A stretch of 64,000 nucleotides of DNA from an uncultured virus (IMG/VR IMGVR_UViG_3300028377_000003). Its lineage: Duplodnaviria; Heunggongvirae; Uroviricota; Caudoviricetes. The position numbers were made by a program, and so were the translations under genes. The notes below the pieces were generated by a model. The model was not told where the DNA came from and did not search any database. It saw only the letters and a list, made by a program, of their open reading frames with translations. Below are positions 1 through 64,000 of this stretch, in pieces. Each line of letters starts with the position of its first letter. The stretch's first letter is position 1. The stretch is from the IMG/VR virus record IMGVR_UViG_3300028377_000003, positions 62,001 through 126,000 of that record; one strand, given 5' to 3'.

Positions 1-183
1 ATAGTAACGCCCCGGCCTCAAATCCTGTAGCTCATCGTGGATTTCCCGGACATCCTGATACGTGAAAGGGGTGGACTTGATGTACGTATCTCGGATCCAC
101 AACACATACCGTGCCACGTTCGGGAAAACAGGTTCCCCGGAAGCAGTAAGGCCCTCCTCGTATTCAACAATTGGGGGGAACAT
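1..183 (-). CDS. Hypothetical protein, 5' portion only (runs off the window edge)
   Basis: Manual translation: ATG at 183, MFPPIVEYEEGLTASGEPVFPNVARYVLWIRD..., open to position 1. Confidence 0.4.
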   Translation of the reverse strand, partial: MFPPIVEYEEGLTASGEPVFPNVARYVLWIRDTYIKSTPFTYQDVREIHDELQDLRPGRYY

Positions 184-256
184 AGCAATAAACTTTTTAT
201 ATGGTGGTTGAAGTGAATCCTTTTGATCTCACGTCAGACATAATTAGGGTAACTCC

Positions 257-970
257 ATGTCGCTAAAAAAGCAACTGATCAAATTGGGCAAGGTGCGCAA
301 AAACCTTCGTCCCCATATCCGACCGGTTTTGGCTGAACTGAAAAAGCTGGCGTCCGTCACCGTAACTCCGAAAAGGGGTTTGCCGGATTCGCCACGCTTT
401 GCCCAGCACCTGTCTGGCCTCAAGAGTGATCACCACTCTTTTCAGTTGGTTGAGATATCGACGGAAAGCAAAACAGTTGAGGCCGCATGGGTCACATCCA
501 CACGTCCCGGAAGACTGGATGTAGCGATGGGAGGCATGGTCTACCAATTTGAAGGCCGCAGCCCTGAAGATGCAGCTAAAGATTGGGCCAGAAAATATGC
601 CACGACCCGGAAACAGGCAAACAACGGCCTGTATGAAAAAGCATCGGAGCTTGCCCGCAAGCATGTCGGGGCGATTGAGCAAGGGTTCGAAAAGCTCCTG
701 AAAGACGCCAAGAAAAGCCTTGCGAAACAAGACCTAGAGATCAACATCTTTGGGCGCAACACATCATGGCTGAGTTATCGTAACCACGGTAGCGACGGGC
801 TTCTTGTCGGCGGGCAACTCAAGATCACAGATAATGCGGAATATCCCCGGTCCAAAGAGGAGATCGGCGATGCTGTAGTAGCCTCCGGTGTCACTGATTG
901 GGCTTATGTCCGACGTGGGAAAGGGGCAGGACAATGGATCGTGGAAATCGGCAATTCCGACCGTATCTAA
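257..970 (+). CDS. Hypothetical protein with shared N-terminal leader motif
   Basis: 237-aa ORF starting MSLKKQLIKLGKVRKNLRPHIRPVLA. Confidence 0.8.
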   Translation: MSLKKQLIKLGKVRKNLRPHIRPVLAELKKLASVTVTPKRGLPDSPRFAQHLSGLKSDHHSFQLVEISTESKTVEAAWVTSTRPGRLDVAMGGMVYQFEGRSPEDAAKDWARKYATTRKQANNGLYEKASELARKHVGAIEQGFEKLLKDAKKSLAKQDLEINIFGRNTSWLSYRNHGSDGLLVGGQLKITDNAEYPRSKEEIGDAVVASGVTDWAYVRRGKGAGQWIVEIGNSDRI

Positions 971-990
971 TCATTTCGTAGGAGATCACA

Positions 991-1413
991 ATGGATTTGA
1001 AAGACCAACTCATCAAGCTAGGCTCCGATAACAAGAGCCTTCGAAAGCATATCAAACCGGTACTCGCTACCTTGTACAAGGTGGACGGTGATTCCCTTGC
1101 GGCAGTCGTAGGGGACGCCAAGCGTAAGTTTGCTACGGATCTAGCGGGCTTGATGGAAGAGAGGATCAAGCGAGAATTCGACGTCAATACAGGTCGTTCT
1201 AGGGACGGCGGTCGCATCGACACTGACGGTGGCTGGTCGGTTACCATCACCCTTGATCCAAGAAATAAGGGCAACGGTATTATTGCCTACCTCGAAGATA
1301 TCGACGGTAGAAATATCAGCACGGTGACTTTTGCCTCTACCGACCTCAAGCGAAAAATCATGAAAAAGGTGGTAGCGGAAATCAGAGACAATATCACGGA
1401 TTACTACCTCTAA
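991..1413 (+). CDS. Hypothetical protein with shared N-terminal leader motif
   Basis: AGGAG RBS; starts MDLKDQLIKLGSDNKSLRKHIKPVLA. Confidence 0.8.
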   Translation: MDLKDQLIKLGSDNKSLRKHIKPVLATLYKVDGDSLAAVVGDAKRKFATDLAGLMEERIKREFDVNTGRSRDGGRIDTDGGWSVTITLDPRNKGNGIIAYLEDIDGRNISTVTFASTDLKRKIMKKVVAEIRDNITDYYL

Positions 1414-1423
1414 GGGTTAGATT

Positions 1424-2086
1424 ATGAGTCTTTCAGACTGGCACAACAAGTTCGGGGGCCGCTCTTGGCGGATCACATCCGAGGGTATCGAAACAAAGGA
1501 CGAGGGACTTCTTCGTAGCCGTGGTGAGCCTATCACCATGAAAACCTTGTGGGAAGATTTCGGTGACGAGATCTATTACGCCTCAAAAGAGCTTGAAGTC
1601 CCGGCTGATATGATTGCGGCGATGATTCCCATCGAAGCTGTTCGAAAAAGTGACGGGCATTACGACCCGAAGTCAATTCGCGAAGAGCCGGGCTACACTT
1701 CCGATGAGGAAACACCTCACCGGGTATCTCCGGGCCTCATGCAGACATTGATTTCAACCGCGAAGTCAATGGCTTCCAAATACGACCTAGTGCCCGAAAA
1801 TGAGGTCGACCGCGAATTTCTGTTCGACCCGCACTACAGCATTTTGTTAGGCGCGGCCTACATGGCTCACCAGATCGAAAAATACGGGGTAGATCCACCT
1901 CTTATTTGTTCAGGATATAATGCGGGATCAGTGCGAAAAACCACACGAAATAGTTGGCACTTGATCGCCTATGGTAAAACTCGAATTGACCGGTATGTAT
2001 CATGGTTTAATGATTTTATTTATGGGATTGACAATGGTATGATAGAAGTCCCTGAAAACTTGTTACTAACACGGGCTTTTTTGTGA
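1424..2086 (+). CDS. Lytic transglycosylase (SLT-domain) protein
   Basis: SLT motifs: catalytic E in AMIPIEA, SPGLMQ, GAAYM, GYNAG. Confidence 0.85.
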   Translation: MSLSDWHNKFGGRSWRITSEGIETKDEGLLRSRGEPITMKTLWEDFGDEIYYASKELEVPADMIAAMIPIEAVRKSDGHYDPKSIREEPGYTSDEETPHRVSPGLMQTLISTAKSMASKYDLVPENEVDREFLFDPHYSILLGAAYMAHQIEKYGVDPPLICSGYNAGSVRKTTRNSWHLIAYGKTRIDRYVSWFNDFIYGIDNGMIEVPENLLLTRAFL

Positions 2087-2499
2087 AATCAGGCATTTAC
2101 CATATCAAGAATTTAGTCAACGGAAAGGCATATATCGGGAGCAGCAAGGATATCCCACGCCGACTAAGAGATCACCGGTCTACCTTGAAAAGTTCGGAGA
2201 GGGTACATGAAAATATCTATTTGCAAAGGTCGTGGGACAAATATGGCGCAAATAATTTCGTATTTGAGCCTATTGAAAATGTTCCCGTCGAACAACTAGT
2301 CGAACTTGAACAAAAATATCTTGACCGCCATAAAAATGCAGGTGATTGGAAACACCTATACAATATCAACCCTATTGCCGCACATCCTCCTATATTAAAG
2401 GGTGAGGATAACCCTAATTACGGCGGTTTATCCCCTGAAACCCGAAAAAAGCTGAGTGTAGCTCACACTGGAAAAACACGCAAAAATGATGTCCTGTAA
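2083..2499 (+). CDS. GIY-YIG homing endonuclease, probably truncated or frameshifted
   Basis: SGIYHIKN...YIGSS...R motif; NUMOD3-like SPETRKKLS; AT-rich relative to flanks. Confidence 0.85.
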   Translation: MKSGIYHIKNLVNGKAYIGSSKDIPRRLRDHRSTLKSSERVHENIYLQRSWDKYGANNFVFEPIENVPVEQLVELEQKYLDRHKNAGDWKHLYNINPIAAHPPILKGEDNPNYGGLSPETRKKLSVAHTGKTRKNDVL

Positions 2500-2671
2500 C
2501 AACCCCATGAAAGATCCAACCAAACAATTTTCCGATGCTGAACGAAAAGCGGCAGTTAAGGACTATCTATCTTCCGACCTAACGCAAGCACAGATCGGAA
2601 AAAGATATGGTGTATCCCAAGCCTGTATTGGGAAATGGGTAAAAAAGTTTAAAGTAATTATTATTATCTGA
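2486..2671 (+). pseudogene. HTH fragment, probable detached C-terminus of the GIY-YIG endonuclease
   Basis: Overlaps GIY-YIG ORF in +1 frame; NNPMK and HTH-like LTQAQIGKRYGVSQACIGKW. Confidence 0.5.
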
Positions 2672-2684
2672 TCAAGGGATTCAC

Positions 2685-3635
2685 ATGTCACACAACAAAT
2701 TAGCGAACCACGTGCGGAAAGCCAAGCGAAAGGTTTACGCCTCCTTGCCCGCCGAAATTCGTACTCTCCACGCACTTATGCGTCTTGCGAGTCCCCGTCG
2801 AAAACGGGCCTTTAGTGAGGGGCAGATCACAAAGCTCGTCGAGCAAATGCTTGACCGCGAAGGGATCAGACGGGAGCTTGAAGGCGACGGCCTCGAAATC
2901 CCCACCATTGATTGGGGCAAAATTTTCAAAGTCGGTGTCAACTCGATGGCCCGCAAGCTCAATTTGGAGCACACCCAGCGTGAGGATTTCCTCAATGACG
3001 TGGTTGGGGATATGATCATGGGCCAGAGCATCATGAGCCTCCGCGATACTGGCCCGTGGAAGCGCAACCTCATGGAACAGATTGAGGATTGGGTACGTGA
3101 AGGCTACAATGACAACCGGATCAAAGCCTCGTTGACCAAATGGGTCAAGATGAAGGTTTCCAACCTGTACAAGCGTTGGAAAGCCGAAACCGGTGACGCC
3201 GACACGGGTTTTCAGCAAGGTACCCCGGATGATGGTTACGAAGGGCGGGACACTTTTGAAGATCTCTTCACCCTCGACGGTCTTAGCAGCGGACAGCTTT
3301 CGGGCTATTACTCGTTAATGCGAAGCAACCCGGCTGCGAAGCAACTGATTGAGAAGATCAAGAAGGAACTCAACCAGCGTTACGACGATCTGGGGATGAT
3401 TTGGGAAGCCTACATGAACAACCCCGCATCTTCGATGCGTGAATTGCTCAAAGTGGACGTAACGTTCAAAGCTGGGGCACGCGGAAAAGTACCTCTGTGG
3501 CGGGCACTCGGTTTCGAGGAAGGCGATTCGTCCAACCCCGGAAAGCTGGGCTACCGTGTCAAGAAACTAAGAAAGTTCCTCCGCAACAAGTGGCCGGACA
3601 TCGACGACGTGTTGCGTGACTTGAGCAAAAGCTGA
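2685..3635 (+). CDS. Hypothetical protein, possible divergent sigma70/ECF-like factor
   Basis: MARKLNLEHTQREDFLNDV and IKASLTKWVKMKVSNLYKR resemble ECF region 2; C-terminal KLGYRVKKLRKFLR resembles the end of region 4. Confidence 0.4.
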   Translation: MSHNKLANHVRKAKRKVYASLPAEIRTLHALMRLASPRRKRAFSEGQITKLVEQMLDREGIRRELEGDGLEIPTIDWGKIFKVGVNSMARKLNLEHTQREDFLNDVVGDMIMGQSIMSLRDTGPWKRNLMEQIEDWVREGYNDNRIKASLTKWVKMKVSNLYKRWKAETGDADTGFQQGTPDDGYEGRDTFEDLFTLDGLSSGQLSGYYSLMRSNPAAKQLIEKIKKELNQRYDDLGMIWEAYMNNPASSMRELLKVDVTFKAGARGKVPLWRALGFEEGDSSNPGKLGYRVKKLRKFLRNKWPDIDDVLRDLSKS

Positions 3636-3664
3636 CGTACTGCTACCTTAGCAGCCGCATCCCC

Positions 3665-3700
3665 GAAGCCCGTACCAGTTCGCTCTGGTGCGGGCTTTTC
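3665..3700 (+). terminator. Intrinsic terminator
   Basis: Stem aagcccgtaccag/ctggtgcgggctt followed by T tract, after stop at 3635. Confidence 0.7.
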
Positions 3701-3715
3701 AGTCTCAAAAGGTTT

Positions 3716-3744
3716 TTGACGAACCTTCGAACCTATGGTATAAG
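3716..3744 (+). promoter_or_regulatory. sigma70-type (early) promoter
   Basis: TTGACG-17 nt-TATAAG. Confidence 0.8.
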
Positions 3745-3794
3745 GGTGTGGAAGATAGCAGCGACGACAAGTGACGACGATTAGGAGAAACAAG

Positions 3795-5015
3795 ATGCGA
3801 GTGATTACGTCGGGCAGTAAGCAAATTGATTTCGAAAACGCCAAGGCGGTGTGTCGGGAAGATTACGCTACTCACCACAACCTTGAGACGCACCTCGCCG
3901 AAGAGCACGATATGTCTGTGGCGGACTATCAGCGCCGTTACGGCAAAAATGCGACGGTCTTCGGGGGTCGGGTTTTCAAGGAATTCTTTGACCGTGAAAT
4001 CGAGCGCAAAGGGTCCCGTTCTTACCATACATACGTGGCAGTGGGCAACATCAAGATGCGGGCGCAAGTCGGCATGATGTCCCAGCGCCCTTCCCGTCCC
4101 AACGGATACATGTATCCCGAAAAGGGGGCGGCAGGCAAAGCGGCCCAGCGTGTGGCTCGTGCGGTCAAGTATGGGCGCAACATTTTCCTGTACGGTCCAG
4201 CGGGTACGGGCAAATCGGACATGTTCCGCTGCCTTGCCCACGATCTGAACATGGAATTCAGTCTGTATCCCATGCGAGAAGACCTCGACACGGCTCTCTA
4301 CATGGGCCAGATGCAAGTTGTCATCGACCCTGAGACGAAGGTCAACAAGACCCAATTCGTCGAAGGTCGCCTCCTGAAAGATATCCAAGGGCGTATTGGC
4401 AAAGATGGTATCCGCCGTGCGGTAATGATTACGATCGACGATATCGACCGTGCGCCTTCCGAATGCCACGAATTGTTCCGTCACATTCTCGACGGAGCCA
4501 AAGAGGTGTTCATCCCCGAGTTGGGCAAGTCCATCCCGGTGTTTCCGGGCACGACCATCGTGGCAACGGCCAACTCCAGAGGGCGTGGTGACGATTTCGG
4601 GTTCTACAGCAGCGTCGAAAGTATGGATGATTCGATTCTCGACCGCTTCGGTCGTTTCATCGAATACCATTACCTCGAAGTCGAAGAGGAAAAGAAAATC
4701 CTCAAGGCCAAATTCCCGTACCTCAAGAAGGTGGCTCCGCAAGCCTTCGACACCATCATGGACGTCACGAAAACGATCCGTCACATGATTACGAATCGGG
4801 AAATCCACATCGGATTCTCGCACCGTATCCTGACGGAATGGGCCACGTGCCTCGAAGAACTCATCCAAGAAAACGATGAGCGCTTCGACAAAGTTCTCGT
4901 AGGCAAAGCGGCTTATGACTGGCTTGAGCGCTTCGACGAAGACACCCGCAAGGCACTGTTTGACCGGACGCTTCGAGCCTACATCCCGCATGGGGATCGG
5001 GACAACTTCAAGTAA
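3795..5015 (+). CDS. MoxR/CobS-like AAA+ ATPase with N-terminal His-containing (Ros/MucR-like) motif
   Basis: Walker A GPAGTGKS, Walker B ITIDDID, ATAN, LDRF; AGGAG RBS before ATG 3795. Confidence 0.85.
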   Translation: MRVITSGSKQIDFENAKAVCREDYATHHNLETHLAEEHDMSVADYQRRYGKNATVFGGRVFKEFFDREIERKGSRSYHTYVAVGNIKMRAQVGMMSQRPSRPNGYMYPEKGAAGKAAQRVARAVKYGRNIFLYGPAGTGKSDMFRCLAHDLNMEFSLYPMREDLDTALYMGQMQVVIDPETKVNKTQFVEGRLLKDIQGRIGKDGIRRAVMITIDDIDRAPSECHELFRHILDGAKEVFIPELGKSIPVFPGTTIVATANSRGRGDDFGFYSSVESMDDSILDRFGRFIEYHYLEVEEEKKILKAKFPYLKKVAPQAFDTIMDVTKTIRHMITNREIHIGFSHRILTEWATCLEELIQENDERFDKVLVGKAAYDWLERFDEDTRKALFDRTLRAYIPHGDRDNFK

Positions 5016-5043
5016 GCTACCTGCCGGGGTCGTTAAGTTTCTT

Positions 5044-5072
5044 TTGACGGCCTCGGCTCGTTAGGGTATAAG
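5044..5072 (+). promoter_or_regulatory. sigma70-type (early) promoter
   Basis: TTGACG-17 nt-TATAAG. Confidence 0.8.
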
Positions 5073-5109
5073 ACGACGATAAGACTACGACCTTAATCCG
5101 AGCGACGAC

Positions 5110-7485
5110 ATGGCACGTAAAATTTCAGGCATCGCAGTCCGGCAAGGGCACACCGCATTGACGCGGGGCTTGCTCCGGGACAGCAAAGTCAACGTGGTAT
5201 CGGCGGGTAGCGACTTCTACAACGCCAATGACTTTCCCATCCTTCCCTTCATGTTCAAGTTTTGTGAGCGTGTGAGGCGGGGGAAAAAAGAAACGGGTCA
5301 GCGGCCCGATTCCTTTTCCACTTGGGATATCAAGCAAGTCTGGTTGTCCGCTCGTAGTGAACTGCGGGGCGACAACAAAATTGTCATCGCGTCCACCCCG
5401 GACGAGGTGTCCCAAGAATACATCCGCACGTTGGACGGCGGGATTCTTCACGAATCTTTCCACAGCCTCTACACGCACAAGGGGCGTAACCTCGACTACC
5501 AACGGTTGGCGAAATTCATCGGCAACCACTACGACCCCGAGGTTCCCTACGAAAAGAAAGCCAAGCTGCTCAAGACCCTCTGGAACATCTTCGAAGATTC
5601 GATGATTGAACGGCGGGGCATGGAGCGGTTCGAAGGCGCTATCTATTCGATCCAAATGGTACACCAACTGGTCTGGGATCGTGAAACACCGGGGCGACGT
5701 GGGCCGGTCGGGGGCACTTTCTATGACGAAAACAATCGCAGGTGCAAAGCCTTCACGATGCTGGACCACGTGGTCTACTACCTGCGGGACCAAGTTGAAA
5801 ACTACCTCGACGACGCTCCCCTCGACGAATACGACCCGCAAGCGCGGATGATTGTTGATGTGTTGCTTGGCGATCTCGTCGAAGAAGGTCGTCAGTCAAA
5901 AGACACCTACGAATGCTTCGAGTTGGCTTTCCAAGCGCTGAATCGTCTGTCCAAGCTCAAGGGCGCTGCCAACGGGAAAGGCGACGGTGACGGCGACCCC
6001 CAAGAGCAAGAAAAACAGGGCGATGAACAGCAAGAAGGCGGGGGCGGCGGCAACGGTGAAAAAAGCCAACAGGATGATGAGCAGTCCGGTGATGGTGAAA
6101 GCCAGAGCGGGGACGGCCAGAGTGACTCCGAAGAAGGCGAAGGCGAAGACGACGGTGAAAGTGAAGGCGGGGATTCCGAAGGCGGAGATTCCGAAGGCGA
6201 AAGCGGGGACGACGGTTCTGACGCCGATGGTGACAGCGGAAATAGCTCTGAGGACGGCTCAGAGGGACAGAGCGGCGATTCAAGCGACCAAGGTGGACAG
6301 CAAGGTACATCCGGTAACGAAAACCATTCTAAGGCCGGTCAGGACAGCCGGGACGGTGAAAAGGGTGGCGGCGAAGGCGGGCACCAAGAAGGCCACCGTG
6401 ATGGTGACGCGCTCCCCCCGGATTTTGACCGCTTGGCAGATGAAATCGCCAACACTGACGAGGCGAATGGCGGGCAAGATTTGTCGGACGTCATTAAAGA
6501 CCAGTGGGAAGAGGAAACACAAGCCTCGGGCGTGCCGAGTCATCCGATTCCCATGACCCGTGAATACGATATCATCCATGAGGTAACACAGTCGAAAGGC
6601 AACCTCAAAAAGTTCAGAAAGTTTGCGGGTGATGTGCGCCGGGATACGCTGTATATCCGACCCAAAATGGTCGCTTTCCTACGGGGTATGAAAAAGTCCC
6701 GTCGCAAGCACCGGCTTGAGCAGGGCCAGCGATTGTCTGGCCGTAGCATCCATGAAATCGTGTACAAGAAAAAGCCCAAGCCGTTCATGAAGCGTATCAA
6801 GGCCGAGAAAGAGCACGCGGCGGTGTCCATCGTTATCGACGAATCGGGTTCGATGAATCTCGATGAAGCGCGGTACATCCTGACCACGTTCGCCGTGTCC
6901 CTGCAGCAGCTTCGGATCCCGTTTGAAGTTATCGGGTTCCAGCAGGGGACGATTCAAGGTTGCGACAACGCCCATAACGTCCAGCAAAGATATTTCCGGG
7001 AACGGGGGATCTCCGGGGATGCCTACGAAAAGTCCAAGAGGACTGAAGAATGGAAAGCACGGTTCACGCGGATTGCGGCACGCAGGTTCAATGTGTTTCG
7101 CACCTTCGACGAGCCGCTTACGGACAAGTCCCTGAGCAAGCTAATGAACACGAGGGCCAACGGTGGTACGCCCTTAGCCGATGGGATGGATTTCGCGGCC
7201 CGGAGGCTAGCCCAGCGCAAAGAGTCCCGTAAGGTGCTTATCGTGATTACTGACGGCAAGCCTTCGGGGTCCAGCGGAACCCGGTTCGGTACAAACGCAA
7301 TGGTTCAGATTTGCAACAACGAAACCAAGCTGTTGGCTTCGATGGGTATCCAAACCTTGTTCGTAGGCTACGGTGAGCGCAGCATCAATAAGTTCGATAA
7401 CAGCGTGTACATCCCGAACCTCGATTCATTCGGTACGGTGATGAACGAGCACCTGTTCAAGATGCTTCGGGAAAATAGGTTTTGA
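5110..7485 (+). CDS. CobT-like VWA-domain protein (partner of the AAA+ ATPase)
   Basis: N-terminal HExxH (LHESFH) and NIFED; long acidic Gly/Ser linker; MIDAS DESGS, GGTP, VITDG. Confidence 0.85.
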   Translation: MARKISGIAVRQGHTALTRGLLRDSKVNVVSAGSDFYNANDFPILPFMFKFCERVRRGKKETGQRPDSFSTWDIKQVWLSARSELRGDNKIVIASTPDEVSQEYIRTLDGGILHESFHSLYTHKGRNLDYQRLAKFIGNHYDPEVPYEKKAKLLKTLWNIFEDSMIERRGMERFEGAIYSIQMVHQLVWDRETPGRRGPVGGTFYDENNRRCKAFTMLDHVVYYLRDQVENYLDDAPLDEYDPQARMIVDVLLGDLVEEGRQSKDTYECFELAFQALNRLSKLKGAANGKGDGDGDPQEQEKQGDEQQEGGGGGNGEKSQQDDEQSGDGESQSGDGQSDSEEGEGEDDGESEGGDSEGGDSEGESGDDGSDADGDSGNSSEDGSEGQSGDSSDQGGQQGTSGNENHSKAGQDSRDGEKGGGEGGHQEGHRDGDALPPDFDRLADEIANTDEANGGQDLSDVIKDQWEEETQASGVPSHPIPMTREYDIIHEVTQSKGNLKKFRKFAGDVRRDTLYIRPKMVAFLRGMKKSRRKHRLEQGQRLSGRSIHEIVYKKKPKPFMKRIKAEKEHAAVSIVIDESGSMNLDEARYILTTFAVSLQQLRIPFEVIGFQQGTIQGCDNAHNVQQRYFRERGISGDAYEKSKRTEEWKARFTRIAARRFNVFRTFDEPLTDKSLSKLMNTRANGGTPLADGMDFAARRLAQRKESRKVLIVITDGKPSGSSGTRFGTNAMVQICNNETKLLASMGIQTLFVGYGERSINKFDNSVYIPNLDSFGTVMNEHLFKMLRENRF

Positions 7486-7510
7486 CGGATATGGCAAACT
7501 AGGGTATAAA
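7482..7510 (+). promoter_or_regulatory. sigma70-type (early) promoter
   Basis: TTGACG-17 nt-TATAAA. Confidence 0.8.
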
Positions 7511-7554
7511 GTGACGAGACGATGACGTTACCGTAAGCGACAAGGAGACGCACC

Positions 7555-8304
7555 ATGAAAATGATTAACGGCAAACTTTACTTCAAGACGCCAGACATTC
7601 GGGCTTTCCTCGGGATTACCGATGGTCAAATATGGGCCGCCCGTGAGCGGAATGCCCTCAATCCGATCCAGTTTTCGGACGGTGGCGACTGTTACTTCAA
7701 ACCCGAAGAGATTTTGGAAGGCAAGCGCCAGCTTGTTGAAACGGGACGTCTCGGGTCCAGCAAGCTCCGACGAAAGCCGGTCATCGAGGACAAGCAAGAG
7801 TACGCCCGTATCGTGCGGTATCTGGAACGAAGCGGCTATGCCGTGGGCGACGTCAGCCAGCTTGAGGCACGTGAAGATGGAAAGGGTTACAAGGTCGTCT
7901 ACGACCCGACCGCCGTTCCGGTTGATGATTCCGCCACGGCCACAAGCACCGAAAATGTGTCCACCGATACGTCCGAAAGTAGCGGCGGCGATATGGCATG
8001 GAAAAATCGGCCCACCCCGGACGTCTTGCCCTTCAATTTCGCGATGGGGTCTGACGAAGTGCCCGAAGGGCCAGAGGCCAAGCACGATTTCAAGAACGTC
8101 CAGAGTTGTTTCGGGTACGCCGACGAGACGAACACTGAGTGCAGTGAAAACTGCGCCTTTTTCGAAGCGTGCGCCAAGTCCCGGTTCCGCATCATGTCCA
8201 CCGTAGCCAATGGATTGGACAAGGGCAAAGATGCGGGCACCATCCGCGAAGAAGAAGCGGCGGTGCGCAAATCCGAAATCGAACGGGTTGCCGCACTTAT
8301 CTGA
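7555..8304 (+). CDS. Hypothetical protein (possible N-terminal HTH, C-terminal Cys cluster)
   Basis: AAGGAG RBS; CFG...ECSENCAFFEAC. Confidence 0.75.
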   Translation: MKMINGKLYFKTPDIRAFLGITDGQIWAARERNALNPIQFSDGGDCYFKPEEILEGKRQLVETGRLGSSKLRRKPVIEDKQEYARIVRYLERSGYAVGDVSQLEAREDGKGYKVVYDPTAVPVDDSATATSTENVSTDTSESSGGDMAWKNRPTPDVLPFNFAMGSDEVPEGPEAKHDFKNVQSCFGYADETNTECSENCAFFEACAKSRFRIMSTVANGLDKGKDAGTIREEEAAVRKSEIERVAALI

Positions 8305-8312
8305 AAAACCTT

Positions 8313-8341
8313 TTGACGACTCACCGTTACTTTGGTATAAG
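8313..8341 (+). promoter_or_regulatory. sigma70-type (early) promoter
   Basis: TTGACG-17 nt-TATAAG. Confidence 0.8.
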
Positions 8342-8413
8342 AGGGTGACGGTGAGTCGCAAGGCTCGAAACGAAAACGAAGTTTCACTACTACTGATTTG
8401 AGAGGAAAAGAAA

Positions 8414-8857
8414 ATGGCACAAGCCGCCCAAAAGCAAGACAACGCCCAGCCCACCTTCAACGAAATGCTCGAAGAGGGCATCGAACTCTACCGCGACCTG
8501 CGGGAAAAGAAAAGCCGCCTGAGCGAAATCAAAGACATGCTCCGCCAGCACGCTGAGGCCAAGCGCAACGGCGTCAAGACGGTGGAACTCACCACCGAGG
8601 ACGGCGAGCACACCGTGTCCGTCACGTTCCCGGACCCCAGCCTCAAGGTGAAGTCCGACAACGACGAGATGGCTTCCATCCGCGAAGATCTCGGCGAACT
8701 CCTGTTCGCGATGTTCTTCAAAGAGAAAACCTCGTACAGCGTCGAATCCGACTTCGAGGACAACATCGTCAAGGTCAAGGATCCCCTCCAGCGTCAAGAA
8801 CTGGAAAGCGCGGTCGAGAAGAAAGCAGCCACCCCGCGTGTCAGCTTCCCGAAGTAA
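8414..8857 (+). CDS. Hypothetical protein
   Basis: 147-aa ORF with GAGG RBS and strong C/G third-position bias. Confidence 0.8.
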   Translation: MAQAAQKQDNAQPTFNEMLEEGIELYRDLREKKSRLSEIKDMLRQHAEAKRNGVKTVELTTEDGEHTVSVTFPDPSLKVKSDNDEMASIREDLGELLFAMFFKEKTSYSVESDFEDNIVKVKDPLQRQELESAVEKKAATPRVSFPK

Positions 8858-8923
8858 ACTTTCGGGAAAACCGGCCCCGGTCCAGCCGGGGTCTTCATCG
8901 TCGCACTCCTTGTCGTCGCAAGG

Positions 8924-8961
8924 GCAAAGCCCCCGGTGGTTAATTCCATTGGGGGCTTTGC
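8924..8961. terminator. Strong hairpin (terminator-like) with TTAATT loop
   Basis: gcaaagcccccggtgg-ttaatt-ccattgggggctttgc. Confidence 0.55.
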
Positions 8962-9059
8962 ATTACCCCCAACATCCCTCTGACAATTCCCCACAAGATA
9001 GCACAGCCCTTTAGATGTGTTTGCCTACCCCACTAGTCACCTTCGCTGGACAAATAGCT

Positions 9060-9690
9060 TAGGGGCCGTCTCAAAGCGCACACATATCACTTAGCCAAGC
9101 GGAGTCTGGAGGCGTTACGTAGTAATTGACCTTGACGCCTTCGAGTTCTTGCGGAATCATATTGGTGATCTGCGTGTTGGCAGATCGGACGGGTTAACAA
9201 CCGTCGCCGGTGCTTGACTCATAGCAACCTCGCTGTGGGCCGAAGATGGAAAGCCGGTCGGGGTACTCCGCACTCCCCCATCAACAAAGAGTGTCGATGT
9301 AAAGGATCGAGAACCATTGCCCTGTCAAAAGGGTTACTAGCTCGATGACTCCGATAGCCGCCACTTGCTTTCGTGCCTATCAAGGCATGTAGCTGACGGA
9401 TTCCCCAATGACTTCCTGAGTCGGGGGATGAAGGCTGGTAGGAATCGTTTCCCTATGGATCCTTAGTCGGATGTCGGGAACACGCCCATCGGGGCGGTCA
9501 AGCACCGGGTAGTTTACCGGTCAAGAGGTTTGACCACCCGTGATACCTATCTTGGCAAGTAACAATTGGAACCTCATGGATTCCCCAATGACTTCCTGAG
9601 TCGGGGAACGACGGGCTCTACAGTTGGTAGCTATTTGGTAACGGAGGCAAGAGGTCTTGGAATGATAAGCAGTCAGGTAGTTTAGTGAGT
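9060..9690 (+). ncRNA. Candidate large structured non-coding RNA (family unassigned; strand and ends uncertain)
   Basis: No credible ORF; perfect 12-bp long-range helix 9207-9218/9497-9508 plus many local hairpins, several with G-U pairs on the + strand. Confidence 0.55.
9398..9606 (+). repeat. Exact 29-bp direct repeat, two copies 180 bp apart (9398-9426, 9578-9606)
   Basis: ggattccccaatgacttcctgagtcgggg twice; each folds as a bulged hairpin. Confidence 0.95.
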
Positions 9691-9744
9691 AATGTCCTAC
9701 CAACATACGTAATAAGTACTCAGAGTTATAGTACTCTAGGTTGT

Positions 9745-9930
9745 TCTTATTACTCTACTCTCTCTTCTTCCTCTCTTACTTTCCTTGATCAGTCTTCACC
9801 TTTACCTAATAAGAACCTAAGCAATAGCCATATAAGAAACAGTAAAAGAAACAGAAGTAAAAGAAACAGAAGTAAAAGTAAGAGCAGCAGCAGTAGAAAC
9901 AGCAACAGCAATACAACCGGCAACAGGTGT
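9745..9930. repeat. Low-complexity pyrimidine tract followed by purine-rich short tandem repeats
   Basis: tactctactctctcttcttcctctcttactttcc, then aaagaaacagaagta repeats and cag/caa runs. Confidence 0.8.
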
Positions 9931-10385
9931 AGCAGCGTAAGCACCCACGCACGTGTATGTGTCCCCTACGGGGATAGACTACCGATTTTTGGAAGTGTAT
10001 GAGATAGCCACAGTGACCTTGTGAAGTATCCGATAACTGAGTGCCTTGGTGGGCACGGGGGATAGCCACCTGAAGCCTCTTGGAGCGCTTGATAGCCTCT
10101 GAGAATACTTTTGGATCCGGGCTTTTAAGGGGTAAAATACTATTGGGGACAGTAAAACCAGAGTATTTACCCTTGATGAGGATCTAATAGACTTGGCGAG
10201 GGTTGGTGAGTGAATTTCCGAACGGAATAGAAACCGTTTTTGTGGTGCTATTTTTAACGATCGTAGCTACCGGATGGAGATCTCTAACTTTTTTCGACCG
10301 GTCCAAGTGTGATCTGGGTATAATAAGTGAGATTACTTGAGGGGCGGTCCCTCAAATTGGTAGCAAAACGAATACGGAGATTCAC

Positions 10386-10646
10386 ATGATTTACACGTTT
10401 GAAGAAGGCCCTAGCATCGACGAGTTGCTTGAAAACTACATCAAGGCGCTTGTCGCTTCCCCCGATGAAGTAGAGATCGAAAAGACTGAAAGCTCTACGA
10501 CCCTCATTTATACCATTGACGTCGTACATGATGATCGCGGCAAGATTATCGGGCGTGGTGGTTCCATCATCAACAGCCTCAAGACCATTTTTCGTGCGCT
10601 TGGTTGCAAGCATGGTAAGAAGGTCCTCCTAGAAATCAGGGAGTAA
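10386..10646 (+). CDS. khpA: KH-domain RNA-binding protein (KhpA/YlqC-like)
   Basis: 86 aa; LVASPDEVEI...DRGKIIGRGGSIINSLKT with the GxxG loop. Confidence 0.8.
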   Translation: MIYTFEEGPSIDELLENYIKALVASPDEVEIEKTESSTTLIYTIDVVHDDRGKIIGRGGSIINSLKTIFRALGCKHGKKVLLEIRE

Positions 10647-10649
10647 GGC

Positions 10650-11237
10650 ATGTCAAACGACGATTTGTTTGCTGGCCGCAGTGAAGAGGAAACGGCGAAA
10701 AGAGCCGAACAACTTGCTGAGGCGGAAGATGAGGGTGAAGTCTGGTCACAACTAGATTTCAAGCCGCTTGATGAGACACCCGAAGACCACGACCCCGTTG
10801 ATTTTGAAGCTCTTGCTAACGAAATCGGGGTCGTGGATCGGGACTATTACTGGTTCAAACGGGACATCCAAGAGGTGTACCTTGAACGGGAAATAGGTGA
10901 TCTCGAAGAGGGTCATCCCGATATTGAACAGGCGTACATCGCTTTTGAAGAGCGTATCGTAGACGACAAGGCCGGGCACCAGTTTTATCTGGACAATTAT
11001 GCCCATATTGGTGAGGACGAATTAGACGCTCCTCAAGCCTTGGAGGCTTTTTTCGCTTACCAAGATGAGATCGACGCCCGCCAAGATGCCCACAAAAACA
11101 TGTTGGATACGCAATTCAAAAATGCGGATACGGAAGTCGTGTCGGGTTATAAGCCACGGCACGCTCAAGAGCGGCTGATTATTCGTGCTGAGGATGAGGA
11201 TCCTCAGATCATCATGCCGAGGTCCGATGATGAGTAA
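10650..11237 (+). CDS. Acidic hypothetical protein
   Basis: 195-aa ORF in operon spacing. Confidence 0.7.
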   Translation: MSNDDLFAGRSEEETAKRAEQLAEAEDEGEVWSQLDFKPLDETPEDHDPVDFEALANEIGVVDRDYYWFKRDIQEVYLEREIGDLEEGHPDIEQAYIAFEERIVDDKAGHQFYLDNYAHIGEDELDAPQALEAFFAYQDEIDARQDAHKNMLDTQFKNADTEVVSGYKPRHAQERLIIRAEDEDPQIIMPRSDDE

Positions 11238-11472
11238 TGGCCTTTTGAAAACCGAAATCCTTTGCCACGACTTGTGGGCCGGTGATATGAAGCTCCAGTT
11301 ACCGTGGCAACCGGAAGGCAACCTTATCTTTTTGCATTTCACCATGCCCACCAAGGGCAAGATCGAAGGTCTGTTCGTGGTGGAAAAGCGGTTGGATATG
11401 TACGACACCCGTGAAAACGGTTATGTCCAGCGCCTACGCATCAAACCTTTCGAAGATGACGAGGAATCATAA
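11227..11472 (+). CDS. Hypothetical protein
   Basis: Overlapping start with GAGG RBS. Confidence 0.55.
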   Translation: MMSNGLLKTEILCHDLWAGDMKLQLPWQPEGNLIFLHFTMPTKGKIEGLFVVEKRLDMYDTRENGYVQRLRIKPFEDDEES

Positions 11473-11526
11473 TCTTTTGATAGCACCCTCTTGGTGTATT
11501 CTTAATACTACCAGAAGGTCTCCACG

Positions 11527-12222
11527 ATGGGCGACAAGCTATATAATTCACATGTGATCGAGATCGAATGCAACGGGTGGGCAAAGGAAAACCTTTTGCC
11601 GCTGTTGGACGCCGTGAAATACCTATGTAACGTAGGCTCCTCGCGGTCAGTAACGATCGAAGATTACAAGGATCTAGGACCATTCTATATTGATGGGGAT
11701 GGACCTGATGCTGTGACCAGCATCAAAGTCGATGGTGAAGAGGCCGAGATTTCTAAAGAGGGTGCCATGAATTTATATGATCAGTTAGTGAAAATGGGGT
11801 CGGTTCGAAAAGAGCTTCGGCCCCACATTCGTCCCGTACTGGCTACTCTACGGCGTCAGAAAATGGCTTCCGAAGAGCGCGCTAAAGAGGCGGCGGGTGA
11901 GTCGCTGTTTGAAACGCTTGCTGAGTTTTGCAACGAACTTGCGAAAGTGGGCCAAAAGATCCTACGTCGTGAATCCGAAGTCGTGTCTCACCGTGTAAAC
12001 GAGGTGGAGCACTATCTGGAGGTCACGCACAAAGCGAGTCGGACTCGATACCGGGCACGTTTCGGCGTAGACGCCTGTGATCTGGATAACGTCTTGGTAG
12101 TCGTGGAGTACATGGCCGGTGACGAAGTTCTGGAAAGAGACGAATTTACCGGTGAGATGGAACCCACCGATGTAGCTGAACAAGCTGCAGATCGCCTTAT
12201 GGCCGTTATTATGGGAGCGTAA
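11527..12222 (+). CDS. Hypothetical protein; leader motif begins at internal ATG 11767
   Basis: Internal MNLYDQLVKMGSVRKELRPHIRPVLA. Confidence 0.75.
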   Translation: MGDKLYNSHVIEIECNGWAKENLLPLLDAVKYLCNVGSSRSVTIEDYKDLGPFYIDGDGPDAVTSIKVDGEEAEISKEGAMNLYDQLVKMGSVRKELRPHIRPVLATLRRQKMASEERAKEAAGESLFETLAEFCNELAKVGQKILRRESEVVSHRVNEVEHYLEVTHKASRTRYRARFGVDACDLDNVLVVVEYMAGDEVLERDEFTGEMEPTDVAEQAADRLMAVIMGA

Positions 12223-12228
12223 TCAGCT

Positions 12229-12822
12229 ATGGACGCTCTTTCGAAAGCCACAAATGGGTTTATCAGTGGGGATACCTCGGTCACTATGACGACGGGGTAC
12301 CTTTCCGGTGAAGCTATCTCAGAGGCGGAACGGCAGGTTTCGATTCTGGGAACGGCCACTTTCGGGAAAACGTCGTCCTCCAGCGGCCCGTCATATTCCA
12401 GAGGACTGTCTTACAAAGAGGGTGGTCGACACCACAGTGGCTCTTACGCGGGAAATGACGGCGTTAAATTCGCCGAATTCGTCGATCAACGGGGAAAATC
12501 TTACCCTCAGCGGTCGATGTATTACGGGGAAGCCTTACGGGTGGTGCCTATCATTTCGCTTTTAGCCGCCCGCAACGAACTGTTCGTGCGGCCCCATAAA
12601 GAGGGGATACAGGTTTCATCACGAAATAGCCGGTTCAAGTCAGTTTTGACTCGGGGGGATTGGGCTAAGATAGTGACGTTGCTATCGGGTTCGTCAGTTA
12701 AAGATGTGATTGGCGAGATTACGGCGAGGGAAGATCCCTTGTTGAACAACGTGGATGCGCATTTGGAATTACTTGAAGGTCAAATTGAGAGCTTGTTTTC
12801 CAAGTTCGATGACCGCACATGA
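12229..12822 (+). CDS. Hypothetical protein
   Basis: 197-aa ORF, GGAG RBS. Confidence 0.65.
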   Translation: MDALSKATNGFISGDTSVTMTTGYLSGEAISEAERQVSILGTATFGKTSSSSGPSYSRGLSYKEGGRHHSGSYAGNDGVKFAEFVDQRGKSYPQRSMYYGEALRVVPIISLLAARNELFVRPHKEGIQVSSRNSRFKSVLTRGDWAKIVTLLSGSSVKDVIGEITAREDPLLNNVDAHLELLEGQIESLFSKFDDRT

Positions 12823-13166
12823 CACAGGAGTATGGTATGTCGGAAGAACAGAACGATCAACTCAACCTAGACGCTCATTCAGAGAATCTAGTCGAAGAAG
12901 AAAAGATCGAGGCGGCCCTGAGCAAGCACGAAGGCGACCTCCGCCAAGTGAATATGGGGTGCCGTCGCAATGAGCATGTCGACGGACGACCCGGAGCATC
13001 TTCGGGTGACGGTGATGTTGGTAAGAGTGCTACCACGTGCGCCAGCAAGCGGGCGTATGTTATGACTGACGTGATCGACAACGTTCAGATGGGGCATTCG
13101 ATTTACCGTTGTGTTGATTGCGGCTATTCGTGGTCGGTTTCGACAGGCGGCACTTTCAAATACTAA
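12819..13166 (+). CDS. Hypothetical Zn-ribbon protein
   Basis: C...C and YRCVDCGYSW. Confidence 0.65.
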   Translation: MTQEYGMSEEQNDQLNLDAHSENLVEEEKIEAALSKHEGDLRQVNMGCRRNEHVDGRPGASSGDGDVGKSATTCASKRAYVMTDVIDNVQMGHSIYRCVDCGYSWSVSTGGTFKY

Positions 13167-13285
13167 TTGATGGTGGCGGGGATAGGCACCGAGCAAGGGT
13201 GGTCTTCATGTCGGAGATCACCCTTGATTATCTCGGGCGTTATGGTAGGCTCTGATACGTTAAGATCGCACTATTACGAAGAACT

Positions 13286-14248
13286 ATGTTTACGAATATT
13301 TTCGGCCACGGCCAAATCACAGATTATTTGCAAAGGCTCATCGAGACGGGGGATCTCCCATCTTGCCTCCTTTTTCACGGACCCGAGGGCGTAGGTAAAC
13401 GAACTACGGCACTCGAAGTCGCTAAGAGACTCAACTGTACGGGCACTCGCAAAGCCGGGTGCTCTTGCGCCTCTTGCCACAAGATCGAGAGCGGCAACCA
13501 TCTGGATATCATGGACTATGTGCCGGATGGTAAGACCTTCAAGATCGACCAAGTGCGTGATCTCATTAACGAATCCAATCGCTCCCGCATGGAAGGTAAC
13601 GTGCGGGTGTTCCTCCTGAACGATGCACAGCGGCTTGGGATAAAAGCCGCCGATGCGTTGCTCAAGACGCTCGAAGATGGGCGGGAAAACACCCTTTTCA
13701 TTTTGCTATCGACGTCGAAGACCGCGCTGGTACCTACGCTGGTTAGCCGGTCGCTTGACTTTTATTTCGGGGCCTTGTCCGACGATGCTGTGCGGAGCGT
13801 CCTCGAAAGTAAAGGGCATCGGGGCGCTAGCGTAGATCATGCGGTACGTCTCGGTGGTGGGAGCATAAGCAAGACACTCTATTTTCTGGAGGGCGAGGGA
13901 CTTCAGTTGCGCAACGACGTGTTGTCGCTCCTTTGCGAATACCCACACATCAAAGATTTCCGGGTGATCACGAAAGTCAATGAATATTCGGATCAGATCG
14001 GCGAGTTTTTGGAAACCCTGTATGTCTTGCTTTCCGACCTGTGTTTGGTGGAGCGCGACCTGACAGATTTCGTGCAAAATCAAGACATTTTAGGACAACT
14101 TTCTGGTCTGAAAAATCGTTTTGGTCCAAAATGCTTTAATGCGTTCTCTTTAGTACGCGCTGTGCGTCATCGACAAGAGGACCCGATTGCGCTTGACCAC
14201 CACGTGAAGAGCGTACTGTTGGATCTCAAAGACGAATTTAGAACATGA
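13286..14248 (+). CDS. holB: DNA polymerase III delta' subunit-like clamp loader
   Basis: LLFHGPEGVGK, CSCASC zinc site, HLD, KIDQVR, ADALLKTLE, TLVSR. Confidence 0.85.
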   Translation: MFTNIFGHGQITDYLQRLIETGDLPSCLLFHGPEGVGKRTTALEVAKRLNCTGTRKAGCSCASCHKIESGNHLDIMDYVPDGKTFKIDQVRDLINESNRSRMEGNVRVFLLNDAQRLGIKAADALLKTLEDGRENTLFILLSTSKTALVPTLVSRSLDFYFGALSDDAVRSVLESKGHRGASVDHAVRLGGGSISKTLYFLEGEGLQLRNDVLSLLCEYPHIKDFRVITKVNEYSDQIGEFLETLYVLLSDLCLVERDLTDFVQNQDILGQLSGLKNRFGPKCFNAFSLVRAVRHRQEDPIALDHHVKSVLLDLKDEFRT

Positions 14249-15204
14249 AAACGCCTACGATTGACTGGACAGATGAGCCCTCCGTTGTTGTGGTTGACGG
14301 TTCCGAAGAATATTTCAAGGACCAAATCACTGAATCAGCCAAGCGTACCCTTGACGGGTATAGCTCCGTTCTTGTATGGGCGGGGATTGATTCGGATAAT
14401 GCGATCCGCAACCACCTCTTTGAGGGTTCCCTCATTCCGACCAAAAAGCTGATCATGATCCGGGATGCAAACCGGGTGGATGATTCGGGTTTTTTGGAGC
14501 GGTACTGTAAAGATCCCAACCCTAATCACGTGGTGATTTTGATCGCTTCGGGTGGACGTAAGCCGAAGTGGTTTGGAAAGCTCAAATGCGACGAAAAGGT
14601 CAAGTGTGTTTCGCCCAAGCCTTGGGAATACAAGGATTGGGTGGTGTCGTATTGCCGGAGGCGGGGTTTCAACCTCGATGAGGGTTACGCCGAAAACATC
14701 CATGCGAACGTAGGGGACGACCTTTACGCTTTATCGAATGAGATGGAAAAGGTGTTTTTGAATATGGGCGATCGAACGACCATCACGCCCAAGGATATCA
14801 CTTCGGTTCTGGTCCAACACAAAACGATCAACCCCTTCAACGTTTTGAAGGCGTGGGGTGCAAAGCAAATGTCGACGGCCCTTCGAATGGCCACCATTTA
14901 CTTTCACCAGTCCACAGACATCTATGCGTGTCTCCCGCTGATTTCGATGTTTTTGGGGCAGATCGAAAAGCTCATTCTTTTCGAGTCCTATTTCAAGAGC
15001 GAGTTCAGCAAAAACGATGTATGCAGCCTGATGGGAATTTCCCACTACGTCTACGACCAGTTGCATCGGCAATCGGTTCATTGGAACCTCAAGCAGTTGC
15101 GAAAAGCGTATCGTCAGATGTGCGAAATTGAATCTATGGCCAAGCGCGGGAAAAACGGTCCCCTGTTAATCAACTGGTTTCTTAGTCAAGACTTTGAGGA
15201 GTAA
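14245..15204 (+). CDS. holA: DNA polymerase III delta subunit-like clamp loader
   Basis: GSEEYF, VGDDLYALSNEMEK, ITPKDI; directly follows holB-like gene. Confidence 0.7.
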   Translation: MKTPTIDWTDEPSVVVVDGSEEYFKDQITESAKRTLDGYSSVLVWAGIDSDNAIRNHLFEGSLIPTKKLIMIRDANRVDDSGFLERYCKDPNPNHVVILIASGGRKPKWFGKLKCDEKVKCVSPKPWEYKDWVVSYCRRRGFNLDEGYAENIHANVGDDLYALSNEMEKVFLNMGDRTTITPKDITSVLVQHKTINPFNVLKAWGAKQMSTALRMATIYFHQSTDIYACLPLISMFLGQIEKLILFESYFKSEFSKNDVCSLMGISHYVYDQLHRQSVHWNLKQLRKAYRQMCEIESMAKRGKNGPLLINWFLSQDFEE

Positions 15205-15207
15205 TTC

Positions 15208-17973
15208 ATGATTTTTAACACCCGATTGGCCCGCGAAAATTGGGCTTCCAAGTATCAGTATGATGGTGAAACAGCGCTTGAAACCTACAAGCGTGTGGCA
15301 CGGTCAATTGCAGAGGTAGAGCGCCAGTATGGTGCCAGTGATCAAGAGGTTGAAGAGTGGTATGACCGCTACCTAAAGACCCTTGTGAAGTTCGAGCCGC
15401 TTCCGGTTGGTTCACAGTATTCAAAGGACGACGAAGACCTGTATACGAGCGAGATCACGGGTCAGACCTATCGTGCTGTGGGTATGAAGGCTACACCAGC
15501 GGGCCGCATCACAGCGAACGCCGGTACGGATTTCGATAAAGCTACCGTTTGGAACTGCTTTATCAACAGCCCGGTGTCCAACGCCAAGATCAATTACAGC
15601 AAGCGCGTTCCCAATTCGGATGCGGTGATTGACTGCAGCCTCGACACCGAAGAGACACCCGACAACCTGACCAACATTTTCCTTTCGCTGCTTGAGGCCG
15701 CCGAAACGCTCAAGTCCGAAGGTGGATACGGGATGAATTTCGGTTTCATCCGTCCGCGTGGCTCTTTCATCGGTGGTGTCGGCATCCGTCACCCCGGCGT
15801 TGTCAGTTACATGGAGCTATGGGATAAAATGAGCGGTATGATCGTCAAGGGGGATAACGACGGTTATGAAGACCAGATCGTCAACCACTTTGAGGAGGCG
15901 GTTAAGGATCGGGTGGAAAAAGCCCAGCCCCGTAAAGGTGCTATGATGGCTATCCTTCCGGTATGGCACCCGGATGTTGAAGAGTTCGTCCGCGCCAAAC
16001 AGGAGGCGGGCCGCCTGACCAAGTTCAATATCAGCGTGATGGTTGACGATGCGTTCATGGAAGCCGTGCAAGCGGATGATTTCTATGACCTCCATTTCAA
16101 CGGGAAAACTTACAAGCGGGTCAAGGCACGTGATCTATACGATCTGATCATGGAGTCCACGTACAACCGGAATGAGCCGGGCATCATGTATTTCGATAAC
16201 ATGAACCGGAACAACCCCCTGATTTATCTTGGACCCGTCAGCGCTTCAAACCCATGCGGTGAAATCCCCGGCACGTCGTTCATGGACCAAGGGTATCAGC
16301 CAGCGGAGTACCTCAAGCCTTACATGGAAGAGTGGGACGACCACTTGCTAGGGTTCACGACCGTTTGTTTGCTGGGTTCGATCAACCTGACGCAGTTCAT
16401 TACGGACGACCGTACTTTCGATTACGAAGGCTATGCAGAAACGATTGAAGTCTTTACCCGGATGCTGGATAACGTCAACGACACGGGTACGGTACCTCTT
16501 CCGGCTTACGAATGGGCGGTATCTCAGATCCGCCAGTTTGGTATGGGCGTCAACGGGCTAGGGTCCAGTATGTATATGCTGGGGATCCGTTATGGTACCG
16601 ATGAGGCTGCGGATTTCATTGATGAGATCCATCGGATCAAAGACGAAGTGACGCTTAGGGCTTCGGCATTGCTGGCGAAGGAGAAGGGTCCGTTCCCGAT
16701 GTACGACGAGCGGTATCTGGAAACGCCGTATTTCAAAAACGTCTGTACGGCTTCGGAAGATACGATTGAGTTGGTTCGTAAGTACGGTGTACGCAATGCC
16801 AAGCGCCTGACGAACCCGCCGCTGGGCAACAGTTCGATTATCTGTGACATGGTGTCTAACGGCATCGAGCCGGTTTTCGCGCATGGTTACGAGCGCACGA
16901 TGATCGCGTCGGCCTGGCCCGAAGGTCTGACACAAGATAACGTCAAGGACATTCTTGACGAAATCGAAGTGGGAGACGCGGTTGCTTGGAGGGGCGAGTA
17001 CGAAGGTCGTATCTGGTACTATGAGCCGCACAACCGGGGGCTTTGTTTCATCGACCCCGTAGAGGACTATGGCTATTCATGGCTCAAGGAGCATTTCCCG
17101 GAAGCCCTTGAAGAGGGTGATGATTATCTCGTGACCGCACAGGATTTGCCGGTCCGGGAGCATGTCTACATGCAAGCGAAAGTGCAAGAGTCGTGTGATC
17201 AGAGCGTTTCAAAGACCGCCAACGTCCCCGAGGAGTACCCCTTTGATGATTTCAAGCAGCTTTACATGGATTCATGGAAAGCTGGTCTTGTCGGATTCAC
17301 GACGTACAGGGCGGGAACAATGGAGTCAGTGCTTTCCACCGGCGAAGAAAGTGGTGCCCCGAAGCAAAGTGGTGAGCTGCTCCTTTCGCTGATTGAGTAT
17401 GGATGCACGCCCGAAGATGCGGAGATCACTGATGAAAGCGTGGTGGTAAAGGATGTGAAACTGCCTGACGAATTTTCGAACGGGCCTACGCACACGATCC
17501 GTCGTGAAGGCAATAAGTATTACATGCATTTGTCATACTTGCCGAACGATCTGGTTAACCCCGTGGCTCTGTGGATTCACAGCAATTCGTATGAAACGGG
17601 CGAATACGTTACCATGAACCGGGCTTTCAGGGCCGTCACAAAGCTCCTGTTGGCAAAGGGCGTGTCGCAGGACCTCGTGCTAGATCAAGTCGATAAGCTC
17701 CATGAGGATGCGTATCACGTGAAGCTGGGCAAGGTCATTTCGATGGCGATGCGACACAATATCTCGCTCCCGGATATCGTGGCTTCAATCAGTGATATCG
17801 AAGGCGACTATATCGCCACTACCTTGACTGCTGTTCGTCAGTTCCTCACGGAGCACATTTTGGACGGTACGAAAGCCACGAATGCTGAGTGTCCGAGTTG
17901 TGGATCAGATGATATCATATTTGAAAGTGGCTGCAGTGCTTGCCGGTCTTGTGGACACAGCGGTTGTGGTTGA
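15208..17973 (+). CDS. nrdJ: Ribonucleotide reductase, class II (B12-dependent) type
   Basis: PAGRI, NCF, GGYG, HPDVEEF, NPCGE, CLLGSINL, SKTAN, TTYR; C-terminal CPSC...CRSCG; no beta subunit nearby. Confidence 0.85.
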   Translation: MIFNTRLARENWASKYQYDGETALETYKRVARSIAEVERQYGASDQEVEEWYDRYLKTLVKFEPLPVGSQYSKDDEDLYTSEITGQTYRAVGMKATPAGRITANAGTDFDKATVWNCFINSPVSNAKINYSKRVPNSDAVIDCSLDTEETPDNLTNIFLSLLEAAETLKSEGGYGMNFGFIRPRGSFIGGVGIRHPGVVSYMELWDKMSGMIVKGDNDGYEDQIVNHFEEAVKDRVEKAQPRKGAMMAILPVWHPDVEEFVRAKQEAGRLTKFNISVMVDDAFMEAVQADDFYDLHFNGKTYKRVKARDLYDLIMESTYNRNEPGIMYFDNMNRNNPLIYLGPVSASNPCGEIPGTSFMDQGYQPAEYLKPYMEEWDDHLLGFTTVCLLGSINLTQFITDDRTFDYEGYAETIEVFTRMLDNVNDTGTVPLPAYEWAVSQIRQFGMGVNGLGSSMYMLGIRYGTDEAADFIDEIHRIKDEVTLRASALLAKEKGPFPMYDERYLETPYFKNVCTASEDTIELVRKYGVRNAKRLTNPPLGNSSIICDMVSNGIEPVFAHGYERTMIASAWPEGLTQDNVKDILDEIEVGDAVAWRGEYEGRIWYYEPHNRGLCFIDPVEDYGYSWLKEHFPEALEEGDDYLVTAQDLPVREHVYMQAKVQESCDQSVSKTANVPEEYPFDDFKQLYMDSWKAGLVGFTTYRAGTMESVLSTGEESGAPKQSGELLLSLIEYGCTPEDAEITDESVVVKDVKLPDEFSNGPTHTIRREGNKYYMHLSYLPNDLVNPVALWIHSNSYETGEYVTMNRAFRAVTKLLLAKGVSQDLVLDQVDKLHEDAYHVKLGKVISMAMRHNISLPDIVASISDIEGDYIATTLTAVRQFLTEHILDGTKATNAECPSCGSDDIIFESGCSACRSCGHSGCG

Positions 17974-18036
17974 TTGATAATCCTTTGGTATCCAACCACT
18001 ATTGGTACACCTTTAACCTCCAGTAGTGGTTGGATC

Positions 18037-18564
18037 ATGATCCAATGCGAAATCTGTAGCTCAGAATTCAAGAACAACAAAGCCGGTCAATTGACACGTC
18101 ATTTGGGGGATGAGCATGATTTGTCCCTTGCAGATTATGTGATCTTGACTGAATACAACGGCAAAGAGCCTCGATGCAAATGCGGGTACTGTGAAGAGCG
18201 GCCCAATTTCTATCGAGGCTCTTTTCGTAAGTACGCCACGGGTCATAGATCCTTTGAATGGCGTGAAACAAAGTACATCGAAAACCACGGCCAGCCTATT
18301 TGTGATGAATGCGGTGATCCCGTAGGGTTCAAAAGGGGTTCACCCCTCAGTTACTGTTCGTACCAATGTAGTGGAAAGAATGCAGGATTTTCACTTGACA
18401 AAACCCAAGACAAGATCCGGGAAGTGGTGCAGGAAAAGTATGGGGTGGCTAATGTATCGCATCTTGATCGGGTAAAAGAAAAGATTGGTAATGCCCACCG
18501 AGGAATGTCTCGCCCACCACAAGACAAAGAGACGCTCCGCAAAAAGTCTGTGGCTTCACGGTAA
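18037..18564 (+). CDS. Zn-finger protein resembling the N-terminal part of a homing endonuclease, no nuclease domain
   Basis: CEIC...H...H, CKCGYC, CDEC, KYGVANVS; AT-rich. Confidence 0.55.
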   Translation: MIQCEICSSEFKNNKAGQLTRHLGDEHDLSLADYVILTEYNGKEPRCKCGYCEERPNFYRGSFRKYATGHRSFEWRETKYIENHGQPICDECGDPVGFKRGSPLSYCSYQCSGKNAGFSLDKTQDKIREVVQEKYGVANVSHLDRVKEKIGNAHRGMSRPPQDKETLRKKSVASR

Positions 18565-18756
18565 GCGGGGTGTCCCCTTCTGGGAAGGAGGGGATGCTCT
18601 TTGGTTATCCTTACGCATGTAAGTCCGGGTTTTTCAAGGGCATGAACGATACAGGCATTGCTGTAGTGGATCGGGATAGCTCCAGAGGTTCATATATCAC
18701 CTACAGGATCCAACGATGAACCGATTGATTTGCGTTTTTGAAGAATTGGAGGTGCC

Positions 18757-18999
18757 ATGAGCAAGATTTCTTTTGACGAAGGCTCGCAGTTAGGGTATGT
18801 TCTAGAGGGCGTCCTACGGAAGAGCGAGGACGGCTGGTTGATTGAAACTTACGACGGAACCGAAGAGCGTCTCGACGACGTTCTGGACGAATATAAAAAC
18901 AAGGAGATTCGCCTTACGACGGTGGATCTCAAAGAAGCCGAACACCTTCAGAATTTATTGCAACGAGGAGCCGAAAATGTCGAAGGAAAGGATCCATGA
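18757..18999 (+). CDS. Hypothetical protein
   Basis: GGAGG RBS, 80 aa. Confidence 0.7.
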   Translation: MSKISFDEGSQLGYVLEGVLRKSEDGWLIETYDGTEERLDDVLDEYKNKEIRLTTVDLKEAEHLQNLLQRGAENVEGKDP

Positions 19000-20902
19000 G
19001 CTAGAGGGAAAACTCGCTGAGTACCGCGAAGCCTACTACAACGACAATCCGCTCGTTGAAGATGATGTGTACGATGCTCTGGAAGATGAGCTTCGGCGGT
19101 TGGATCCCGACAATGACCTCCTTACGTCCGTAGGGGCGGCCCCTTCTGGTAAAACCAAATGGTCCAAGATGCGCCACCAGATGGCGATGACCAGCCTCAA
19201 CAAAGTCAACAGCATCACGGCTTTGCGTGATTGGTTTGCCTCGGTGTCAACGACCCTTCAGCCCACGAAAGTACCCGCCAGCGGCCTTCTTAGCTGGTCG
19301 GAGAAGCTGGACGGTATCAGCATCTCTTTGAACTACGAAAATGGCAACCTCGTTAGCGCTATCACCCGTGGTGATGGTTTCGTGGGCGAAGATATCCTCG
19401 CCAATGTCGTGATGATGCGCGGCGTCAAGCGCAAGCTGCCGCACGCCCTTACCGGTTCGATCCGGGGCGAAATCGTACTCACCCATGACATGTGGAGGAC
19501 CCATTTCCCGGACTACGCCAACCCACGCAATGCCGCCGCTGGTATCGCCAAGCGGGAAAGTCGGGACAAGGCGCAAGGGTGCCAGCACCTGACGGTCATG
19601 TGCTACGACGTCGCCAGCCGGGGACTGGAATTCGAAGATGACGAGGAAAAGTTCTTTTTCATCAAGACGGAGTTGGGATTGAAGGTTCCCAACCACGGTT
19701 TCGGTCGTGCGGGTCTGGAAACCATCTATCAGGAGTACGAAAACACGCTCCGTGACGAGTTGAACTACGACATCGACGGGCTTGTGATTCGCCTCCAGAA
19801 GTCCACACACTTCAAGAGGGCCGGGGAGCGTAGTGGCAACCCTTATGGGGCCGTGGCTTTGAAGTTCGCCGCTGAGGGTGCTATTACGACGCTTCGAAAC
19901 GTCGTGTGGCAGACGGGTAACACGGGCCGCATCACTCCGGTCGCTGAATTCGATCCGGTGGATCTGGCCGGTGCGGAAGTCCGCAGGGCCAGCCTGTACA
20001 ACAGCAGCTACATCCGGGAAATGAATCTCAACATCGACGACCAGATTATGGTCAAGCGGGCCAACGATGTTATCCCCCGCGTCGAGAAATTGATTTCCAA
20101 GAAAAGCGTGGGCTACCTTACGGCACCGACGCAGTGCCCCTCTTGTGGTAGCAAAACCAAGTCGGAAGGCGAATACGTCGTTTGCACGGGCGGAACGGTT
20201 TGCCCGGCATCGGCAGCGGGACGTATCAAGCAGTGGATCGAATCCATTTCGATTCTGGAATGGGGCGATTTCATCATCGAGGAAGTCGTCAAACAGGGTC
20301 TGGTCGAAGATGTCGACGACCTTTATCGCCTGTCCGTTTCCGACTTGAAAGACCTTCAGAAGTCCAATGGGGCGGTCGTGGGGCGTAGCACAGCTACCAG
20401 CCTTATCGAGCAGCTTGTGAAGAATTCGGAGGTCACTCTGGACGCCCTTATCGGCGGCCTTGGTATCGAAGGAATCCGTAATCGCACGGTGCAAAAGTTC
20501 ATGCAGGCCGGATACGATACGGTGGACAAGCTCACGACGGCTTATGCTACCGAACTCACTTACATCGACGGTATCGGTGAGGCCACGGCGCTTGCATTCA
20601 CGAAAGGTATCAAGGACCGTGAACCGGTTCTGAGGCAGTTGCTCGATCGGAATTACGTGACCATCAAGAAGCGTGAAGGCAACCTCAAGGGCAAGCGCAT
20701 CACCCTGACTGGAGCCATGTCCAAGCCCCGCGCTCACATTAAGCGTGACATTCAGGACGCAGGTGGTACAGTGAAGGGGATGGCGCAGTCGACTGACTAT
20801 CTGGTCGCCGCCGATCCTAATACGTCGTCAAGCAAAGCTGCGAAGGCTCGGAAGTATGGTGTTCCCATCATTTCCGAGAACGAACTCTACAACATGATGT
20901 AA
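18977..20902 (+). CDS. ligA: NAD-dependent DNA ligase
   Basis: YY...D..YD, KLDG, TRGDG, NPRNAAAG, DGLV, CPSC zinc finger, C-terminal BRCT. Confidence 0.95.
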   Translation: MSKERIHELEGKLAEYREAYYNDNPLVEDDVYDALEDELRRLDPDNDLLTSVGAAPSGKTKWSKMRHQMAMTSLNKVNSITALRDWFASVSTTLQPTKVPASGLLSWSEKLDGISISLNYENGNLVSAITRGDGFVGEDILANVVMMRGVKRKLPHALTGSIRGEIVLTHDMWRTHFPDYANPRNAAAGIAKRESRDKAQGCQHLTVMCYDVASRGLEFEDDEEKFFFIKTELGLKVPNHGFGRAGLETIYQEYENTLRDELNYDIDGLVIRLQKSTHFKRAGERSGNPYGAVALKFAAEGAITTLRNVVWQTGNTGRITPVAEFDPVDLAGAEVRRASLYNSSYIREMNLNIDDQIMVKRANDVIPRVEKLISKKSVGYLTAPTQCPSCGSKTKSEGEYVVCTGGTVCPASAAGRIKQWIESISILEWGDFIIEEVVKQGLVEDVDDLYRLSVSDLKDLQKSNGAVVGRSTATSLIEQLVKNSEVTLDALIGGLGIEGIRNRTVQKFMQAGYDTVDKLTTAYATELTYIDGIGEATALAFTKGIKDREPVLRQLLDRNYVTIKKREGNLKGKRITLTGAMSKPRAHIKRDIQDAGGTVKGMAQSTDYLVAADPNTSSSKAAKARKYGVPIISENELYNMM

Positions 20903-20917
20903 GGCATAGGCATACGA

Positions 20918-23119
20918 ATGGAATTACGAGGCACTGTAAAGCGGGTTATTTTCACCAACGAAGAATCGAATTTCTACGTATTCGTGGTGGAAGACTCGAC
21001 CGACAATCGACGCCCGAAAAAGGCCAAAGGCAATTTCCTTTTCGAAAAGCCTTACCCCGGCCAAGAGGTGGTGCTCGAAGGTGAGTGGGAACAGACGAAA
21101 TATGGCCTCACCTTCGACGCCGCTGCTTTCGTGCCCGGAGATCTCGACAGTAACGACGGGATTCAGAAGTATCTGGAAAACTACGTCCACGGTGTTGGAC
21201 CCGTAACCGCCAAACGGCTGGTGAATCATTTCGGGACCGATACCCTTGACGTCTTGTCCAACCATCCCGAACGGCTCGAAGAGGTGTCCAACCTCAACAA
21301 GGTCCAGCGTGACAACCTTGCTAAAGAATGGGCCAAGTACAACGAGTACCGTGAAATTGCTATCCACCTGTTGGATCTCGACCTGCCTAATGGTGTGGTC
21401 AAACGCATTTACGACGAGTGGGGAACGGACGCCGTTAATAATGTGGAAGAGAATCCGTACCGCTTGATGGAAATCAGAGGCGTTGGTTTCGTCATAGCGG
21501 ACCGCGTGGCCCTTGCCCTTGGTGTAGAGCCTGATTCGACCTTCCGCATCGGAGCGTGCATTGAGTACGCCCTACACAACGCATCCAACGGTACGGGGCA
21601 CCTCTATTTGGAAGCCAGCGAGCTTATCAATCAGGTGTACTACCTCATCCGGCGAAACGAGGTGACAGATTTTGGGCGCAAGCTCACCACCGAAGATGTA
21701 CGCACGGCCCTTCAGGATCTCAAGAGCCGTGACCGTATCGTTACGGACAAGGGTAAGATTTACCTAGCGCCCCTGCATACCTACGAACAACGCAGCGCGG
21801 AGTTGCTATCGACCTTTGTGGGGGAACACGACCATTTCCGAATGGACCTCGAAGATTTCATTTCGATGTACGAAGAAAGCCACAAGATTCAGTTTTCCAC
21901 CGAACAGCGTCAAGCCATTGAATCGCTCAAGGACCACAAGGTCATCCTTTTGACTGGCCTTCCGGGCACAGGTAAGACGACGGTCACGAAAGCGATTATG
22001 GACCTGTTCAAGAAGCAAAACCTCGCGGTCCAGTTGATGTCGCCTACCGGTATTGCCGCCAAGCGTCTATCGAACGTGGTTGGTGAGGCTGCAGCGACGA
22101 TCCACCGGGCCTTGGGCTATCGTGGTGAGGGCAGCGAATGGCTTTACAACCGGAACAACATGCTCCCGGTAGACGCCGTGATCGTCGACGAATTTTCAAT
22201 GGTCGACCAGCAAGTGATGTTTCGGATGCTATCGGCCTTGAAGAAAGAGACGATCCTCGTATTTGTCGGCGACCATGCGCAGTTGCCTTCGGTTGGTGCG
22301 GGTAACGTGTTGCACGAACTGATTCGATCTGGCCAGATTGCTCGTACCCAACTGACGCAGATTTTCCGTCAAGAGGAAGCCAGCGATATCATCCTCAACG
22401 CCCACAGTATTAACCGTGGCGAGGATCCCCGTGTAGGCGACCCCACAGACCCCAAGACCGATTTCAGGTTCATCCCCCGTGACAGTGACGAAGAAATCGT
22501 AGATGGCATTCTACGTGTCATTCAGGGGCTTCAGGCGAAGGTCGATAAAGACGCCACGTTCCAAGTGCTGTCCCCACGATGGAAGAGCGACCTCGGCGTG
22601 AACAACCTCAACCAGCGTATCCGGGAAGTTTTGAACCCGTTGGAAAACCAGCGGGAGACGACGTTGCGCGGAGGCTTACGTTTGCGTGAAGGCGACCGAA
22701 TCATCGTGACGGCCAATGACTATGAAAAAGGGGTCTACAACGGGGAAATCGGTACGATTACGGAAATCGACTCGAAAAATTCCCAAATCAAAATCCGTAT
22801 CCGGGACTTTGGTAAGACCAAGCTCATCCCGATCGAGTTCAAGGAGGCCCCGGACATGCTTAATCTGGCCTTCTGTATCACGATCCACAAGTCACAGGGC
22901 ATGGAGTACGATTACGTGGTCATGCCATTTGTCAAGGGCTTTTCGATCCAGCTTCAAAGAAACCTTTTGTATACCGCTGTGACTAGAGCAAAGCGCAAGG
23001 TGTTCATTTTCGGTGATTGGGAAGCCATCCAAAAGGCGGTCCGCAACGATGAAGTCGCCAAACGCAATACTCTACTAGCAGAGCGGTTGGCCGAGAGTAT
23101 GGATGAACTGGATAGCTAA
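20918..23119 (+). CDS. recD2: RecD2-like SF1B helicase
   Basis: N-terminal HhH region, GLPGTGKT, VDEFSM, GDHAQLPSVG, TIHKSQG, LLYTAVTRAK. Confidence 0.92.
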   Translation: MELRGTVKRVIFTNEESNFYVFVVEDSTDNRRPKKAKGNFLFEKPYPGQEVVLEGEWEQTKYGLTFDAAAFVPGDLDSNDGIQKYLENYVHGVGPVTAKRLVNHFGTDTLDVLSNHPERLEEVSNLNKVQRDNLAKEWAKYNEYREIAIHLLDLDLPNGVVKRIYDEWGTDAVNNVEENPYRLMEIRGVGFVIADRVALALGVEPDSTFRIGACIEYALHNASNGTGHLYLEASELINQVYYLIRRNEVTDFGRKLTTEDVRTALQDLKSRDRIVTDKGKIYLAPLHTYEQRSAELLSTFVGEHDHFRMDLEDFISMYEESHKIQFSTEQRQAIESLKDHKVILLTGLPGTGKTTVTKAIMDLFKKQNLAVQLMSPTGIAAKRLSNVVGEAAATIHRALGYRGEGSEWLYNRNNMLPVDAVIVDEFSMVDQQVMFRMLSALKKETILVFVGDHAQLPSVGAGNVLHELIRSGQIARTQLTQIFRQEEASDIILNAHSINRGEDPRVGDPTDPKTDFRFIPRDSDEEIVDGILRVIQGLQAKVDKDATFQVLSPRWKSDLGVNNLNQRIREVLNPLENQRETTLRGGLRLREGDRIIVTANDYEKGVYNGEIGTITEIDSKNSQIKIRIRDFGKTKLIPIEFKEAPDMLNLAFCITIHKSQGMEYDYVVMPFVKGFSIQLQRNLLYTAVTRAKRKVFIFGDWEAIQKAVRNDEVAKRNTLLAERLAESMDELDS

Positions 23120-23777
23120 ATACCCCACCACAGAGGCCCCTGATTTAGACGCAGGGGCTTTGGTAGCTTTTGTAAGCCCCATCGCTCGGGTAGATTGCGC
23201 GGGCTTCTCACTAAGGCGCTTAGGCTTTGAGATCCGGGATGCTATCAGTTACCAGACCGATGACATTCCGGTCGTGGTTCTGGTAGGCCGCGTCCCTGTA
23301 GATAGCACATACGTCGATCAGGTCATACGCAAGGGGGTCGGGACGTTGGATGTGAATACGTGCCGGATACCTGTTGATAAATGGGACCAAGAAGCTATGG
23401 AACGGTGTAACACCCCTAAGTCTGGTAGGATGTATGCCAGCAAAGGGCAGTTAGGGACGTTCGAACGTAGCTCAGGTAGCGGCGCACTTGATACTTCCAA
23501 GGGACGTTACCCCGCCAACTTGATGTTGACGGGAGCCACGGCGGAGATCATGGATGCTCAGAGCGGGGCTTGTCCTTCGAGTAACAAGGGGATAGGTGAT
23601 GATTATGTTGGTCGGGTAAAAGTATACGGCAATGATGGGGGCATTGGTAAAACGAAAAGTCCCGGCTATGCTGATACCGGAGGGGCTTCCCGTTTCTATC
23701 ATCATTTTGAAACCATCGAAGACGTAGTAGATCATTTCGCAAAACTATTTGTTGGACCCACGAAGATCACCTATTGA
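23103..23777 (+). pseudogene. Degenerate DNA methyltransferase fragment
   Basis: GRYPAN and GGASRF segments typical of phage N4/N6 MTases, but no xPPY or FxGxG motif. Confidence 0.45.
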
Positions 23778-23845
23778 CTAGGTGGTTCGATCTGGTAAGG
23801 TAAGGGTTACGATCCGTTCGTGATTACTAACGAGGAAGCACTACT

Positions 23846-24238
23846 ATGAGCAAACGAACAGAGCAGGAACTCCGAGATTCGATCCGAATCGAACGGGTGA
23901 CGTCTTCCTATTCACTGGAAGGGCGAAGCCCAGCCGGGATTAAGACCTCATCCTTTTTGTCGTACACCGCCAAGTGTGAAGACGACGAGGGGTGGACGAT
24001 GGAAGAGGCCCGGTATACAGAGTCGTGTTTGGCCCAGAAAGTGGTCGAGGACCTCTACACCGACGCATTCATCCGCCAGCAGATCACAAAGAACAATAGA
24101 CAAGCGCAGGTGCAAAAGCTCACGCCGATGTACGAGGCTTTGCAGCGTGCGCGTATTAAAGCGGTCGAGGAATCGGATACCGACAGTCAATCGTCGGCTA
24201 ATGATGAGGCCATTCGTAATCCGGTCGCACAATCATGA
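23846..24238 (+). CDS. Hypothetical protein
   Basis: GAGG RBS, 130 aa. Confidence 0.7.
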   Translation: MSKRTEQELRDSIRIERVTSSYSLEGRSPAGIKTSSFLSYTAKCEDDEGWTMEEARYTESCLAQKVVEDLYTDAFIRQQITKNNRQAQVQKLTPMYEALQRARIKAVEESDTDSQSSANDEAIRNPVAQS

Positions 24239-24256
24239 TCGGAATAGGAGGGTAAT

Positions 24257-25066
24257 ATGGACGACGAAAGAGTAGACGTAATTTTTGAGCGCATTTCGGA
24301 AATGGACCTTGAGTTGGATTACGATCCAATCGAACGAGGCCCAAAGTTCCTGAACAACATGGTCGCTAAGTGCCGTAACTTCACCAATGAAGTGCAGCGT
24401 TTCGCCCGTGAATGCCAGATGTATATGCGCCAGATCGAACGGCGGCTCCGCATGGTGGAAGCTGATTTCGAGCTACAGTACAACGACCTCATGGCAAACG
24501 ACCCTGAGATCGTTCAGATGCGTGGCCTATCGAAAGCCGATCGTGAGGCACTGGCCCGTACCAAGTTGCAAGAGGAGATCGGCCAGATCAATGATTTGCA
24601 GCTTTCCCTTACGGACGCCGGTCACGTTGATACTGTGATCGAATCGAAGCTCCGTGAGCTTAGGGACGTGAACCGGGACATTCGCTTGCAAAAGCAACTG
24701 ATTCAGGCGGAGATCGAAACCGGTGCCATGTGGGGCAACGATATGGGGGACTTTGATTCACCCCAGATCGAAGCCGAAGATATCGAAGTTGACTCCGATA
24801 ACATGTTTGAAAACCCGGACGAAGATCCCGAAACCAAAGGGAAAGCCGAGCCGGACTATGAGAACCTGTTCGTTATCGGCGAAGATCAAGAAAAGAGTGA
24901 TCAAGGGGTTGACAGCGCAGATCAAGATGTTAAAGTAGAGTCTAGCGATACGGATCAGTCCGTATCGGACAAGCCGGATGTGGGGGAGGCTGACAAGACA
25001 GCGGTTTTCGAAGAGGAATCCGAAATGGACCTCGATTTCGAAGCGGCACTGGAAAGCCTCGCCTGA
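24257..25066 (+). CDS. Coiled-coil protein with acidic tail (possible UvsY-like recombination mediator)
   Basis: AGGAGG RBS; helical N-terminal half; near SSB, RuvC and RecA; function is inference. Confidence 0.5.
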   Translation: MDDERVDVIFERISEMDLELDYDPIERGPKFLNNMVAKCRNFTNEVQRFARECQMYMRQIERRLRMVEADFELQYNDLMANDPEIVQMRGLSKADREALARTKLQEEIGQINDLQLSLTDAGHVDTVIESKLRELRDVNRDIRLQKQLIQAEIETGAMWGNDMGDFDSPQIEAEDIEVDSDNMFENPDEDPETKGKAEPDYENLFVIGEDQEKSDQGVDSADQDVKVESSDTDQSVSDKPDVGEADKTAVFEEESEMDLDFEAALESLA

Positions 25067-25126
25067 GATTCGGTATTCTTTTGATAATTCCTTCTCTATA
25101 GAGAAGGCAAGGTAACGGAGTTAATT

Positions 25127-25363
25127 ATGGCTAGCGCCTACGAAGATCTCGTAAAAGCCCTCCGGGCTTCCGAGGAAGACGTTGTGAAAGGTTACGGTGG
25201 AAACCGTGCCGCAGCAACCCGAGCAAGAAAGACCCTGATGAATGCCCGTGAGGCACTCAACGATTGCCGTAAAGAGCTTTTGGCTTGTGGCAAGGGTCCA
25301 GACAAGGGAGGCACTGAGCCTCGCGATGTGACGGCTCAGTTCAACGTCGAAGACGCCGAATAA
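25127..25363 (+). CDS. Histone H1-like Hc1 family small protein
   Basis: GNRAAATRARKTL matches the Hc1-type GNKAAxTRARK motif. Confidence 0.6.
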   Translation: MASAYEDLVKALRASEEDVVKGYGGNRAAATRARKTLMNAREALNDCRKELLACGKGPDKGGTEPRDVTAQFNVEDAE

Positions 25364-25585
25364 GGCGTTTTTAACAGCTAGATCACAGGCAGTGATCACA
25401 TAACCTACCTTTTACACACTGCCTGATATCTTCCCACCTAACTTCTCTAGGCCCTCACCAAATGGGTTGGTGATCGGCCACTTAATAACAACTGACGGTG
25501 CTAAAGCGCAGCGACCATCGCACCTTATTGGATGCCAAAGTAGTCCACGCGCTGGTAGGCCGTCTAAAACGATGAGGACATACCT

Positions 25586-26278
25586 ATGTCTGATGCAGAA
25601 CAGTTGATTGGTTTTGGGCAAGACGACAAGAAAGTTATGACCGGAGGCCGCGTTGAGCGGTACAAAGGTAAGAAGAACCACACCGATCGTCTCGCGATCG
25701 TATGGTTTTTCAAGGACGAGGAGGGTAACCGTCGCATGGCGGAGACTGACACCCCCAAGTTCAAGATGGCTAATTACCACTACGCCCCCGGCCTTGGATA
25801 CATCAATGCCAAAGGGGAGTACACGACGCAAAAATTCGGACCCCCGAAGCGTCGTATCGGTACTTTCGTCCTGAAGTACAAGACCGACCGCAACGGATCA
25901 CTGCCGAAAGGCGCAGACGGAAAGCCGCAACTGGACTTCGAAGTCTTGGAGTGGCAATTCGGTGAAGACAAGTACCGTCTTCTTGCTACGATCCACGAGG
26001 AATTCCCCCTCACCGCTCATGATATCAAAGTCACTTGCACCGACGATCAGTACCAAAAACTGTCGTTCACCGCGTGCAACGGTCAGGCTTTGTGGCAGCG
26101 CAACGACCAGATCCGTGAAAAGATTCTGGAGCGTGTTGCCGAACAGGAGCACACCCTTTCTCTTTGCCGTGATCTCTCTGTTGATGAGATCAAGCAGCAC
26201 TTCGGCGAGGATACGGACGTCGTACCCGACGTTTCCTCAGACATCGACTATGATGATCTGATGGAAGACATCGACTAA
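25586..26278 (+). CDS. Putative single-stranded DNA-binding protein (gp32-like)
   Basis: Beta/aromatic-rich core, acidic tail DIDYDDLMEDID, located in recombination cluster. Confidence 0.5.
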   Translation: MSDAEQLIGFGQDDKKVMTGGRVERYKGKKNHTDRLAIVWFFKDEEGNRRMAETDTPKFKMANYHYAPGLGYINAKGEYTTQKFGPPKRRIGTFVLKYKTDRNGSLPKGADGKPQLDFEVLEWQFGEDKYRLLATIHEEFPLTAHDIKVTCTDDQYQKLSFTACNGQALWQRNDQIREKILERVAEQEHTLSLCRDLSVDEIKQHFGEDTDVVPDVSSDIDYDDLMEDID

Positions 26279-26290
26279 TCGAAGTCTATC

Positions 26291-26320
26291 GGGGTGGGGC
26301 TTTCGGGTCCCGCCCCTTTG
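26291..26320 (+). terminator. Intrinsic terminator
   Basis: GC-rich stem ggggtggg/cccgcccc with TTCG-containing loop, then ttt. Confidence 0.6.
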
Positions 26321-26335
26321 CCCCCTATATAGCCT

Positions 26336-26998
26336 ATGATTGTACTTGGACTGGACCCGTCTATAACGGGTTACGGGTGGACTCTGATTGACACTGATAA
26401 GGATGGGATGGATTCCGTTCTTGACTATGGTGTCATGAAGACGACCGCCAAAACCTTTATGCCACGTCGCTACCGCATGTTAGCTGATGGTCTTGATGAG
26501 ATCATTAAAGACTGCGGACACGACATTGATTTCGTTGGGATCGAGCATCCGCCTTACCGGGCGAGCTATGCTATGGGGCTTTATGCCCTCTATATGTATA
26601 CGATCGAGATCTTGATGAATCACCGGCTCCCTTTCGTATATTTCATGCCGACGCAACTGAAGGCTTTTGTCCGAGACGTTTTGGACGATAAAGGCAAGAT
26701 GTTCAAGAGCGACATGAAAGATGCGATGAAGGATCTACTCGATGGTGAGTGGGAAGGTCGCCTCAATAACAACGTGGCTGACGCCTATTTGATCGGGTAC
26801 TTTGCTGCCCGATTCAAGTCGCTCCTCGACGGTGATATCACCGAAGATGATCTATCCTCGAAAGAGGCACAGGCGTTCACCAAGACAGTCAAAAAGCGTA
26901 AAACGGGGAAGATCGAGTACAAAGGCTTGATCTATCAAGAGGATGAAAAATACTATTTGTTGAAAGACGAAAAGTACGACTACCTCTACGAAGAATAA
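26336..26998 (+). CDS. ruvC: RuvC-like Holliday junction resolvase
   Basis: VLGLDPS..GYG, IEHP, K.DM, NVADA. Confidence 0.8.
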   Translation: MIVLGLDPSITGYGWTLIDTDKDGMDSVLDYGVMKTTAKTFMPRRYRMLADGLDEIIKDCGHDIDFVGIEHPPYRASYAMGLYALYMYTIEILMNHRLPFVYFMPTQLKAFVRDVLDDKGKMFKSDMKDAMKDLLDGEWEGRLNNNVADAYLIGYFAARFKSLLDGDITEDDLSSKEAQAFTKTVKKRKTGKIEYKGLIYQEDEKYYLLKDEKYDYLYEE

Positions 26999-27047
26999 TG
27001 GAAGTTAAGTCGAATGAAACGATTACGACGACAAGGGGACAACCCAC

Positions 27048-28382
27048 ATGTCCAATCTAGCAAAGGCCCGAGCGGCCTTAAAGAAGAACAAGAAGATCGA
27101 CTTCAAGAACCGAGTCGAACTCGACCCCAATAACACGACGCCGGTTGATGCAATTTCGACCGGTTCGCTTGTTATTGATTTCTTGATCGGGGGCAACAAG
27201 CTCCCTAACGGTCAACGACAATGCCCCGGACTTCCCCGTGGGCGCATGACAGAAATCTACGGTCCCGAAGGGTCCGGTAAGACGACGCTTGCGCTTGAAG
27301 CGGCTGTGAAGTGCCAGAGCGAAGGAGGCAGTGTTTGCTTCCTTGATTATGAGAACGCCATTGCTCCCGCCTATGCCCAAGCCTTGGGTGTGGATTTTAG
27401 CGACGACAAATGGGACCTGTATTCCCCGATCACATGGGAAGAGGGTGCCGAGATCATCAAGATCATGGTCAACGCTAAAGTCGACCTGATCATCATTGAC
27501 TCAGTGTCGGCTATGGTACCGCAGGCGACTTTCGAAAAGGATGTGTCTGAAACGGGACAGATCGGTTTGCTTGCTCGACTTCAATCGAGCTTTTTGCCGA
27601 ACCTTGTTCACGACCTCCGCCATTCGGGAACGTCGCTTATTTACTTGAACCAGCTTCGCTGCCGGATCAAGACGAGCAAGTACGATACGGGACCGGACGA
27701 GGATACGTCGGGTGGCCGCGCTTTGAAGTATTACGCTTCGCTCCGTTTGAAGATCAAGCGGGTGAAAACCGAATACTCCAAGATCGAAAACGATCTCACT
27801 GGCGATAGCGAAAAGCAGCCGATTTGCAACATCGTTCGCGCCCAATGCACCAAGAACAAAGTGTCGATGCACCAAGGCCACAGCACTGATTTTGTGCTAC
27901 GCTACGGCGAAGGAATCGACAACGTGCGTTCTATCATGGACATTGCTGAGAATCGCAATCTGATTCAACGTGCGGGCGCGTGGTACAAGTTCGTGGACCA
28001 GCAAGGTGAAGAGCAGAGCTTGCAGGGCAAGGAGAACCTTCGGGATTACTTGCTTGAAAACACCTCGCAGTTCATGCACCTCGTCAATCAGATTTCGTCT
28101 TTCTCAGCGTTGGGCGGCGTCACTAAGATCGGCGAGAACGAGGATGATACCTCCGAAGCTACGGGTGAAACTACGTCTGAAAAGGTCGTGGACCCTGCTA
28201 TCGAAGCGCTAGTTGATCTAGCTCTTGAAGAGGGATTGATCGACCAAGCCGGTCCGTGGTATAAATTCACCGATGAAGATGGTGAAGAGCAATCAGTACG
28301 GGGCAGAGATGCCGCTATTGATTACCTCGACGAAAACCCGGCCACAGCCGTATTCCTCGAAAACGAGATGGATGATACGTGA
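27048..28382 (+). CDS. recA: RecA recombinase with duplicated C-terminal domain
   Basis: EIYGPEGSGKTT, IIDSV, NQLR, GGRALKYYAS, KNK; two GxWYKF modules. Confidence 0.95.
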   Translation: MSNLAKARAALKKNKKIDFKNRVELDPNNTTPVDAISTGSLVIDFLIGGNKLPNGQRQCPGLPRGRMTEIYGPEGSGKTTLALEAAVKCQSEGGSVCFLDYENAIAPAYAQALGVDFSDDKWDLYSPITWEEGAEIIKIMVNAKVDLIIIDSVSAMVPQATFEKDVSETGQIGLLARLQSSFLPNLVHDLRHSGTSLIYLNQLRCRIKTSKYDTGPDEDTSGGRALKYYASLRLKIKRVKTEYSKIENDLTGDSEKQPICNIVRAQCTKNKVSMHQGHSTDFVLRYGEGIDNVRSIMDIAENRNLIQRAGAWYKFVDQQGEEQSLQGKENLRDYLLENTSQFMHLVNQISSFSALGGVTKIGENEDDTSEATGETTSEKVVDPAIEALVDLALEEGLIDQAGPWYKFTDEDGEEQSVRGRDAAIDYLDENPATAVFLENEMDDT

Positions 28383-29551
28383 AAGTTCGAATCCAGAACT
28401 TCCAGTCCGTTGAGGACGCTGAGATCGAAATCGACGGCTTTACCGTAGTAGTTGGTAAGTCCAACATCGGTAAGTCGGCGATGGTCCGGGCAATTCAAGG
28501 AGCCCTCGTTAACCGAGAGGGCGATGATTTCGTAACGAAAGGCGGAACCGCTGATCACGCCGAGGTCGAATTGGATTGCCCGGAGTTCAATCTCATTTGG
28601 AAAAAGGGCGGCGGTCACAATGGTTACGTGATCAACGGAGAGGTTCTTGAAAGCGTGGGGAGGGGCAGCCTTCCCCACGTGGCCGAGGCCGGATTCGGTG
28701 AGATGAAGGTGGGACGTGATTCCATCAACGTTCAGATCTCCGATCAGTTCCACCCCCTATTCCTTTTGAATGAGGTTGGCAGCCTTGCAGCCGAAGCCAT
28801 TTCCGATGTGGGCCGCCTTACTGACGTCCAGACCGCACTTAGAAATTGCGATAAGGAACGTCGGGAAGTGCGGAGCACGCGGAAGGTCCGACGCACGGAC
28901 CTCGATGCTGTAAAAGAAGAACTAAATCGCTACGAGAATTACGACGACGATATGGCACAGGTAGAGGAAGTACGGACCTACTACCGAGGCATTACGGCTC
29001 TTAACAAGGAGATCGAAGTCCTCGATGGGTTCGAAAAGAAGCGTTCCACTTTGGGCACTACACTCCAACATTTGGATGGGGTCGAAGCTCTTTCCGTTCC
29101 CTCATGGGATGGCGACGATGCTGTTAAAGAGGTTGAAACGCTGGCGCGGTATGCCCGGCGTTTCGATCGTGGTCGCACCGAACTCAAGAAGTTCGCGGGT
29201 GTAGAAAAGGTCGATATTCCTGAATGGGATGACGATGGGTTGCTTGGTGAGATCAGGGAGCTAGAATCCCTAGCCGCCAAGACCCGCCGCATCGGAAGTG
29301 TGGTAAGGCGTTTCAAGGATCTTGGCAGTTTGGAATTGCCGACGCTAGGCGACCTTGAAGATGCCTATATCGAATGTAAAGACCTTGACAAAATAGCAAC
29401 CCGTCTGGACAGTATCCTTTCGCTTATCCCCGCCACTAAGGCTGAGATCGGCGACCTTGACAAGCAGATCGAGGCCAATAAGGATGAGTTGCATGTAACC
29501 CTGCACGAGGCAGGTACCTGTCCTACTTGTGAACGGGATGTGTCCCCATGA
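28379..29551 (+). CDS. SbcC/Rad50-like ATPase, N-terminal half ending at the zinc hook
   Basis: IQNFQS, Walker A GKSNIGKS, Q-loop region, coiled coil, terminal CPTC. Confidence 0.85.
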   Translation: MKVRIQNFQSVEDAEIEIDGFTVVVGKSNIGKSAMVRAIQGALVNREGDDFVTKGGTADHAEVELDCPEFNLIWKKGGGHNGYVINGEVLESVGRGSLPHVAEAGFGEMKVGRDSINVQISDQFHPLFLLNEVGSLAAEAISDVGRLTDVQTALRNCDKERREVRSTRKVRRTDLDAVKEELNRYENYDDDMAQVEEVRTYYRGITALNKEIEVLDGFEKKRSTLGTTLQHLDGVEALSVPSWDGDDAVKEVETLARYARRFDRGRTELKKFAGVEKVDIPEWDDDGLLGEIRELESLAAKTRRIGSVVRRFKDLGSLELPTLGDLEDAYIECKDLDKIATRLDSILSLIPATKAEIGDLDKQIEANKDELHVTLHEAGTCPTCERDVSP

Positions 29552-30516
29552 TTTCATTTTTGGTTAGAACCGACGTCCATATTAACGATCGTCCACCGGA
29601 GTCTAGGTGCGACGATTACATGGAAACGCTACTTGGTAAGCTCCGACAGATCGGCGACATGGCCCGTGAAAAGAAAGTGAATGCCGTGTTGGATAACGGC
29701 GACTTTTTTCACAACAAGGCGGCGTCACGAAACAGCCATTTGTTGGTACGTAAGGTAGCTGATCTGCACCGGTCCTATCCCTGTCCGGTTTATGAAAACC
29801 CCGGCAATCATGACTTTCCGTATGCCAACGTCGATTACGTAGAAAAGCAACCCCTTGGCGTTTTATTCGCAACCGGGGTTTTTGAACGTATGGGAGACGT
29901 CCGGTTCGAAGACGACGATGGTCTTGTGGTCCGCGTCGTGGGTTTGCCTTACAAGATCGATTTCGATGTGTTTGACTTTGAAATTGAGCGCGGGGACGAA
30001 GACGTATTGATCGTGGCCGCCCATACGTATGCTTCACCTACCGGGACGGAAAGTTTCGGGCGTGAGCAATTTTTGTCATACCAGCAACTAGCTGAATGCT
30101 CCCCGGACGTTTTCATTTTCGGGCACTACCACATTGATCAAGGCATTCAAGAGGTGTTGGGGAAGCCCTTTATCAACTTGGGTTCCCTCAGCAGGGGGTC
30201 GCTTACCAATGACAATCTGAAGCGCATCCCCCGGATCGGTTATATCCGCGTGGAAAAAGTGGAGGGTGAGGTAAAAATCCACACCGAACCGATTGAAATC
30301 GAAGTAAAACCGGCTTCCGAAGTGTTTGATCTAGAGAAGCATGAGCGTATCAAACAGGAACGGAAAGATATCGACCATTTCATTAAAACGCTATCAGAGT
30401 CTGCGTCCGTGAACGAAGAAGATAACATCCGCCAAGCTATCGAAGGCTTGGAGGATTTCGATCACGAGGTACGAAACCGGGCGCTCCGCTACTTAGAAGC
30501 AGCAGCGTCAGGATAA
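29548..30516 (+). CDS. SbcD/Mre11-like metallophosphoesterase nuclease
   Basis: DVH, GDFF, GNHD, GHYH motifs. Confidence 0.88.
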   Translation: MISFLVRTDVHINDRPPESRCDDYMETLLGKLRQIGDMAREKKVNAVLDNGDFFHNKAASRNSHLLVRKVADLHRSYPCPVYENPGNHDFPYANVDYVEKQPLGVLFATGVFERMGDVRFEDDDGLVVRVVGLPYKIDFDVFDFEIERGDEDVLIVAAHTYASPTGTESFGREQFLSYQQLAECSPDVFIFGHYHIDQGIQEVLGKPFINLGSLSRGSLTNDNLKRIPRIGYIRVEKVEGEVKIHTEPIEIEVKPASEVFDLEKHERIKQERKDIDHFIKTLSESASVNEEDNIRQAIEGLEDFDHEVRNRALRYLEAAASG

Positions 30517-30519
30517 AGT

Positions 30520-31440
30520 ATGGGAAAGCAATACTGGTTATCGTACTCAGGGTACAAGACGTACCGCGAGTGTCCTAAGAGGTACCGCCTCACACGTGTA
30601 GATAAAGAGGAACCACCCGAACCGGATTCGAAGCATAATGCGGTTGTTGGTAGTGTGGTCCAGCGTGTTTACGAAGATTTCTACAACGATGAGTTGTGGC
30701 GATCCGGCAAAGGGACTTCGCAAAAGCTACTTGATTTGGTGCCGAAGTATTTTTACGAGTTCCTCGACGAGGAGCACGTTGACTTCAACGATATCAAGTG
30801 CCGGTACGAGCCGCTAGAATTGCTTGAGACGTGTTTGGAGATCGTACCCAAGGTGCTGGAAGGTATTAAGCGTGAAAAGCTCTTAGGGCCGTATGCGCGA
30901 AGCGAGGTGGTTCTTCGCACGCAGCTACAGTCGAGCTATTTTTTGTACGGGATCGCCGACTTCTTGATCCGCAAGAAAAACGACGAAGTGCTGTTGATTG
31001 ACGGCAAGTCGTCTAAGCACCGTGAAAAGTACGTAGACGAAGAGCAGCTCTTGTTCTATGCCTTGGCATTCAAGCTATTGCACAATCGTTTGCCAGACCG
31101 TCTGGGCTTTTATTACTACCGTTTCGCCGATGACCCCGAGAAAGCGTTTGACTGGATCAAGCCTGACCCGGAAAGTATTGCGAAATTGCGCAACGATCTG
31201 GTAGCTGCGTTTACCAACATCCAGAAGAAACGTTTCAAGGCAAACCCGGAACCGTCCCACTGTAAGTGGTGCCCGTGGGAAGCGGTATGCGTTGAGCGAC
31301 AACAACAGAAAGCGACCCGCCGTGAAAAGCGTCGATGGAACCGCGCCGAGCGTGGTGAAGAAACGCTCCCAAGCCTCTCGCAAAGTAACGAGGGATCTGT
31401 TATGATAGGCTTTGGCGGTAAGATCGAAGATTCGGATTAA
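30520..31440 (+). CDS. PD-(D/E)XK nuclease (RecB/AddB/Cas4-like, Cys staple)
   Basis: SYS...CP, GIAD, IDGKS, QLLFYA, CKWC....C. Confidence 0.85.
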   Translation: MGKQYWLSYSGYKTYRECPKRYRLTRVDKEEPPEPDSKHNAVVGSVVQRVYEDFYNDELWRSGKGTSQKLLDLVPKYFYEFLDEEHVDFNDIKCRYEPLELLETCLEIVPKVLEGIKREKLLGPYARSEVVLRTQLQSSYFLYGIADFLIRKKNDEVLLIDGKSSKHREKYVDEEQLLFYALAFKLLHNRLPDRLGFYYYRFADDPEKAFDWIKPDPESIAKLRNDLVAAFTNIQKKRFKANPEPSHCKWCPWEAVCVERQQQKATRREKRRWNRAERGEETLPSLSQSNEGSVMIGFGGKIEDSD

Positions 31441-31457
31441 TACGAAGGAGTATCACT

Positions 31458-31730
31458 ATGAGCGACATGACCGATCTTGAAGCTCGCATCAAGAAGATCA
31501 AATCACAGCGTGAGCAGTTAGTGAGTCAAAAGGCGGAAAAGGTGGCCCGCCTTAAAAATGCGCAAGAAGAATTGCGCAACCTCAAGGAGGAGGCCGCCGA
31601 AAAGGGTTACGATCTTAAAGAGATCCCGGACCTTCTTCCCCAGAAGCGTAAAGAGCTAAACGGCAAGGTTGCCTTGGCTGAGTCCGCTTTGGAAGAGGTG
31701 GAAGAGAAACTCGCCAAGTATGACGATTGA
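31458..31730 (+). CDS. Short coiled-coil protein (possibly middle piece of the split SbcC)
   Basis: AAGGAG RBS; heptad-rich 90 aa. Confidence 0.65.
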   Translation: MSDMTDLEARIKKIKSQREQLVSQKAEKVARLKNAQEELRNLKEEAAEKGYDLKEIPDLLPQKRKELNGKVALAESALEEVEEKLAKYDD

Positions 31731-31749
31731 AATTATTAGGAGTTACGGT

Positions 31750-32934
31750 ATGAGATTTAGTATTCAAAAGGACGCTTTGAAGGCGGCCCTCGATGTAGCA
31801 AGCCTCGCTGTTACCAACGATGCGGGTGTGATCACTTCTTCGATTCTTTTCAAGGTCGAGGAGGATAGTCTCGTCTTGTGGGCTACCGACCGCCGAATCA
31901 TGGTCAAGGTACCTACTACAATCGTGGAAGATTCCCTTCATGGTGAGGGTAGTTTCACCGTAGAGGCCGCACGGCTTTCTCAGTGGGTCGGTAGCGTGTT
32001 TGACGATGTGGTTGACGTGGAAGCCGACGCTAACGGCGTGGTTATGGAATGCGGCGAAGCTAAGGGCCATTTTGCATCGCTCGATGCAGCCTCTTTCCCG
32101 GACTTTTCCAAGCGCCTCGAAGACAAAACCAAGCTCTTCGATATCAACCCCAACGCATTCGTGGATTCCCTGAAATTCGTGCGCCCTTTCATTGGGGAAG
32201 CTACGACGAACAACGAGCTTGCGAACAATTTGCAAGTGACGGAGTTGCGGGGCCGGGATATGCTGGCGACCGATACCTGTTCACTGGCCATGTTCAAGTT
32301 GGCTGAGGCCGATGAAGACGATGCGCTGGCTGAGTATGTGGATAGCGAAGAGCGGTTTAAGATCACAAAGGATGAAATCAAAAAGCTGATTTCGTTCCTC
32401 AGCAAGACGTGTGACCTTTCCTGCACCGTGTCGAAGTCCGACCTTTTCGTGGTCGAATCCGACGACGGATCCCTTTTCGGTTATCCCGATACGCATCTGG
32501 CGCTCCCGAACATTCCCGGTATCCCGGTTGACCTTTCCGAGCCGGAAGTGTGGTCGGTAGATAAGACGAAGCTCCAGAGTGCCGTTAAGGCGCTGGGAGC
32601 TACGGCAGACCCGGACGACGTGGTGCTTGAAATCGGTGTCGCTGGCCCCGAGGGTGCTGAGGGCGTATTGACCTTGAAGATGAAAGACGCCTTAGAAAAG
32701 CATGATTCGGTGGTTAAGATCCCGGTCGTTCGTGTGAAGTCTTCGGGCGAGTCGGTATCACTCAAAGTCAACCGGCACTTCTTGACGAACCCTCTGTCGT
32801 TGTATGACGATGATGAGGTGACGATCGGTGTTAGCGCCCATGACGGTGCTCAGACCAAATACGTCAAGCTCTACGAAAAGACCGAAGACGACAATATTCG
32901 CATTTGCCTCGTGACCTTACGAGTCGATCTATGA
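31750..32934 (+). CDS. dnaN: DNA polymerase III beta sliding clamp-like protein
   Basis: MRFSIQKDALKAAL, LWATD, SFPDF, LATD; ~395 aa. Confidence 0.75.
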   Translation: MRFSIQKDALKAALDVASLAVTNDAGVITSSILFKVEEDSLVLWATDRRIMVKVPTTIVEDSLHGEGSFTVEAARLSQWVGSVFDDVVDVEADANGVVMECGEAKGHFASLDAASFPDFSKRLEDKTKLFDINPNAFVDSLKFVRPFIGEATTNNELANNLQVTELRGRDMLATDTCSLAMFKLAEADEDDALAEYVDSEERFKITKDEIKKLISFLSKTCDLSCTVSKSDLFVVESDDGSLFGYPDTHLALPNIPGIPVDLSEPEVWSVDKTKLQSAVKALGATADPDDVVLEIGVAGPEGAEGVLTLKMKDALEKHDSVVKIPVVRVKSSGESVSLKVNRHFLTNPLSLYDDDEVTIGVSAHDGAQTKYVKLYEKTEDDNIRICLVTLRVDL

Positions 32935-33215
32935 TGAAGGATAGAGTAGCGGAATTTTTATCCGATCTTCAAGATCTCACGGATAAGCACGGTTTTGTGG
33001 TAGGGGGTTGTGGGTGTTGTGGTAGTCCTTACCTTGTGAAAAAGGGTAAAAAGGTAGCTCAGGACATTGAGTTTGGGGATGGGCGTTACGTGATCCAAAC
33101 TTTTTGTAGTACCTGTGAAGGCTATGGTGAGCTTGAAGTTGATGGGAATTTCGTACCGTGTGAATCTTGTGAAGATTGGGGTTACACGACCGTGGAGGTT
33201 TCTGATGACGCCTGA
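32931..33215 (+). CDS. Small Cys-rich hypothetical protein
   Basis: GCGCCGSP, CSTCEGYG, CESC. Confidence 0.6.
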   Translation: MMKDRVAEFLSDLQDLTDKHGFVVGGCGCCGSPYLVKKGKKVAQDIEFGDGRYVIQTFCSTCEGYGELEVDGNFVPCESCEDWGYTTVEVSDDA

Positions 33216-33834
33216 TTTTGAAGCGAGATACGAATCCGTGATGGATCAAGCGCGTAAAGTGGAGACGTCTTACGCCATGCTCCAAGAGCGGCAAACGGAA
33301 CTTACGGGACAGATCGAGCATCTTAACCAAGAGGACGTTCTTTTGGAAAAGGTGGGCGAGCTATTCAAGCACCTCCTGAACAAGTACGTGTACGAATACG
33401 CTGAGTCCTTTAGCCGGATCGTTACGGAAGGTTTGCAGTCGATTTATTTCGACCAAGACGTCAAGTTCGATATCGAGGTTGAGCAAAAGCGTGGGAAGGT
33501 CTACGCCAATTTTGTGACCGAGCAGAACGGTGTCCGGGCTAACCCCCTTGAATCTTTCGGCGGCGGCGTAGCGTCTGTTGTAAGCCTTCTGTTGCGTATT
33601 CTAGTCCTCTTGAAGGCGGACCTAGCTAGGTACCTGGTTTTGGACGAGGCGTTGGGCGCTCTGTCCACGGAGTACGTAGAGACTTGCGGCGATTTTTTGC
33701 GCAAGCTGTGTGACGAACTGGACGTGAACATTTTGTTGGTGACGCATAACGCCGACTTTGTAGATCAAAGTGATAACGCATACATGGGATCCTCTGACGC
33801 CAATGAGCGTCTACAACTAAAGAAAATACGATGA
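33205..33834 (+). CDS. SbcC/Rad50-like ATPase, C-terminal half
   Basis: Signature-like SFGGG, Walker B LVLDE, H-loop LVTH; GGAGG RBS. Confidence 0.85.
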   Translation: MTPDFEARYESVMDQARKVETSYAMLQERQTELTGQIEHLNQEDVLLEKVGELFKHLLNKYVYEYAESFSRIVTEGLQSIYFDQDVKFDIEVEQKRGKVYANFVTEQNGVRANPLESFGGGVASVVSLLLRILVLLKADLARYLVLDEALGALSTEYVETCGDFLRKLCDELDVNILLVTHNADFVDQSDNAYMGSSDANERLQLKKIR

Positions 33835-35033
33835 CAGACATAGAACACAATAACTGGAAGATATTGGTGGGGGATTGTCGTGAACGTTTAGAGGGGCTTC
33901 CTGATGAATCGGTTCACATGATCTGGACGAGTCCTCCTTATTTCGGACTTCGTGATTATGGTGAAAAGGATCAAATAGGGCTTGAGCTCACCCCCGATGA
34001 ATTCGTCGAGGCATTGGTTACTGTGTTTGCAGAAGCACGGCGTGTTTTGCGGGATGATGGTACTCTTTGGTTGAACCTTGGGGACAGTTATGCGTCGTCA
34101 TCCACAGGTTCGGACACCACAAAAACTGGTCTTAAACCCAAGGATCTAATCGGTATTCCTTGGCGTGTGGCTAAGGCTCTCCAAGATGACGGATGGTATT
34201 TGAGGTCAGATATTATCTGGGCAAAAGGTATCAGTGGTCATGAGGGTGTGTCCAAAAGGGTATATCAATCGGCGGTAAAGAACGGGGTGAGTACTTCAGT
34301 TGCCAAGGCGATTGTAGAGGATCTTGATCTGTACGTGGGTAATCCCATGCCAGAGTCAGTGAAAGATCGTCCATCTTCTGCTCATGAACATATTTTCCTC
34401 TTTTCCAAAAACAAGCGGTACTTTTACGATCATATTGCTATTCGAGAACCTGTGAGTGCTGAGTCCGTAGCACGTGTACAGAGGGGGCACCACCGAAAAG
34501 GTCACAAATGGGGAGATGGTCCCGGAAATCAGACCATTGCTAATGATCTTTCTCGTGCATTGCATCCTGCAGGACGTAACCGTCGTGATGTGTGGTGCAT
34601 CCCCACAAAACCCTTTAGGGGTGCTCATTTCGCGACGGCTCCCGAGGCTTTGGTGGCACCGTGCATCAAGGCAGGTACTTCCGAGGCGGGGTGTTGTCCC
34701 GGATGTGAAGCTCCTTATGTGAGGAAAAATTCAGAGTGCAAAACGAGTTGCGCTTGTAACAACGACCCTTTTTTTGTTGCATCTTCGGACCCCGTACCCT
34801 GTACGGTACTTGATCTTTTTGCAGGGGCGGCCACAACGCTTCTGGTAGCAGAAAAGTTAGGCCGAAGATCCATAGGTATAGAGTTAAATCCAGAATATGC
34901 TGTTATAGCTAGTGAGCGACTTGCTGAGTATTCACGTAATACGAAAGCTCCTTGGGAAGATGGGTATATACCTAAAGAGATTGAAGAGGATTCTGTGATA
35001 GAAGAAATGAGCTTTGACGATCTTTTAGGATAA
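33831..35033 (+). CDS. DNA methyltransferase (N4-C/N6-A, beta class)
   Basis: TSPPY, LRSDIIW, NPMPES, HFA, VLDLFAG, GIELN. Confidence 0.9.
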   Translation: MTDIEHNNWKILVGDCRERLEGLPDESVHMIWTSPPYFGLRDYGEKDQIGLELTPDEFVEALVTVFAEARRVLRDDGTLWLNLGDSYASSSTGSDTTKTGLKPKDLIGIPWRVAKALQDDGWYLRSDIIWAKGISGHEGVSKRVYQSAVKNGVSTSVAKAIVEDLDLYVGNPMPESVKDRPSSAHEHIFLFSKNKRYFYDHIAIREPVSAESVARVQRGHHRKGHKWGDGPGNQTIANDLSRALHPAGRNRRDVWCIPTKPFRGAHFATAPEALVAPCIKAGTSEAGCCPGCEAPYVRKNSECKTSCACNNDPFFVASSDPVPCTVLDLFAGAATTLLVAEKLGRRSIGIELNPEYAVIASERLAEYSRNTKAPWEDGYIPKEIEEDSVIEEMSFDDLLG

Positions 35034-35037
35034 GCTT

Positions 35038-35454
35038 ATGAAAGATGCGTCAGAGATTAATAAGAAGCTTCGTGATCTCAGGTACCGCTATTTAGCGCGT
35101 TACCTTGATGATCGATTGAGCGTTAGGCCGTGTAACTGTGTTCATAACCATGAGCATGTAAAGGAAGACGGCCCCCTCCGGCTATGTATGCTTGGTGCGG
35201 AAGACCCGGAAAATTGGCCGGGCAATATTTGTGACACCGATGAGAACGCTCAGACGTGCCCGTTTTTTGATAACCAGCACGACAAGGCGACGCTCAAAAA
35301 GGAATTCGACGGGCAACTTCAGGACCCGGAGATACTTTTCACTGAGTATCGCGATGTGGCGATGCTTCAGTGGACTTTAGGTGAGGCCCCTGAAGAGGTC
35401 ACTACGAACTTGTCGTGGTGGCAAAGGATTAAGCTATGGTTTACGCGGGGTTGA
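35038..35454 (+). CDS. Cys/His-rich hypothetical protein
   Basis: CNCVHNH, LC, IC, CPFF. Confidence 0.65.
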   Translation: MKDASEINKKLRDLRYRYLARYLDDRLSVRPCNCVHNHEHVKEDGPLRLCMLGAEDPENWPGNICDTDENAQTCPFFDNQHDKATLKKEFDGQLQDPEILFTEYRDVAMLQWTLGEAPEEVTTNLSWWQRIKLWFTRG

Positions 35455-35455
35455 T

Positions 35456-36193
35456 ATGTCCTCTTTGACTAAATTGCTATTTGTGGACCGCCACCGGCGT
35501 GATATGGCTGATCAAGGCGGCCTTAAAACGCCCATGATTATGTCTTATCCTGTGTCGGGAGACTTTGAAGAGGCGTGTATCAGTCTTCGGTCCGGTGACT
35601 TTCACATGGTGCGTGTGGCCCCACAGCGTGAAACCCGCACCGGATTTTTCGATTTGGATTTCGATGATGAGGAGGCACAGCACGCTGACCTCATTGATTT
35701 CCTTTACGACCACGGGTCCAAACGGCAGTGGGGTGGTGTGGCTGAAATAGCACTCCCTGACGAAACTTTGCTGGACACGGTAGCAACCTATTTGAAGTCG
35801 TATGATCTGGAACCCCAGCACGGCTTTGTAGGCTTGGTAGGTTTTGCGGCTCTTGTAACCGCCGATCTTATTGATTTGCCGGAAAAGGTCGATAGCATTA
35901 GCGACATAACCAGTGACCTTCTTAACGAGTGGATGGCCGAGCATTTACACGTGGGTAAAGTGGGCGAGGTTCCCGTCTATTTCAATCCCCACATGTCAGA
36001 GCATATCGTATTTTCGGGCGAACCAAAGTCGGTAGGCTTGATGACTAGAGTGGGGGATTTTGCTAGCATTTTGGTCCACAATGCGGAGCGAAGCATGATC
36101 ATACTACGAGTAGGATTAAACGACCATGACGATGTTCCTGAACCGGATCTTGACAGCAGCACAGAAACACGTGCGGAAGAGCCCAGCGATTGA
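35456..36193 (+). CDS. Hypothetical protein, weak resemblance to the C-terminal part of the major capsid protein
   Basis: ATG 35456 just after upstream stop; see findings. Confidence 0.6.
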   Translation: MSSLTKLLFVDRHRRDMADQGGLKTPMIMSYPVSGDFEEACISLRSGDFHMVRVAPQRETRTGFFDLDFDDEEAQHADLIDFLYDHGSKRQWGGVAEIALPDETLLDTVATYLKSYDLEPQHGFVGLVGFAALVTADLIDLPEKVDSISDITSDLLNEWMAEHLHVGKVGEVPVYFNPHMSEHIVFSGEPKSVGLMTRVGDFASILVHNAERSMIILRVGLNDHDDVPEPDLDSSTETRAEEPSD

Positions 36194-36830
36194 TTACCTT
36201 CGAGCGAGGGGCGTTTCAGACGCACAGATCGAACAGATTGGCATTGGGTATTTTCCAGAGGATGTGTGGCCCCCGTACTTTTCCGGCGACGACGAGGATA
36301 TCCAGAGCTATCTGGAATGGTCGTCTAAGGGTTACCGCCTCCGGGGCAAGTTGGTTTTCCCTATGCGGAACCCGCTAGGTGTTTTGCGGGGTCTTCAGTT
36401 GCGGTCCCCGATCCAAACAAAAAAGGACTATTCGAAATTTTACTTGAATCGTTCTCGCGTGGATGCGATCTTTTTCGGGGCGGAGCTTGCGATGCCCCGG
36501 ATTTGGGATACCCGCGAAGTGTATATATGCGAAGGGTTGTTTGACTATTTCCCGTTGCAACGTATCTTTCCTAATACGATATGTACTGGTACGGCGAATG
36601 TGAGTAAGCGCCAGATTGCATTTCTCACCCGGTTTGTAGATCACGTTAACGTGGTTTTCGACATGGATTGGGGCGGCAACCATTTCTGGCAACGCTTTGA
36701 AGGTGAGTATAAAGACTCCTTCAAATCCCTACGCCGCATCGAACTCCGAGGTAAGGATGTGTCGGAGGTGTGGGAATCTATCGGTGACGATGGACTCAAT
36801 GAACTGTTAACACGGCGACTTCTTTTCTGA
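36126..36830 (+). CDS. DnaG-type primase core (TOPRIM) without zinc-binding domain
   Basis: YLRARG, IGY, LVFP, ICEGLFD, FDMD. Confidence 0.75.
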   Translation: MTMFLNRILTAAQKHVRKSPAIDYLRARGVSDAQIEQIGIGYFPEDVWPPYFSGDDEDIQSYLEWSSKGYRLRGKLVFPMRNPLGVLRGLQLRSPIQTKKDYSKFYLNRSRVDAIFFGAELAMPRIWDTREVYICEGLFDYFPLQRIFPNTICTGTANVSKRQIAFLTRFVDHVNVVFDMDWGGNHFWQRFEGEYKDSFKSLRRIELRGKDVSEVWESIGDDGLNELLTRRLLF

Positions 36831-36915
36831 GGTTGCTTTACGTATCGGATTGTGGTATCAATCCGTAGGGTGTGATCAAAGCCCCTTTTTACTACGAAAC
36901 ACTAAGGAGACCGTA

Positions 36916-37449
36916 ATGGCTCAGATGTATTGGAAAGCAGCAGAAGCCGAAGATATCGCAAACGACTATCTCAGGTACCACCCGGACCTCGTGGGCGCTA
37001 ATATCGCTTTCGTTTTCAAAGAGAAAGCGACCAAGAGCGATGGACGCCCGATCGTAGGGAAGTCTTTCAAGGTGCCCGCCAAATATCAGCCGTTGATGGA
37101 AGAGAATGACGACGGCACACGCGGTTACGATTTCATGATTGTGCTCGGGGCCGATATTTGGACCGAACTGAACAACGACAACAAGGAAGCATGGGTCGAT
37201 TTCCTGCTTGAGCAATGTTACGGTGAAGAGGACAAGCAAGGGAACATGAAGTGGAAGACCCGCAAGCCGGAAGTTCAAGCCTTCCCGGTTATCCTTGCCC
37301 GTCACGGAACCAATTGGGATCAAGGGGTCAACAAGCTGTCTGTGATCGACATTGGCCGCAAGCAGACGAAGGTGCAAGAACCTACGGTCCGGTCGCAAGA
37401 TACGGATGCTGACACGGACACCGAAAGCGACGTTTCGGTCAATTCGTAA
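36916..37449 (+). CDS. Phage putative metallopeptidase-like protein lacking HExxH
   Basis: AAGGAG RBS; IAFVF...GK...YDFMIVL..DIW..L; DFLLEQC at the expected HExxH position. Confidence 0.5.
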   Translation: MAQMYWKAAEAEDIANDYLRYHPDLVGANIAFVFKEKATKSDGRPIVGKSFKVPAKYQPLMEENDDGTRGYDFMIVLGADIWTELNNDNKEAWVDFLLEQCYGEEDKQGNMKWKTRKPEVQAFPVILARHGTNWDQGVNKLSVIDIGRKQTKVQEPTVRSQDTDADTDTESDVSVNS

Positions 37450-37459
37450 TAGAATCACC

Positions 37460-37479
37460 GGAGGGGCTTTTGCCCCTCC
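37460..37479. terminator. Hairpin, possible terminator
   Basis: ggaggggc-tttt-gcccctcc. Confidence 0.45.
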
Positions 37480-37501
37480 ACCTTGAGGATCACACTGCCA
37501 C

Positions 37502-38923
37502 ATGTCTTTCGATACGAAATACCGACCAGACCTTTTCGAAGATGTAATCGGCCAGCAGAGCACGATTCATGTGCTCCAAGAGCTACTTCGAAGGGGTGAC
37601 ATTTTTCAAAAATCGTATGTCTTTTCTGGGCCTTCGGGCACAGGTAAGACGACGACCGCCCGTATTCTAGCACGGGCAATGCTGTGTGATAATTTCGATC
37701 CTGATGTGGCGGAACCTTGTAACGAATGCAACTCCTGCAGGGAAATCCTTGATCGTGGGGATAGTCCCTCATTCAAGGAGATGGACGCGGCCAATCATAC
37801 GGGTGCGGACAACATTCGCAAGATCGTCGAAGGGTTGAACTATTACACATTGGACGGTGGCGACCGTAAGATTTATCTTATTGATGAATGCCACCGGCTA
37901 TCATCGCAGGCGATGGACGCCCTCCTGAAGCCTATGGAGGATAATGTCCCCGGCACCAAAGACAAGCGCCTCGTGTGTTTGTTCTGTACTACCGAGCCGC
38001 AAAAGCTACGGGGTACGATCAAAGGCCGTTGTATGGTCTTTGGTATTAAAGAGCCATCGAGGGATGAAGTTGTCCGTCGCCTGCGTTACATAGCTGAACA
38101 GGAAGAGATCGCTGTCGAAGACGACGACGCGCTTGATCTCATCTTCGGTTATGGCAAAGGGCATATCCGAGACATGGTGAACGCCCTTGAACGAGTAAGC
38201 CGGGTTGGTCCCGTTACAGAGGATACCGTTCGGCAGCAATTAGGATTGGATGTAATTTCGAAGGAGTATGAAATGCTCTTACATCTTCGGGATGATCCAG
38301 ACAAAAGCATGGCCGCTCTAATGGAAGCCTTGACCCAGACAGATCCTGACTCGATCTACGAGGGTATTGCCGACGCGGCTATGGCATCATATAGGTTGGC
38401 AAAAGGCATAACTATTGGTCTGAGTTACGTGGAGAAATCGCTTGCAGAACAGATTTCTTCATGCTATGAAGAAGAAACACTACTTACTCTAGCGCATCGC
38501 ATCTTGAATGCGAACCGGAAGATGGATCGGAATGCGTTGGTCTGCGAGCTTTTAATGCTACAGAACCAGCTTGAAAACGGTACCGTACAGATGGCTTCCC
38601 AGCCACAAACGATCACCGTCCCGGTCCCCTCGGAACCTTCGCAAGAAGTTACCGAAGATAAAGCACCCACAGGGTCCAAGCCCAAGTCGAAACGCGACGT
38701 AGAACGTGAAAACAGGGAAATGGCTGAGAAAGCTATGCCCTACGGTGGTAAAGCCGCACGTGGAACACCGTCAGCGACGGCAGATGCTGTTGAAGATCCT
38801 ATGGACGCTTACCGGAAGAAACGTAGCTCAGTCAAAGCTGCGCCGCGCCCTATTACCCCCAAAGCACCCACCGGAACAGATTACTCGGAGCAAAAGAAGC
38901 TATTCGAATCGCCTGATGAGTGA
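37502..38923 (+). CDS. dnaX: DNA polymerase III gamma/tau subunit
   Basis: KYRP..FEDVIGQ, GPSGTGKTT, PCNECNSC, EMDAA, IDECH, ALLK, CTTE. Confidence 0.92.
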   Translation: MSFDTKYRPDLFEDVIGQQSTIHVLQELLRRGDIFQKSYVFSGPSGTGKTTTARILARAMLCDNFDPDVAEPCNECNSCREILDRGDSPSFKEMDAANHTGADNIRKIVEGLNYYTLDGGDRKIYLIDECHRLSSQAMDALLKPMEDNVPGTKDKRLVCLFCTTEPQKLRGTIKGRCMVFGIKEPSRDEVVRRLRYIAEQEEIAVEDDDALDLIFGYGKGHIRDMVNALERVSRVGPVTEDTVRQQLGLDVISKEYEMLLHLRDDPDKSMAALMEALTQTDPDSIYEGIADAAMASYRLAKGITIGLSYVEKSLAEQISSCYEEETLLTLAHRILNANRKMDRNALVCELLMLQNQLENGTVQMASQPQTITVPVPSEPSQEVTEDKAPTGSKPKSKRDVERENREMAEKAMPYGGKAARGTPSATADAVEDPMDAYRKKRSSVKAAPRPITPKAPTGTDYSEQKKLFESPDE

Positions 38924-39467
38924 TCAAAAAAGAAAGTGGGTCATCTTGGAGCTTAGTCACCAAGGGGAAAAGAAAACCCCGCCTGAGCTTCAAAGCCTTT
39001 TACAACCCGAGATCGGGGAGGGGGTCGAGATTTTCGTCCCTTCTATCACCTTTTCAAGACGGGAAAGTAATGTTACCATCTGTTTGATGGAGGGTTATTT
39101 TTTCGTCGAAGCGGTGATACCCCCATCGACGTTCTTCACGCTTGAAGAGCTTCCTTATGTGCGTCGTGTCTTAACCCACGATGAACCGAATGGACGGTTC
39201 ATTTGCTATGTGGAACAGGACACCGTAGACGAACTAAAGGAAAAGCTCCACCGTCAAGCGGCCCGTGATATTTGTGTAGGAGACTATGTGAAGGTTTGCG
39301 AAGGGGCGTACTCGTCACTTAGGGGTAAGATCCTTAACGTGTTCGCCGACAAGGAACGGGCTTCAGTCCATATCGTGGATCTGAAGAGCATGGAAGTGAT
39401 TGTGGAATTACCTTTCCAATTTTTCGAACGAATACCAGCTAACTCCGATGAGGACTACGAACTATGA
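38916..39467 (+). CDS. NusG-like transcription factor (NGN + KOW)
   Basis: W near N-terminus, IFVP, GYFFV, KOW VGDYVKVCEGAYSSLRGKI. Confidence 0.75.
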   Translation: MSDQKRKWVILELSHQGEKKTPPELQSLLQPEIGEGVEIFVPSITFSRRESNVTICLMEGYFFVEAVIPPSTFFTLEELPYVRRVLTHDEPNGRFICYVEQDTVDELKEKLHRQAARDICVGDYVKVCEGAYSSLRGKILNVFADKERASVHIVDLKSMEVIVELPFQFFERIPANSDEDYEL

Positions 39468-40426
39468 AAACCAACGTGATCGTGGACGGGATGAACATCG
39501 CCTTTCGCTGCTCTTACATTTACGACAAGAAGCAGGGGCTACAGAACTCCGAAGGGTTGCCTACTGGAACTATCTATGGCTTTGCCCGTCACATGGTCAA
39601 GTTGCGTGATCGTTTCCCCGGTGCTGATATCTGGGTAGCGTGGGAAGGCGCTGGAAGCCGCGAGGAACGTCGAGCTATCTATGCCGACTACAAAGGCAAC
39701 CGGAAAGATGAAACGTCGGAGGGGCCGTCTGAGACACGTCAGTTGGTATTTGACCAAGTGTCTGTGCTGCAGGATTTGCTTGAAGCCACGGGTATCCACC
39801 AAGTGAGCGCTGCAGGCTACGAAGCCGACGATATGATTGCGACACTTGTGCGTGACCGTTTCAGTGACGACGAATACAAGAACGTCATTATAAGCAGCGA
39901 CCGTGACCTACTTCAGTTGGTGGGCGACGGGACTGTGCAAATGACGCCGCACCCGGAAAAGTTTTTTGACGCCCTTAAAGTCGAAGAGGAATACGGTGTG
40001 CCGCCCCGTCTCCTTTTGTCTTACCGGGTGTTCGATGGGGACAAGAGCGATAACATGCCGGGCATGTATCGTTTCCCCCGCAAAAAGATTGCCACCATCG
40101 TCCAAGAACACGACGGCGATCTGGAATCTATTTATAATGACTGTGAAGTGAAGCTAACCGAGTTCCAAGAAAACACCCTCACCGATTTTGAGGACCAAGC
40201 CTACGTCAACCGGGACATCATGTACCTCCGGTCGATCGAGGATTACGACGAACGCGAAGGACGTCATGACGAAGAAGTCATTGAGCGTTTTTGTGATCAG
40301 CTAGATATCGAATCCATCCGCGCCGACTTGCTTTCTTTTACGGCCAAGACAGGGTTCGTCAAGACAGGAGATACAAATGTCAGTACATTACATCCAACCG
40401 CTGGATCCGCAGGAACTGGCGAGTAG
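39464..40426 (+). CDS. 5'-3' exonuclease / flap endonuclease (PolA N-terminal-like)
   Basis: IVDG, YKGNR, YEADD, SSDRD, GDKSDNMPG. Confidence 0.9.
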   Translation: MKTNVIVDGMNIAFRCSYIYDKKQGLQNSEGLPTGTIYGFARHMVKLRDRFPGADIWVAWEGAGSREERRAIYADYKGNRKDETSEGPSETRQLVFDQVSVLQDLLEATGIHQVSAAGYEADDMIATLVRDRFSDDEYKNVIISSDRDLLQLVGDGTVQMTPHPEKFFDALKVEEEYGVPPRLLLSYRVFDGDKSDNMPGMYRFPRKKIATIVQEHDGDLESIYNDCEVKLTEFQENTLTDFEDQAYVNRDIMYLRSIEDYDEREGRHDEEVIERFCDQLDIESIRADLLSFTAKTGFVKTGDTNVSTLHPTAGSAGTGE

Positions 40427-41168
40427 ATTTTCGACCGATGATACGCTTGAGCCCCTTCCCCGGCAAGACGAACAATGGAAGGAGCTGCACCTAGATAAGA
40501 TCAAGGCCGTTTTAGATAGGTTGCCAGACCGTGAGGAGGACTTGATCCGTCTTTACTTTTTCTTGAACAAGCGCCAAACGGACATTGCGGAGATTTTCAA
40601 CATCACTCAAGCCGCCGTGTCCTACCGGCTAAAGCGTGCCCTTGATAGGATTCGATTTTTGATCGAAATCCCCGAGGTGACAAAAGACGAAATTTACGAC
40701 GACCTCCTTCCCGTCATGCCTACCAAGCTAGACGCTCGCATCTTTGCCGAGATGTTTGAGTCCACTTGCCAAAGTGAAGTTGCTGACATTCTCGATATCA
40801 GTCAAGGGCGTGTGCGCCACCGATTCATTGCGAACCTTGCCCGGATGGGTCAAGTGCTTGTGGACCGCGTGTATGCGTGGGTGCGCCGTAATGATGAGGA
40901 CCTCCAAGAGGTGGCTGTCGTCAAAGGCAAACTCGACACCTTAATGGAAGCGCAACGTCAGAAAGAGTTGGAAATCGAAGAATTCGAAGACGGCTTAAAG
41001 GAGATTGTTGACCTCCTCGTTGACCTCCCCGACGATCTTGAAGATGAGGACCTAACCCTCTTCGCTCGTTACTATAAAACGTTCGTCAAGATCCGCTACA
41101 ATTTCAACATCCTCCGCGAAATCAAGCTACCGAAATGGTCCAACCGTAGCAAGAAGACGATCACCTAA
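40377..41168 (+). CDS. Sigma70 region-4-like HTH protein (two tandem HTHs)
   Basis: LDRLPDREEDLIRLYF...QTDIAEIFNITQAAVSYRLKRA and QSEVADILDISQGRVRHR. Confidence 0.7.
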   Translation: MSVHYIQPLDPQELASRFSTDDTLEPLPRQDEQWKELHLDKIKAVLDRLPDREEDLIRLYFFLNKRQTDIAEIFNITQAAVSYRLKRALDRIRFLIEIPEVTKDEIYDDLLPVMPTKLDARIFAEMFESTCQSEVADILDISQGRVRHRFIANLARMGQVLVDRVYAWVRRNDEDLQEVAVVKGKLDTLMEAQRQKELEIEEFEDGLKEIVDLLVDLPDDLEDEDLTLFARYYKTFVKIRYNFNILREIKLPKWSNRSKKTIT

Positions 41169-41228
41169 CCAATCAGTAATCTGTTTATATGTTTTCTAGG
41201 TTAGAACTGGTACGTCTATTGCCCCTGC

Positions 41229-41510
41229 GTGTATGCGATGAAAAGTAGCCTTCGAAAAGTCATTATGTCGAAGAAGGTTGCCGCAGCTTATCTGGATGAG
41301 GTTTCCAAGGTCGCTTCGACCGTTACGGTTTACTTCCTAGATGAGCAGGGGCTTACCGGATTCATGAGCACCGCCAAGTCTAGCTTCGGCAAAAAGCTCT
41401 CATGTAGTCGTGGTTTTGATTACGTGACCTTTCTGTCGACGGACCATGAAGTGGTCCAGAAGATTCAAGAGCGGGCCAGAAAGAAGGGACTCGACTTTTC
41501 GGGCTTTTAA
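41229..41510 (+). CDS. Hypothetical protein
   Basis: 93-aa ORF after candidate late promoter. Confidence 0.6.
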   Translation: MYAMKSSLRKVIMSKKVAAAYLDEVSKVASTVTVYFLDEQGLTGFMSTAKSSFGKKLSCSRGFDYVTFLSTDHEVVQKIQERARKKGLDFSGF

Positions 41511-41520
41511 GGGGCACACA

Positions 41521-41817
41521 ATGGACTATAAAGATTTTGATCTCGGCGAAGTAATGATGCAATCCTCGGGGATGGATGCATACCTTGGGGACGATGCTGA
41601 AGCCGTTGACATTCGTGAATTGGTGGGGGCGGAGATTGAAGAGCCTAAGCGAATTCGCATTGCCAACGTAGAGCAACTTCAGGGCTTCAGTCGGGTCGCA
41701 AGTGATACGCTGATCCGTAAATCGGAGCGTGATCTCTGGTCGCTCAAGCAGAGCGAAGAGGGCGATTGGGTAATCGAGCGCCTTTTCGACGATGAAGGCA
41801 ATCCCCTCAAGGTCTGA
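41521..41817 (+). CDS. Hypothetical protein
   Basis: AAGGGG RBS before ATG 41521. Confidence 0.7.
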   Translation: MDYKDFDLGEVMMQSSGMDAYLGDDAEAVDIRELVGAEIEEPKRIRIANVEQLQGFSRVASDTLIRKSERDLWSLKQSEEGDWVIERLFDDEGNPLKV

Positions 41818-41818
41818 T

Positions 41819-42382
41819 ATGAGCAACAAGCCATACAGCAATAGGGAAAAGCGGATTGCGGAGCGTGTGGCTTCTCAGTATCTCTTTGAGAAGACCGGCA
41901 TGGTTCGCACTGCGGGCGAAGTCCGATTCATCAAGGACACAGGTCCTGATGGTCGTGCTATGCCGAGGAACTACGACTTTGATCCAAAGGCTAAGAAGCC
42001 TCTGGCAAAAGTCTTGTGGTCCATTTCGTGTGCTCTGGGGCACATGGTTTCGGCGTACAGCAGTTTCACAAAGATCAAAGCCGTGTCGATCAGCCCGGAT
42101 GGTAAGTTGGGTGGAAAGGGCTACATCCAAGATATCAAAGATATGCGGTCCGACCTCAACACTTCGCTTGAAACCCTTTCCGGTATTCAAGATACGATCA
42201 ATGACGAACTTCGCGGCCCTCACTGGCAGCCAGATGCTGTCGATGTAGACGAGGATGATGAGGCCGAAGTCGAAGAGATGCTTTCTGACTCCCAAGAGAT
42301 TACTGACGACCCGGAAGGGTTTTTCGAAGAGGAGTACGAAGAGCATGTTGAAGACGACGTTGCTGAAAAGCAAGGGAAATGA
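41819..42382 (+). CDS. Hypothetical protein (probable virion/late)
   Basis: ATG 41819 after upstream stop; RVASQY, RTA, acidic tail. Confidence 0.7.
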   Translation: MSNKPYSNREKRIAERVASQYLFEKTGMVRTAGEVRFIKDTGPDGRAMPRNYDFDPKAKKPLAKVLWSISCALGHMVSAYSSFTKIKAVSISPDGKLGGKGYIQDIKDMRSDLNTSLETLSGIQDTINDELRGPHWQPDAVDVDEDDEAEVEEMLSDSQEITDDPEGFFEEEYEEHVEDDVAEKQGK

Positions 42383-42538
42383 GGTTAGGAAACGAACGTC
42401 GTACCGGGTGATCCTCGCATATTTTCGGAGTTCAGAAGGTTGATGTTCGAGCGTGCGTTAAAGAATCTGGACTTTGTAGATAAGGGAATGGCTTTGCTGG
42501 TTTGTCTGGTCGACGCCGAATCCTAAAGGAGATCACAC

Positions 42539-45508
42539 ATGGCAGATTTAGGAGACATCGGAGCTATCCTTGAGGATGAGCCGGTATCGGATCTTGATTG
42601 GCTTGATGTTGATGAAGATGAGTACCGCGCTACTGAGGCGCTACCGAAGCAAAACTTGGATGCTGTTCCTGAGCTTGAGGCACAGTGGAAAGATTTGACG
42701 GAGGCCGATAAGTATCGGCTGTCGCCAGAAAACCGCGAACCCGCAAACGCTCGTACCCCTTTCTGGAGTGAGCGGAGCATTCCCGGTGAAATCTCTGGTG
42801 ATGATGCGGTTGCTATCGTCGAAAAATTCGCCAAGCGCCACGTTCAGGCGGGCGTCTCCGGTCCCGATGTAATTCAGATCCTCAAGAGTAATTTCGATGC
42901 GGAAGTCCTTTCCATGTCGAAAAAAGCCGTCCGTGGCGTCCTCAGTGAAAGGGGCCTCCTCGGTTCGGTTTATATTGATTCCGAGCTTTTCGAAGACTGT
43001 TACAAGGGCGGCCCTCAGAAGGGTCTGACGGCGAACACACGGAACGCCAAGTACGTTCTGGCAAAGAGCCAGTGTGGTGATTGCATCCACAACCGTAAAG
43101 GTCGCTGTTCGGTATTCCAAAAGGAAATCGTCCTTGAAGTCGATTACACCAAAGACCTGTGGGAAGAGTACCTCGATGGTATCCACATGGAGCGCAAGGA
43201 TCTTGATGGTATCCAGAACCTCCCGGTCAAGGCCCGGTTGCAAAAAGCACTTCTAGCTTCGCCCATCCCGGAGTCCGACGCACTCGATGGTAAGCCCATC
43301 GTACCGGACCCCACGGCTGGCGTAACCTACGAAGATGCGATGGATCAGTTGCGGTCCGCTGATATCAAGCGTGAGATCGTAGCTAATACTGTCAACCGAA
43401 AGAAGGTGCTTCGCCTCGCTGTGGACATGATGCGCGGCAACCACGGACCCGCTGTTCGTGATCTTCTTGCCTCGGACCCCGCAGTTGCTTCGTTGAAGGA
43501 TGAGCTATATGTCCTCGGGCAACTGTACCTCGACCTATCGTATTTCCCGACGTACAAGGTGGCTTCGCAATTCATCGACCTTTTCGAAAAGCAAGGGGCC
43601 GCAGATAATCTGCCTCCACTGATCGTGGGAATCCCTTTCGAAGAGTCCGAGTTGGATAAGCGTTATGCACATGCACCGTCTCTGGACATTCGTTCGGACA
43701 AGGCGCTTTTGCATACGATCAGTCGGTTTTTCCTTACGAAGCAAGGCCGCAAGCTAGACAATACGAAAAAGGCCCTGTTCAAGAAGCTGTTCGCTCGCCT
43801 CAAGAAATCCGACGAAGCGGATGTTCGTGCCTTCGCTCAGAAGGTCTACAAGAAGCCGGTGCCGAAGGAAGTAAGCAAGTATCAGGCAACGGTTATTTAC
43901 GACCCGACACACGGTATCTCTTCCGAACAGGCTGATAGCCAGCTTCGGAAAGCAGATCGTAAGCGGGTGGTCGTCGAAAACCCGACGAAAATTTCCAACA
44001 CTAAAGATCTCGTTGGGCGGATGCTTCGTGGTGATCACGGAAACAAGGTCGCGACCCTTATTAAGCAGGACGACCGGCTTTCCAAGCTAAGTAAGCACTT
44101 GCACTTGCTGGGCCGCCTGTACGTCGACACGTCTCTTGCTACCCCTCGGGAAGTAGAGGCGGCTGCAGCGGCGAATCCGGCAGTCAAAGAATTGCCACTC
44201 CTCACCCCGAACAACCGGAAGGGCTTTTTCAAGAAGCCCGAGGTCCACGCTTTGATTGCGAAGCGTGTTGCGAAAATTAAAGGGATTGATACCGACCCAG
44301 CATACACTCAGACGCTACGAAACGTCGTCTCCCGGCTTTCGCAAACTTCCGAAGGCAAGGTAATGGCCTTCGCCCGGAAAGCGTTCTCAATGCCTGTGAA
44401 GGGCAAAGCTGCGGTCCACAATACACCGTACCAGATTAATCCACAGGTTGAAGTCAGCGACGAGCAAGTCAACGACTTTATGGATTCGCTCAAGAGCAAG
44501 AAACAGGCGCGGGCGTTCGAAACCCTTGAGGATTACCTCAAAGAGGAAGGCGGCGCGCACCTGTTGGCTTCCCTGCAAAAGCGTATTGGCCTTGATCGTA
44601 TCAAGCGTCTGTATATGCAAAACGACGGTAAGGTTGCATCCAACCTCGATACATCCAAGACGGCGAAATCCGATGCTTTGGAAATTCTATCGGCGGTTCT
44701 GGACGACAACTACAAACCGAACGGACTCAAGCCTCCGTCTCGTCGCATGGCCCGCACTAAGATGGGCAAGTGGCTTCGGGATCAAATGATGAAGGGCAAG
44801 TACGGTTCGGCATTGGCCGATGCCCTGAAGTTGGCTTTCCCGTATACGGACCTCCTTGAAGATGCGCCGGTCATTATTGCTTTCCGCGAAGAGGAAGGGC
44901 TTTACGGTCGTGCCTACAGCACGGCGGACAGCTACGACTCTTGCAACGAAGGTACGCAAGATATCAGCGCTTCGGTGCAGCAGATCGTAAAAGGGTCCAA
45001 GTGCCAAGGGTGTATTTACAACAAAATTGGCCGATGCTTGCTTTACAGCAAGAAGCTCGTAGACGATCCGGTCTATACGGATGAAACGGTAAACGCGGCC
45101 CTCCAATATCGGGTCAGCAATGGCCAGCTTACGGAGCGGGACGCCAAGCGTATCCGTATGATGGATGTAGATCCCCGGACCAAGACCCGGATTGCTTATA
45201 CGTCCGAACCCGCTAACGAGGTTCAGATGCACGAGACGGGTCTACAGGCATTTTATGGTGATCAAAGCGAAAAGCAGGTTAACCATGCCGCTGTCCGCGA
45301 AATCGTCGAAAAGAAAAAGGCCGCCGAGAAAAAGGCCCTCGAACAGATTGATACGCCATCCGAAGGCGGCATCGACGGTAAAGACCAAATGTCCGAGTTC
45401 GAACTTGGAGGCGTTGCTTCCGATGGTTCGATCAACGAGATTGAGTTTCACGGAGGCCCATCACCGACACTTGATGTGGAATTCGGTGACGGTTTCAATA
45501 TCGAATAA
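42539..45508 (+). CDS. Large hypothetical protein with internal A-B-B-A repeats and two Cys clusters
   Basis: 989 aa, AAGGAG RBS; CGDC...GRC and CQGC...GRC. Confidence 0.85.
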   Translation: MADLGDIGAILEDEPVSDLDWLDVDEDEYRATEALPKQNLDAVPELEAQWKDLTEADKYRLSPENREPANARTPFWSERSIPGEISGDDAVAIVEKFAKRHVQAGVSGPDVIQILKSNFDAEVLSMSKKAVRGVLSERGLLGSVYIDSELFEDCYKGGPQKGLTANTRNAKYVLAKSQCGDCIHNRKGRCSVFQKEIVLEVDYTKDLWEEYLDGIHMERKDLDGIQNLPVKARLQKALLASPIPESDALDGKPIVPDPTAGVTYEDAMDQLRSADIKREIVANTVNRKKVLRLAVDMMRGNHGPAVRDLLASDPAVASLKDELYVLGQLYLDLSYFPTYKVASQFIDLFEKQGAADNLPPLIVGIPFEESELDKRYAHAPSLDIRSDKALLHTISRFFLTKQGRKLDNTKKALFKKLFARLKKSDEADVRAFAQKVYKKPVPKEVSKYQATVIYDPTHGISSEQADSQLRKADRKRVVVENPTKISNTKDLVGRMLRGDHGNKVATLIKQDDRLSKLSKHLHLLGRLYVDTSLATPREVEAAAAANPAVKELPLLTPNNRKGFFKKPEVHALIAKRVAKIKGIDTDPAYTQTLRNVVSRLSQTSEGKVMAFARKAFSMPVKGKAAVHNTPYQINPQVEVSDEQVNDFMDSLKSKKQARAFETLEDYLKEEGGAHLLASLQKRIGLDRIKRLYMQNDGKVASNLDTSKTAKSDALEILSAVLDDNYKPNGLKPPSRRMARTKMGKWLRDQMMKGKYGSALADALKLAFPYTDLLEDAPVIIAFREEEGLYGRAYSTADSYDSCNEGTQDISASVQQIVKGSKCQGCIYNKIGRCLLYSKKLVDDPVYTDETVNAALQYRVSNGQLTERDAKRIRMMDVDPRTKTRIAYTSEPANEVQMHETGLQAFYGDQSEKQVNHAAVREIVEKKKAAEKKALEQIDTPSEGGIDGKDQMSEFELGGVASDGSINEIEFHGGPSPTLDVEFGDGFNIE

Positions 45509-45520
45509 AGGGAGTTACGT

Positions 45521-46081
45521 ATGAGCGACGATCGGACCAAAGAGCTACAGGTGCAAGTCGTTACGCTCGAAAAGAAAGAGAAGAAGCGAGGGCGGGGGCG
45601 TCCACCTAAGATTCCTATCAAGCCGACGACGCCTGAAGTTGCCCAACTCATGAAGAACAAGCAAAAGCACCGGGAAAGCGACCCGCTTATCCAGCAGATT
45701 ACTCAAGATGCGGATAGCTTGGACGTTCTCGATGTGGCGATGCTTGAACTTGCTAAAGAGGCTTCGAGTCTTGATTTTGAGCGTGGTGAAGCGGAGCGCA
45801 AAGGTAACGACACTACCGGGATCTCTTCGAAGAAAATCAACGCCACGAAAGCTATCATTGACACGTACCTGCGAAAGCGGGATTCGGTAGTCAAAGACAC
45901 GTTCGATTTCAAGAGCAAGAAGTTCCAGAAGCTCTTTGAATTTTGGGCGATGAAATTCAGAAGGTGTTGTGAAGGGGCGGGCATGTCAGAGGAGCAAATT
46001 CAGCGCCTCTTTCAGGTCGCCGGTGAAGAATTCGAAGATTGGGAAGACGAAGCACTCCGCTATATCAAATCTGAGGTTTGA
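45521..46081 (+). CDS. Possible terminase small subunit (AT-hook-like motif)
   Basis: KRGRGRPPK; helical; immediately upstream of terminase large subunit. Confidence 0.45.
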   Translation: MSDDRTKELQVQVVTLEKKEKKRGRGRPPKIPIKPTTPEVAQLMKNKQKHRESDPLIQQITQDADSLDVLDVAMLELAKEASSLDFERGEAERKGNDTTGISSKKINATKAIIDTYLRKRDSVVKDTFDFKSKKFQKLFEFWAMKFRRCCEGAGMSEEQIQRLFQVAGEEFEDWEDEALRYIKSEV

Positions 46082-46137
46082 GCTAGCGACTACTATTACT
46101 ACCTACGATTGAGGCTCTATGGAAAAGGTGATCACTC

Positions 46138-48147
46138 ATGTCGATGGCAGATCTCTTTCGTCAAGTCGGACGCAAATCCTCTGAAGGGGATTACGACACC
46201 CAAAAAGTACTCAATATTATTGAGTTCGTTGAATCGCCGTTTGGTCTGGGGTTTTCCCAAGAGATCTGCGGCATGTCGCTATTCCCTGTCCAGAAGTTTC
46301 TCCTAAAAGCGTTCTACAACCTCCCGCTCGACGACTCAACCCGCAACATCAAGGTACCTAAGACGTGGCGTCAAGCACAGAGCGCCAAGCCCGACGACTA
46401 TTACAGGTTCACCGAAGTCGAATACATGCGGTACCTCTATAATGAGGGCCGGTGTAACATCAAAGAACAAGACCACGACCGACACGAACTTGTCCTACCC
46501 ATCGGTCGTCGTAGTGGTAAGTCCACAATTTCTTCGATGATCGCGGCATACGAGGTGTACCGCCTCCTACGTAAAGCCAACCCCCAACGCTATTACGGGA
46601 TTCAAGATGGTGCCGAGATCACAATCTCCACCATTGCTACCACCAAAGATCAGTCACAGATCCTTTACAACGGTGTACGTAACCACTTCCAGAGTTGCGA
46701 ATTCTACGCCCCGTACCTGAGCCACGACACGCAAAGCTACGTCCGTTTCCAGACTCCCTATGACATCGATCAGACGGGTGAAGCTGACGATGGTGGTCGT
46801 GCCAGCGTACAGATTAAGTTCTTTTCGTCTGTTTCCAGCGGTATTCGTGGTCTGGCCAACATCGTTATCATCCTTGATGAGGTCGCTTTCTTCAAGGAGA
46901 AGGGCAACTCTTCGGCCAATGCTGTGTACCAAGCTGCCTCGCCTTCCGTTGCGACTTTCGCTCCCGCAGATCCGAATGGTCAGCAGGAGACCTTGAATCG
47001 TGATTCGGAAGGACGTATCATTATGATCTCGTCCCCTTTCAATAAGGACGGATTGTTCTATAATAAGTATGAGCAGTCTAAAGTGGGAGGGTCCGCATCG
47101 CGTGATATCTTGATGGTGCAGGCTCCCACATGGGAAGTTAACCCTCAAGTACCTGTTGGTTTCCTCGAGAATGCTCACGGTAAAGATCCGGTAGCGTTTG
47201 CTACGGAGTTCGGGGCCGAATTCACCGACCGCGTTATGGCGTGGATCGAACGTGAAAAGGACCTCATGGTTTGCCTCGACCGTGACCTTCGACCTTCCCC
47301 TCGTGGGAAACCGCGTACACCCCACAGCCTCGGACTTGACCTTGCTGTTAAAGGCGACCGTACTTCCGTTGCTCTGACACGCCCGGACGGAGACAAGATC
47401 CGCCTTGTGTACCACGAGGAGTGGCAGGCGGGGAAAAGCTGGTACGATCTTAACCCGCACCTTGAAGAGCCGATTGTCCCTTACGCTAAGGAACTGCACA
47501 CGGTTGATATTCTCGATTTCGATGCACTGGCTGAATGGATCAAAGAGCTTTCGCGGCGGTTCTATATCGTCGACGGTGTTTTTGACCAATGGCAGGGCAT
47601 TAGTTTCAAGCAGACCCTCGACAAGATGGATATGAAACAGCTTGAATCGAAACAGTTCACACGGGACGAGTCCTCCCAGATGTTCGATGCGTTCAAGACC
47701 TTGATGTATCACGGGCGTCTCATGCTTTACGATTATATGCTCCGTGATGTGGATGAGGACGAGGATGAGGATTTCGGTGTCGTCAATTCCGCACTCGATG
47801 AGGGTACGGGCCACGTTAAACACGCACCCTATATCAAGCAACTGTTGGAGCTACGCGCCGAGCGGAAGTCTAAGAAGGTCGTACTTGTTGAAGCACCCAA
47901 CGGTCCTAACAAACACGATGACTTCGCGGATGCGCTTGTAAGATCGGTATGGTTGACACTCCACCGGGTCGGGAACCCCAAATACATTTCTGGTTCAAAG
48001 AGTCGTATGCGTGAGATCGCCGAAGAGATGGGCGCAGATCACTACAAGTCCATGTCCTCACAACAGTACCAGCGCAGGCGTCAGCGGCGTCACAACTATT
48101 CTAACAAGCGGGGCGACCGTATGCCTCCGGGGTGGAAAAAGCGATGA
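46138..48147 (+). CDS. Terminase large subunit
   Basis: Walker A GRRSGKS, Walker B IILDE, ISSP, EFGAEF, GLDLA, HDDFADA. Confidence 0.88.
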   Translation: MSMADLFRQVGRKSSEGDYDTQKVLNIIEFVESPFGLGFSQEICGMSLFPVQKFLLKAFYNLPLDDSTRNIKVPKTWRQAQSAKPDDYYRFTEVEYMRYLYNEGRCNIKEQDHDRHELVLPIGRRSGKSTISSMIAAYEVYRLLRKANPQRYYGIQDGAEITISTIATTKDQSQILYNGVRNHFQSCEFYAPYLSHDTQSYVRFQTPYDIDQTGEADDGGRASVQIKFFSSVSSGIRGLANIVIILDEVAFFKEKGNSSANAVYQAASPSVATFAPADPNGQQETLNRDSEGRIIMISSPFNKDGLFYNKYEQSKVGGSASRDILMVQAPTWEVNPQVPVGFLENAHGKDPVAFATEFGAEFTDRVMAWIEREKDLMVCLDRDLRPSPRGKPRTPHSLGLDLAVKGDRTSVALTRPDGDKIRLVYHEEWQAGKSWYDLNPHLEEPIVPYAKELHTVDILDFDALAEWIKELSRRFYIVDGVFDQWQGISFKQTLDKMDMKQLESKQFTRDESSQMFDAFKTLMYHGRLMLYDYMLRDVDEDEDEDFGVVNSALDEGTGHVKHAPYIKQLLELRAERKSKKVVLVEAPNGPNKHDDFADALVRSVWLTLHRVGNPKYISGSKSRMREIAEEMGADHYKSMSSQQYQRRRQRRHNYSNKRGDRMPPGWKKR

Positions 48148-48386
48148 GTGACGACACACCAGATCGGTTCTGGGAAACCTGTGTGGTGCAGGTGCTTGGG
48201 AAGCTGGGGGATAAAAATCCCAAGCAAAAAGACCTCAATACCATTGGCTGGCTGTTCGAACATGCAGGTGGTTTATGGGAGGGGCTAGCCGCTGGCGATA
48301 CCGACCAGTGGGATCTCCTCCGAAGAGCGTGCAAAGTCTATTTGAAACGGAAGTTAAAAAAGAAGGACGAAGATGAAAAGCAGTGA
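48144..48386 (+). CDS. Hypothetical protein
   Basis: ATGA overlap with terminase stop. Confidence 0.55.
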   Translation: MSDDTPDRFWETCVVQVLGKLGDKNPKQKDLNTIGWLFEHAGGLWEGLAAGDTDQWDLLRRACKVYLKRKLKKKDEDEKQ

Positions 48387-48732
48387 CATACCAAAGGTCC
48401 AAGATCACTTGGGCGAATTAGATGAAGCCTTACGACAGATACGCTCCGAGGTGAATAGCCTTGGCGAGATCCTGCAGCGGATAGCGAAAACTTGCGAGGA
48501 CGAGCCTGAACTCCTTGAGGTGATGAACCGGGAGCGGCGGTATTTTCGTGCCTTGCGAGGAATGATCGACGATTTTCCGATTATCCGCCAGATGCGTAGA
48601 CGCCTCCCTGTTGTGGAGGCCCGATTACGTAGGAACGAGGGACAGCAGCGGGAAGAGGACCAGTCAGTGCAGCGTCAGGCTGAAGACGTCCGTAATTCCC
48701 TTGAAGATGTTCTTCGGCGTTTCCTTCGGTAA
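48373..48732 (+). CDS. Hypothetical coiled-coil protein
   Basis: 119-aa helical ORF. Confidence 0.6.
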   Translation: MKSSDIPKVQDHLGELDEALRQIRSEVNSLGEILQRIAKTCEDEPELLEVMNRERRYFRALRGMIDDFPIIRQMRRRLPVVEARLRRNEGQQREEDQSVQRQAEDVRNSLEDVLRRFLR

Positions 48733-48749
48733 AGGCGACGGGGTGATCT

Positions 48750-50513
48750 ATGCCTAGAGGAAGTAAAATGAGAGATCAAAATAAAGATTCAGTAGTTGTG
48801 TCGAGTGTCTCACAAGTCCAGTCCCTTTTGGGTAGCCAAAAGAAGGCCGAGGTGAACGAGATCCAACCACGAACCAAGAAGATCTCATCGAATGCGGTGG
48901 GTATGTTTGGTGGTGGTGGTATCGGGAGCGGTGGGGGTGCCTTCGGTAACGGTGGCATGGCAATGGGTACGGCGACGAATATCTATTCGCCGCACCTGTC
49001 AACCGACTTCTTGGAGTTGCCTCAGAACCTTGTAGAGATGCGGTCCTATTACCGTTTTTTCTACAACAACGATCCGTATGTGGGGCAGGCGATTGATCTC
49101 CATACGGAATTGCCGCTTTCCAAGTTGCGCCTTACGTTGCCGAAAGGCCGGGACCCGGACAAAAACAGGGAAATCCTCAAGTTTTTTGAGGACATGGTTG
49201 CACGCACGGACCTTCTTAACGCCCTGATTGATGCTACCCGTGAGTATTACGTCGTAGGCGAGGCATTCCTTTTCGCCGAAGACACCGATATCGAGGTACC
49301 GGAATACGTGTATCTTGAACGGGTTAACCGCCTTGACCCCGAGACCGGGGAAATCTCGACGTCGCTTGAACGCCGGGACAACGCTGAAAAGTTGATCGAG
49401 ACTTACAAGCAACAGAATTACAAAGGGTGGGATCGCGTCATTCTATTGCCGCCTGATCAGGTGGAAATCGAGACGTTCCAGTATTCAAGCAAGGTACGAA
49501 TCGAACTGGTCCCGGACGCTAAGACCAAGAACATGGTCAAGTCGGCACTCAATGGTGATCCCGCAGCAGCGGAAGCCCTAGAGGATGTGCCTGAAGAGAT
49601 CATCGATTACATTTCGAATGAAGAGAACCTTCCCTTGGGTTCCGACCCTTATGAGGGTTCGTTCGTATTCCATTTGGCCCGTAAAAAGCCGCCCGGTGAC
49701 GATCACGGCGTCAGCATCTTGCAGAGGTGTTTGCGCACCTTGGTTTACCGGGACAAGTTGCGACAGACACAGACGTCTATTGCATCCCGTGCAATGACTC
49801 CTAAGCGCCTTATCTGGGCCGAGGACATGGATGAGTGGGATGTGGAAGACCTACGCGAACAGGTAGACTTGGCGTTGCTTGACCCGGACTACAGCATCAT
49901 CACGAACTTCCAAGTCAATTGGGAAGAGATCAGCGCCCGTGACCGTCTGTTGGATCTCAACAGCGAATACGACATTACAGATCGGCAGCTATTTGCTGGT
50001 CTTGGCGTAACTGAATCTATGTTGACCGGTGAAAGTTCGTACAGCGGCGAGCGAATCAACATCGAGGTGATCAACACTCGGTATATGCTTTATAGGGAAC
50101 GTATTCAGACCTATGTGGAAGAGTCCATCTTCAAACCGGTCGCTGAGAAGAAAGGTTTTTGGGAGTACGACGAGTTCGATAACAAAGTTCTATTGTACCC
50201 TCAGTTGAGCTTCACACGATTGGCGCTTCGGGACAACCGAGACACTTTCGATGCGATGTTCAATCTGTATCAGAAGGGATCGCTATCGGTCGGGTACATT
50301 TTGGAGTTGTTCAACTTGGATCCGCAATCCGTCGAAGAGCGCTTGATGGACGATTTGATGACCGTCAACGACGCCATGTTCAATGAGATTGTCCGAAGCG
50401 CATATTCCGAAGTGGGCCGTGCGCTACCCAAGCAGTCAGACTTGGTAGAGCGTCTGATTGATTACCTTAATCTGGAGTATCGTCCGCCCGAGGACGAAAA
50501 TGATAGATGGTAA
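48750..50513 (+). CDS. Portal protein
   Basis: 587 aa after terminase; PYVGQAIDLH, YYVVGEAF, HLAR...HGVSIL, GLGV.ESMLTGE. Confidence 0.75.
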   Translation: MPRGSKMRDQNKDSVVVSSVSQVQSLLGSQKKAEVNEIQPRTKKISSNAVGMFGGGGIGSGGGAFGNGGMAMGTATNIYSPHLSTDFLELPQNLVEMRSYYRFFYNNDPYVGQAIDLHTELPLSKLRLTLPKGRDPDKNREILKFFEDMVARTDLLNALIDATREYYVVGEAFLFAEDTDIEVPEYVYLERVNRLDPETGEISTSLERRDNAEKLIETYKQQNYKGWDRVILLPPDQVEIETFQYSSKVRIELVPDAKTKNMVKSALNGDPAAAEALEDVPEEIIDYISNEENLPLGSDPYEGSFVFHLARKKPPGDDHGVSILQRCLRTLVYRDKLRQTQTSIASRAMTPKRLIWAEDMDEWDVEDLREQVDLALLDPDYSIITNFQVNWEEISARDRLLDLNSEYDITDRQLFAGLGVTESMLTGESSYSGERINIEVINTRYMLYRERIQTYVEESIFKPVAEKKGFWEYDEFDNKVLLYPQLSFTRLALRDNRDTFDAMFNLYQKGSLSVGYILELFNLDPQSVEERLMDDLMTVNDAMFNEIVRSAYSEVGRALPKQSDLVERLIDYLNLEYRPPEDENDRW

Positions 50514-52615
50514 AACACGCTACAAAAGATGAGGCTGAAAAGGAGGAGGAAGAGGCAGAGCGCCTCGTCCGTAAGTCACCTAAGAAAAAGCCTCCACGCC
50601 GGGATAAGGAGCGGGGTCGTATTAAAAAAGACGACCCTGATCTGGACAAGAAGGATGAGGACCTTTCGATGAACTATAAGGACATCGGAGGGTCCGTCAT
50701 TCTTGCCCGGTGGGTTGCGTCTGAACATGCGTCGCGTGTGGCAACAGCTTCCGAAGAGGAGTTCCTGAACACAGAGGTCAAGAACCCTAATTCGGAGGGC
50801 AAAGACAACGTTAAGCTCAAGTCACTCCAGAAAAAACCGGAGGGATCTCCGGGCCGCAAGAAATACGAACAGGAACGCAAGAAGTGGGAGAAGGCTAAAA
50901 AAGACGACGAGGGTAAGTCCAAGAAGAAAAAGAAGAAGACCAAGCCCAAGTCTAAGCCTAAGAGGCCACCACAGGACGATAGCGGCGTTTCTGAAGATCG
51001 TATGGATGAGTTGCAAGAGGCGGGTACAGATGAACTGTACGACCTTGCTGAAAGCTCTGACCCCTCCGAACAAGAGGCGGCCTTGAAGGTTATCAAGGAG
51101 CGCAAAAAGCCACTTCCCACAGGTTTCCCCGAACCTAGTAGTTTCAAGGGCACCCTATCGGGCCAGCAAGTATCACAGTTGAAGGAGCAGATCAAGAACT
51201 GGGACTTGATGGATTACAACACGAACATGAAGTCCCTGAAAGAGAATTGGTTGGAAGCCAACATGTCCGGGAACGACCGGGAGATGGATTACTTTCAAGA
51301 GGTGATGGACACTTACGAAAACTCTGCGGGAGCTATCCGAAGCAAAACGCTTCGGGATGCGGAAAGTCCCGAAGACCTTATGGAAGGTGAAGAGGATCTG
51401 AATGAGCCTTTCACGGATGCGGACAAAAAGGGCCTGCAGCGTAAGCGTAATGCTTGGTACCAGTCGGCGATGTTTTCGCCGCTGAACTCCGTGCAGGATA
51501 TGCTTGAGAAGGTAGAGGCCCAGCTAAATGGGGAAGCGCAGGAAGAGGGTGGGGGCGGTAAAAACCTTGAAGTCCAGATAGACAACGACGGCAATAAAAA
51601 GGTGATCGACCACAGCGAACCGGACACGGTGGAAGAGGGGTCGAAGAAAGAGGTCTATCTCAAGGAGATGCAAGGGCTCCTTCAAGAAGTCCGTGACCGC
51701 AAGATGTTCGATAAGAACTCAAGCGCGGATCGCTTTTTGATGACGGTCCGGGATGAAAGTGAAAGTGAGGCTATCAAGGATTTGGATCCCGGTTCTTACG
51801 ATTTCACAGATGATGAAGACATTAACAATTTTTTGGGCAAGGTCCGCAATCTGGGGTCGGCAGATATAGCTAGATTGGTCAAGGATGAGCCTATTTACCG
51901 GATGTATTTCAGTTTTGATGAGTCGGAAGATCCCGAGAATGTATCTATAACTGATAGAGAGAAGAGCGAGTTCATGGATAGTTTGCACGAGGATCTGAAG
52001 GTGCGCGGCTTTTACGAGCAGCTTCGGTTCCATAATGACGAGGATAACAACGTCTTTAATAAAGGCTCACTCCTCGCATACCGTGATCAGGCTATAAAAG
52101 ACTTGCAGAATTCGGGGCACAGCCTCGAAGAAAGTAAGGGCAACAAGAAGACGAAGCACCGCAGTTTCTGGGGCATGTTCTTAGATTGGATGGACGACAT
52201 GGTAAAAGACACCAATAAGAAATCAGCCGTGGAAGGGCGGTCCGTGCAGGCGGGTATCGCATCCGCATTCAAGAAGGCCGGGCTAAAGACCGCTCAGTAT
52301 CGCGGATTGCCCGGTCCACTTGCGGAAGATGATCCGTACAAGCCGCAGGCACCTAAGTGGCGTTTGCCTAAATCCAGACGGGATTTAGACCTCGACGATT
52401 ACATGGAGATCGTCAAAGAGGCCCGTGTCTGGCTCAAGGATTCGTACCTAACGCACGAACTTGTAGAAAAAGACTTTCGAATGGCGTGCAGCTTGGCTCT
52501 CGACTATTCCATCTATACAGCGTCTGATTACAAGTATAACGGTGCGGTAGGGGCACCTGAGTACGATCGCTTGCTCGATATCCTGCTTAGGATCGAAGGC
52601 AAAGGCGATCACTAA
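50507..52615 (+). CDS. Highly charged hypothetical protein (head-associated?)
   Basis: 702 aa, K/E-rich, within head module. Confidence 0.75.
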   Translation: MVKHATKDEAEKEEEEAERLVRKSPKKKPPRRDKERGRIKKDDPDLDKKDEDLSMNYKDIGGSVILARWVASEHASRVATASEEEFLNTEVKNPNSEGKDNVKLKSLQKKPEGSPGRKKYEQERKKWEKAKKDDEGKSKKKKKKTKPKSKPKRPPQDDSGVSEDRMDELQEAGTDELYDLAESSDPSEQEAALKVIKERKKPLPTGFPEPSSFKGTLSGQQVSQLKEQIKNWDLMDYNTNMKSLKENWLEANMSGNDREMDYFQEVMDTYENSAGAIRSKTLRDAESPEDLMEGEEDLNEPFTDADKKGLQRKRNAWYQSAMFSPLNSVQDMLEKVEAQLNGEAQEEGGGGKNLEVQIDNDGNKKVIDHSEPDTVEEGSKKEVYLKEMQGLLQEVRDRKMFDKNSSADRFLMTVRDESESEAIKDLDPGSYDFTDDEDINNFLGKVRNLGSADIARLVKDEPIYRMYFSFDESEDPENVSITDREKSEFMDSLHEDLKVRGFYEQLRFHNDEDNNVFNKGSLLAYRDQAIKDLQNSGHSLEESKGNKKTKHRSFWGMFLDWMDDMVKDTNKKSAVEGRSVQAGIASAFKKAGLKTAQYRGLPGPLAEDDPYKPQAPKWRLPKSRRDLDLDDYMEIVKEARVWLKDSYLTHELVEKDFRMACSLALDYSIYTASDYKYNGAVGAPEYDRLLDILLRIEGKGDH

Positions 52616-52689
52616 TCCTTTTATACCTACGGATTGATAGCGTGGATCAACTGTACCATAAGTAACCCCCCGATCAAGGGAGATTTGAT

Positions 52690-53106
52690 ATGCTGACTAA
52701 GAAAGAGGCAATTGCCCTCACAAAGCGTCTTGACAAGATCGCGAATCATGTCCAAGGCAATTTCGACCAGATGGGCCTTTCCAAAAAGGCTGCATACGAC
52801 TTTTGTCTGTATCTGGATCAAACGGCTGACGGTCTTGAAAAGGCTGCTGGTGTTGAGCGTAGTGCCAAGACGCTTCAGCGTGCGCCGGATGAAGAGTACA
52901 TGGACTCGTTCAACTCGCCGAAAGGGCCGGTCAAAATCGACCCGGACGAGCAGTACATGAACGAGTATGAGAATGACGACGATTCTCAAGTCGTGGAAGA
53001 CGACCAGATCGCTCCGATGAATGACGGAGATTGGGAAGTCGACGCCGGTGACGAAGACGATTGGTACACCGAAGCGGGCGAAGACGACTGGCACCTCGAC
53101 CTGTAA
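52690..53106 (+). CDS. Acidic hypothetical protein
   Basis: GGGAG RBS; 138 aa. Confidence 0.75.
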   Translation: MLTKKEAIALTKRLDKIANHVQGNFDQMGLSKKAAYDFCLYLDQTADGLEKAAGVERSAKTLQRAPDEEYMDSFNSPKGPVKIDPDEQYMNEYENDDDSQVVEDDQIAPMNDGDWEVDAGDEDDWYTEAGEDDWHLDL

Positions 53107-53131
53107 TTCCGTTTTGTTTCAGGTGGCCAGC

Positions 53132-53794
53132 ATGAACCTTCGTGACCGACTTATTCGCCTTGGATCGGCGAACCCTAATTTGCGCCCGCATTTGCGCCTG
53201 CTTCTTCGGAAGCTGGCCATTAAGGCGCTGGGGTCCGTTGCTACACAAGAGGCGAAAATGGTCGGTACGCTCATCAATGAGCGTATGGAGGTTGATTGGG
53301 TTACGGATACTCGTGATCCACGGTGGAAAGATGCGATCGGGACGGAAAGGTACGATGAGGCTTTTGCCGAATTCGTATCCCTGAACGAACGTATCTTGAC
53401 GCATGTGCGAAAAGCGGCACGTGAGTTCTATGTTTTCCTCGAAGGAGGCGGCAAAGAGCTTGGGTCGTATGGCCTAACGGTCAAGGTCGGGAAGCCAGAA
53501 TACTTTTCGACCGACCCGGAAGAATGGGTAGCGTCCGAATTCGCTGTTGATGTGATGGTTAAAGATCATGTGGGCAGTTCGTCTTCGAAAATGCGTTACC
53601 GAGTGGTTGTTCGAAACCCTCTATCTGTGACGGATACGGTCAACGATATCAACTTTATGGCTTCCGGGGGAAGGGATTCGACATTATCGGCTGCTGACAT
53701 GTTCATCCAGTCGATGTCCCCTTTCCGTCACCTGAAGGATAAGGATTTTGGTCGATGGCGTCAACGACGACAGGGACTTCTCAATGACCGGTAA
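53132..53794 (+). CDS. Hypothetical protein with shared N-terminal leader motif
   Basis: MNLRDRLIRLGSANPNLRPHLRLLLRKLA; AGGTGG RBS. Confidence 0.75.
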   Translation: MNLRDRLIRLGSANPNLRPHLRLLLRKLAIKALGSVATQEAKMVGTLINERMEVDWVTDTRDPRWKDAIGTERYDEAFAEFVSLNERILTHVRKAAREFYVFLEGGGKELGSYGLTVKVGKPEYFSTDPEEWVASEFAVDVMVKDHVGSSSSKMRYRVVVRNPLSVTDTVNDINFMASGGRDSTLSAADMFIQSMSPFRHLKDKDFGRWRQRRQGLLNDR

Positions 53795-54554
53795 GCGATC
53801 TTTCATAGACCACCAGCAACTGGCTACCCGATTCGAAGTTGGGGACCGGGTGTATTATGTGGATCCGCACCGGATGCGGAGATCCCCCCATGTTGGCGTA
53901 GTGACGAAAGTCCACCGAGGCATTGGGTTTGTCGATGTAGATTTCGGGTGGGGTAACGAACGTATCACCCCCGAAGAGTTGGCACCGGCTGAAACACCGG
54001 GTGCTGAAGACGGTCCCGATGACCCGGTAGAATTCATGGATGATCAAGATCAAAGAACCGCCATGTGTTCACACGACTTAGCTAAAAGCCTAGCCCGCCA
54101 TTACCGCCAGCGCGTATCCCACCTTTATCTCACTGCCAATCACTTTTGTGAGCAAGGCATTGAGCAGATGGATACGTACCACACGATTTACAAGCGGTAT
54201 ATGGGCGAGTTTTCGGATTTCGAGATCAAACATGCCGTGAAGACGGCTTTCGAAGCTCCTGAACAAATTCGTAAAGCAATGTACTGGAAAGAGAAAGGAC
54301 GCCAGTACGTGCCTACGCAACAGGAGTTGGATACCGGATGTTTTCATTGTCCCCGGTGCAAGAGCGTTGAGCTAGAGCAAACGATCTACAAAAAGTGGAC
54401 GAAGCTCTATGCGTGCCGGGAATGCCTGTTCTTGATTAAGCCAGCGGACATCCTCGACTCGCTCGATGATGCAGCCCGTGAAGAGGCGGAGGAACAGCTT
54501 GGATGGAGTCCTAGTGTATCGGACCCGGCGAAAGCATTTAACGAGTGGCTATAA
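53784..54554 (+). CDS. Hypothetical protein (SH3/KOW-like N-terminus, Zn ribbon)
   Basis: FEVGDRV...GVV; CPRC...CREC. Confidence 0.7.
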   Translation: MTGKRSFIDHQQLATRFEVGDRVYYVDPHRMRRSPHVGVVTKVHRGIGFVDVDFGWGNERITPEELAPAETPGAEDGPDDPVEFMDDQDQRTAMCSHDLAKSLARHYRQRVSHLYLTANHFCEQGIEQMDTYHTIYKRYMGEFSDFEIKHAVKTAFEAPEQIRKAMYWKEKGRQYVPTQQELDTGCFHCPRCKSVELEQTIYKKWTKLYACRECLFLIKPADILDSLDDAAREEAEEQLGWSPSVSDPAKAFNEWL

Positions 54555-54572
54555 TGATTGCGAGGCAGACGG

Positions 54573-54989
54573 ATGAGTTTACGCGACAGTATCATCCGAC
54601 TGGCCTATAGAAGCCCTTCCAGACGATCACGCCTACTACCACTAGTTAAACTAGCTACCAACCTTAGCACGCTCGATGTGCGGATTTTCGATTTCGTCAG
54701 GAACCAATTCCTGCAGGAATTGACCGATAATTTCGTCGAGAGCTTTGACTATAAAACTACGATTACGAAAAAGGATCTAGGGTACATCGAAGGCAGTCGG
54801 AGCCATTTCACGTGGCGGCTAAAATTTGACATTGTTCATCGAGGCAGTGCTTACGAGATCGAAACGACGCTTCATGCAGGGACGTCTTTTCAGGACGCAC
54901 AGTTTATTAAGTTCGAAACCGGTCAACACGAGTCGCTCGAAGACCTTTTCGACAAGATCAACGATTCGCTTTCCAATTTCATGACGTGA
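54573..54989 (+). CDS. Hypothetical protein with variant leader motif
   Basis: MSLRDSIIRLAYRSPSRRSRLLPLVKLA. Confidence 0.7.
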   Translation: MSLRDSIIRLAYRSPSRRSRLLPLVKLATNLSTLDVRIFDFVRNQFLQELTDNFVESFDYKTTITKKDLGYIEGSRSHFTWRLKFDIVHRGSAYEIETTLHAGTSFQDAQFIKFETGQHESLEDLFDKINDSLSNFMT

Positions 54990-54994
54990 CCACT

Positions 54995-55348
54995 ATGGAC
55001 CTGAAAGATCAACTGGTCAAGTTGGGCAAATCTAAGCCGAAATTGCGTAAGCACCTCCGGTACCTGCTCGCCGCTGTTGATCATTCGACGTATAAAAAAC
55101 TTGCCTCCGATTTGAAAAGGGACGGCTGGTACATTCAAAGCGTTGGTTGGGATCACGTTCGTGTTTCGCACGAAGATCTTAATGCAAAATGGGTAGAGGT
55201 CCGGTTGGAGGAAGATGTAGATCCCCCCGATGCGCTAACCATGTCTATCCATTTTGATAATCTACGTGGCGGTGAGGAATTGGCGGGGATCCGCAAGAAT
55301 GCCTTAAAAGGCGCTTTTTACGATCTTCTTGATAAGACAGGCCGCTAA
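54995..55348 (+). CDS. Hypothetical protein with shared leader motif
   Basis: MDLKDQLVKLGKSKPKLRKHLRYLLA. Confidence 0.7.
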   Translation: MDLKDQLVKLGKSKPKLRKHLRYLLAAVDHSTYKKLASDLKRDGWYIQSVGWDHVRVSHEDLNAKWVEVRLEEDVDPPDALTMSIHFDNLRGGEELAGIRKNALKGAFYDLLDKTGR

Positions 55349-55378
55349 TAGACAGGCTTAAACCAAATTGGTGATCCA

Positions 55379-56899
55379 ATGGCTTTTGTAAAATACGCTA
55401 ACGCAGTTGTTCAGTCGCCCCGTGTAGGACTTGAGGGGTGGAACACGTATCGGCAAAGCAAGCTCCTTGCGGGGGTTGACTTTGGTAGCCGTACATCTGC
55501 CATTTCGATCGAGAACTACAGCCCGGATAAGTACCTCCTTACCCACTGCACTATTATCGCCTCTGTGGACGTTGACGAGGCCCCTAACAGCAAGACGGGT
55601 GAGGTTACGACCGATGATGGGCATACGATCAATAGACCGTATACGGACTATCTGATCAAGCCCGGCTGCTCCAAGTACATCAACCAGAACGGCGATGCTT
55701 GGGAGCGCAAACTACTCTTGTCTACATACAAGACGTTTGTGGGAGCCGAGAACTATGTAGAGCATATCCAGATCCCGGAACTAAGCAAGGGCAAAATTAT
55801 CGACGCCGTTGCCCGTGATCTCGGGGACAGCGTGTACGTCGACATTCTCGTCGCTACGGACCGCAAGCACAAGGATCTGGTAGCTAAGATCGAATCGGGG
55901 GAGCTTAACACCCTTTCGATGGGATGCACGATTGCTTTTTCGGCTTGCACCAAGTGCGGCAACGTAGCCATTGACGAGCCACAGCTTTGCCACCACGTCA
56001 AGTATGAGAAGGGTAACAAGTTCATCGGCCCGGAAGGTAAGATCCGCGTTGTCGCTGAACTGTGCGGCCACCACACGGACCCTGAGTCTGTTAAGTTCAT
56101 CGAGGCATCTTGGGTAGGCAACCCCGCATTCAAAGGGGCGGTCATGCGCAACATCCTTGATCTGAACAAGCCGTCGACCAAAGAGCCGACGCCGTATGAA
56201 GAAGATAAGCTACAGAGCTTGATCCAAGAGGCACACACTAAATCCACGGTCAATCCCACTGAGGATTGGACCAAGTATTTCCTAAAGACCGCAAGCGCTC
56301 AGATCAGGACCGAAGTGAACGAGGCCGTATCGTCGGCATTCAATAGCTTTGCTCAGCGTCAAGCGTTTGACGACTTCGAAGAGGAAGAGGTCGAAGAGGA
56401 GGTCGAGGAAGAAGTGGGTTTGATCGACGATGTGTCGGACAAGCTGAAAGAAAAGATCAAAAAGCGTATTGAAAAAGAGTTGAAAGAAGAGCTTCGCGAG
56501 CAAGAAGAACCCAATGCAATGCCCGAAGCTGAACGCGCACCCAACGATTCGGTACACCATTCATATATGATTTTTGCGGAAAGGTACGCTAATGAGTTGG
56601 GTGGCCGTACCAAAAATGCGTTCCGCATTCTTTACATGCTTCAAGATCCAAACACCTTTTTCAAACACAAGCACCGGTTCGCGAATACAGACATTGTAAC
56701 AGCAATGTACCTGCACGACCGAGACGGTAAACGAGAATCCCTACCCCCAGAGTTTTATCTGAGTCTTCAAAAGGTCGGAAGCGCCAGCAATTATGGTGAT
56801 CTTCGACAGTTTTTGAAGGCATGTATACGGTCGCTTGGCCGTAAGATAAACCGCCGAGAAGCAGGAATTTTGCTCGAAAGGGCTAAATTTCTTAACTAA
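55379..56899 (+). CDS. Prohead (capsid maturation) protease-like protein
   Basis: NQNGD, YVEH, KGKIIDA, LSMGC, FIEASWVGNPAF; upstream of scaffold and capsid genes. Confidence 0.7.
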   Translation: MAFVKYANAVVQSPRVGLEGWNTYRQSKLLAGVDFGSRTSAISIENYSPDKYLLTHCTIIASVDVDEAPNSKTGEVTTDDGHTINRPYTDYLIKPGCSKYINQNGDAWERKLLLSTYKTFVGAENYVEHIQIPELSKGKIIDAVARDLGDSVYVDILVATDRKHKDLVAKIESGELNTLSMGCTIAFSACTKCGNVAIDEPQLCHHVKYEKGNKFIGPEGKIRVVAELCGHHTDPESVKFIEASWVGNPAFKGAVMRNILDLNKPSTKEPTPYEEDKLQSLIQEAHTKSTVNPTEDWTKYFLKTASAQIRTEVNEAVSSAFNSFAQRQAFDDFEEEEVEEEVEEEVGLIDDVSDKLKEKIKKRIEKELKEELREQEEPNAMPEAERAPNDSVHHSYMIFAERYANELGGRTKNAFRILYMLQDPNTFFKHKHRFANTDIVTAMYLHDRDGKRESLPPEFYLSLQKVGSASNYGDLRQFLKACIRSLGRKINRREAGILLERAKFLN

Positions 56900-57060
56900 T
56901 ACGAGTTTTTTCCGGTTATTCATTTGTACGAAGCGTCTTTAGTATACCCATCTCTAGGTGGGGTGCGCAGTGCTTCGTAATTCAAGTTAAGGCTCCGGCT
57001 TCGTACTTCGCATTATTCGTAAGCACGGTACCGTGATATCAGTTTTCTGGAGGTTACCCA

Positions 57061-58614
57061 ATGAGTAGAGATCGACTCTCGTGGAAAGCCCGCCGCCGTC
57101 AAGCGGAACGTCGTAAGAACGCCGATCCGTACACAATGAACCAAGATCGTACTCATGTACCCACAGAGGACTACATGATTGGCGATCCGGCAGTATGGGC
57201 AGAGGAACCCGTTGATGATCTTGAGGATCTCGACGGAACAGAACGTAATGAACTTGGTATGCCTGACATGCTAGACACCACACACGACCATAAGGACGTG
57301 GATGCGTGGAATAGCGGTGATGCATACGACAACGGCGACACGTTTGGTCCCGGCGATAAGCTGGACGGACGTGAGGCCAAGGTTCGTCTCGCCAAGATGC
57401 AGCGTCACTTCGATAAGAAAGCCTTTCAGTGCGTTCGTATCGCACAGGCTATTCTTCCGCAAGCTGGTGACGATGTGATCGCCGAGCAGGCCCTTGACCT
57501 TATGCCTCTTCCCGACGACGCAGTGGTTGCAACTTCCCTTCGGCTTTCTGAGCTACTGGAACGCATCGCTGAAGAAGACGCCGAGGAAGGCGACGACGAA
57601 GGTGGCGAGGATAAAGAAGCTTCCCTGAGTCCCGATGAAATGCTTCGCGTCATGATGGCCGAAGAAGAAGGGGACGATGAGGATGCTGACGAAGATGAGG
57701 CTAAAGACGCCTCGGATGATGACGACGACGATGAAGACGACGAAGGCGAAGGAAAAGAAGCCAGCGTTCGTCAGATGGTCGCCGAAGAACTCGCCAAACT
57801 TTTCGGACAGCCCAAAGTTGCCGAAGAAGATGAGGACGAGGAAGAAGACGAAGCGAAGGATGCTTCGGATGATGATGAAGAAGACGAAGCGAAGGACGCT
57901 TCGGATGATGAGGACGATGAGGACGAAGAAGAGTCCAAAGAGTCCAGCGTTCGCGAAGCGATCGCCCAAGAACTTGCTCGTATGTTCGGACAGCAGCCCA
58001 AGGTTGCCGAAGACGACGAGGAAGATGAGGACGACGCCGAAGAAGACGAAGCGAAGGATGCTTCGGACGACGAGGACGCCGATGAGGATGATGAGGACGC
58101 CGACAAGGAGTCCATGCTCGCCGATCTAATGGCGGAAGCAGGCATCGATCTTCAAGCCAACCCGGTTCTACAGCAAACACTCCGTGACATGCAGCGTCGG
58201 TCCGAAGAGGACGAAGACGATGAGGACATGGATGCTGATGCTTGTGGCGACATGGGTATGGACATGGGCGATGATATCGCCGCCGACGAGATGCTTGATG
58301 AAGATCTCGACGCCATGCTTAACGACATGGACCACGGAGCAGGTGCAAGCGAAGCTTCTGAGATCGGTATTGATCTTGAGCCTTCCCTTGACAATCTGGA
58401 TGCAGAAGCTCTCCTCGAAGAGGACGATGCTACGCTTCAGGCCCTTATGAACCGTCACTATTCGGTAGACGGACAGCAGGGCAAAAAGGCTTCAAAAGGT
58501 AGTAAAGGAGTATCACAACTCGGGCGGGTGAAAGAGGCTTCTTCCACGGGCGACGATGGTTTGTCGAAGCTGTGGGATAGTGCTCCCGACGTATCCAAGG
58601 TCTTCGGAAACTAA
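57061..58614 (+). CDS. Very acidic scaffold/prohead core-like protein with internal repeats
   Basis: GGAGG RBS; D/E-rich repeats with KEAS/KDAS/KVA; between protease and capsid genes. Confidence 0.65.
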   Translation: MSRDRLSWKARRRQAERRKNADPYTMNQDRTHVPTEDYMIGDPAVWAEEPVDDLEDLDGTERNELGMPDMLDTTHDHKDVDAWNSGDAYDNGDTFGPGDKLDGREAKVRLAKMQRHFDKKAFQCVRIAQAILPQAGDDVIAEQALDLMPLPDDAVVATSLRLSELLERIAEEDAEEGDDEGGEDKEASLSPDEMLRVMMAEEEGDDEDADEDEAKDASDDDDDDEDDEGEGKEASVRQMVAEELAKLFGQPKVAEEDEDEEEDEAKDASDDDEEDEAKDASDDEDDEDEEESKESSVREAIAQELARMFGQQPKVAEDDEEDEDDAEEDEAKDASDDEDADEDDEDADKESMLADLMAEAGIDLQANPVLQQTLRDMQRRSEEDEDDEDMDADACGDMGMDMGDDIAADEMLDEDLDAMLNDMDHGAGASEASEIGIDLEPSLDNLDAEALLEEDDATLQALMNRHYSVDGQQGKKASKGSKGVSQLGRVKEASSTGDDGLSKLWDSAPDVSKVFGN

Positions 58615-58690
58615 GAAGATCACGGACACGACGTCCGCTTTCACTGATATAAAGTTCGTAGCAATCAACTAACGTTAGGAGAGGTCTAAA

Positions 58691-59320
58691 ATGGCACTTC
58701 CCGGACAAGCGAGCGGTGATTTCACCGAAAGCAGCAGCGCCCTACGTATCCTGTATGTAGGAAACCGCAATTCGTTCGCACAGCTTACCACTGACGGGTT
58801 CACACAGACGAACCCTCCCGTCGATTCTGGTACGGCTGGCGCGACTAAATCTGACACACTACCGACTGCACCCAAGCGCGGTGTACTTGGTGGTTCCGTA
58901 TGTTTCACTCGACCCGATGCTGGTAACGGCATGGTCGGTGGACCCGTATCCGCAGCACCTGCTGGTGGTTCGGTAACCCCCCTCGGTCTGTTTATTAACG
59001 ACGCGGCGGGCAACGCATACGAAAACACCCCGGCACCGGCATCCGGTCAGGCTCCGTACCTGTCCGGCCAAGGCACCTACGGTCTTCGTCTCTATGAGAC
59101 GTATGATCTGGCTACCGCCAACGGCAATGTACCCCTTGATTGGCAGTCTGGAGACAAGGTTTACGCCTCTGTCAACGGTTACCTGACCAATCTCACCGAT
59201 GCTGCAAATGCCTTTGAGGCAAGCACGCCCGGTGGCGGTGGTACACCCCTTGCTATGGGTGTCGTGAAGATAGTACCGGATTCGGTACATGCAGAAATCG
59301 TCATTGACCAGCGTATCTAA
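58691..59320 (+). CDS. Putative head decoration / minor capsid protein
   Basis: Gly/Pro/Thr-rich, PLGLFIND, GDKVYAS.NGYLT; immediately before the capsid gene. Confidence 0.6.
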   Translation: MALPGQASGDFTESSSALRILYVGNRNSFAQLTTDGFTQTNPPVDSGTAGATKSDTLPTAPKRGVLGGSVCFTRPDAGNGMVGGPVSAAPAGGSVTPLGLFINDAAGNAYENTPAPASGQAPYLSGQGTYGLRLYETYDLATANGNVPLDWQSGDKVYASVNGYLTNLTDAANAFEASTPGGGGTPLAMGVVKIVPDSVHAEIVIDQRI

Positions 59321-59337
59321 GCTAAGGAGCCAGACTT

Positions 59338-60225
59338 ATGTCTGACAACACCACGCAATTGGATAACGCGGCCAAGCAAGAGATCATTAGTCGGCACATC
59401 AAGACCGCCGCAGGGCGAGCTAGACTTGCTGCTTCGATGATCCAACCGCTTCGCAGCCGCCGAGATTATTCGGCAGTTGGACGCCGCACATTCTTAGTCG
59501 AGCAACTTCCTGACGGAGCGTTGCCGATCTACGATAAAGACCCCGACGTGACCGCTTATGTGGTCGGTGAAGAAGGCGAGAACATTCTCGCTATCACCAA
59601 GCCTCGTCGTGTGATCTTCCCCTTGTTCGAGATTGCTTCGAACCCGGAGATTCCGATCACGCAGATCAAGGAACGTCGCTTCGACCTCATCGAGCGTTCA
59701 CAGCAGCTTGCAAAAGCTCAGATTCAGGCAGCGGAAGACGAGCGTGTCTTCGCCGTTCTGGATTCGATTGCTACGAACGGATTCGATTCGATCCCCGGAC
59801 AGGTCAACCCTGACCTTCAGGTTATTGCCCCGATCAGTTCCGCTGTTCTGGCCGATGCCTTCGCCGAGATCGAAAAGCACGACCTTCGTGTTGCTCGAAT
59901 CTACATGCACGCCAAGGACTATGCGGACATCCGTAAGTTCGGTCGTGAGATCCTCGACATCGAGACGCAGGCTACCCTGCTCAAGACCGGTCTTCAGGCT
60001 ACCCTTTGGGGAGCCCAGATCATCCTGAGCCGCCTCGTCCCCGCAGGTTTCGTATACGTATGTTGCGAGCCTGAGATGTTCGGACGTATCCCCGTCCGTA
60101 CTGAGCTTACCGTGCTCTCCGCAGACAACCCTCGTGCCCGCACGATCGGTTTCTCTGTATTCGAGAACCTCGGTATCGGAGCATTCAACCCACGCGGCCT
60201 CGTCCGCTTGGTTGTCCAGCGATAA
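59338..60225 (+). CDS. Major capsid protein (HK97 fold)
   Basis: 295 aa, AAGGAG RBS, strong codon bias; PLFEIASNP.I, AEDERVF, LWGAQI, ENLGIGAFNPRG; followed by a terminator. Confidence 0.8.
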   Translation: MSDNTTQLDNAAKQEIISRHIKTAAGRARLAASMIQPLRSRRDYSAVGRRTFLVEQLPDGALPIYDKDPDVTAYVVGEEGENILAITKPRRVIFPLFEIASNPEIPITQIKERRFDLIERSQQLAKAQIQAAEDERVFAVLDSIATNGFDSIPGQVNPDLQVIAPISSAVLADAFAEIEKHDLRVARIYMHAKDYADIRKFGREILDIETQATLLKTGLQATLWGAQIILSRLVPAGFVYVCCEPEMFGRIPVRTELTVLSADNPRARTIGFSVFENLGIGAFNPRGLVRLVVQR

Positions 60226-60267
60226 GCTGATGTTCCCTGTATGAGGCCCGTCTAGGGCCACTACCGA

Positions 60268-60300
60268 CCCCGGCTGGTTAATTCCAGCCGGGGATTTTTT
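60268..60300 (+). terminator. Intrinsic terminator after capsid gene
   Basis: ccccggctgg-ttaatt-ccagccgggg followed by a T tract. Confidence 0.85.
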
Positions 60301-60409
60301 ATGTCTGGGTGTATTCTCAGATCCTAGATCTCCAAACCTTTACCCCTCTTGATGTATCCCTCCAGATCTCGTACAGTGTGGTCTACCTAATTTAGCTATA
60401 GGAGTACGT

Positions 60410-60982
60410 ATGGAAATCAAAGACCGGGAAACAATCGTCGAGCTAGCTGTAGACCCCGCGATTAGAGGTGAAGCCCGTGACAAAACCATCAAACAGTTTA
60501 ACAAGCTGTCCAGTGCCGATCTAATGGAGATCATCGAAGAAAATGGCCTCATGGAACAGTGCTTGGAATCGGGCGTCATAGGTATGACGACGCATGAACG
60601 TTTGGAAGCCCTTACCGATCTCGAATGGTACGAGGAGTACGGTAAATACATGACCTATTTCGATGCGGGTATGGAGTGCGTGGAAATTCGTGAGGTAAAG
60701 GGCAACTGGAAAGCGACCTATTGGTGGAACATAGATCATATAGATGGTGGTGAGTCCGCGAAGCCCGAGGTGGCTTCTACACTGGAGGGCGCTCTTCGCG
60801 GTGTATTTCGTAAAGTGGGGGAACCCCTTTCCGATAAGGTATGCGAATTGGCTGGTATCGAACGCCCCGCTCTGAAAGCCGCCAAGCGTAAAGCCTATGT
60901 GGCGATTGCCGAACTAGTAGGTAAAGACCCGGATCAACCCGAAGATGTGATCTCCGCTGTGGAAGTCTTAGTAAGCCAATAA
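60410..60982 (+). CDS. Hypothetical protein
   Basis: AGGAG RBS, 190 aa. Confidence 0.75.
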   Translation: MEIKDRETIVELAVDPAIRGEARDKTIKQFNKLSSADLMEIIEENGLMEQCLESGVIGMTTHERLEALTDLEWYEEYGKYMTYFDAGMECVEIREVKGNWKATYWWNIDHIDGGESAKPEVASTLEGALRGVFRKVGEPLSDKVCELAGIERPALKAAKRKAYVAIAELVGKDPDQPEDVISAVEVLVSQ

Positions 60983-61031
60983 TTTACTTGTCGCCTTCGT
61001 CCTATGGAAGACTATACCGTAGGAGATCCTA

Positions 61032-61562
61032 ATGTCCGAAGCATTTGAGTCGGCAAAATTGCGATGTTTGCTGGATACCCGTCGTAACAAACGTGACGAT
61101 TGTCCTCAGTACGAGGAGCATCCAGAATACGCGGAGCCGCGTTACGAGAACAAGGAGGCGTCCGTGTCCCTAAAAGACCAATTAATCAAGCTGGGGGCCT
61201 CTCACGAAGACCTACGACCCCACCTGAAGTCCATCATCCATGCACTGGAGCGTACAGGTTCTGGAATGGATGCACGGCGCATCGAAGGTATCCTTAAAGA
61301 GGTGTGGACAGCCCTTGATCGTATCGGCTTTTTCGTTAACCGACATGAGGATCATTTACTGGTCCACACGATTAGTGGTTCTGGCCCCGAAACCTTTACG
61401 GTCCATCTTTTCCTCGATCGTAAAGGGGACCTCATGGCCGAATACAGAGATGATCGGGATCGGTATATGAAGGACGAGAGTTGGGGTGATTACTATTTGG
61501 ATACGCACCGGGATGCCCACGTGGTGCAAGGCATTGTCAAAACCGTAAAGAAATTAGGATAA
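61032..61562 (+). CDS. Hypothetical protein; leader motif begins at internal GTG 61164
   Basis: AAGGAGG 5 nt before GTG 61164; (V/M)SLKDQLIKLGASHEDLRPHLKSII. Confidence 0.75.
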   Translation: MSEAFESAKLRCLLDTRRNKRDDCPQYEEHPEYAEPRYENKEASVSLKDQLIKLGASHEDLRPHLKSIIHALERTGSGMDARRIEGILKEVWTALDRIGFFVNRHEDHLLVHTISGSGPETFTVHLFLDRKGDLMAEYRDDRDRYMKDESWGDYYLDTHRDAHVVQGIVKTVKKLG

Positions 61563-61565
61563 CCT

Positions 61566-62255
61566 ATGGCTGATCTGTATACCAAGTTGATTCGTTTGGG
61601 GGCATCTAACAAAGCCCTACGCCCGCATATCCGACAGTTGCTGGCCGCCAAAAGAGTAAACGGCCTTCCGTATTGGGAAGGTCCAAGTCGTTCTTGGCGT
61701 GGTGGTTGGGCAGAAGCGGAGATCACCCGAGGTACTTGGATGTCGGCATGGGTACCTCCCGCTGATCTGTGGGGTATGCACGGGGTTGATTCCCTGAACA
61801 GCGGCAAGGTTCCCGTACAGTTCGATGCGGATAGCCCCTATCGCATCGTGCGTGAAGATTCTGTACGCCCTCTTGCAAAGCAACGAAACGCTTCGGTCAA
61901 GACAGCCATGCCCGGAGGACCGGCTTCGCTGATCGCGGAGTACCTACACGACGTACTGTATGTCGCAGCCAAAGAGGTCGTGAAAAAGGTTTCGCAGGAT
62001 GCGAACGTACAGGACGATGGTGTAGACACCTCCAGACGCCGTGACGGCTACCACGAGGCGTCCGTAGTCTTTTACGAAGAAGACCCTAGTACGGGCAACG
62101 GTTTCCGCGCAGGGTTCTTTACGCTGTACTACGACGGCGCACGGTTGATTTTACAAAGCGACACGAAAGTGGTGGGTAAGCTCAAAGATAATCAAGGGAC
62201 GCAAGCCCTCGCCAAGAAGGTTGCATCCATCATGATTAGCGAGATGGGCTACTAA
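61566..62255 (+). CDS. Hypothetical protein with shared leader motif
   Basis: MADLYTKLIRLGASNKALRPHIRQLLA. Confidence 0.75.
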   Translation: MADLYTKLIRLGASNKALRPHIRQLLAAKRVNGLPYWEGPSRSWRGGWAEAEITRGTWMSAWVPPADLWGMHGVDSLNSGKVPVQFDADSPYRIVREDSVRPLAKQRNASVKTAMPGGPASLIAEYLHDVLYVAAKEVVKKVSQDANVQDDGVDTSRRRDGYHEASVVFYEEDPSTGNGFRAGFFTLYYDGARLILQSDTKVVGKLKDNQGTQALAKKVASIMISEMGY

Positions 62256-62866
62256 AGCAGGTCTCTAAGCTCTGGAGGCAAGTCGTCACGGGTAATTTGC
62301 TTTACCATCCTGTGACGTTCGCTGGAGTTGAGTATTTTTTCGGACAAGATCCGAGGGCTTTCATCTTTGGTGTACTTGCGGTAAGGGGCCGCCCAACCCA
62401 ACGGAAAGTCTTGGTCGGGAGCATCCCCCACACAAACCATGAGGGGATGCTTTTCGCCGTTCTTTGGTAGTTCGAAAACCAGCCGGATGTTTCTACCGGT
62501 ACCCGAGCGCATGTATTTGTTGATATCCCTGAACCACCGCACCATCATATCTTTCCCGGTGTAGAGGGATGTGCGTATGTCGTCGGGAAGTCGGCTACTT
62601 TTGTTGGCTACTTTCCCGGACCCGCCACATTGTTTGCAGGGGTCTTCGAGTACACGCAAACCTGCGTAGCGGCCTTTCCCGTCGCAACCGGGGCACTTTT
62701 TAGATGCCTTGGGTTCGTCCCATTCCGGTTTCAGTTCCAGCCGCACTTTATTACTCGGGTTGTAGCATCCTACACCGAAGTTCACGCGGTTGGGAAGTTT
62801 GCGTTTTTTGGCCATCTTACGCTTGTATTTTTTGGGCATGTTCAATAGCGGGTCAGGTGTGGACAT
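62252..62866 (-). CDS. Hypothetical protein with DnaJ-type Cys motifs
   Basis: CPGCDGKG...CKQCGGSG. Confidence 0.65.
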   Translation of the reverse strand: MSTPDPLLNMPKKYKRKMAKKRKLPNRVNFGVGCYNPSNKVRLELKPEWDEPKASKKCPGCDGKGRYAGLRVLEDPCKQCGGSGKVANKSSRLPDDIRTSLYTGKDMMVRWFRDINKYMRSGTGRNIRLVFELPKNGEKHPLMVCVGDAPDQDFPLGWAAPYRKYTKDESPRILSEKILNSSERHRMVKQITRDDLPPELRDLL

Positions 62867-63117
62867 TTAGCACTACGGCACGCCATAGCTACCAGTTCCA
62901 CGTCCATATCGAAAGAATGTGACCCTTCGATAATTACGTGCAGCCCATAGTCGCTCGTGAAATGCGTAAATGCAACCAGTTCGTCGTCGAGTTGTTCATT
63001 TTCATAGGTGCGATAAAACGAAAAACCCGATGAACTCGTGTGCTTTATCTGCATGTTATCGCTACAAAGCGATTCGAGGGTACTACGAACTTGCTGGACT
63101 TTCTCTTTGTTGGTCAT
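62842..63117 (-). CDS. Hypothetical protein
   Basis: 91-aa ORF downstream of minus-strand promoter. Confidence 0.5.
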   Translation of the reverse strand: MTNKEKVQQVRSTLESLCSDNMQIKHTSSSGFSFYRTYENEQLDDELVAFTHFTSDYGLHVIIEGSHSFDMDVELVAMACRSAKCPHLTRY

Positions 63118-63155
63118 TGCCTTTCCGGTAGCTAGTAGTATTGGACCACGTATCC

Positions 63156-63184
63156 TCTATACCAAAGGGTACGTGGTCCGTCAA
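63156..63184 (-). promoter_or_regulatory. sigma70-type promoter
   Basis: Minus strand TTGACG-17 nt-TATAGA. Confidence 0.7.
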
Positions 63185-63185
63185 A

Positions 63186-63494
63186 TTAACCTTGCTGTCG
63201 GCGTTCCCACTGAGCCGTCTCTTGAAACTTCTCTTCGGTTGAACGGGTATCACGCTTACCCACTTCCCAATGTGGGGACTTTTCCACGTGGTCCCGATCC
63301 AGATCGGCGGTTTCCACATCTTCCAAAAAATCTTCGGCGACCTCTTCACAATCGAAATCGTGTTCGTGAATGAACTCGACCGTATCATCCTCGAGATCGT
63401 AACCGACTACTTTGAAGATGCGTACCATACGATCTCGACCTTCCGGGTTAGGGATGCGATCAAAGGTCTTGCCAACGAAAAACTCGATAGCCAT
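63186..63494 (-). CDS. Acidic hypothetical protein
   Basis: AAGGAG RBS on minus strand, 102 aa. Confidence 0.7.
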   Translation of the reverse strand: MAIEFFVGKTFDRIPNPEGRDRMVRIFKVVGYDLEDDTVEFIHEHDFDCEEVAEDFLEDVETADLDRDHVEKSPHWEVGKRDTRSTEEKFQETAQWERRQQG

Positions 63495-63535
63495 GTTGTG
63501 TCTCCTTGGTTCGTGTTGTTTCCCTCTTCCACTAG

Positions 63536-63564
63536 ACTATACCCTAGAGATCCCGCGCTGTCAA
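63536..63564 (-). promoter_or_regulatory. sigma70-type promoter
   Basis: Minus strand TTGACA-17 nt-TATAGT. Confidence 0.8.
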
Positions 63565-63630
63565 AAATCCGATAATGTTTTTGTCCTCTGGCTTGAGTGG
63601 TAACGTTGCACCATCCGTTGGAGTGCTGAA

Positions 63631-64000
63631 ATGTCGGAACACCCTTTGCGTGAGCGAATCATTCGGTTCGCTTACGAAAATCCCAAGCTACAAGAGGATC
63701 TCCTGAAGGTCCTCAAGCTCGATTTCCGCTCTGAGACTCAGCCGGAACCTAGCCACGAATCCTTGGAAGCCTTATTGGATACCTTGGCGATGCTCCGTGC
63801 CCTTCAGGTGGTGCATCAAAACGGACATTGGAACGCGCATGGTGATCCTTACTACGGTGATCATCTGTTGCTGCAGCGTCTGTACGAAGCCGTGGATGAT
63901 GAGATGGATACTCTGGCTGAAAAGATTACGTCTATGTATGGGGCCGGGTCGATTGACCCTGCAAGCCAACTAGCCCACATGTCTTTTTATATCAACGATT
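63631..64000 (+). CDS. Dps/ferritin-like protein with N-terminal leader motif (partial; not in ORF track)
   Basis: Manual translation: MSEHPLRERIIRFAYENPKLQEDLL...HQNGHWNAHGDPYYGDHLLLQRLYEAVDDEMDTLAEK matches the Dps HWN..G...H......Y.......D..AE pattern. Confidence 0.8.
   Translation, partial: MSEHPLRERIIRFAYENPKLQEDLLKVLKLDFRSETQPEPSHESLEALLDTLAMLRALQVVHQNGHWNAHGDPYYGDHLLLQRLYEAVDDEMDTLAEKITSMYGAGSIDPASQLAHMSFYIND

Follow-up and report, generated by a model that had tools for sequence, protein, structure and literature searches.

A conserved structured element of about 470 nt lies immediately before a probable replication origin in an uncultured clade of giant phages, and it appears to represent a family of structured RNAs that has not been described previously, with a function that we deduce from sequence. 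Large folded phage RNAs are presented as having no known job in the account of GOLLD and ROOL (10.1101/2024.12.08.627333); in this case, a large folded phage RNA is linked, in five diverged lineages, to an origin located by computation as well as to a gene for an RNA-binding protein. It may assist in opening or priming the adjacent origin, a function that is directly testable and that would be a candidate answer to how a single origin is fired in giant phages lacking DnaA. Even if independent of the origin, the element would constitute a new RNA family, whose compact pseudoknot and recurrent internal-loop motif are well suited to structural work.

The intergenic island and its relatives

The window, i.e., the whole stretch of 64,000 nt that was analysed, corresponds to C1:62001-126000 of a virus record of 129,690 nt (G000), which is rated 57% complete and carries structural genes for terminase, portal and major head proteins. 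One protein of the window recurs on a contig of 230,823 nt, and neither a host nor a cultured relative was identified by blastn and tblastn. The initial annotation of this DNA had proposed a large multi-domain RNA within an island free of open reading frames (ORFs). Indeed, the island is the longest gap without ATG-started ORFs of at least 80 aa in the 130-kb record (1,426 nt); the genes flanking it are whole, in agreement with the earlier view that no host gene is interrupted, and ARAGORN and Rfam recognised no tRNA or tmRNA in the window, as had also been noticed.

Relatives were collected through two neighbouring proteins. The search with the upstream protein yielded six loci, two of them near-identical to the window and the rest forming two near-identical pairs (L008/L009 and L010/L011), and the search with KhpA, encoded downstream, yielded five, namely L029, located in a complete record of 437 kb (G001), L031, located in a fragment of 80 kb (G002), the near-identical phage and two unrelated contigs. 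The lineages compared are the window, L008, L011, L029 and L031, with KhpA proteins 48-76% identical to that of the window. In all five, the order of RNA element, AT-rich strand-asymmetric repeats and KhpA is unbroken, the element being placed just upstream of KhpA and in the same orientation relative to it, and the upstream side varies. The element is absent from L003, L030, L032 and L061.

On the upstream side, a gene of 147 aa (8414..8857, + strand) is the neighbour of the island in four of the five lineages, being absent in L029, and a gene of 249 aa (7555-8304) is likewise found upstream in four. The former displays an extreme bias towards codons ending in C (66% C at fourfold sites; 59% in L011), which suggests very high expression. 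The 249-aa protein has a helix-turn-helix-like start and a C-terminal four-cysteine motif, features that make it a candidate origin-binding protein; it matched no solved structure or family, and a role as initiator was set aside, since its helix-turn-helix look-alikes are weak (0.77-0.82). In L031 only, a minus-strand DUF7007 gene (1761-2705) stands between the upstream gene and the island. Moreover, a strong hairpin without a U-run follows the upstream gene (8924..8961, + strand) and is a probable terminator, and L008 and L011 also have a hairpin in this position; the hairpin of the window was not among the sites listed by the terminator scan.

Architecture of the element

The element extends over 9186..9655 on the + strand, with ends placed from conservation, and all the helices described below are read on that strand. 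It begins with P1, a 5-bp hairpin (9188..9205) that is identical in three lineages, has two pairs changed on both sides in L029 and is not recognisable in L031. P2 (9206-9211 / 9253-9258) closes a variable arm, and in this helix a G-C pair becomes G-U in L008 and a C-G pair becomes A-U in L029. Next to it lies an H-type pseudoknot (9260..9294), with a pyrimidine loop 1 and an A-rich loop 3. Stem 1 of the pseudoknot (9260-9263 with the C-run 9275-9279) pairs in all five lineages, a count that depends on anchors chosen by us; MAFFT shifts this stem by one column in L011, where direct reading pairs it fully. Stem 2 (9270-9275 / 9289-9294) was assigned in three of the five lineages and shows changes on both sides in four of its six pairs. 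P5 (9306-9311 / 9341-9346), which together with the invariant ACUCC that follows it occupies 9306..9352, is paired in every lineage and shows compensatory changes across them; further compensatory changes in P1 and P5 are seen in the distant L029/L031 copies.

The modules of the 3' part are enclosed by the long-range helix P6 (approximately 9353-9367 / 9621-9635), in which L008 pairs 13 of 14 positions and the window 12 of 14; the two sequences share a C-U mismatch and differ by two double-sided changes. The best helix from the region where P6 starts beat all but two of 40 control starts in both the window and L008, the top helix of the window in this test being an overlapping alternative (9360-9655), and the P6 candidates found in L011, L029 and L031 did not exceed the controls (9, 23 and 16 of 40).

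Each module comprises an asymmetric internal loop (YAYGGA / NGAC type), a 6-bp stem, an AAU bulge and a capped hairpin. Module 1 occupies 9395..9432; module 2 (9454..9475) is shortened in the window and full length in L008 and L011; a small GC hairpin (9483..9496) is kept in these three lineages; and module 3 occupies 9575..9612. A motif search recovered 11 copies over the five lineages (3, 3, 3, 1 and 1), and a twelfth was found by a model. The two bulged hairpins that the initial annotation called identical are thus copies of this repeated module: the duplication is real, but it consists of a 42-nt repeat, 88% identical and 180 nt apart. Similarly, the six hairpins named there all fold at their positions (-5.3 to -12.7 kcal/mol), although those at 9108-9142 and 9167-9186 precede the first conserved block, and the pseudoknot, a further module and the likely origin of replication immediately downstream had gone unnoticed.

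The repeated internal loops are probable protein-binding sites, for which KhpA is the nearest candidate. Two other readings of the module were discarded. For a kink-turn, inspection by eye revealed no register that keeps G-A pairs beside the 3-nt bulge in all copies. A CsrA decoy is without support, since the ANGGA present in 8 of 11 modules is located in the internal loop and not in a hairpin loop.

Covariation, folding energy and strand

Covariation among homologues had been named at the outset as a way to check the element, and compensatory changes were found in the modules and in the 5' core. When the six full-length copies of equal length were aligned, the other copies being left out, 10 of 17 module pairs were changed on both sides and 0 of 500 shuffles scored as high; these copies are paralogues, so this shuffle control is generous. 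For the 5' core of the three closer lineages, made up of P1, P2, the pseudoknot and P5, 97.5% of 81 cells are paired and 6 of 27 pairs are changed on both sides, a result reached by none of 500 shuffles, and slid controls gave at most one such pair. With three to five lineages and paralogous modules, the shuffle controls overstate significance. Furthermore, a model from three lineages, run over 541 kb that included all of G001 and the 80 kb of G002, ranked the syntenic islands of these two records first and second (21.3 bits for G002 and 15.6 bits for G001, the next best being 13.2); these distant scores are weak and their E-values rough, and neither match survived a filtered search of whole records. 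With the module model, the three best matches in L029, L031 and L061 fall in islands, on the + strand.

Folding energy, a second check named at the outset, gave a divided result, since 9040-9700 reaches z -3.4 against shuffles, but 200-nt windows starting at 9101-9501 (z -0.1 to -2.3) remain within the background of the window (-1.1 ± 1.3). Folding energy alone would not single out the region; covariation does. These background-level local energies, a 12-bp helix restricted to one lineage (see below) and the small number of lineages would all be compatible with functionless chance hairpins and recent duplications in intergenic DNA. However, compensatory changes affect P1, both pseudoknot stems, P5, P6 and the modules, and the best model matches of the two distant records are the syntenic island, on the same strand, which makes an origin by chance very improbable. 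We are therefore highly confident that the conserved structure is real, and the initial proposal of a multi-domain structured element outside known families holds, with compensatory changes in five lineages and KhpA always as the next gene. Regarding coding potential, no reading frame is conserved, the indels between the window and L008 including 5, 2, 32 and 1 nt, and the longest stop-free stretches measure 41-147 codons.

Energies calculated for the + and the - strand of the five lineages (z -2.3/-2.8, -4.4/-3.6, -3.1/-3.7, -3.1/-3.0 and -1.1/-2.8) leave the strand of the element undecided. The + strand is favoured because homologous pairs of the modules and the 5' core pass through G-U, because 16 G-U against 2 A-C cells occur among 251, a tally biased by the choice of helices on the + strand with G-U allowed, and because of the promoter candidates described below. 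The G-U intermediates and this biased tally also argue against a fold acting as single-stranded DNA at the origin, as a priming or helicase-loading signal, which the vicinity of the probable origin and the weakness of the promoter evidence would otherwise suit. Pseudoknots with an A-rich loop are characteristic of RNA, which likewise counts against it. We regard such a DNA fold as improbable, and consider it likely that the structured element acts as RNA.

The 12-bp helix as an alternative fold

The initial annotation had organised the element around a perfect 12-bp inverted repeat (9207-9218 / 9497-9508, + strand). The repeat is present, with 13 pairs when one G-U is counted; of 2000 shuffles, 18 also yielded a perfect 12-bp inverted repeat, as did 7 of 205 genome tiles, and it is unusual but weak on its own. 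In the predicted ensemble of the window this helix dominates (pair probability 0.97), and the comparative fold, scored without the pseudoknot, lies 9.9 kcal/mol above the minimum. As the organising stem, however, it was rejected: L008 and L011 contain nothing equivalent to its 3' arm, 9206-9211 has its conserved partner at 9253-9258, and the enclosing helix that is conserved is P6.

The 12-bp helix excludes P2 and crosses P6, and L008 carries at the site of one arm a hairpin that the window does not have. Folds predicted for prefixes of the element contain P2 when they end at 9270 and 9360, pair the P2 strand elsewhere when they end at 9480 and 9496, and contain the 12-bp helix when they end at 9520. 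According to these predictions, the helix would be either a lineage-specific accident or a late-forming alternative.

A probable replication origin downstream of the element

The probable origin core is an AT-rich stretch (9680..9960) in which a pyrimidine tract gives way, at about 9808, to short repeats rich in purines. The lowest stability of any 200 bp in the 130-kb record is centred on 9780, within about 9700-9950; by the same measure, the homologous island ranks first in G001 and second in G002. The pyrimidine-to-purine switch in the island is the strongest of G000, the second strongest of G002 and outside the top six in G001, and the last module ends 163-350 nt before this switch in all five lineages.

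In the complete record G001, the cumulative GC-skew minimum (283,907) falls inside the homologous island, and it is found at 283,128 when the island is masked. With fourfold sites centred per gene strand, the minimum is at 282,827 and the maximum at 79,141, about half a genome away, and genes of the same strand on either side of the island differ (z 7.8-10.2). In G000, the fourfold-site minimum is at 72,795, which is 410 nt past the island (z 3.8-4.7), and at 65,890 with cruder gene calls, and the all-base skew minimum lies 8.4 kb upstream of the island, where gene direction flips. No skew switch was detected in G002 (z -1.6 to -1.8), a fragment whose left flank measures only about 6 kb. Accordingly, the skew switch, used as a proxy for replication start, is found at the island in two of the three records (G000 and G001). 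A skew typical of two-way replication has been described for about 30% of huge phage genomes (PMC7162821). Overall, we find it probable that the island holds a bidirectional replication origin. Elsewhere in G001, at about C1:65,876, the 200-bp stretch that ranks second in low stability over the 437-kb genome is some 650 nt away from the point exactly opposite the island centre, possibly as a terminus feature or by chance.

Among replication proteins, neither DnaA nor RNase HI was found in any of the three records (G000, G001 and G002), a weak match to a DnaB-type helicase was obtained in G001, and a 5'-3' exonuclease, which we take to be of the family of T4 RNase H, is present in all three.

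Transcription signals, KhpA and the replication block

A sigma-70-like promoter candidate precedes the element (9132..9160, + strand; 9 of 12 matches, 17-nt spacer), and a similar promoter-like site in L029 ends 10 nt before P1. Candidates of this kind occur on the + strand upstream of the element in three of the five lineages, a frequency at chance level, with none in L011 and none before the RNA in L031; a single promoter-like site on the - strand (9183-9156) faces away from the element. The terminator scan of the window returned no + strand terminator-like site between the RNA and the AT-rich element, and in L029 terminator-like sites are located inside the AT-rich element. Further downstream, a promoter-like motif (10290..10324, + strand) precedes KhpA with the same spacing in the window, L008 and L011. 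It is composed of a T-run, TCGACC, a 19-nt spacer and TATAAT, and it was read from the sequences and is not a match of the sigma-70 consensus scan; with a spacing longer than that of sigma-70, it is perhaps read by the phage sigma factor (40377-41168) or an activator.

The first gene after the island in all five lineages encodes a KhpA-family KH-domain protein (10386..10646, + strand; PF13083, E 6.5e-18), as the initial annotation had anticipated for the window, and its GxxG loop is intact. KhpA heads a replication block with clamp-loader subunits, ribonucleotide reductase, ligase, RecD2, RecA, beta clamp, primase and 5'-3' exonuclease. Bacterial-type clamp-loader subunits and beta clamp are among the genes at 13286-15204, 31669-32934 and 37502-38923, and DNA polymerase III alpha had no match in G000, G002 or the complete G001. 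The block also encodes a NusG-like KOW protein (38706-39467; transcription antiterminator match), which could act on the island transcript.

With the element on the same strand as this block, no terminator-like site between them in the window and two mutually exclusive folds available there, the RNA could govern KhpA and the replication block as an extended leader or an attenuator, e.g., through feedback from KhpA or through a switch that exchanges P2 for the 12-bp helix. However, a distance of 520-1130 nt, which includes the AT-rich element, separates the end of the last module from the start of KhpA, a conserved promoter-like motif specific to KhpA is present in three lineages, and the switching helix is absent from the relatives, so that control of this type seems quite unlikely.

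An origin transcript as the preferred explanation

The arrangement observed is a covarying fold, followed by easily melted DNA at which the skew flips, and then by KhpA and the replication genes. The explanation that we prefer, although held tentatively and at less than an even chance, is an origin transcript whose 3' end would invade the unwinding element, by analogy with the T4 and ColE1 origins. Transcription by RNA polymerase would begin on the + strand at about 9167-9186; the 5' body of the transcript, being folded, would be kept off the template, and its 3' end would enter the unwinding element and persist as an R-loop, which would open the duplex for helicase and primase. After trimming, the transcript would provide the primer for the rightward leading strand, similarly to T4 oriF/oriG and ColE1; protein, with KhpA again as nearest candidate, would bind the repeated internal loops, and the 12-bp helix of the window might provide a late refolding switch. 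This proposal builds on the spacing between the last module and the switch, on the absence of a + strand terminator-like site between them in the window and on R-loop precedents. T4 minimal origins are described as a promoter with a downstream unwinding element, at which a persistent R-loop serves as primer (PMC3016281), and ColE1 is reported to initiate from an R-loop (PMC5333043). Also in its favour are the unbroken order of RNA, AT-rich switch and KhpA, the absence of a DnaA match and the presence of a 5'-3' exonuclease in the three records, and the primase, beta clamp and clamp-loader genes downstream; the chance-level promoter candidates, the terminator-like sites within the AT-rich element of L029, the lack of an RNase HI match and the missing skew switch of G002 speak against it. 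That the RNA is needed for initiation is a serious possibility, which we likewise place below even.

The elaborate fold is not required by the T4 model, since T4 origin R-loops, as that account describes them, need no specific sequence (PMC3016281), and the adjacency of RNA and origin may be plain synteny, as flanking genes are also conserved. For these two reasons, a free trans-acting RNA bound by KhpA is nearly as likely as the origin transcript. Such an RNA, comparable to GOLLD, ROOL or raiA RNAs, would merely share the island with the origin, and its modules would be binding sites for KhpA, with or without host KhpB, or for further copies of the RNA, which would serve as scaffold or decoy. 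In favour of this possibility, the pseudoknot and repeated modules exceed the needs of an R-loop primer, the molecule is closed by P6 some 170 nt upstream of the centre of the AT-rich element, and KhpA, with its intact loop, is the next gene in every lineage. KhpA binds structured raiA RNA in vitro with low micromolar affinity (PMC12968392), its RNA binding is reported to need the KH motif (10.64898/2026.10.12.757534), and GOLLD and ROOL phage RNAs form RNA-only cages (10.1101/2024.12.08.627333). On the other hand, the element matches no Rfam family and has no adjoining tRNA island, its position and orientation beside the origin are fixed in all five lineages, and pattern, blastn and model searches found no second copy or unlinked relative.

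The origin-transcript and free-RNA readings are not mutually exclusive. A ribonucleoprotein acting instead of a DnaA-like initiator, in which the pseudoknotted 470-nt RNA, chaperoned by loop-bound KhpA, would open and prime the unwinding element for two-way replication, would go further and appears doubtful.

Comparison with known systems

As the initial annotation had expected, no known family accounts for the element. Under relaxed thresholds, Rfam returned nothing relevant to E 10 in the island and to E 1 in the four relatives, and the GOLLD and ROOL covariance models gave no match at gathering score in the window. Group I and II introns, retrons and RT-linked RNAs were rejected, with no Rfam match, whole flanking genes and no RVT_1 in any of the three records. 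A tmRNA or tRNA identity was also rejected, none being recognised in the window, and IS200/605 omega-RNA relics and preQ1-like riboswitches were leads without support. A phage-encoded tmRNA with a 9-residue tag is located outside the window (C1:40774-41180 of G000). No tRNA was found in the window or in G000; in G001, 33 tRNA genes, all on the minus strand, occupy C1:99840-174399, at least 110 kb from the island at 284 kb, and one of them carries a CUA anticodon, making it a possible amber reader.

The element had no blastn match among cultured phages and plasmids. With tblastn, KhpA had a single match (38%, on a record of 5 kb), and the matches of the reductase were of about 30% only. Pattern scans of viral contigs returned 1, 5 and 11 stretches; in the 14 that were examined besides the near-identical phage, similarity was limited to the pattern, and 13 lie in long open frames. 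In the unrelated contigs L018/L019, a P1-like hairpin followed by a P2 hexamer pair lies in a probably non-coding stretch (2501-2560); with 14.1 bits and a different gene context, these were not accepted as relatives and are probably due to chance. GTDB genomes gave no match with the DNA pattern and none with the 80-aa protein. We found no description of this RNA in the published literature, which does not prove its absence. The candidates in a catalogue of viral RNAs are of 29-151 nt (PMC10690425), and an 18-nt motif of the element is absent from three of its supplements, a catalogue that is only partly searchable and could list a fragment.

Like T4 oriF/oriG, the island presents a promoter candidate, a stretch that is presumably transcribed and then AT-rich, easily melted DNA, in a large phage with its own replication genes and no DnaA. 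T4 minimal origins differ in measuring about 100 bp and, as far as described, in needing no specific RNA sequence (PMC3016281). Here, a covarying and pseudoknotted element of 470 nt precedes the unwinding element, and there is one skew minimum of the bacterial style. ColE1 RNA II is several hundred bases long and must fold, and the origin of lactococcal phage c2 has a non-coding early transcript. The predicted transcript resembles both in being a folded RNA of several hundred bases aimed at an origin; it differs in that no RNase HI gene was found, the origin appears to be bidirectional, and plasmids and cultured phages hold no sequence match, a ColE1-type homology being absent by blastn from 72,556 plasmids at E 0.1. 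GOLLD and ROOL, which are described as having no known function (10.1101/2024.12.08.627333), are likewise large, multi-domain, pseudoknotted and phage-borne, whereas the present element is smaller, contains internally repeated modules and lies at an origin beside KhpA, away from the tRNA islands that GOLLD and ROOL often adjoin. Finally, the raiA motif RNA (ModT) with KhpA-KhpB offers a structured, pseudoknotted RNA with a candidate partner of the KhpA family (PMC12968392), from which the element is distinguished by being phage-borne, by its linkage in cis to the KhpA gene and by matching no raiA family in Rfam.
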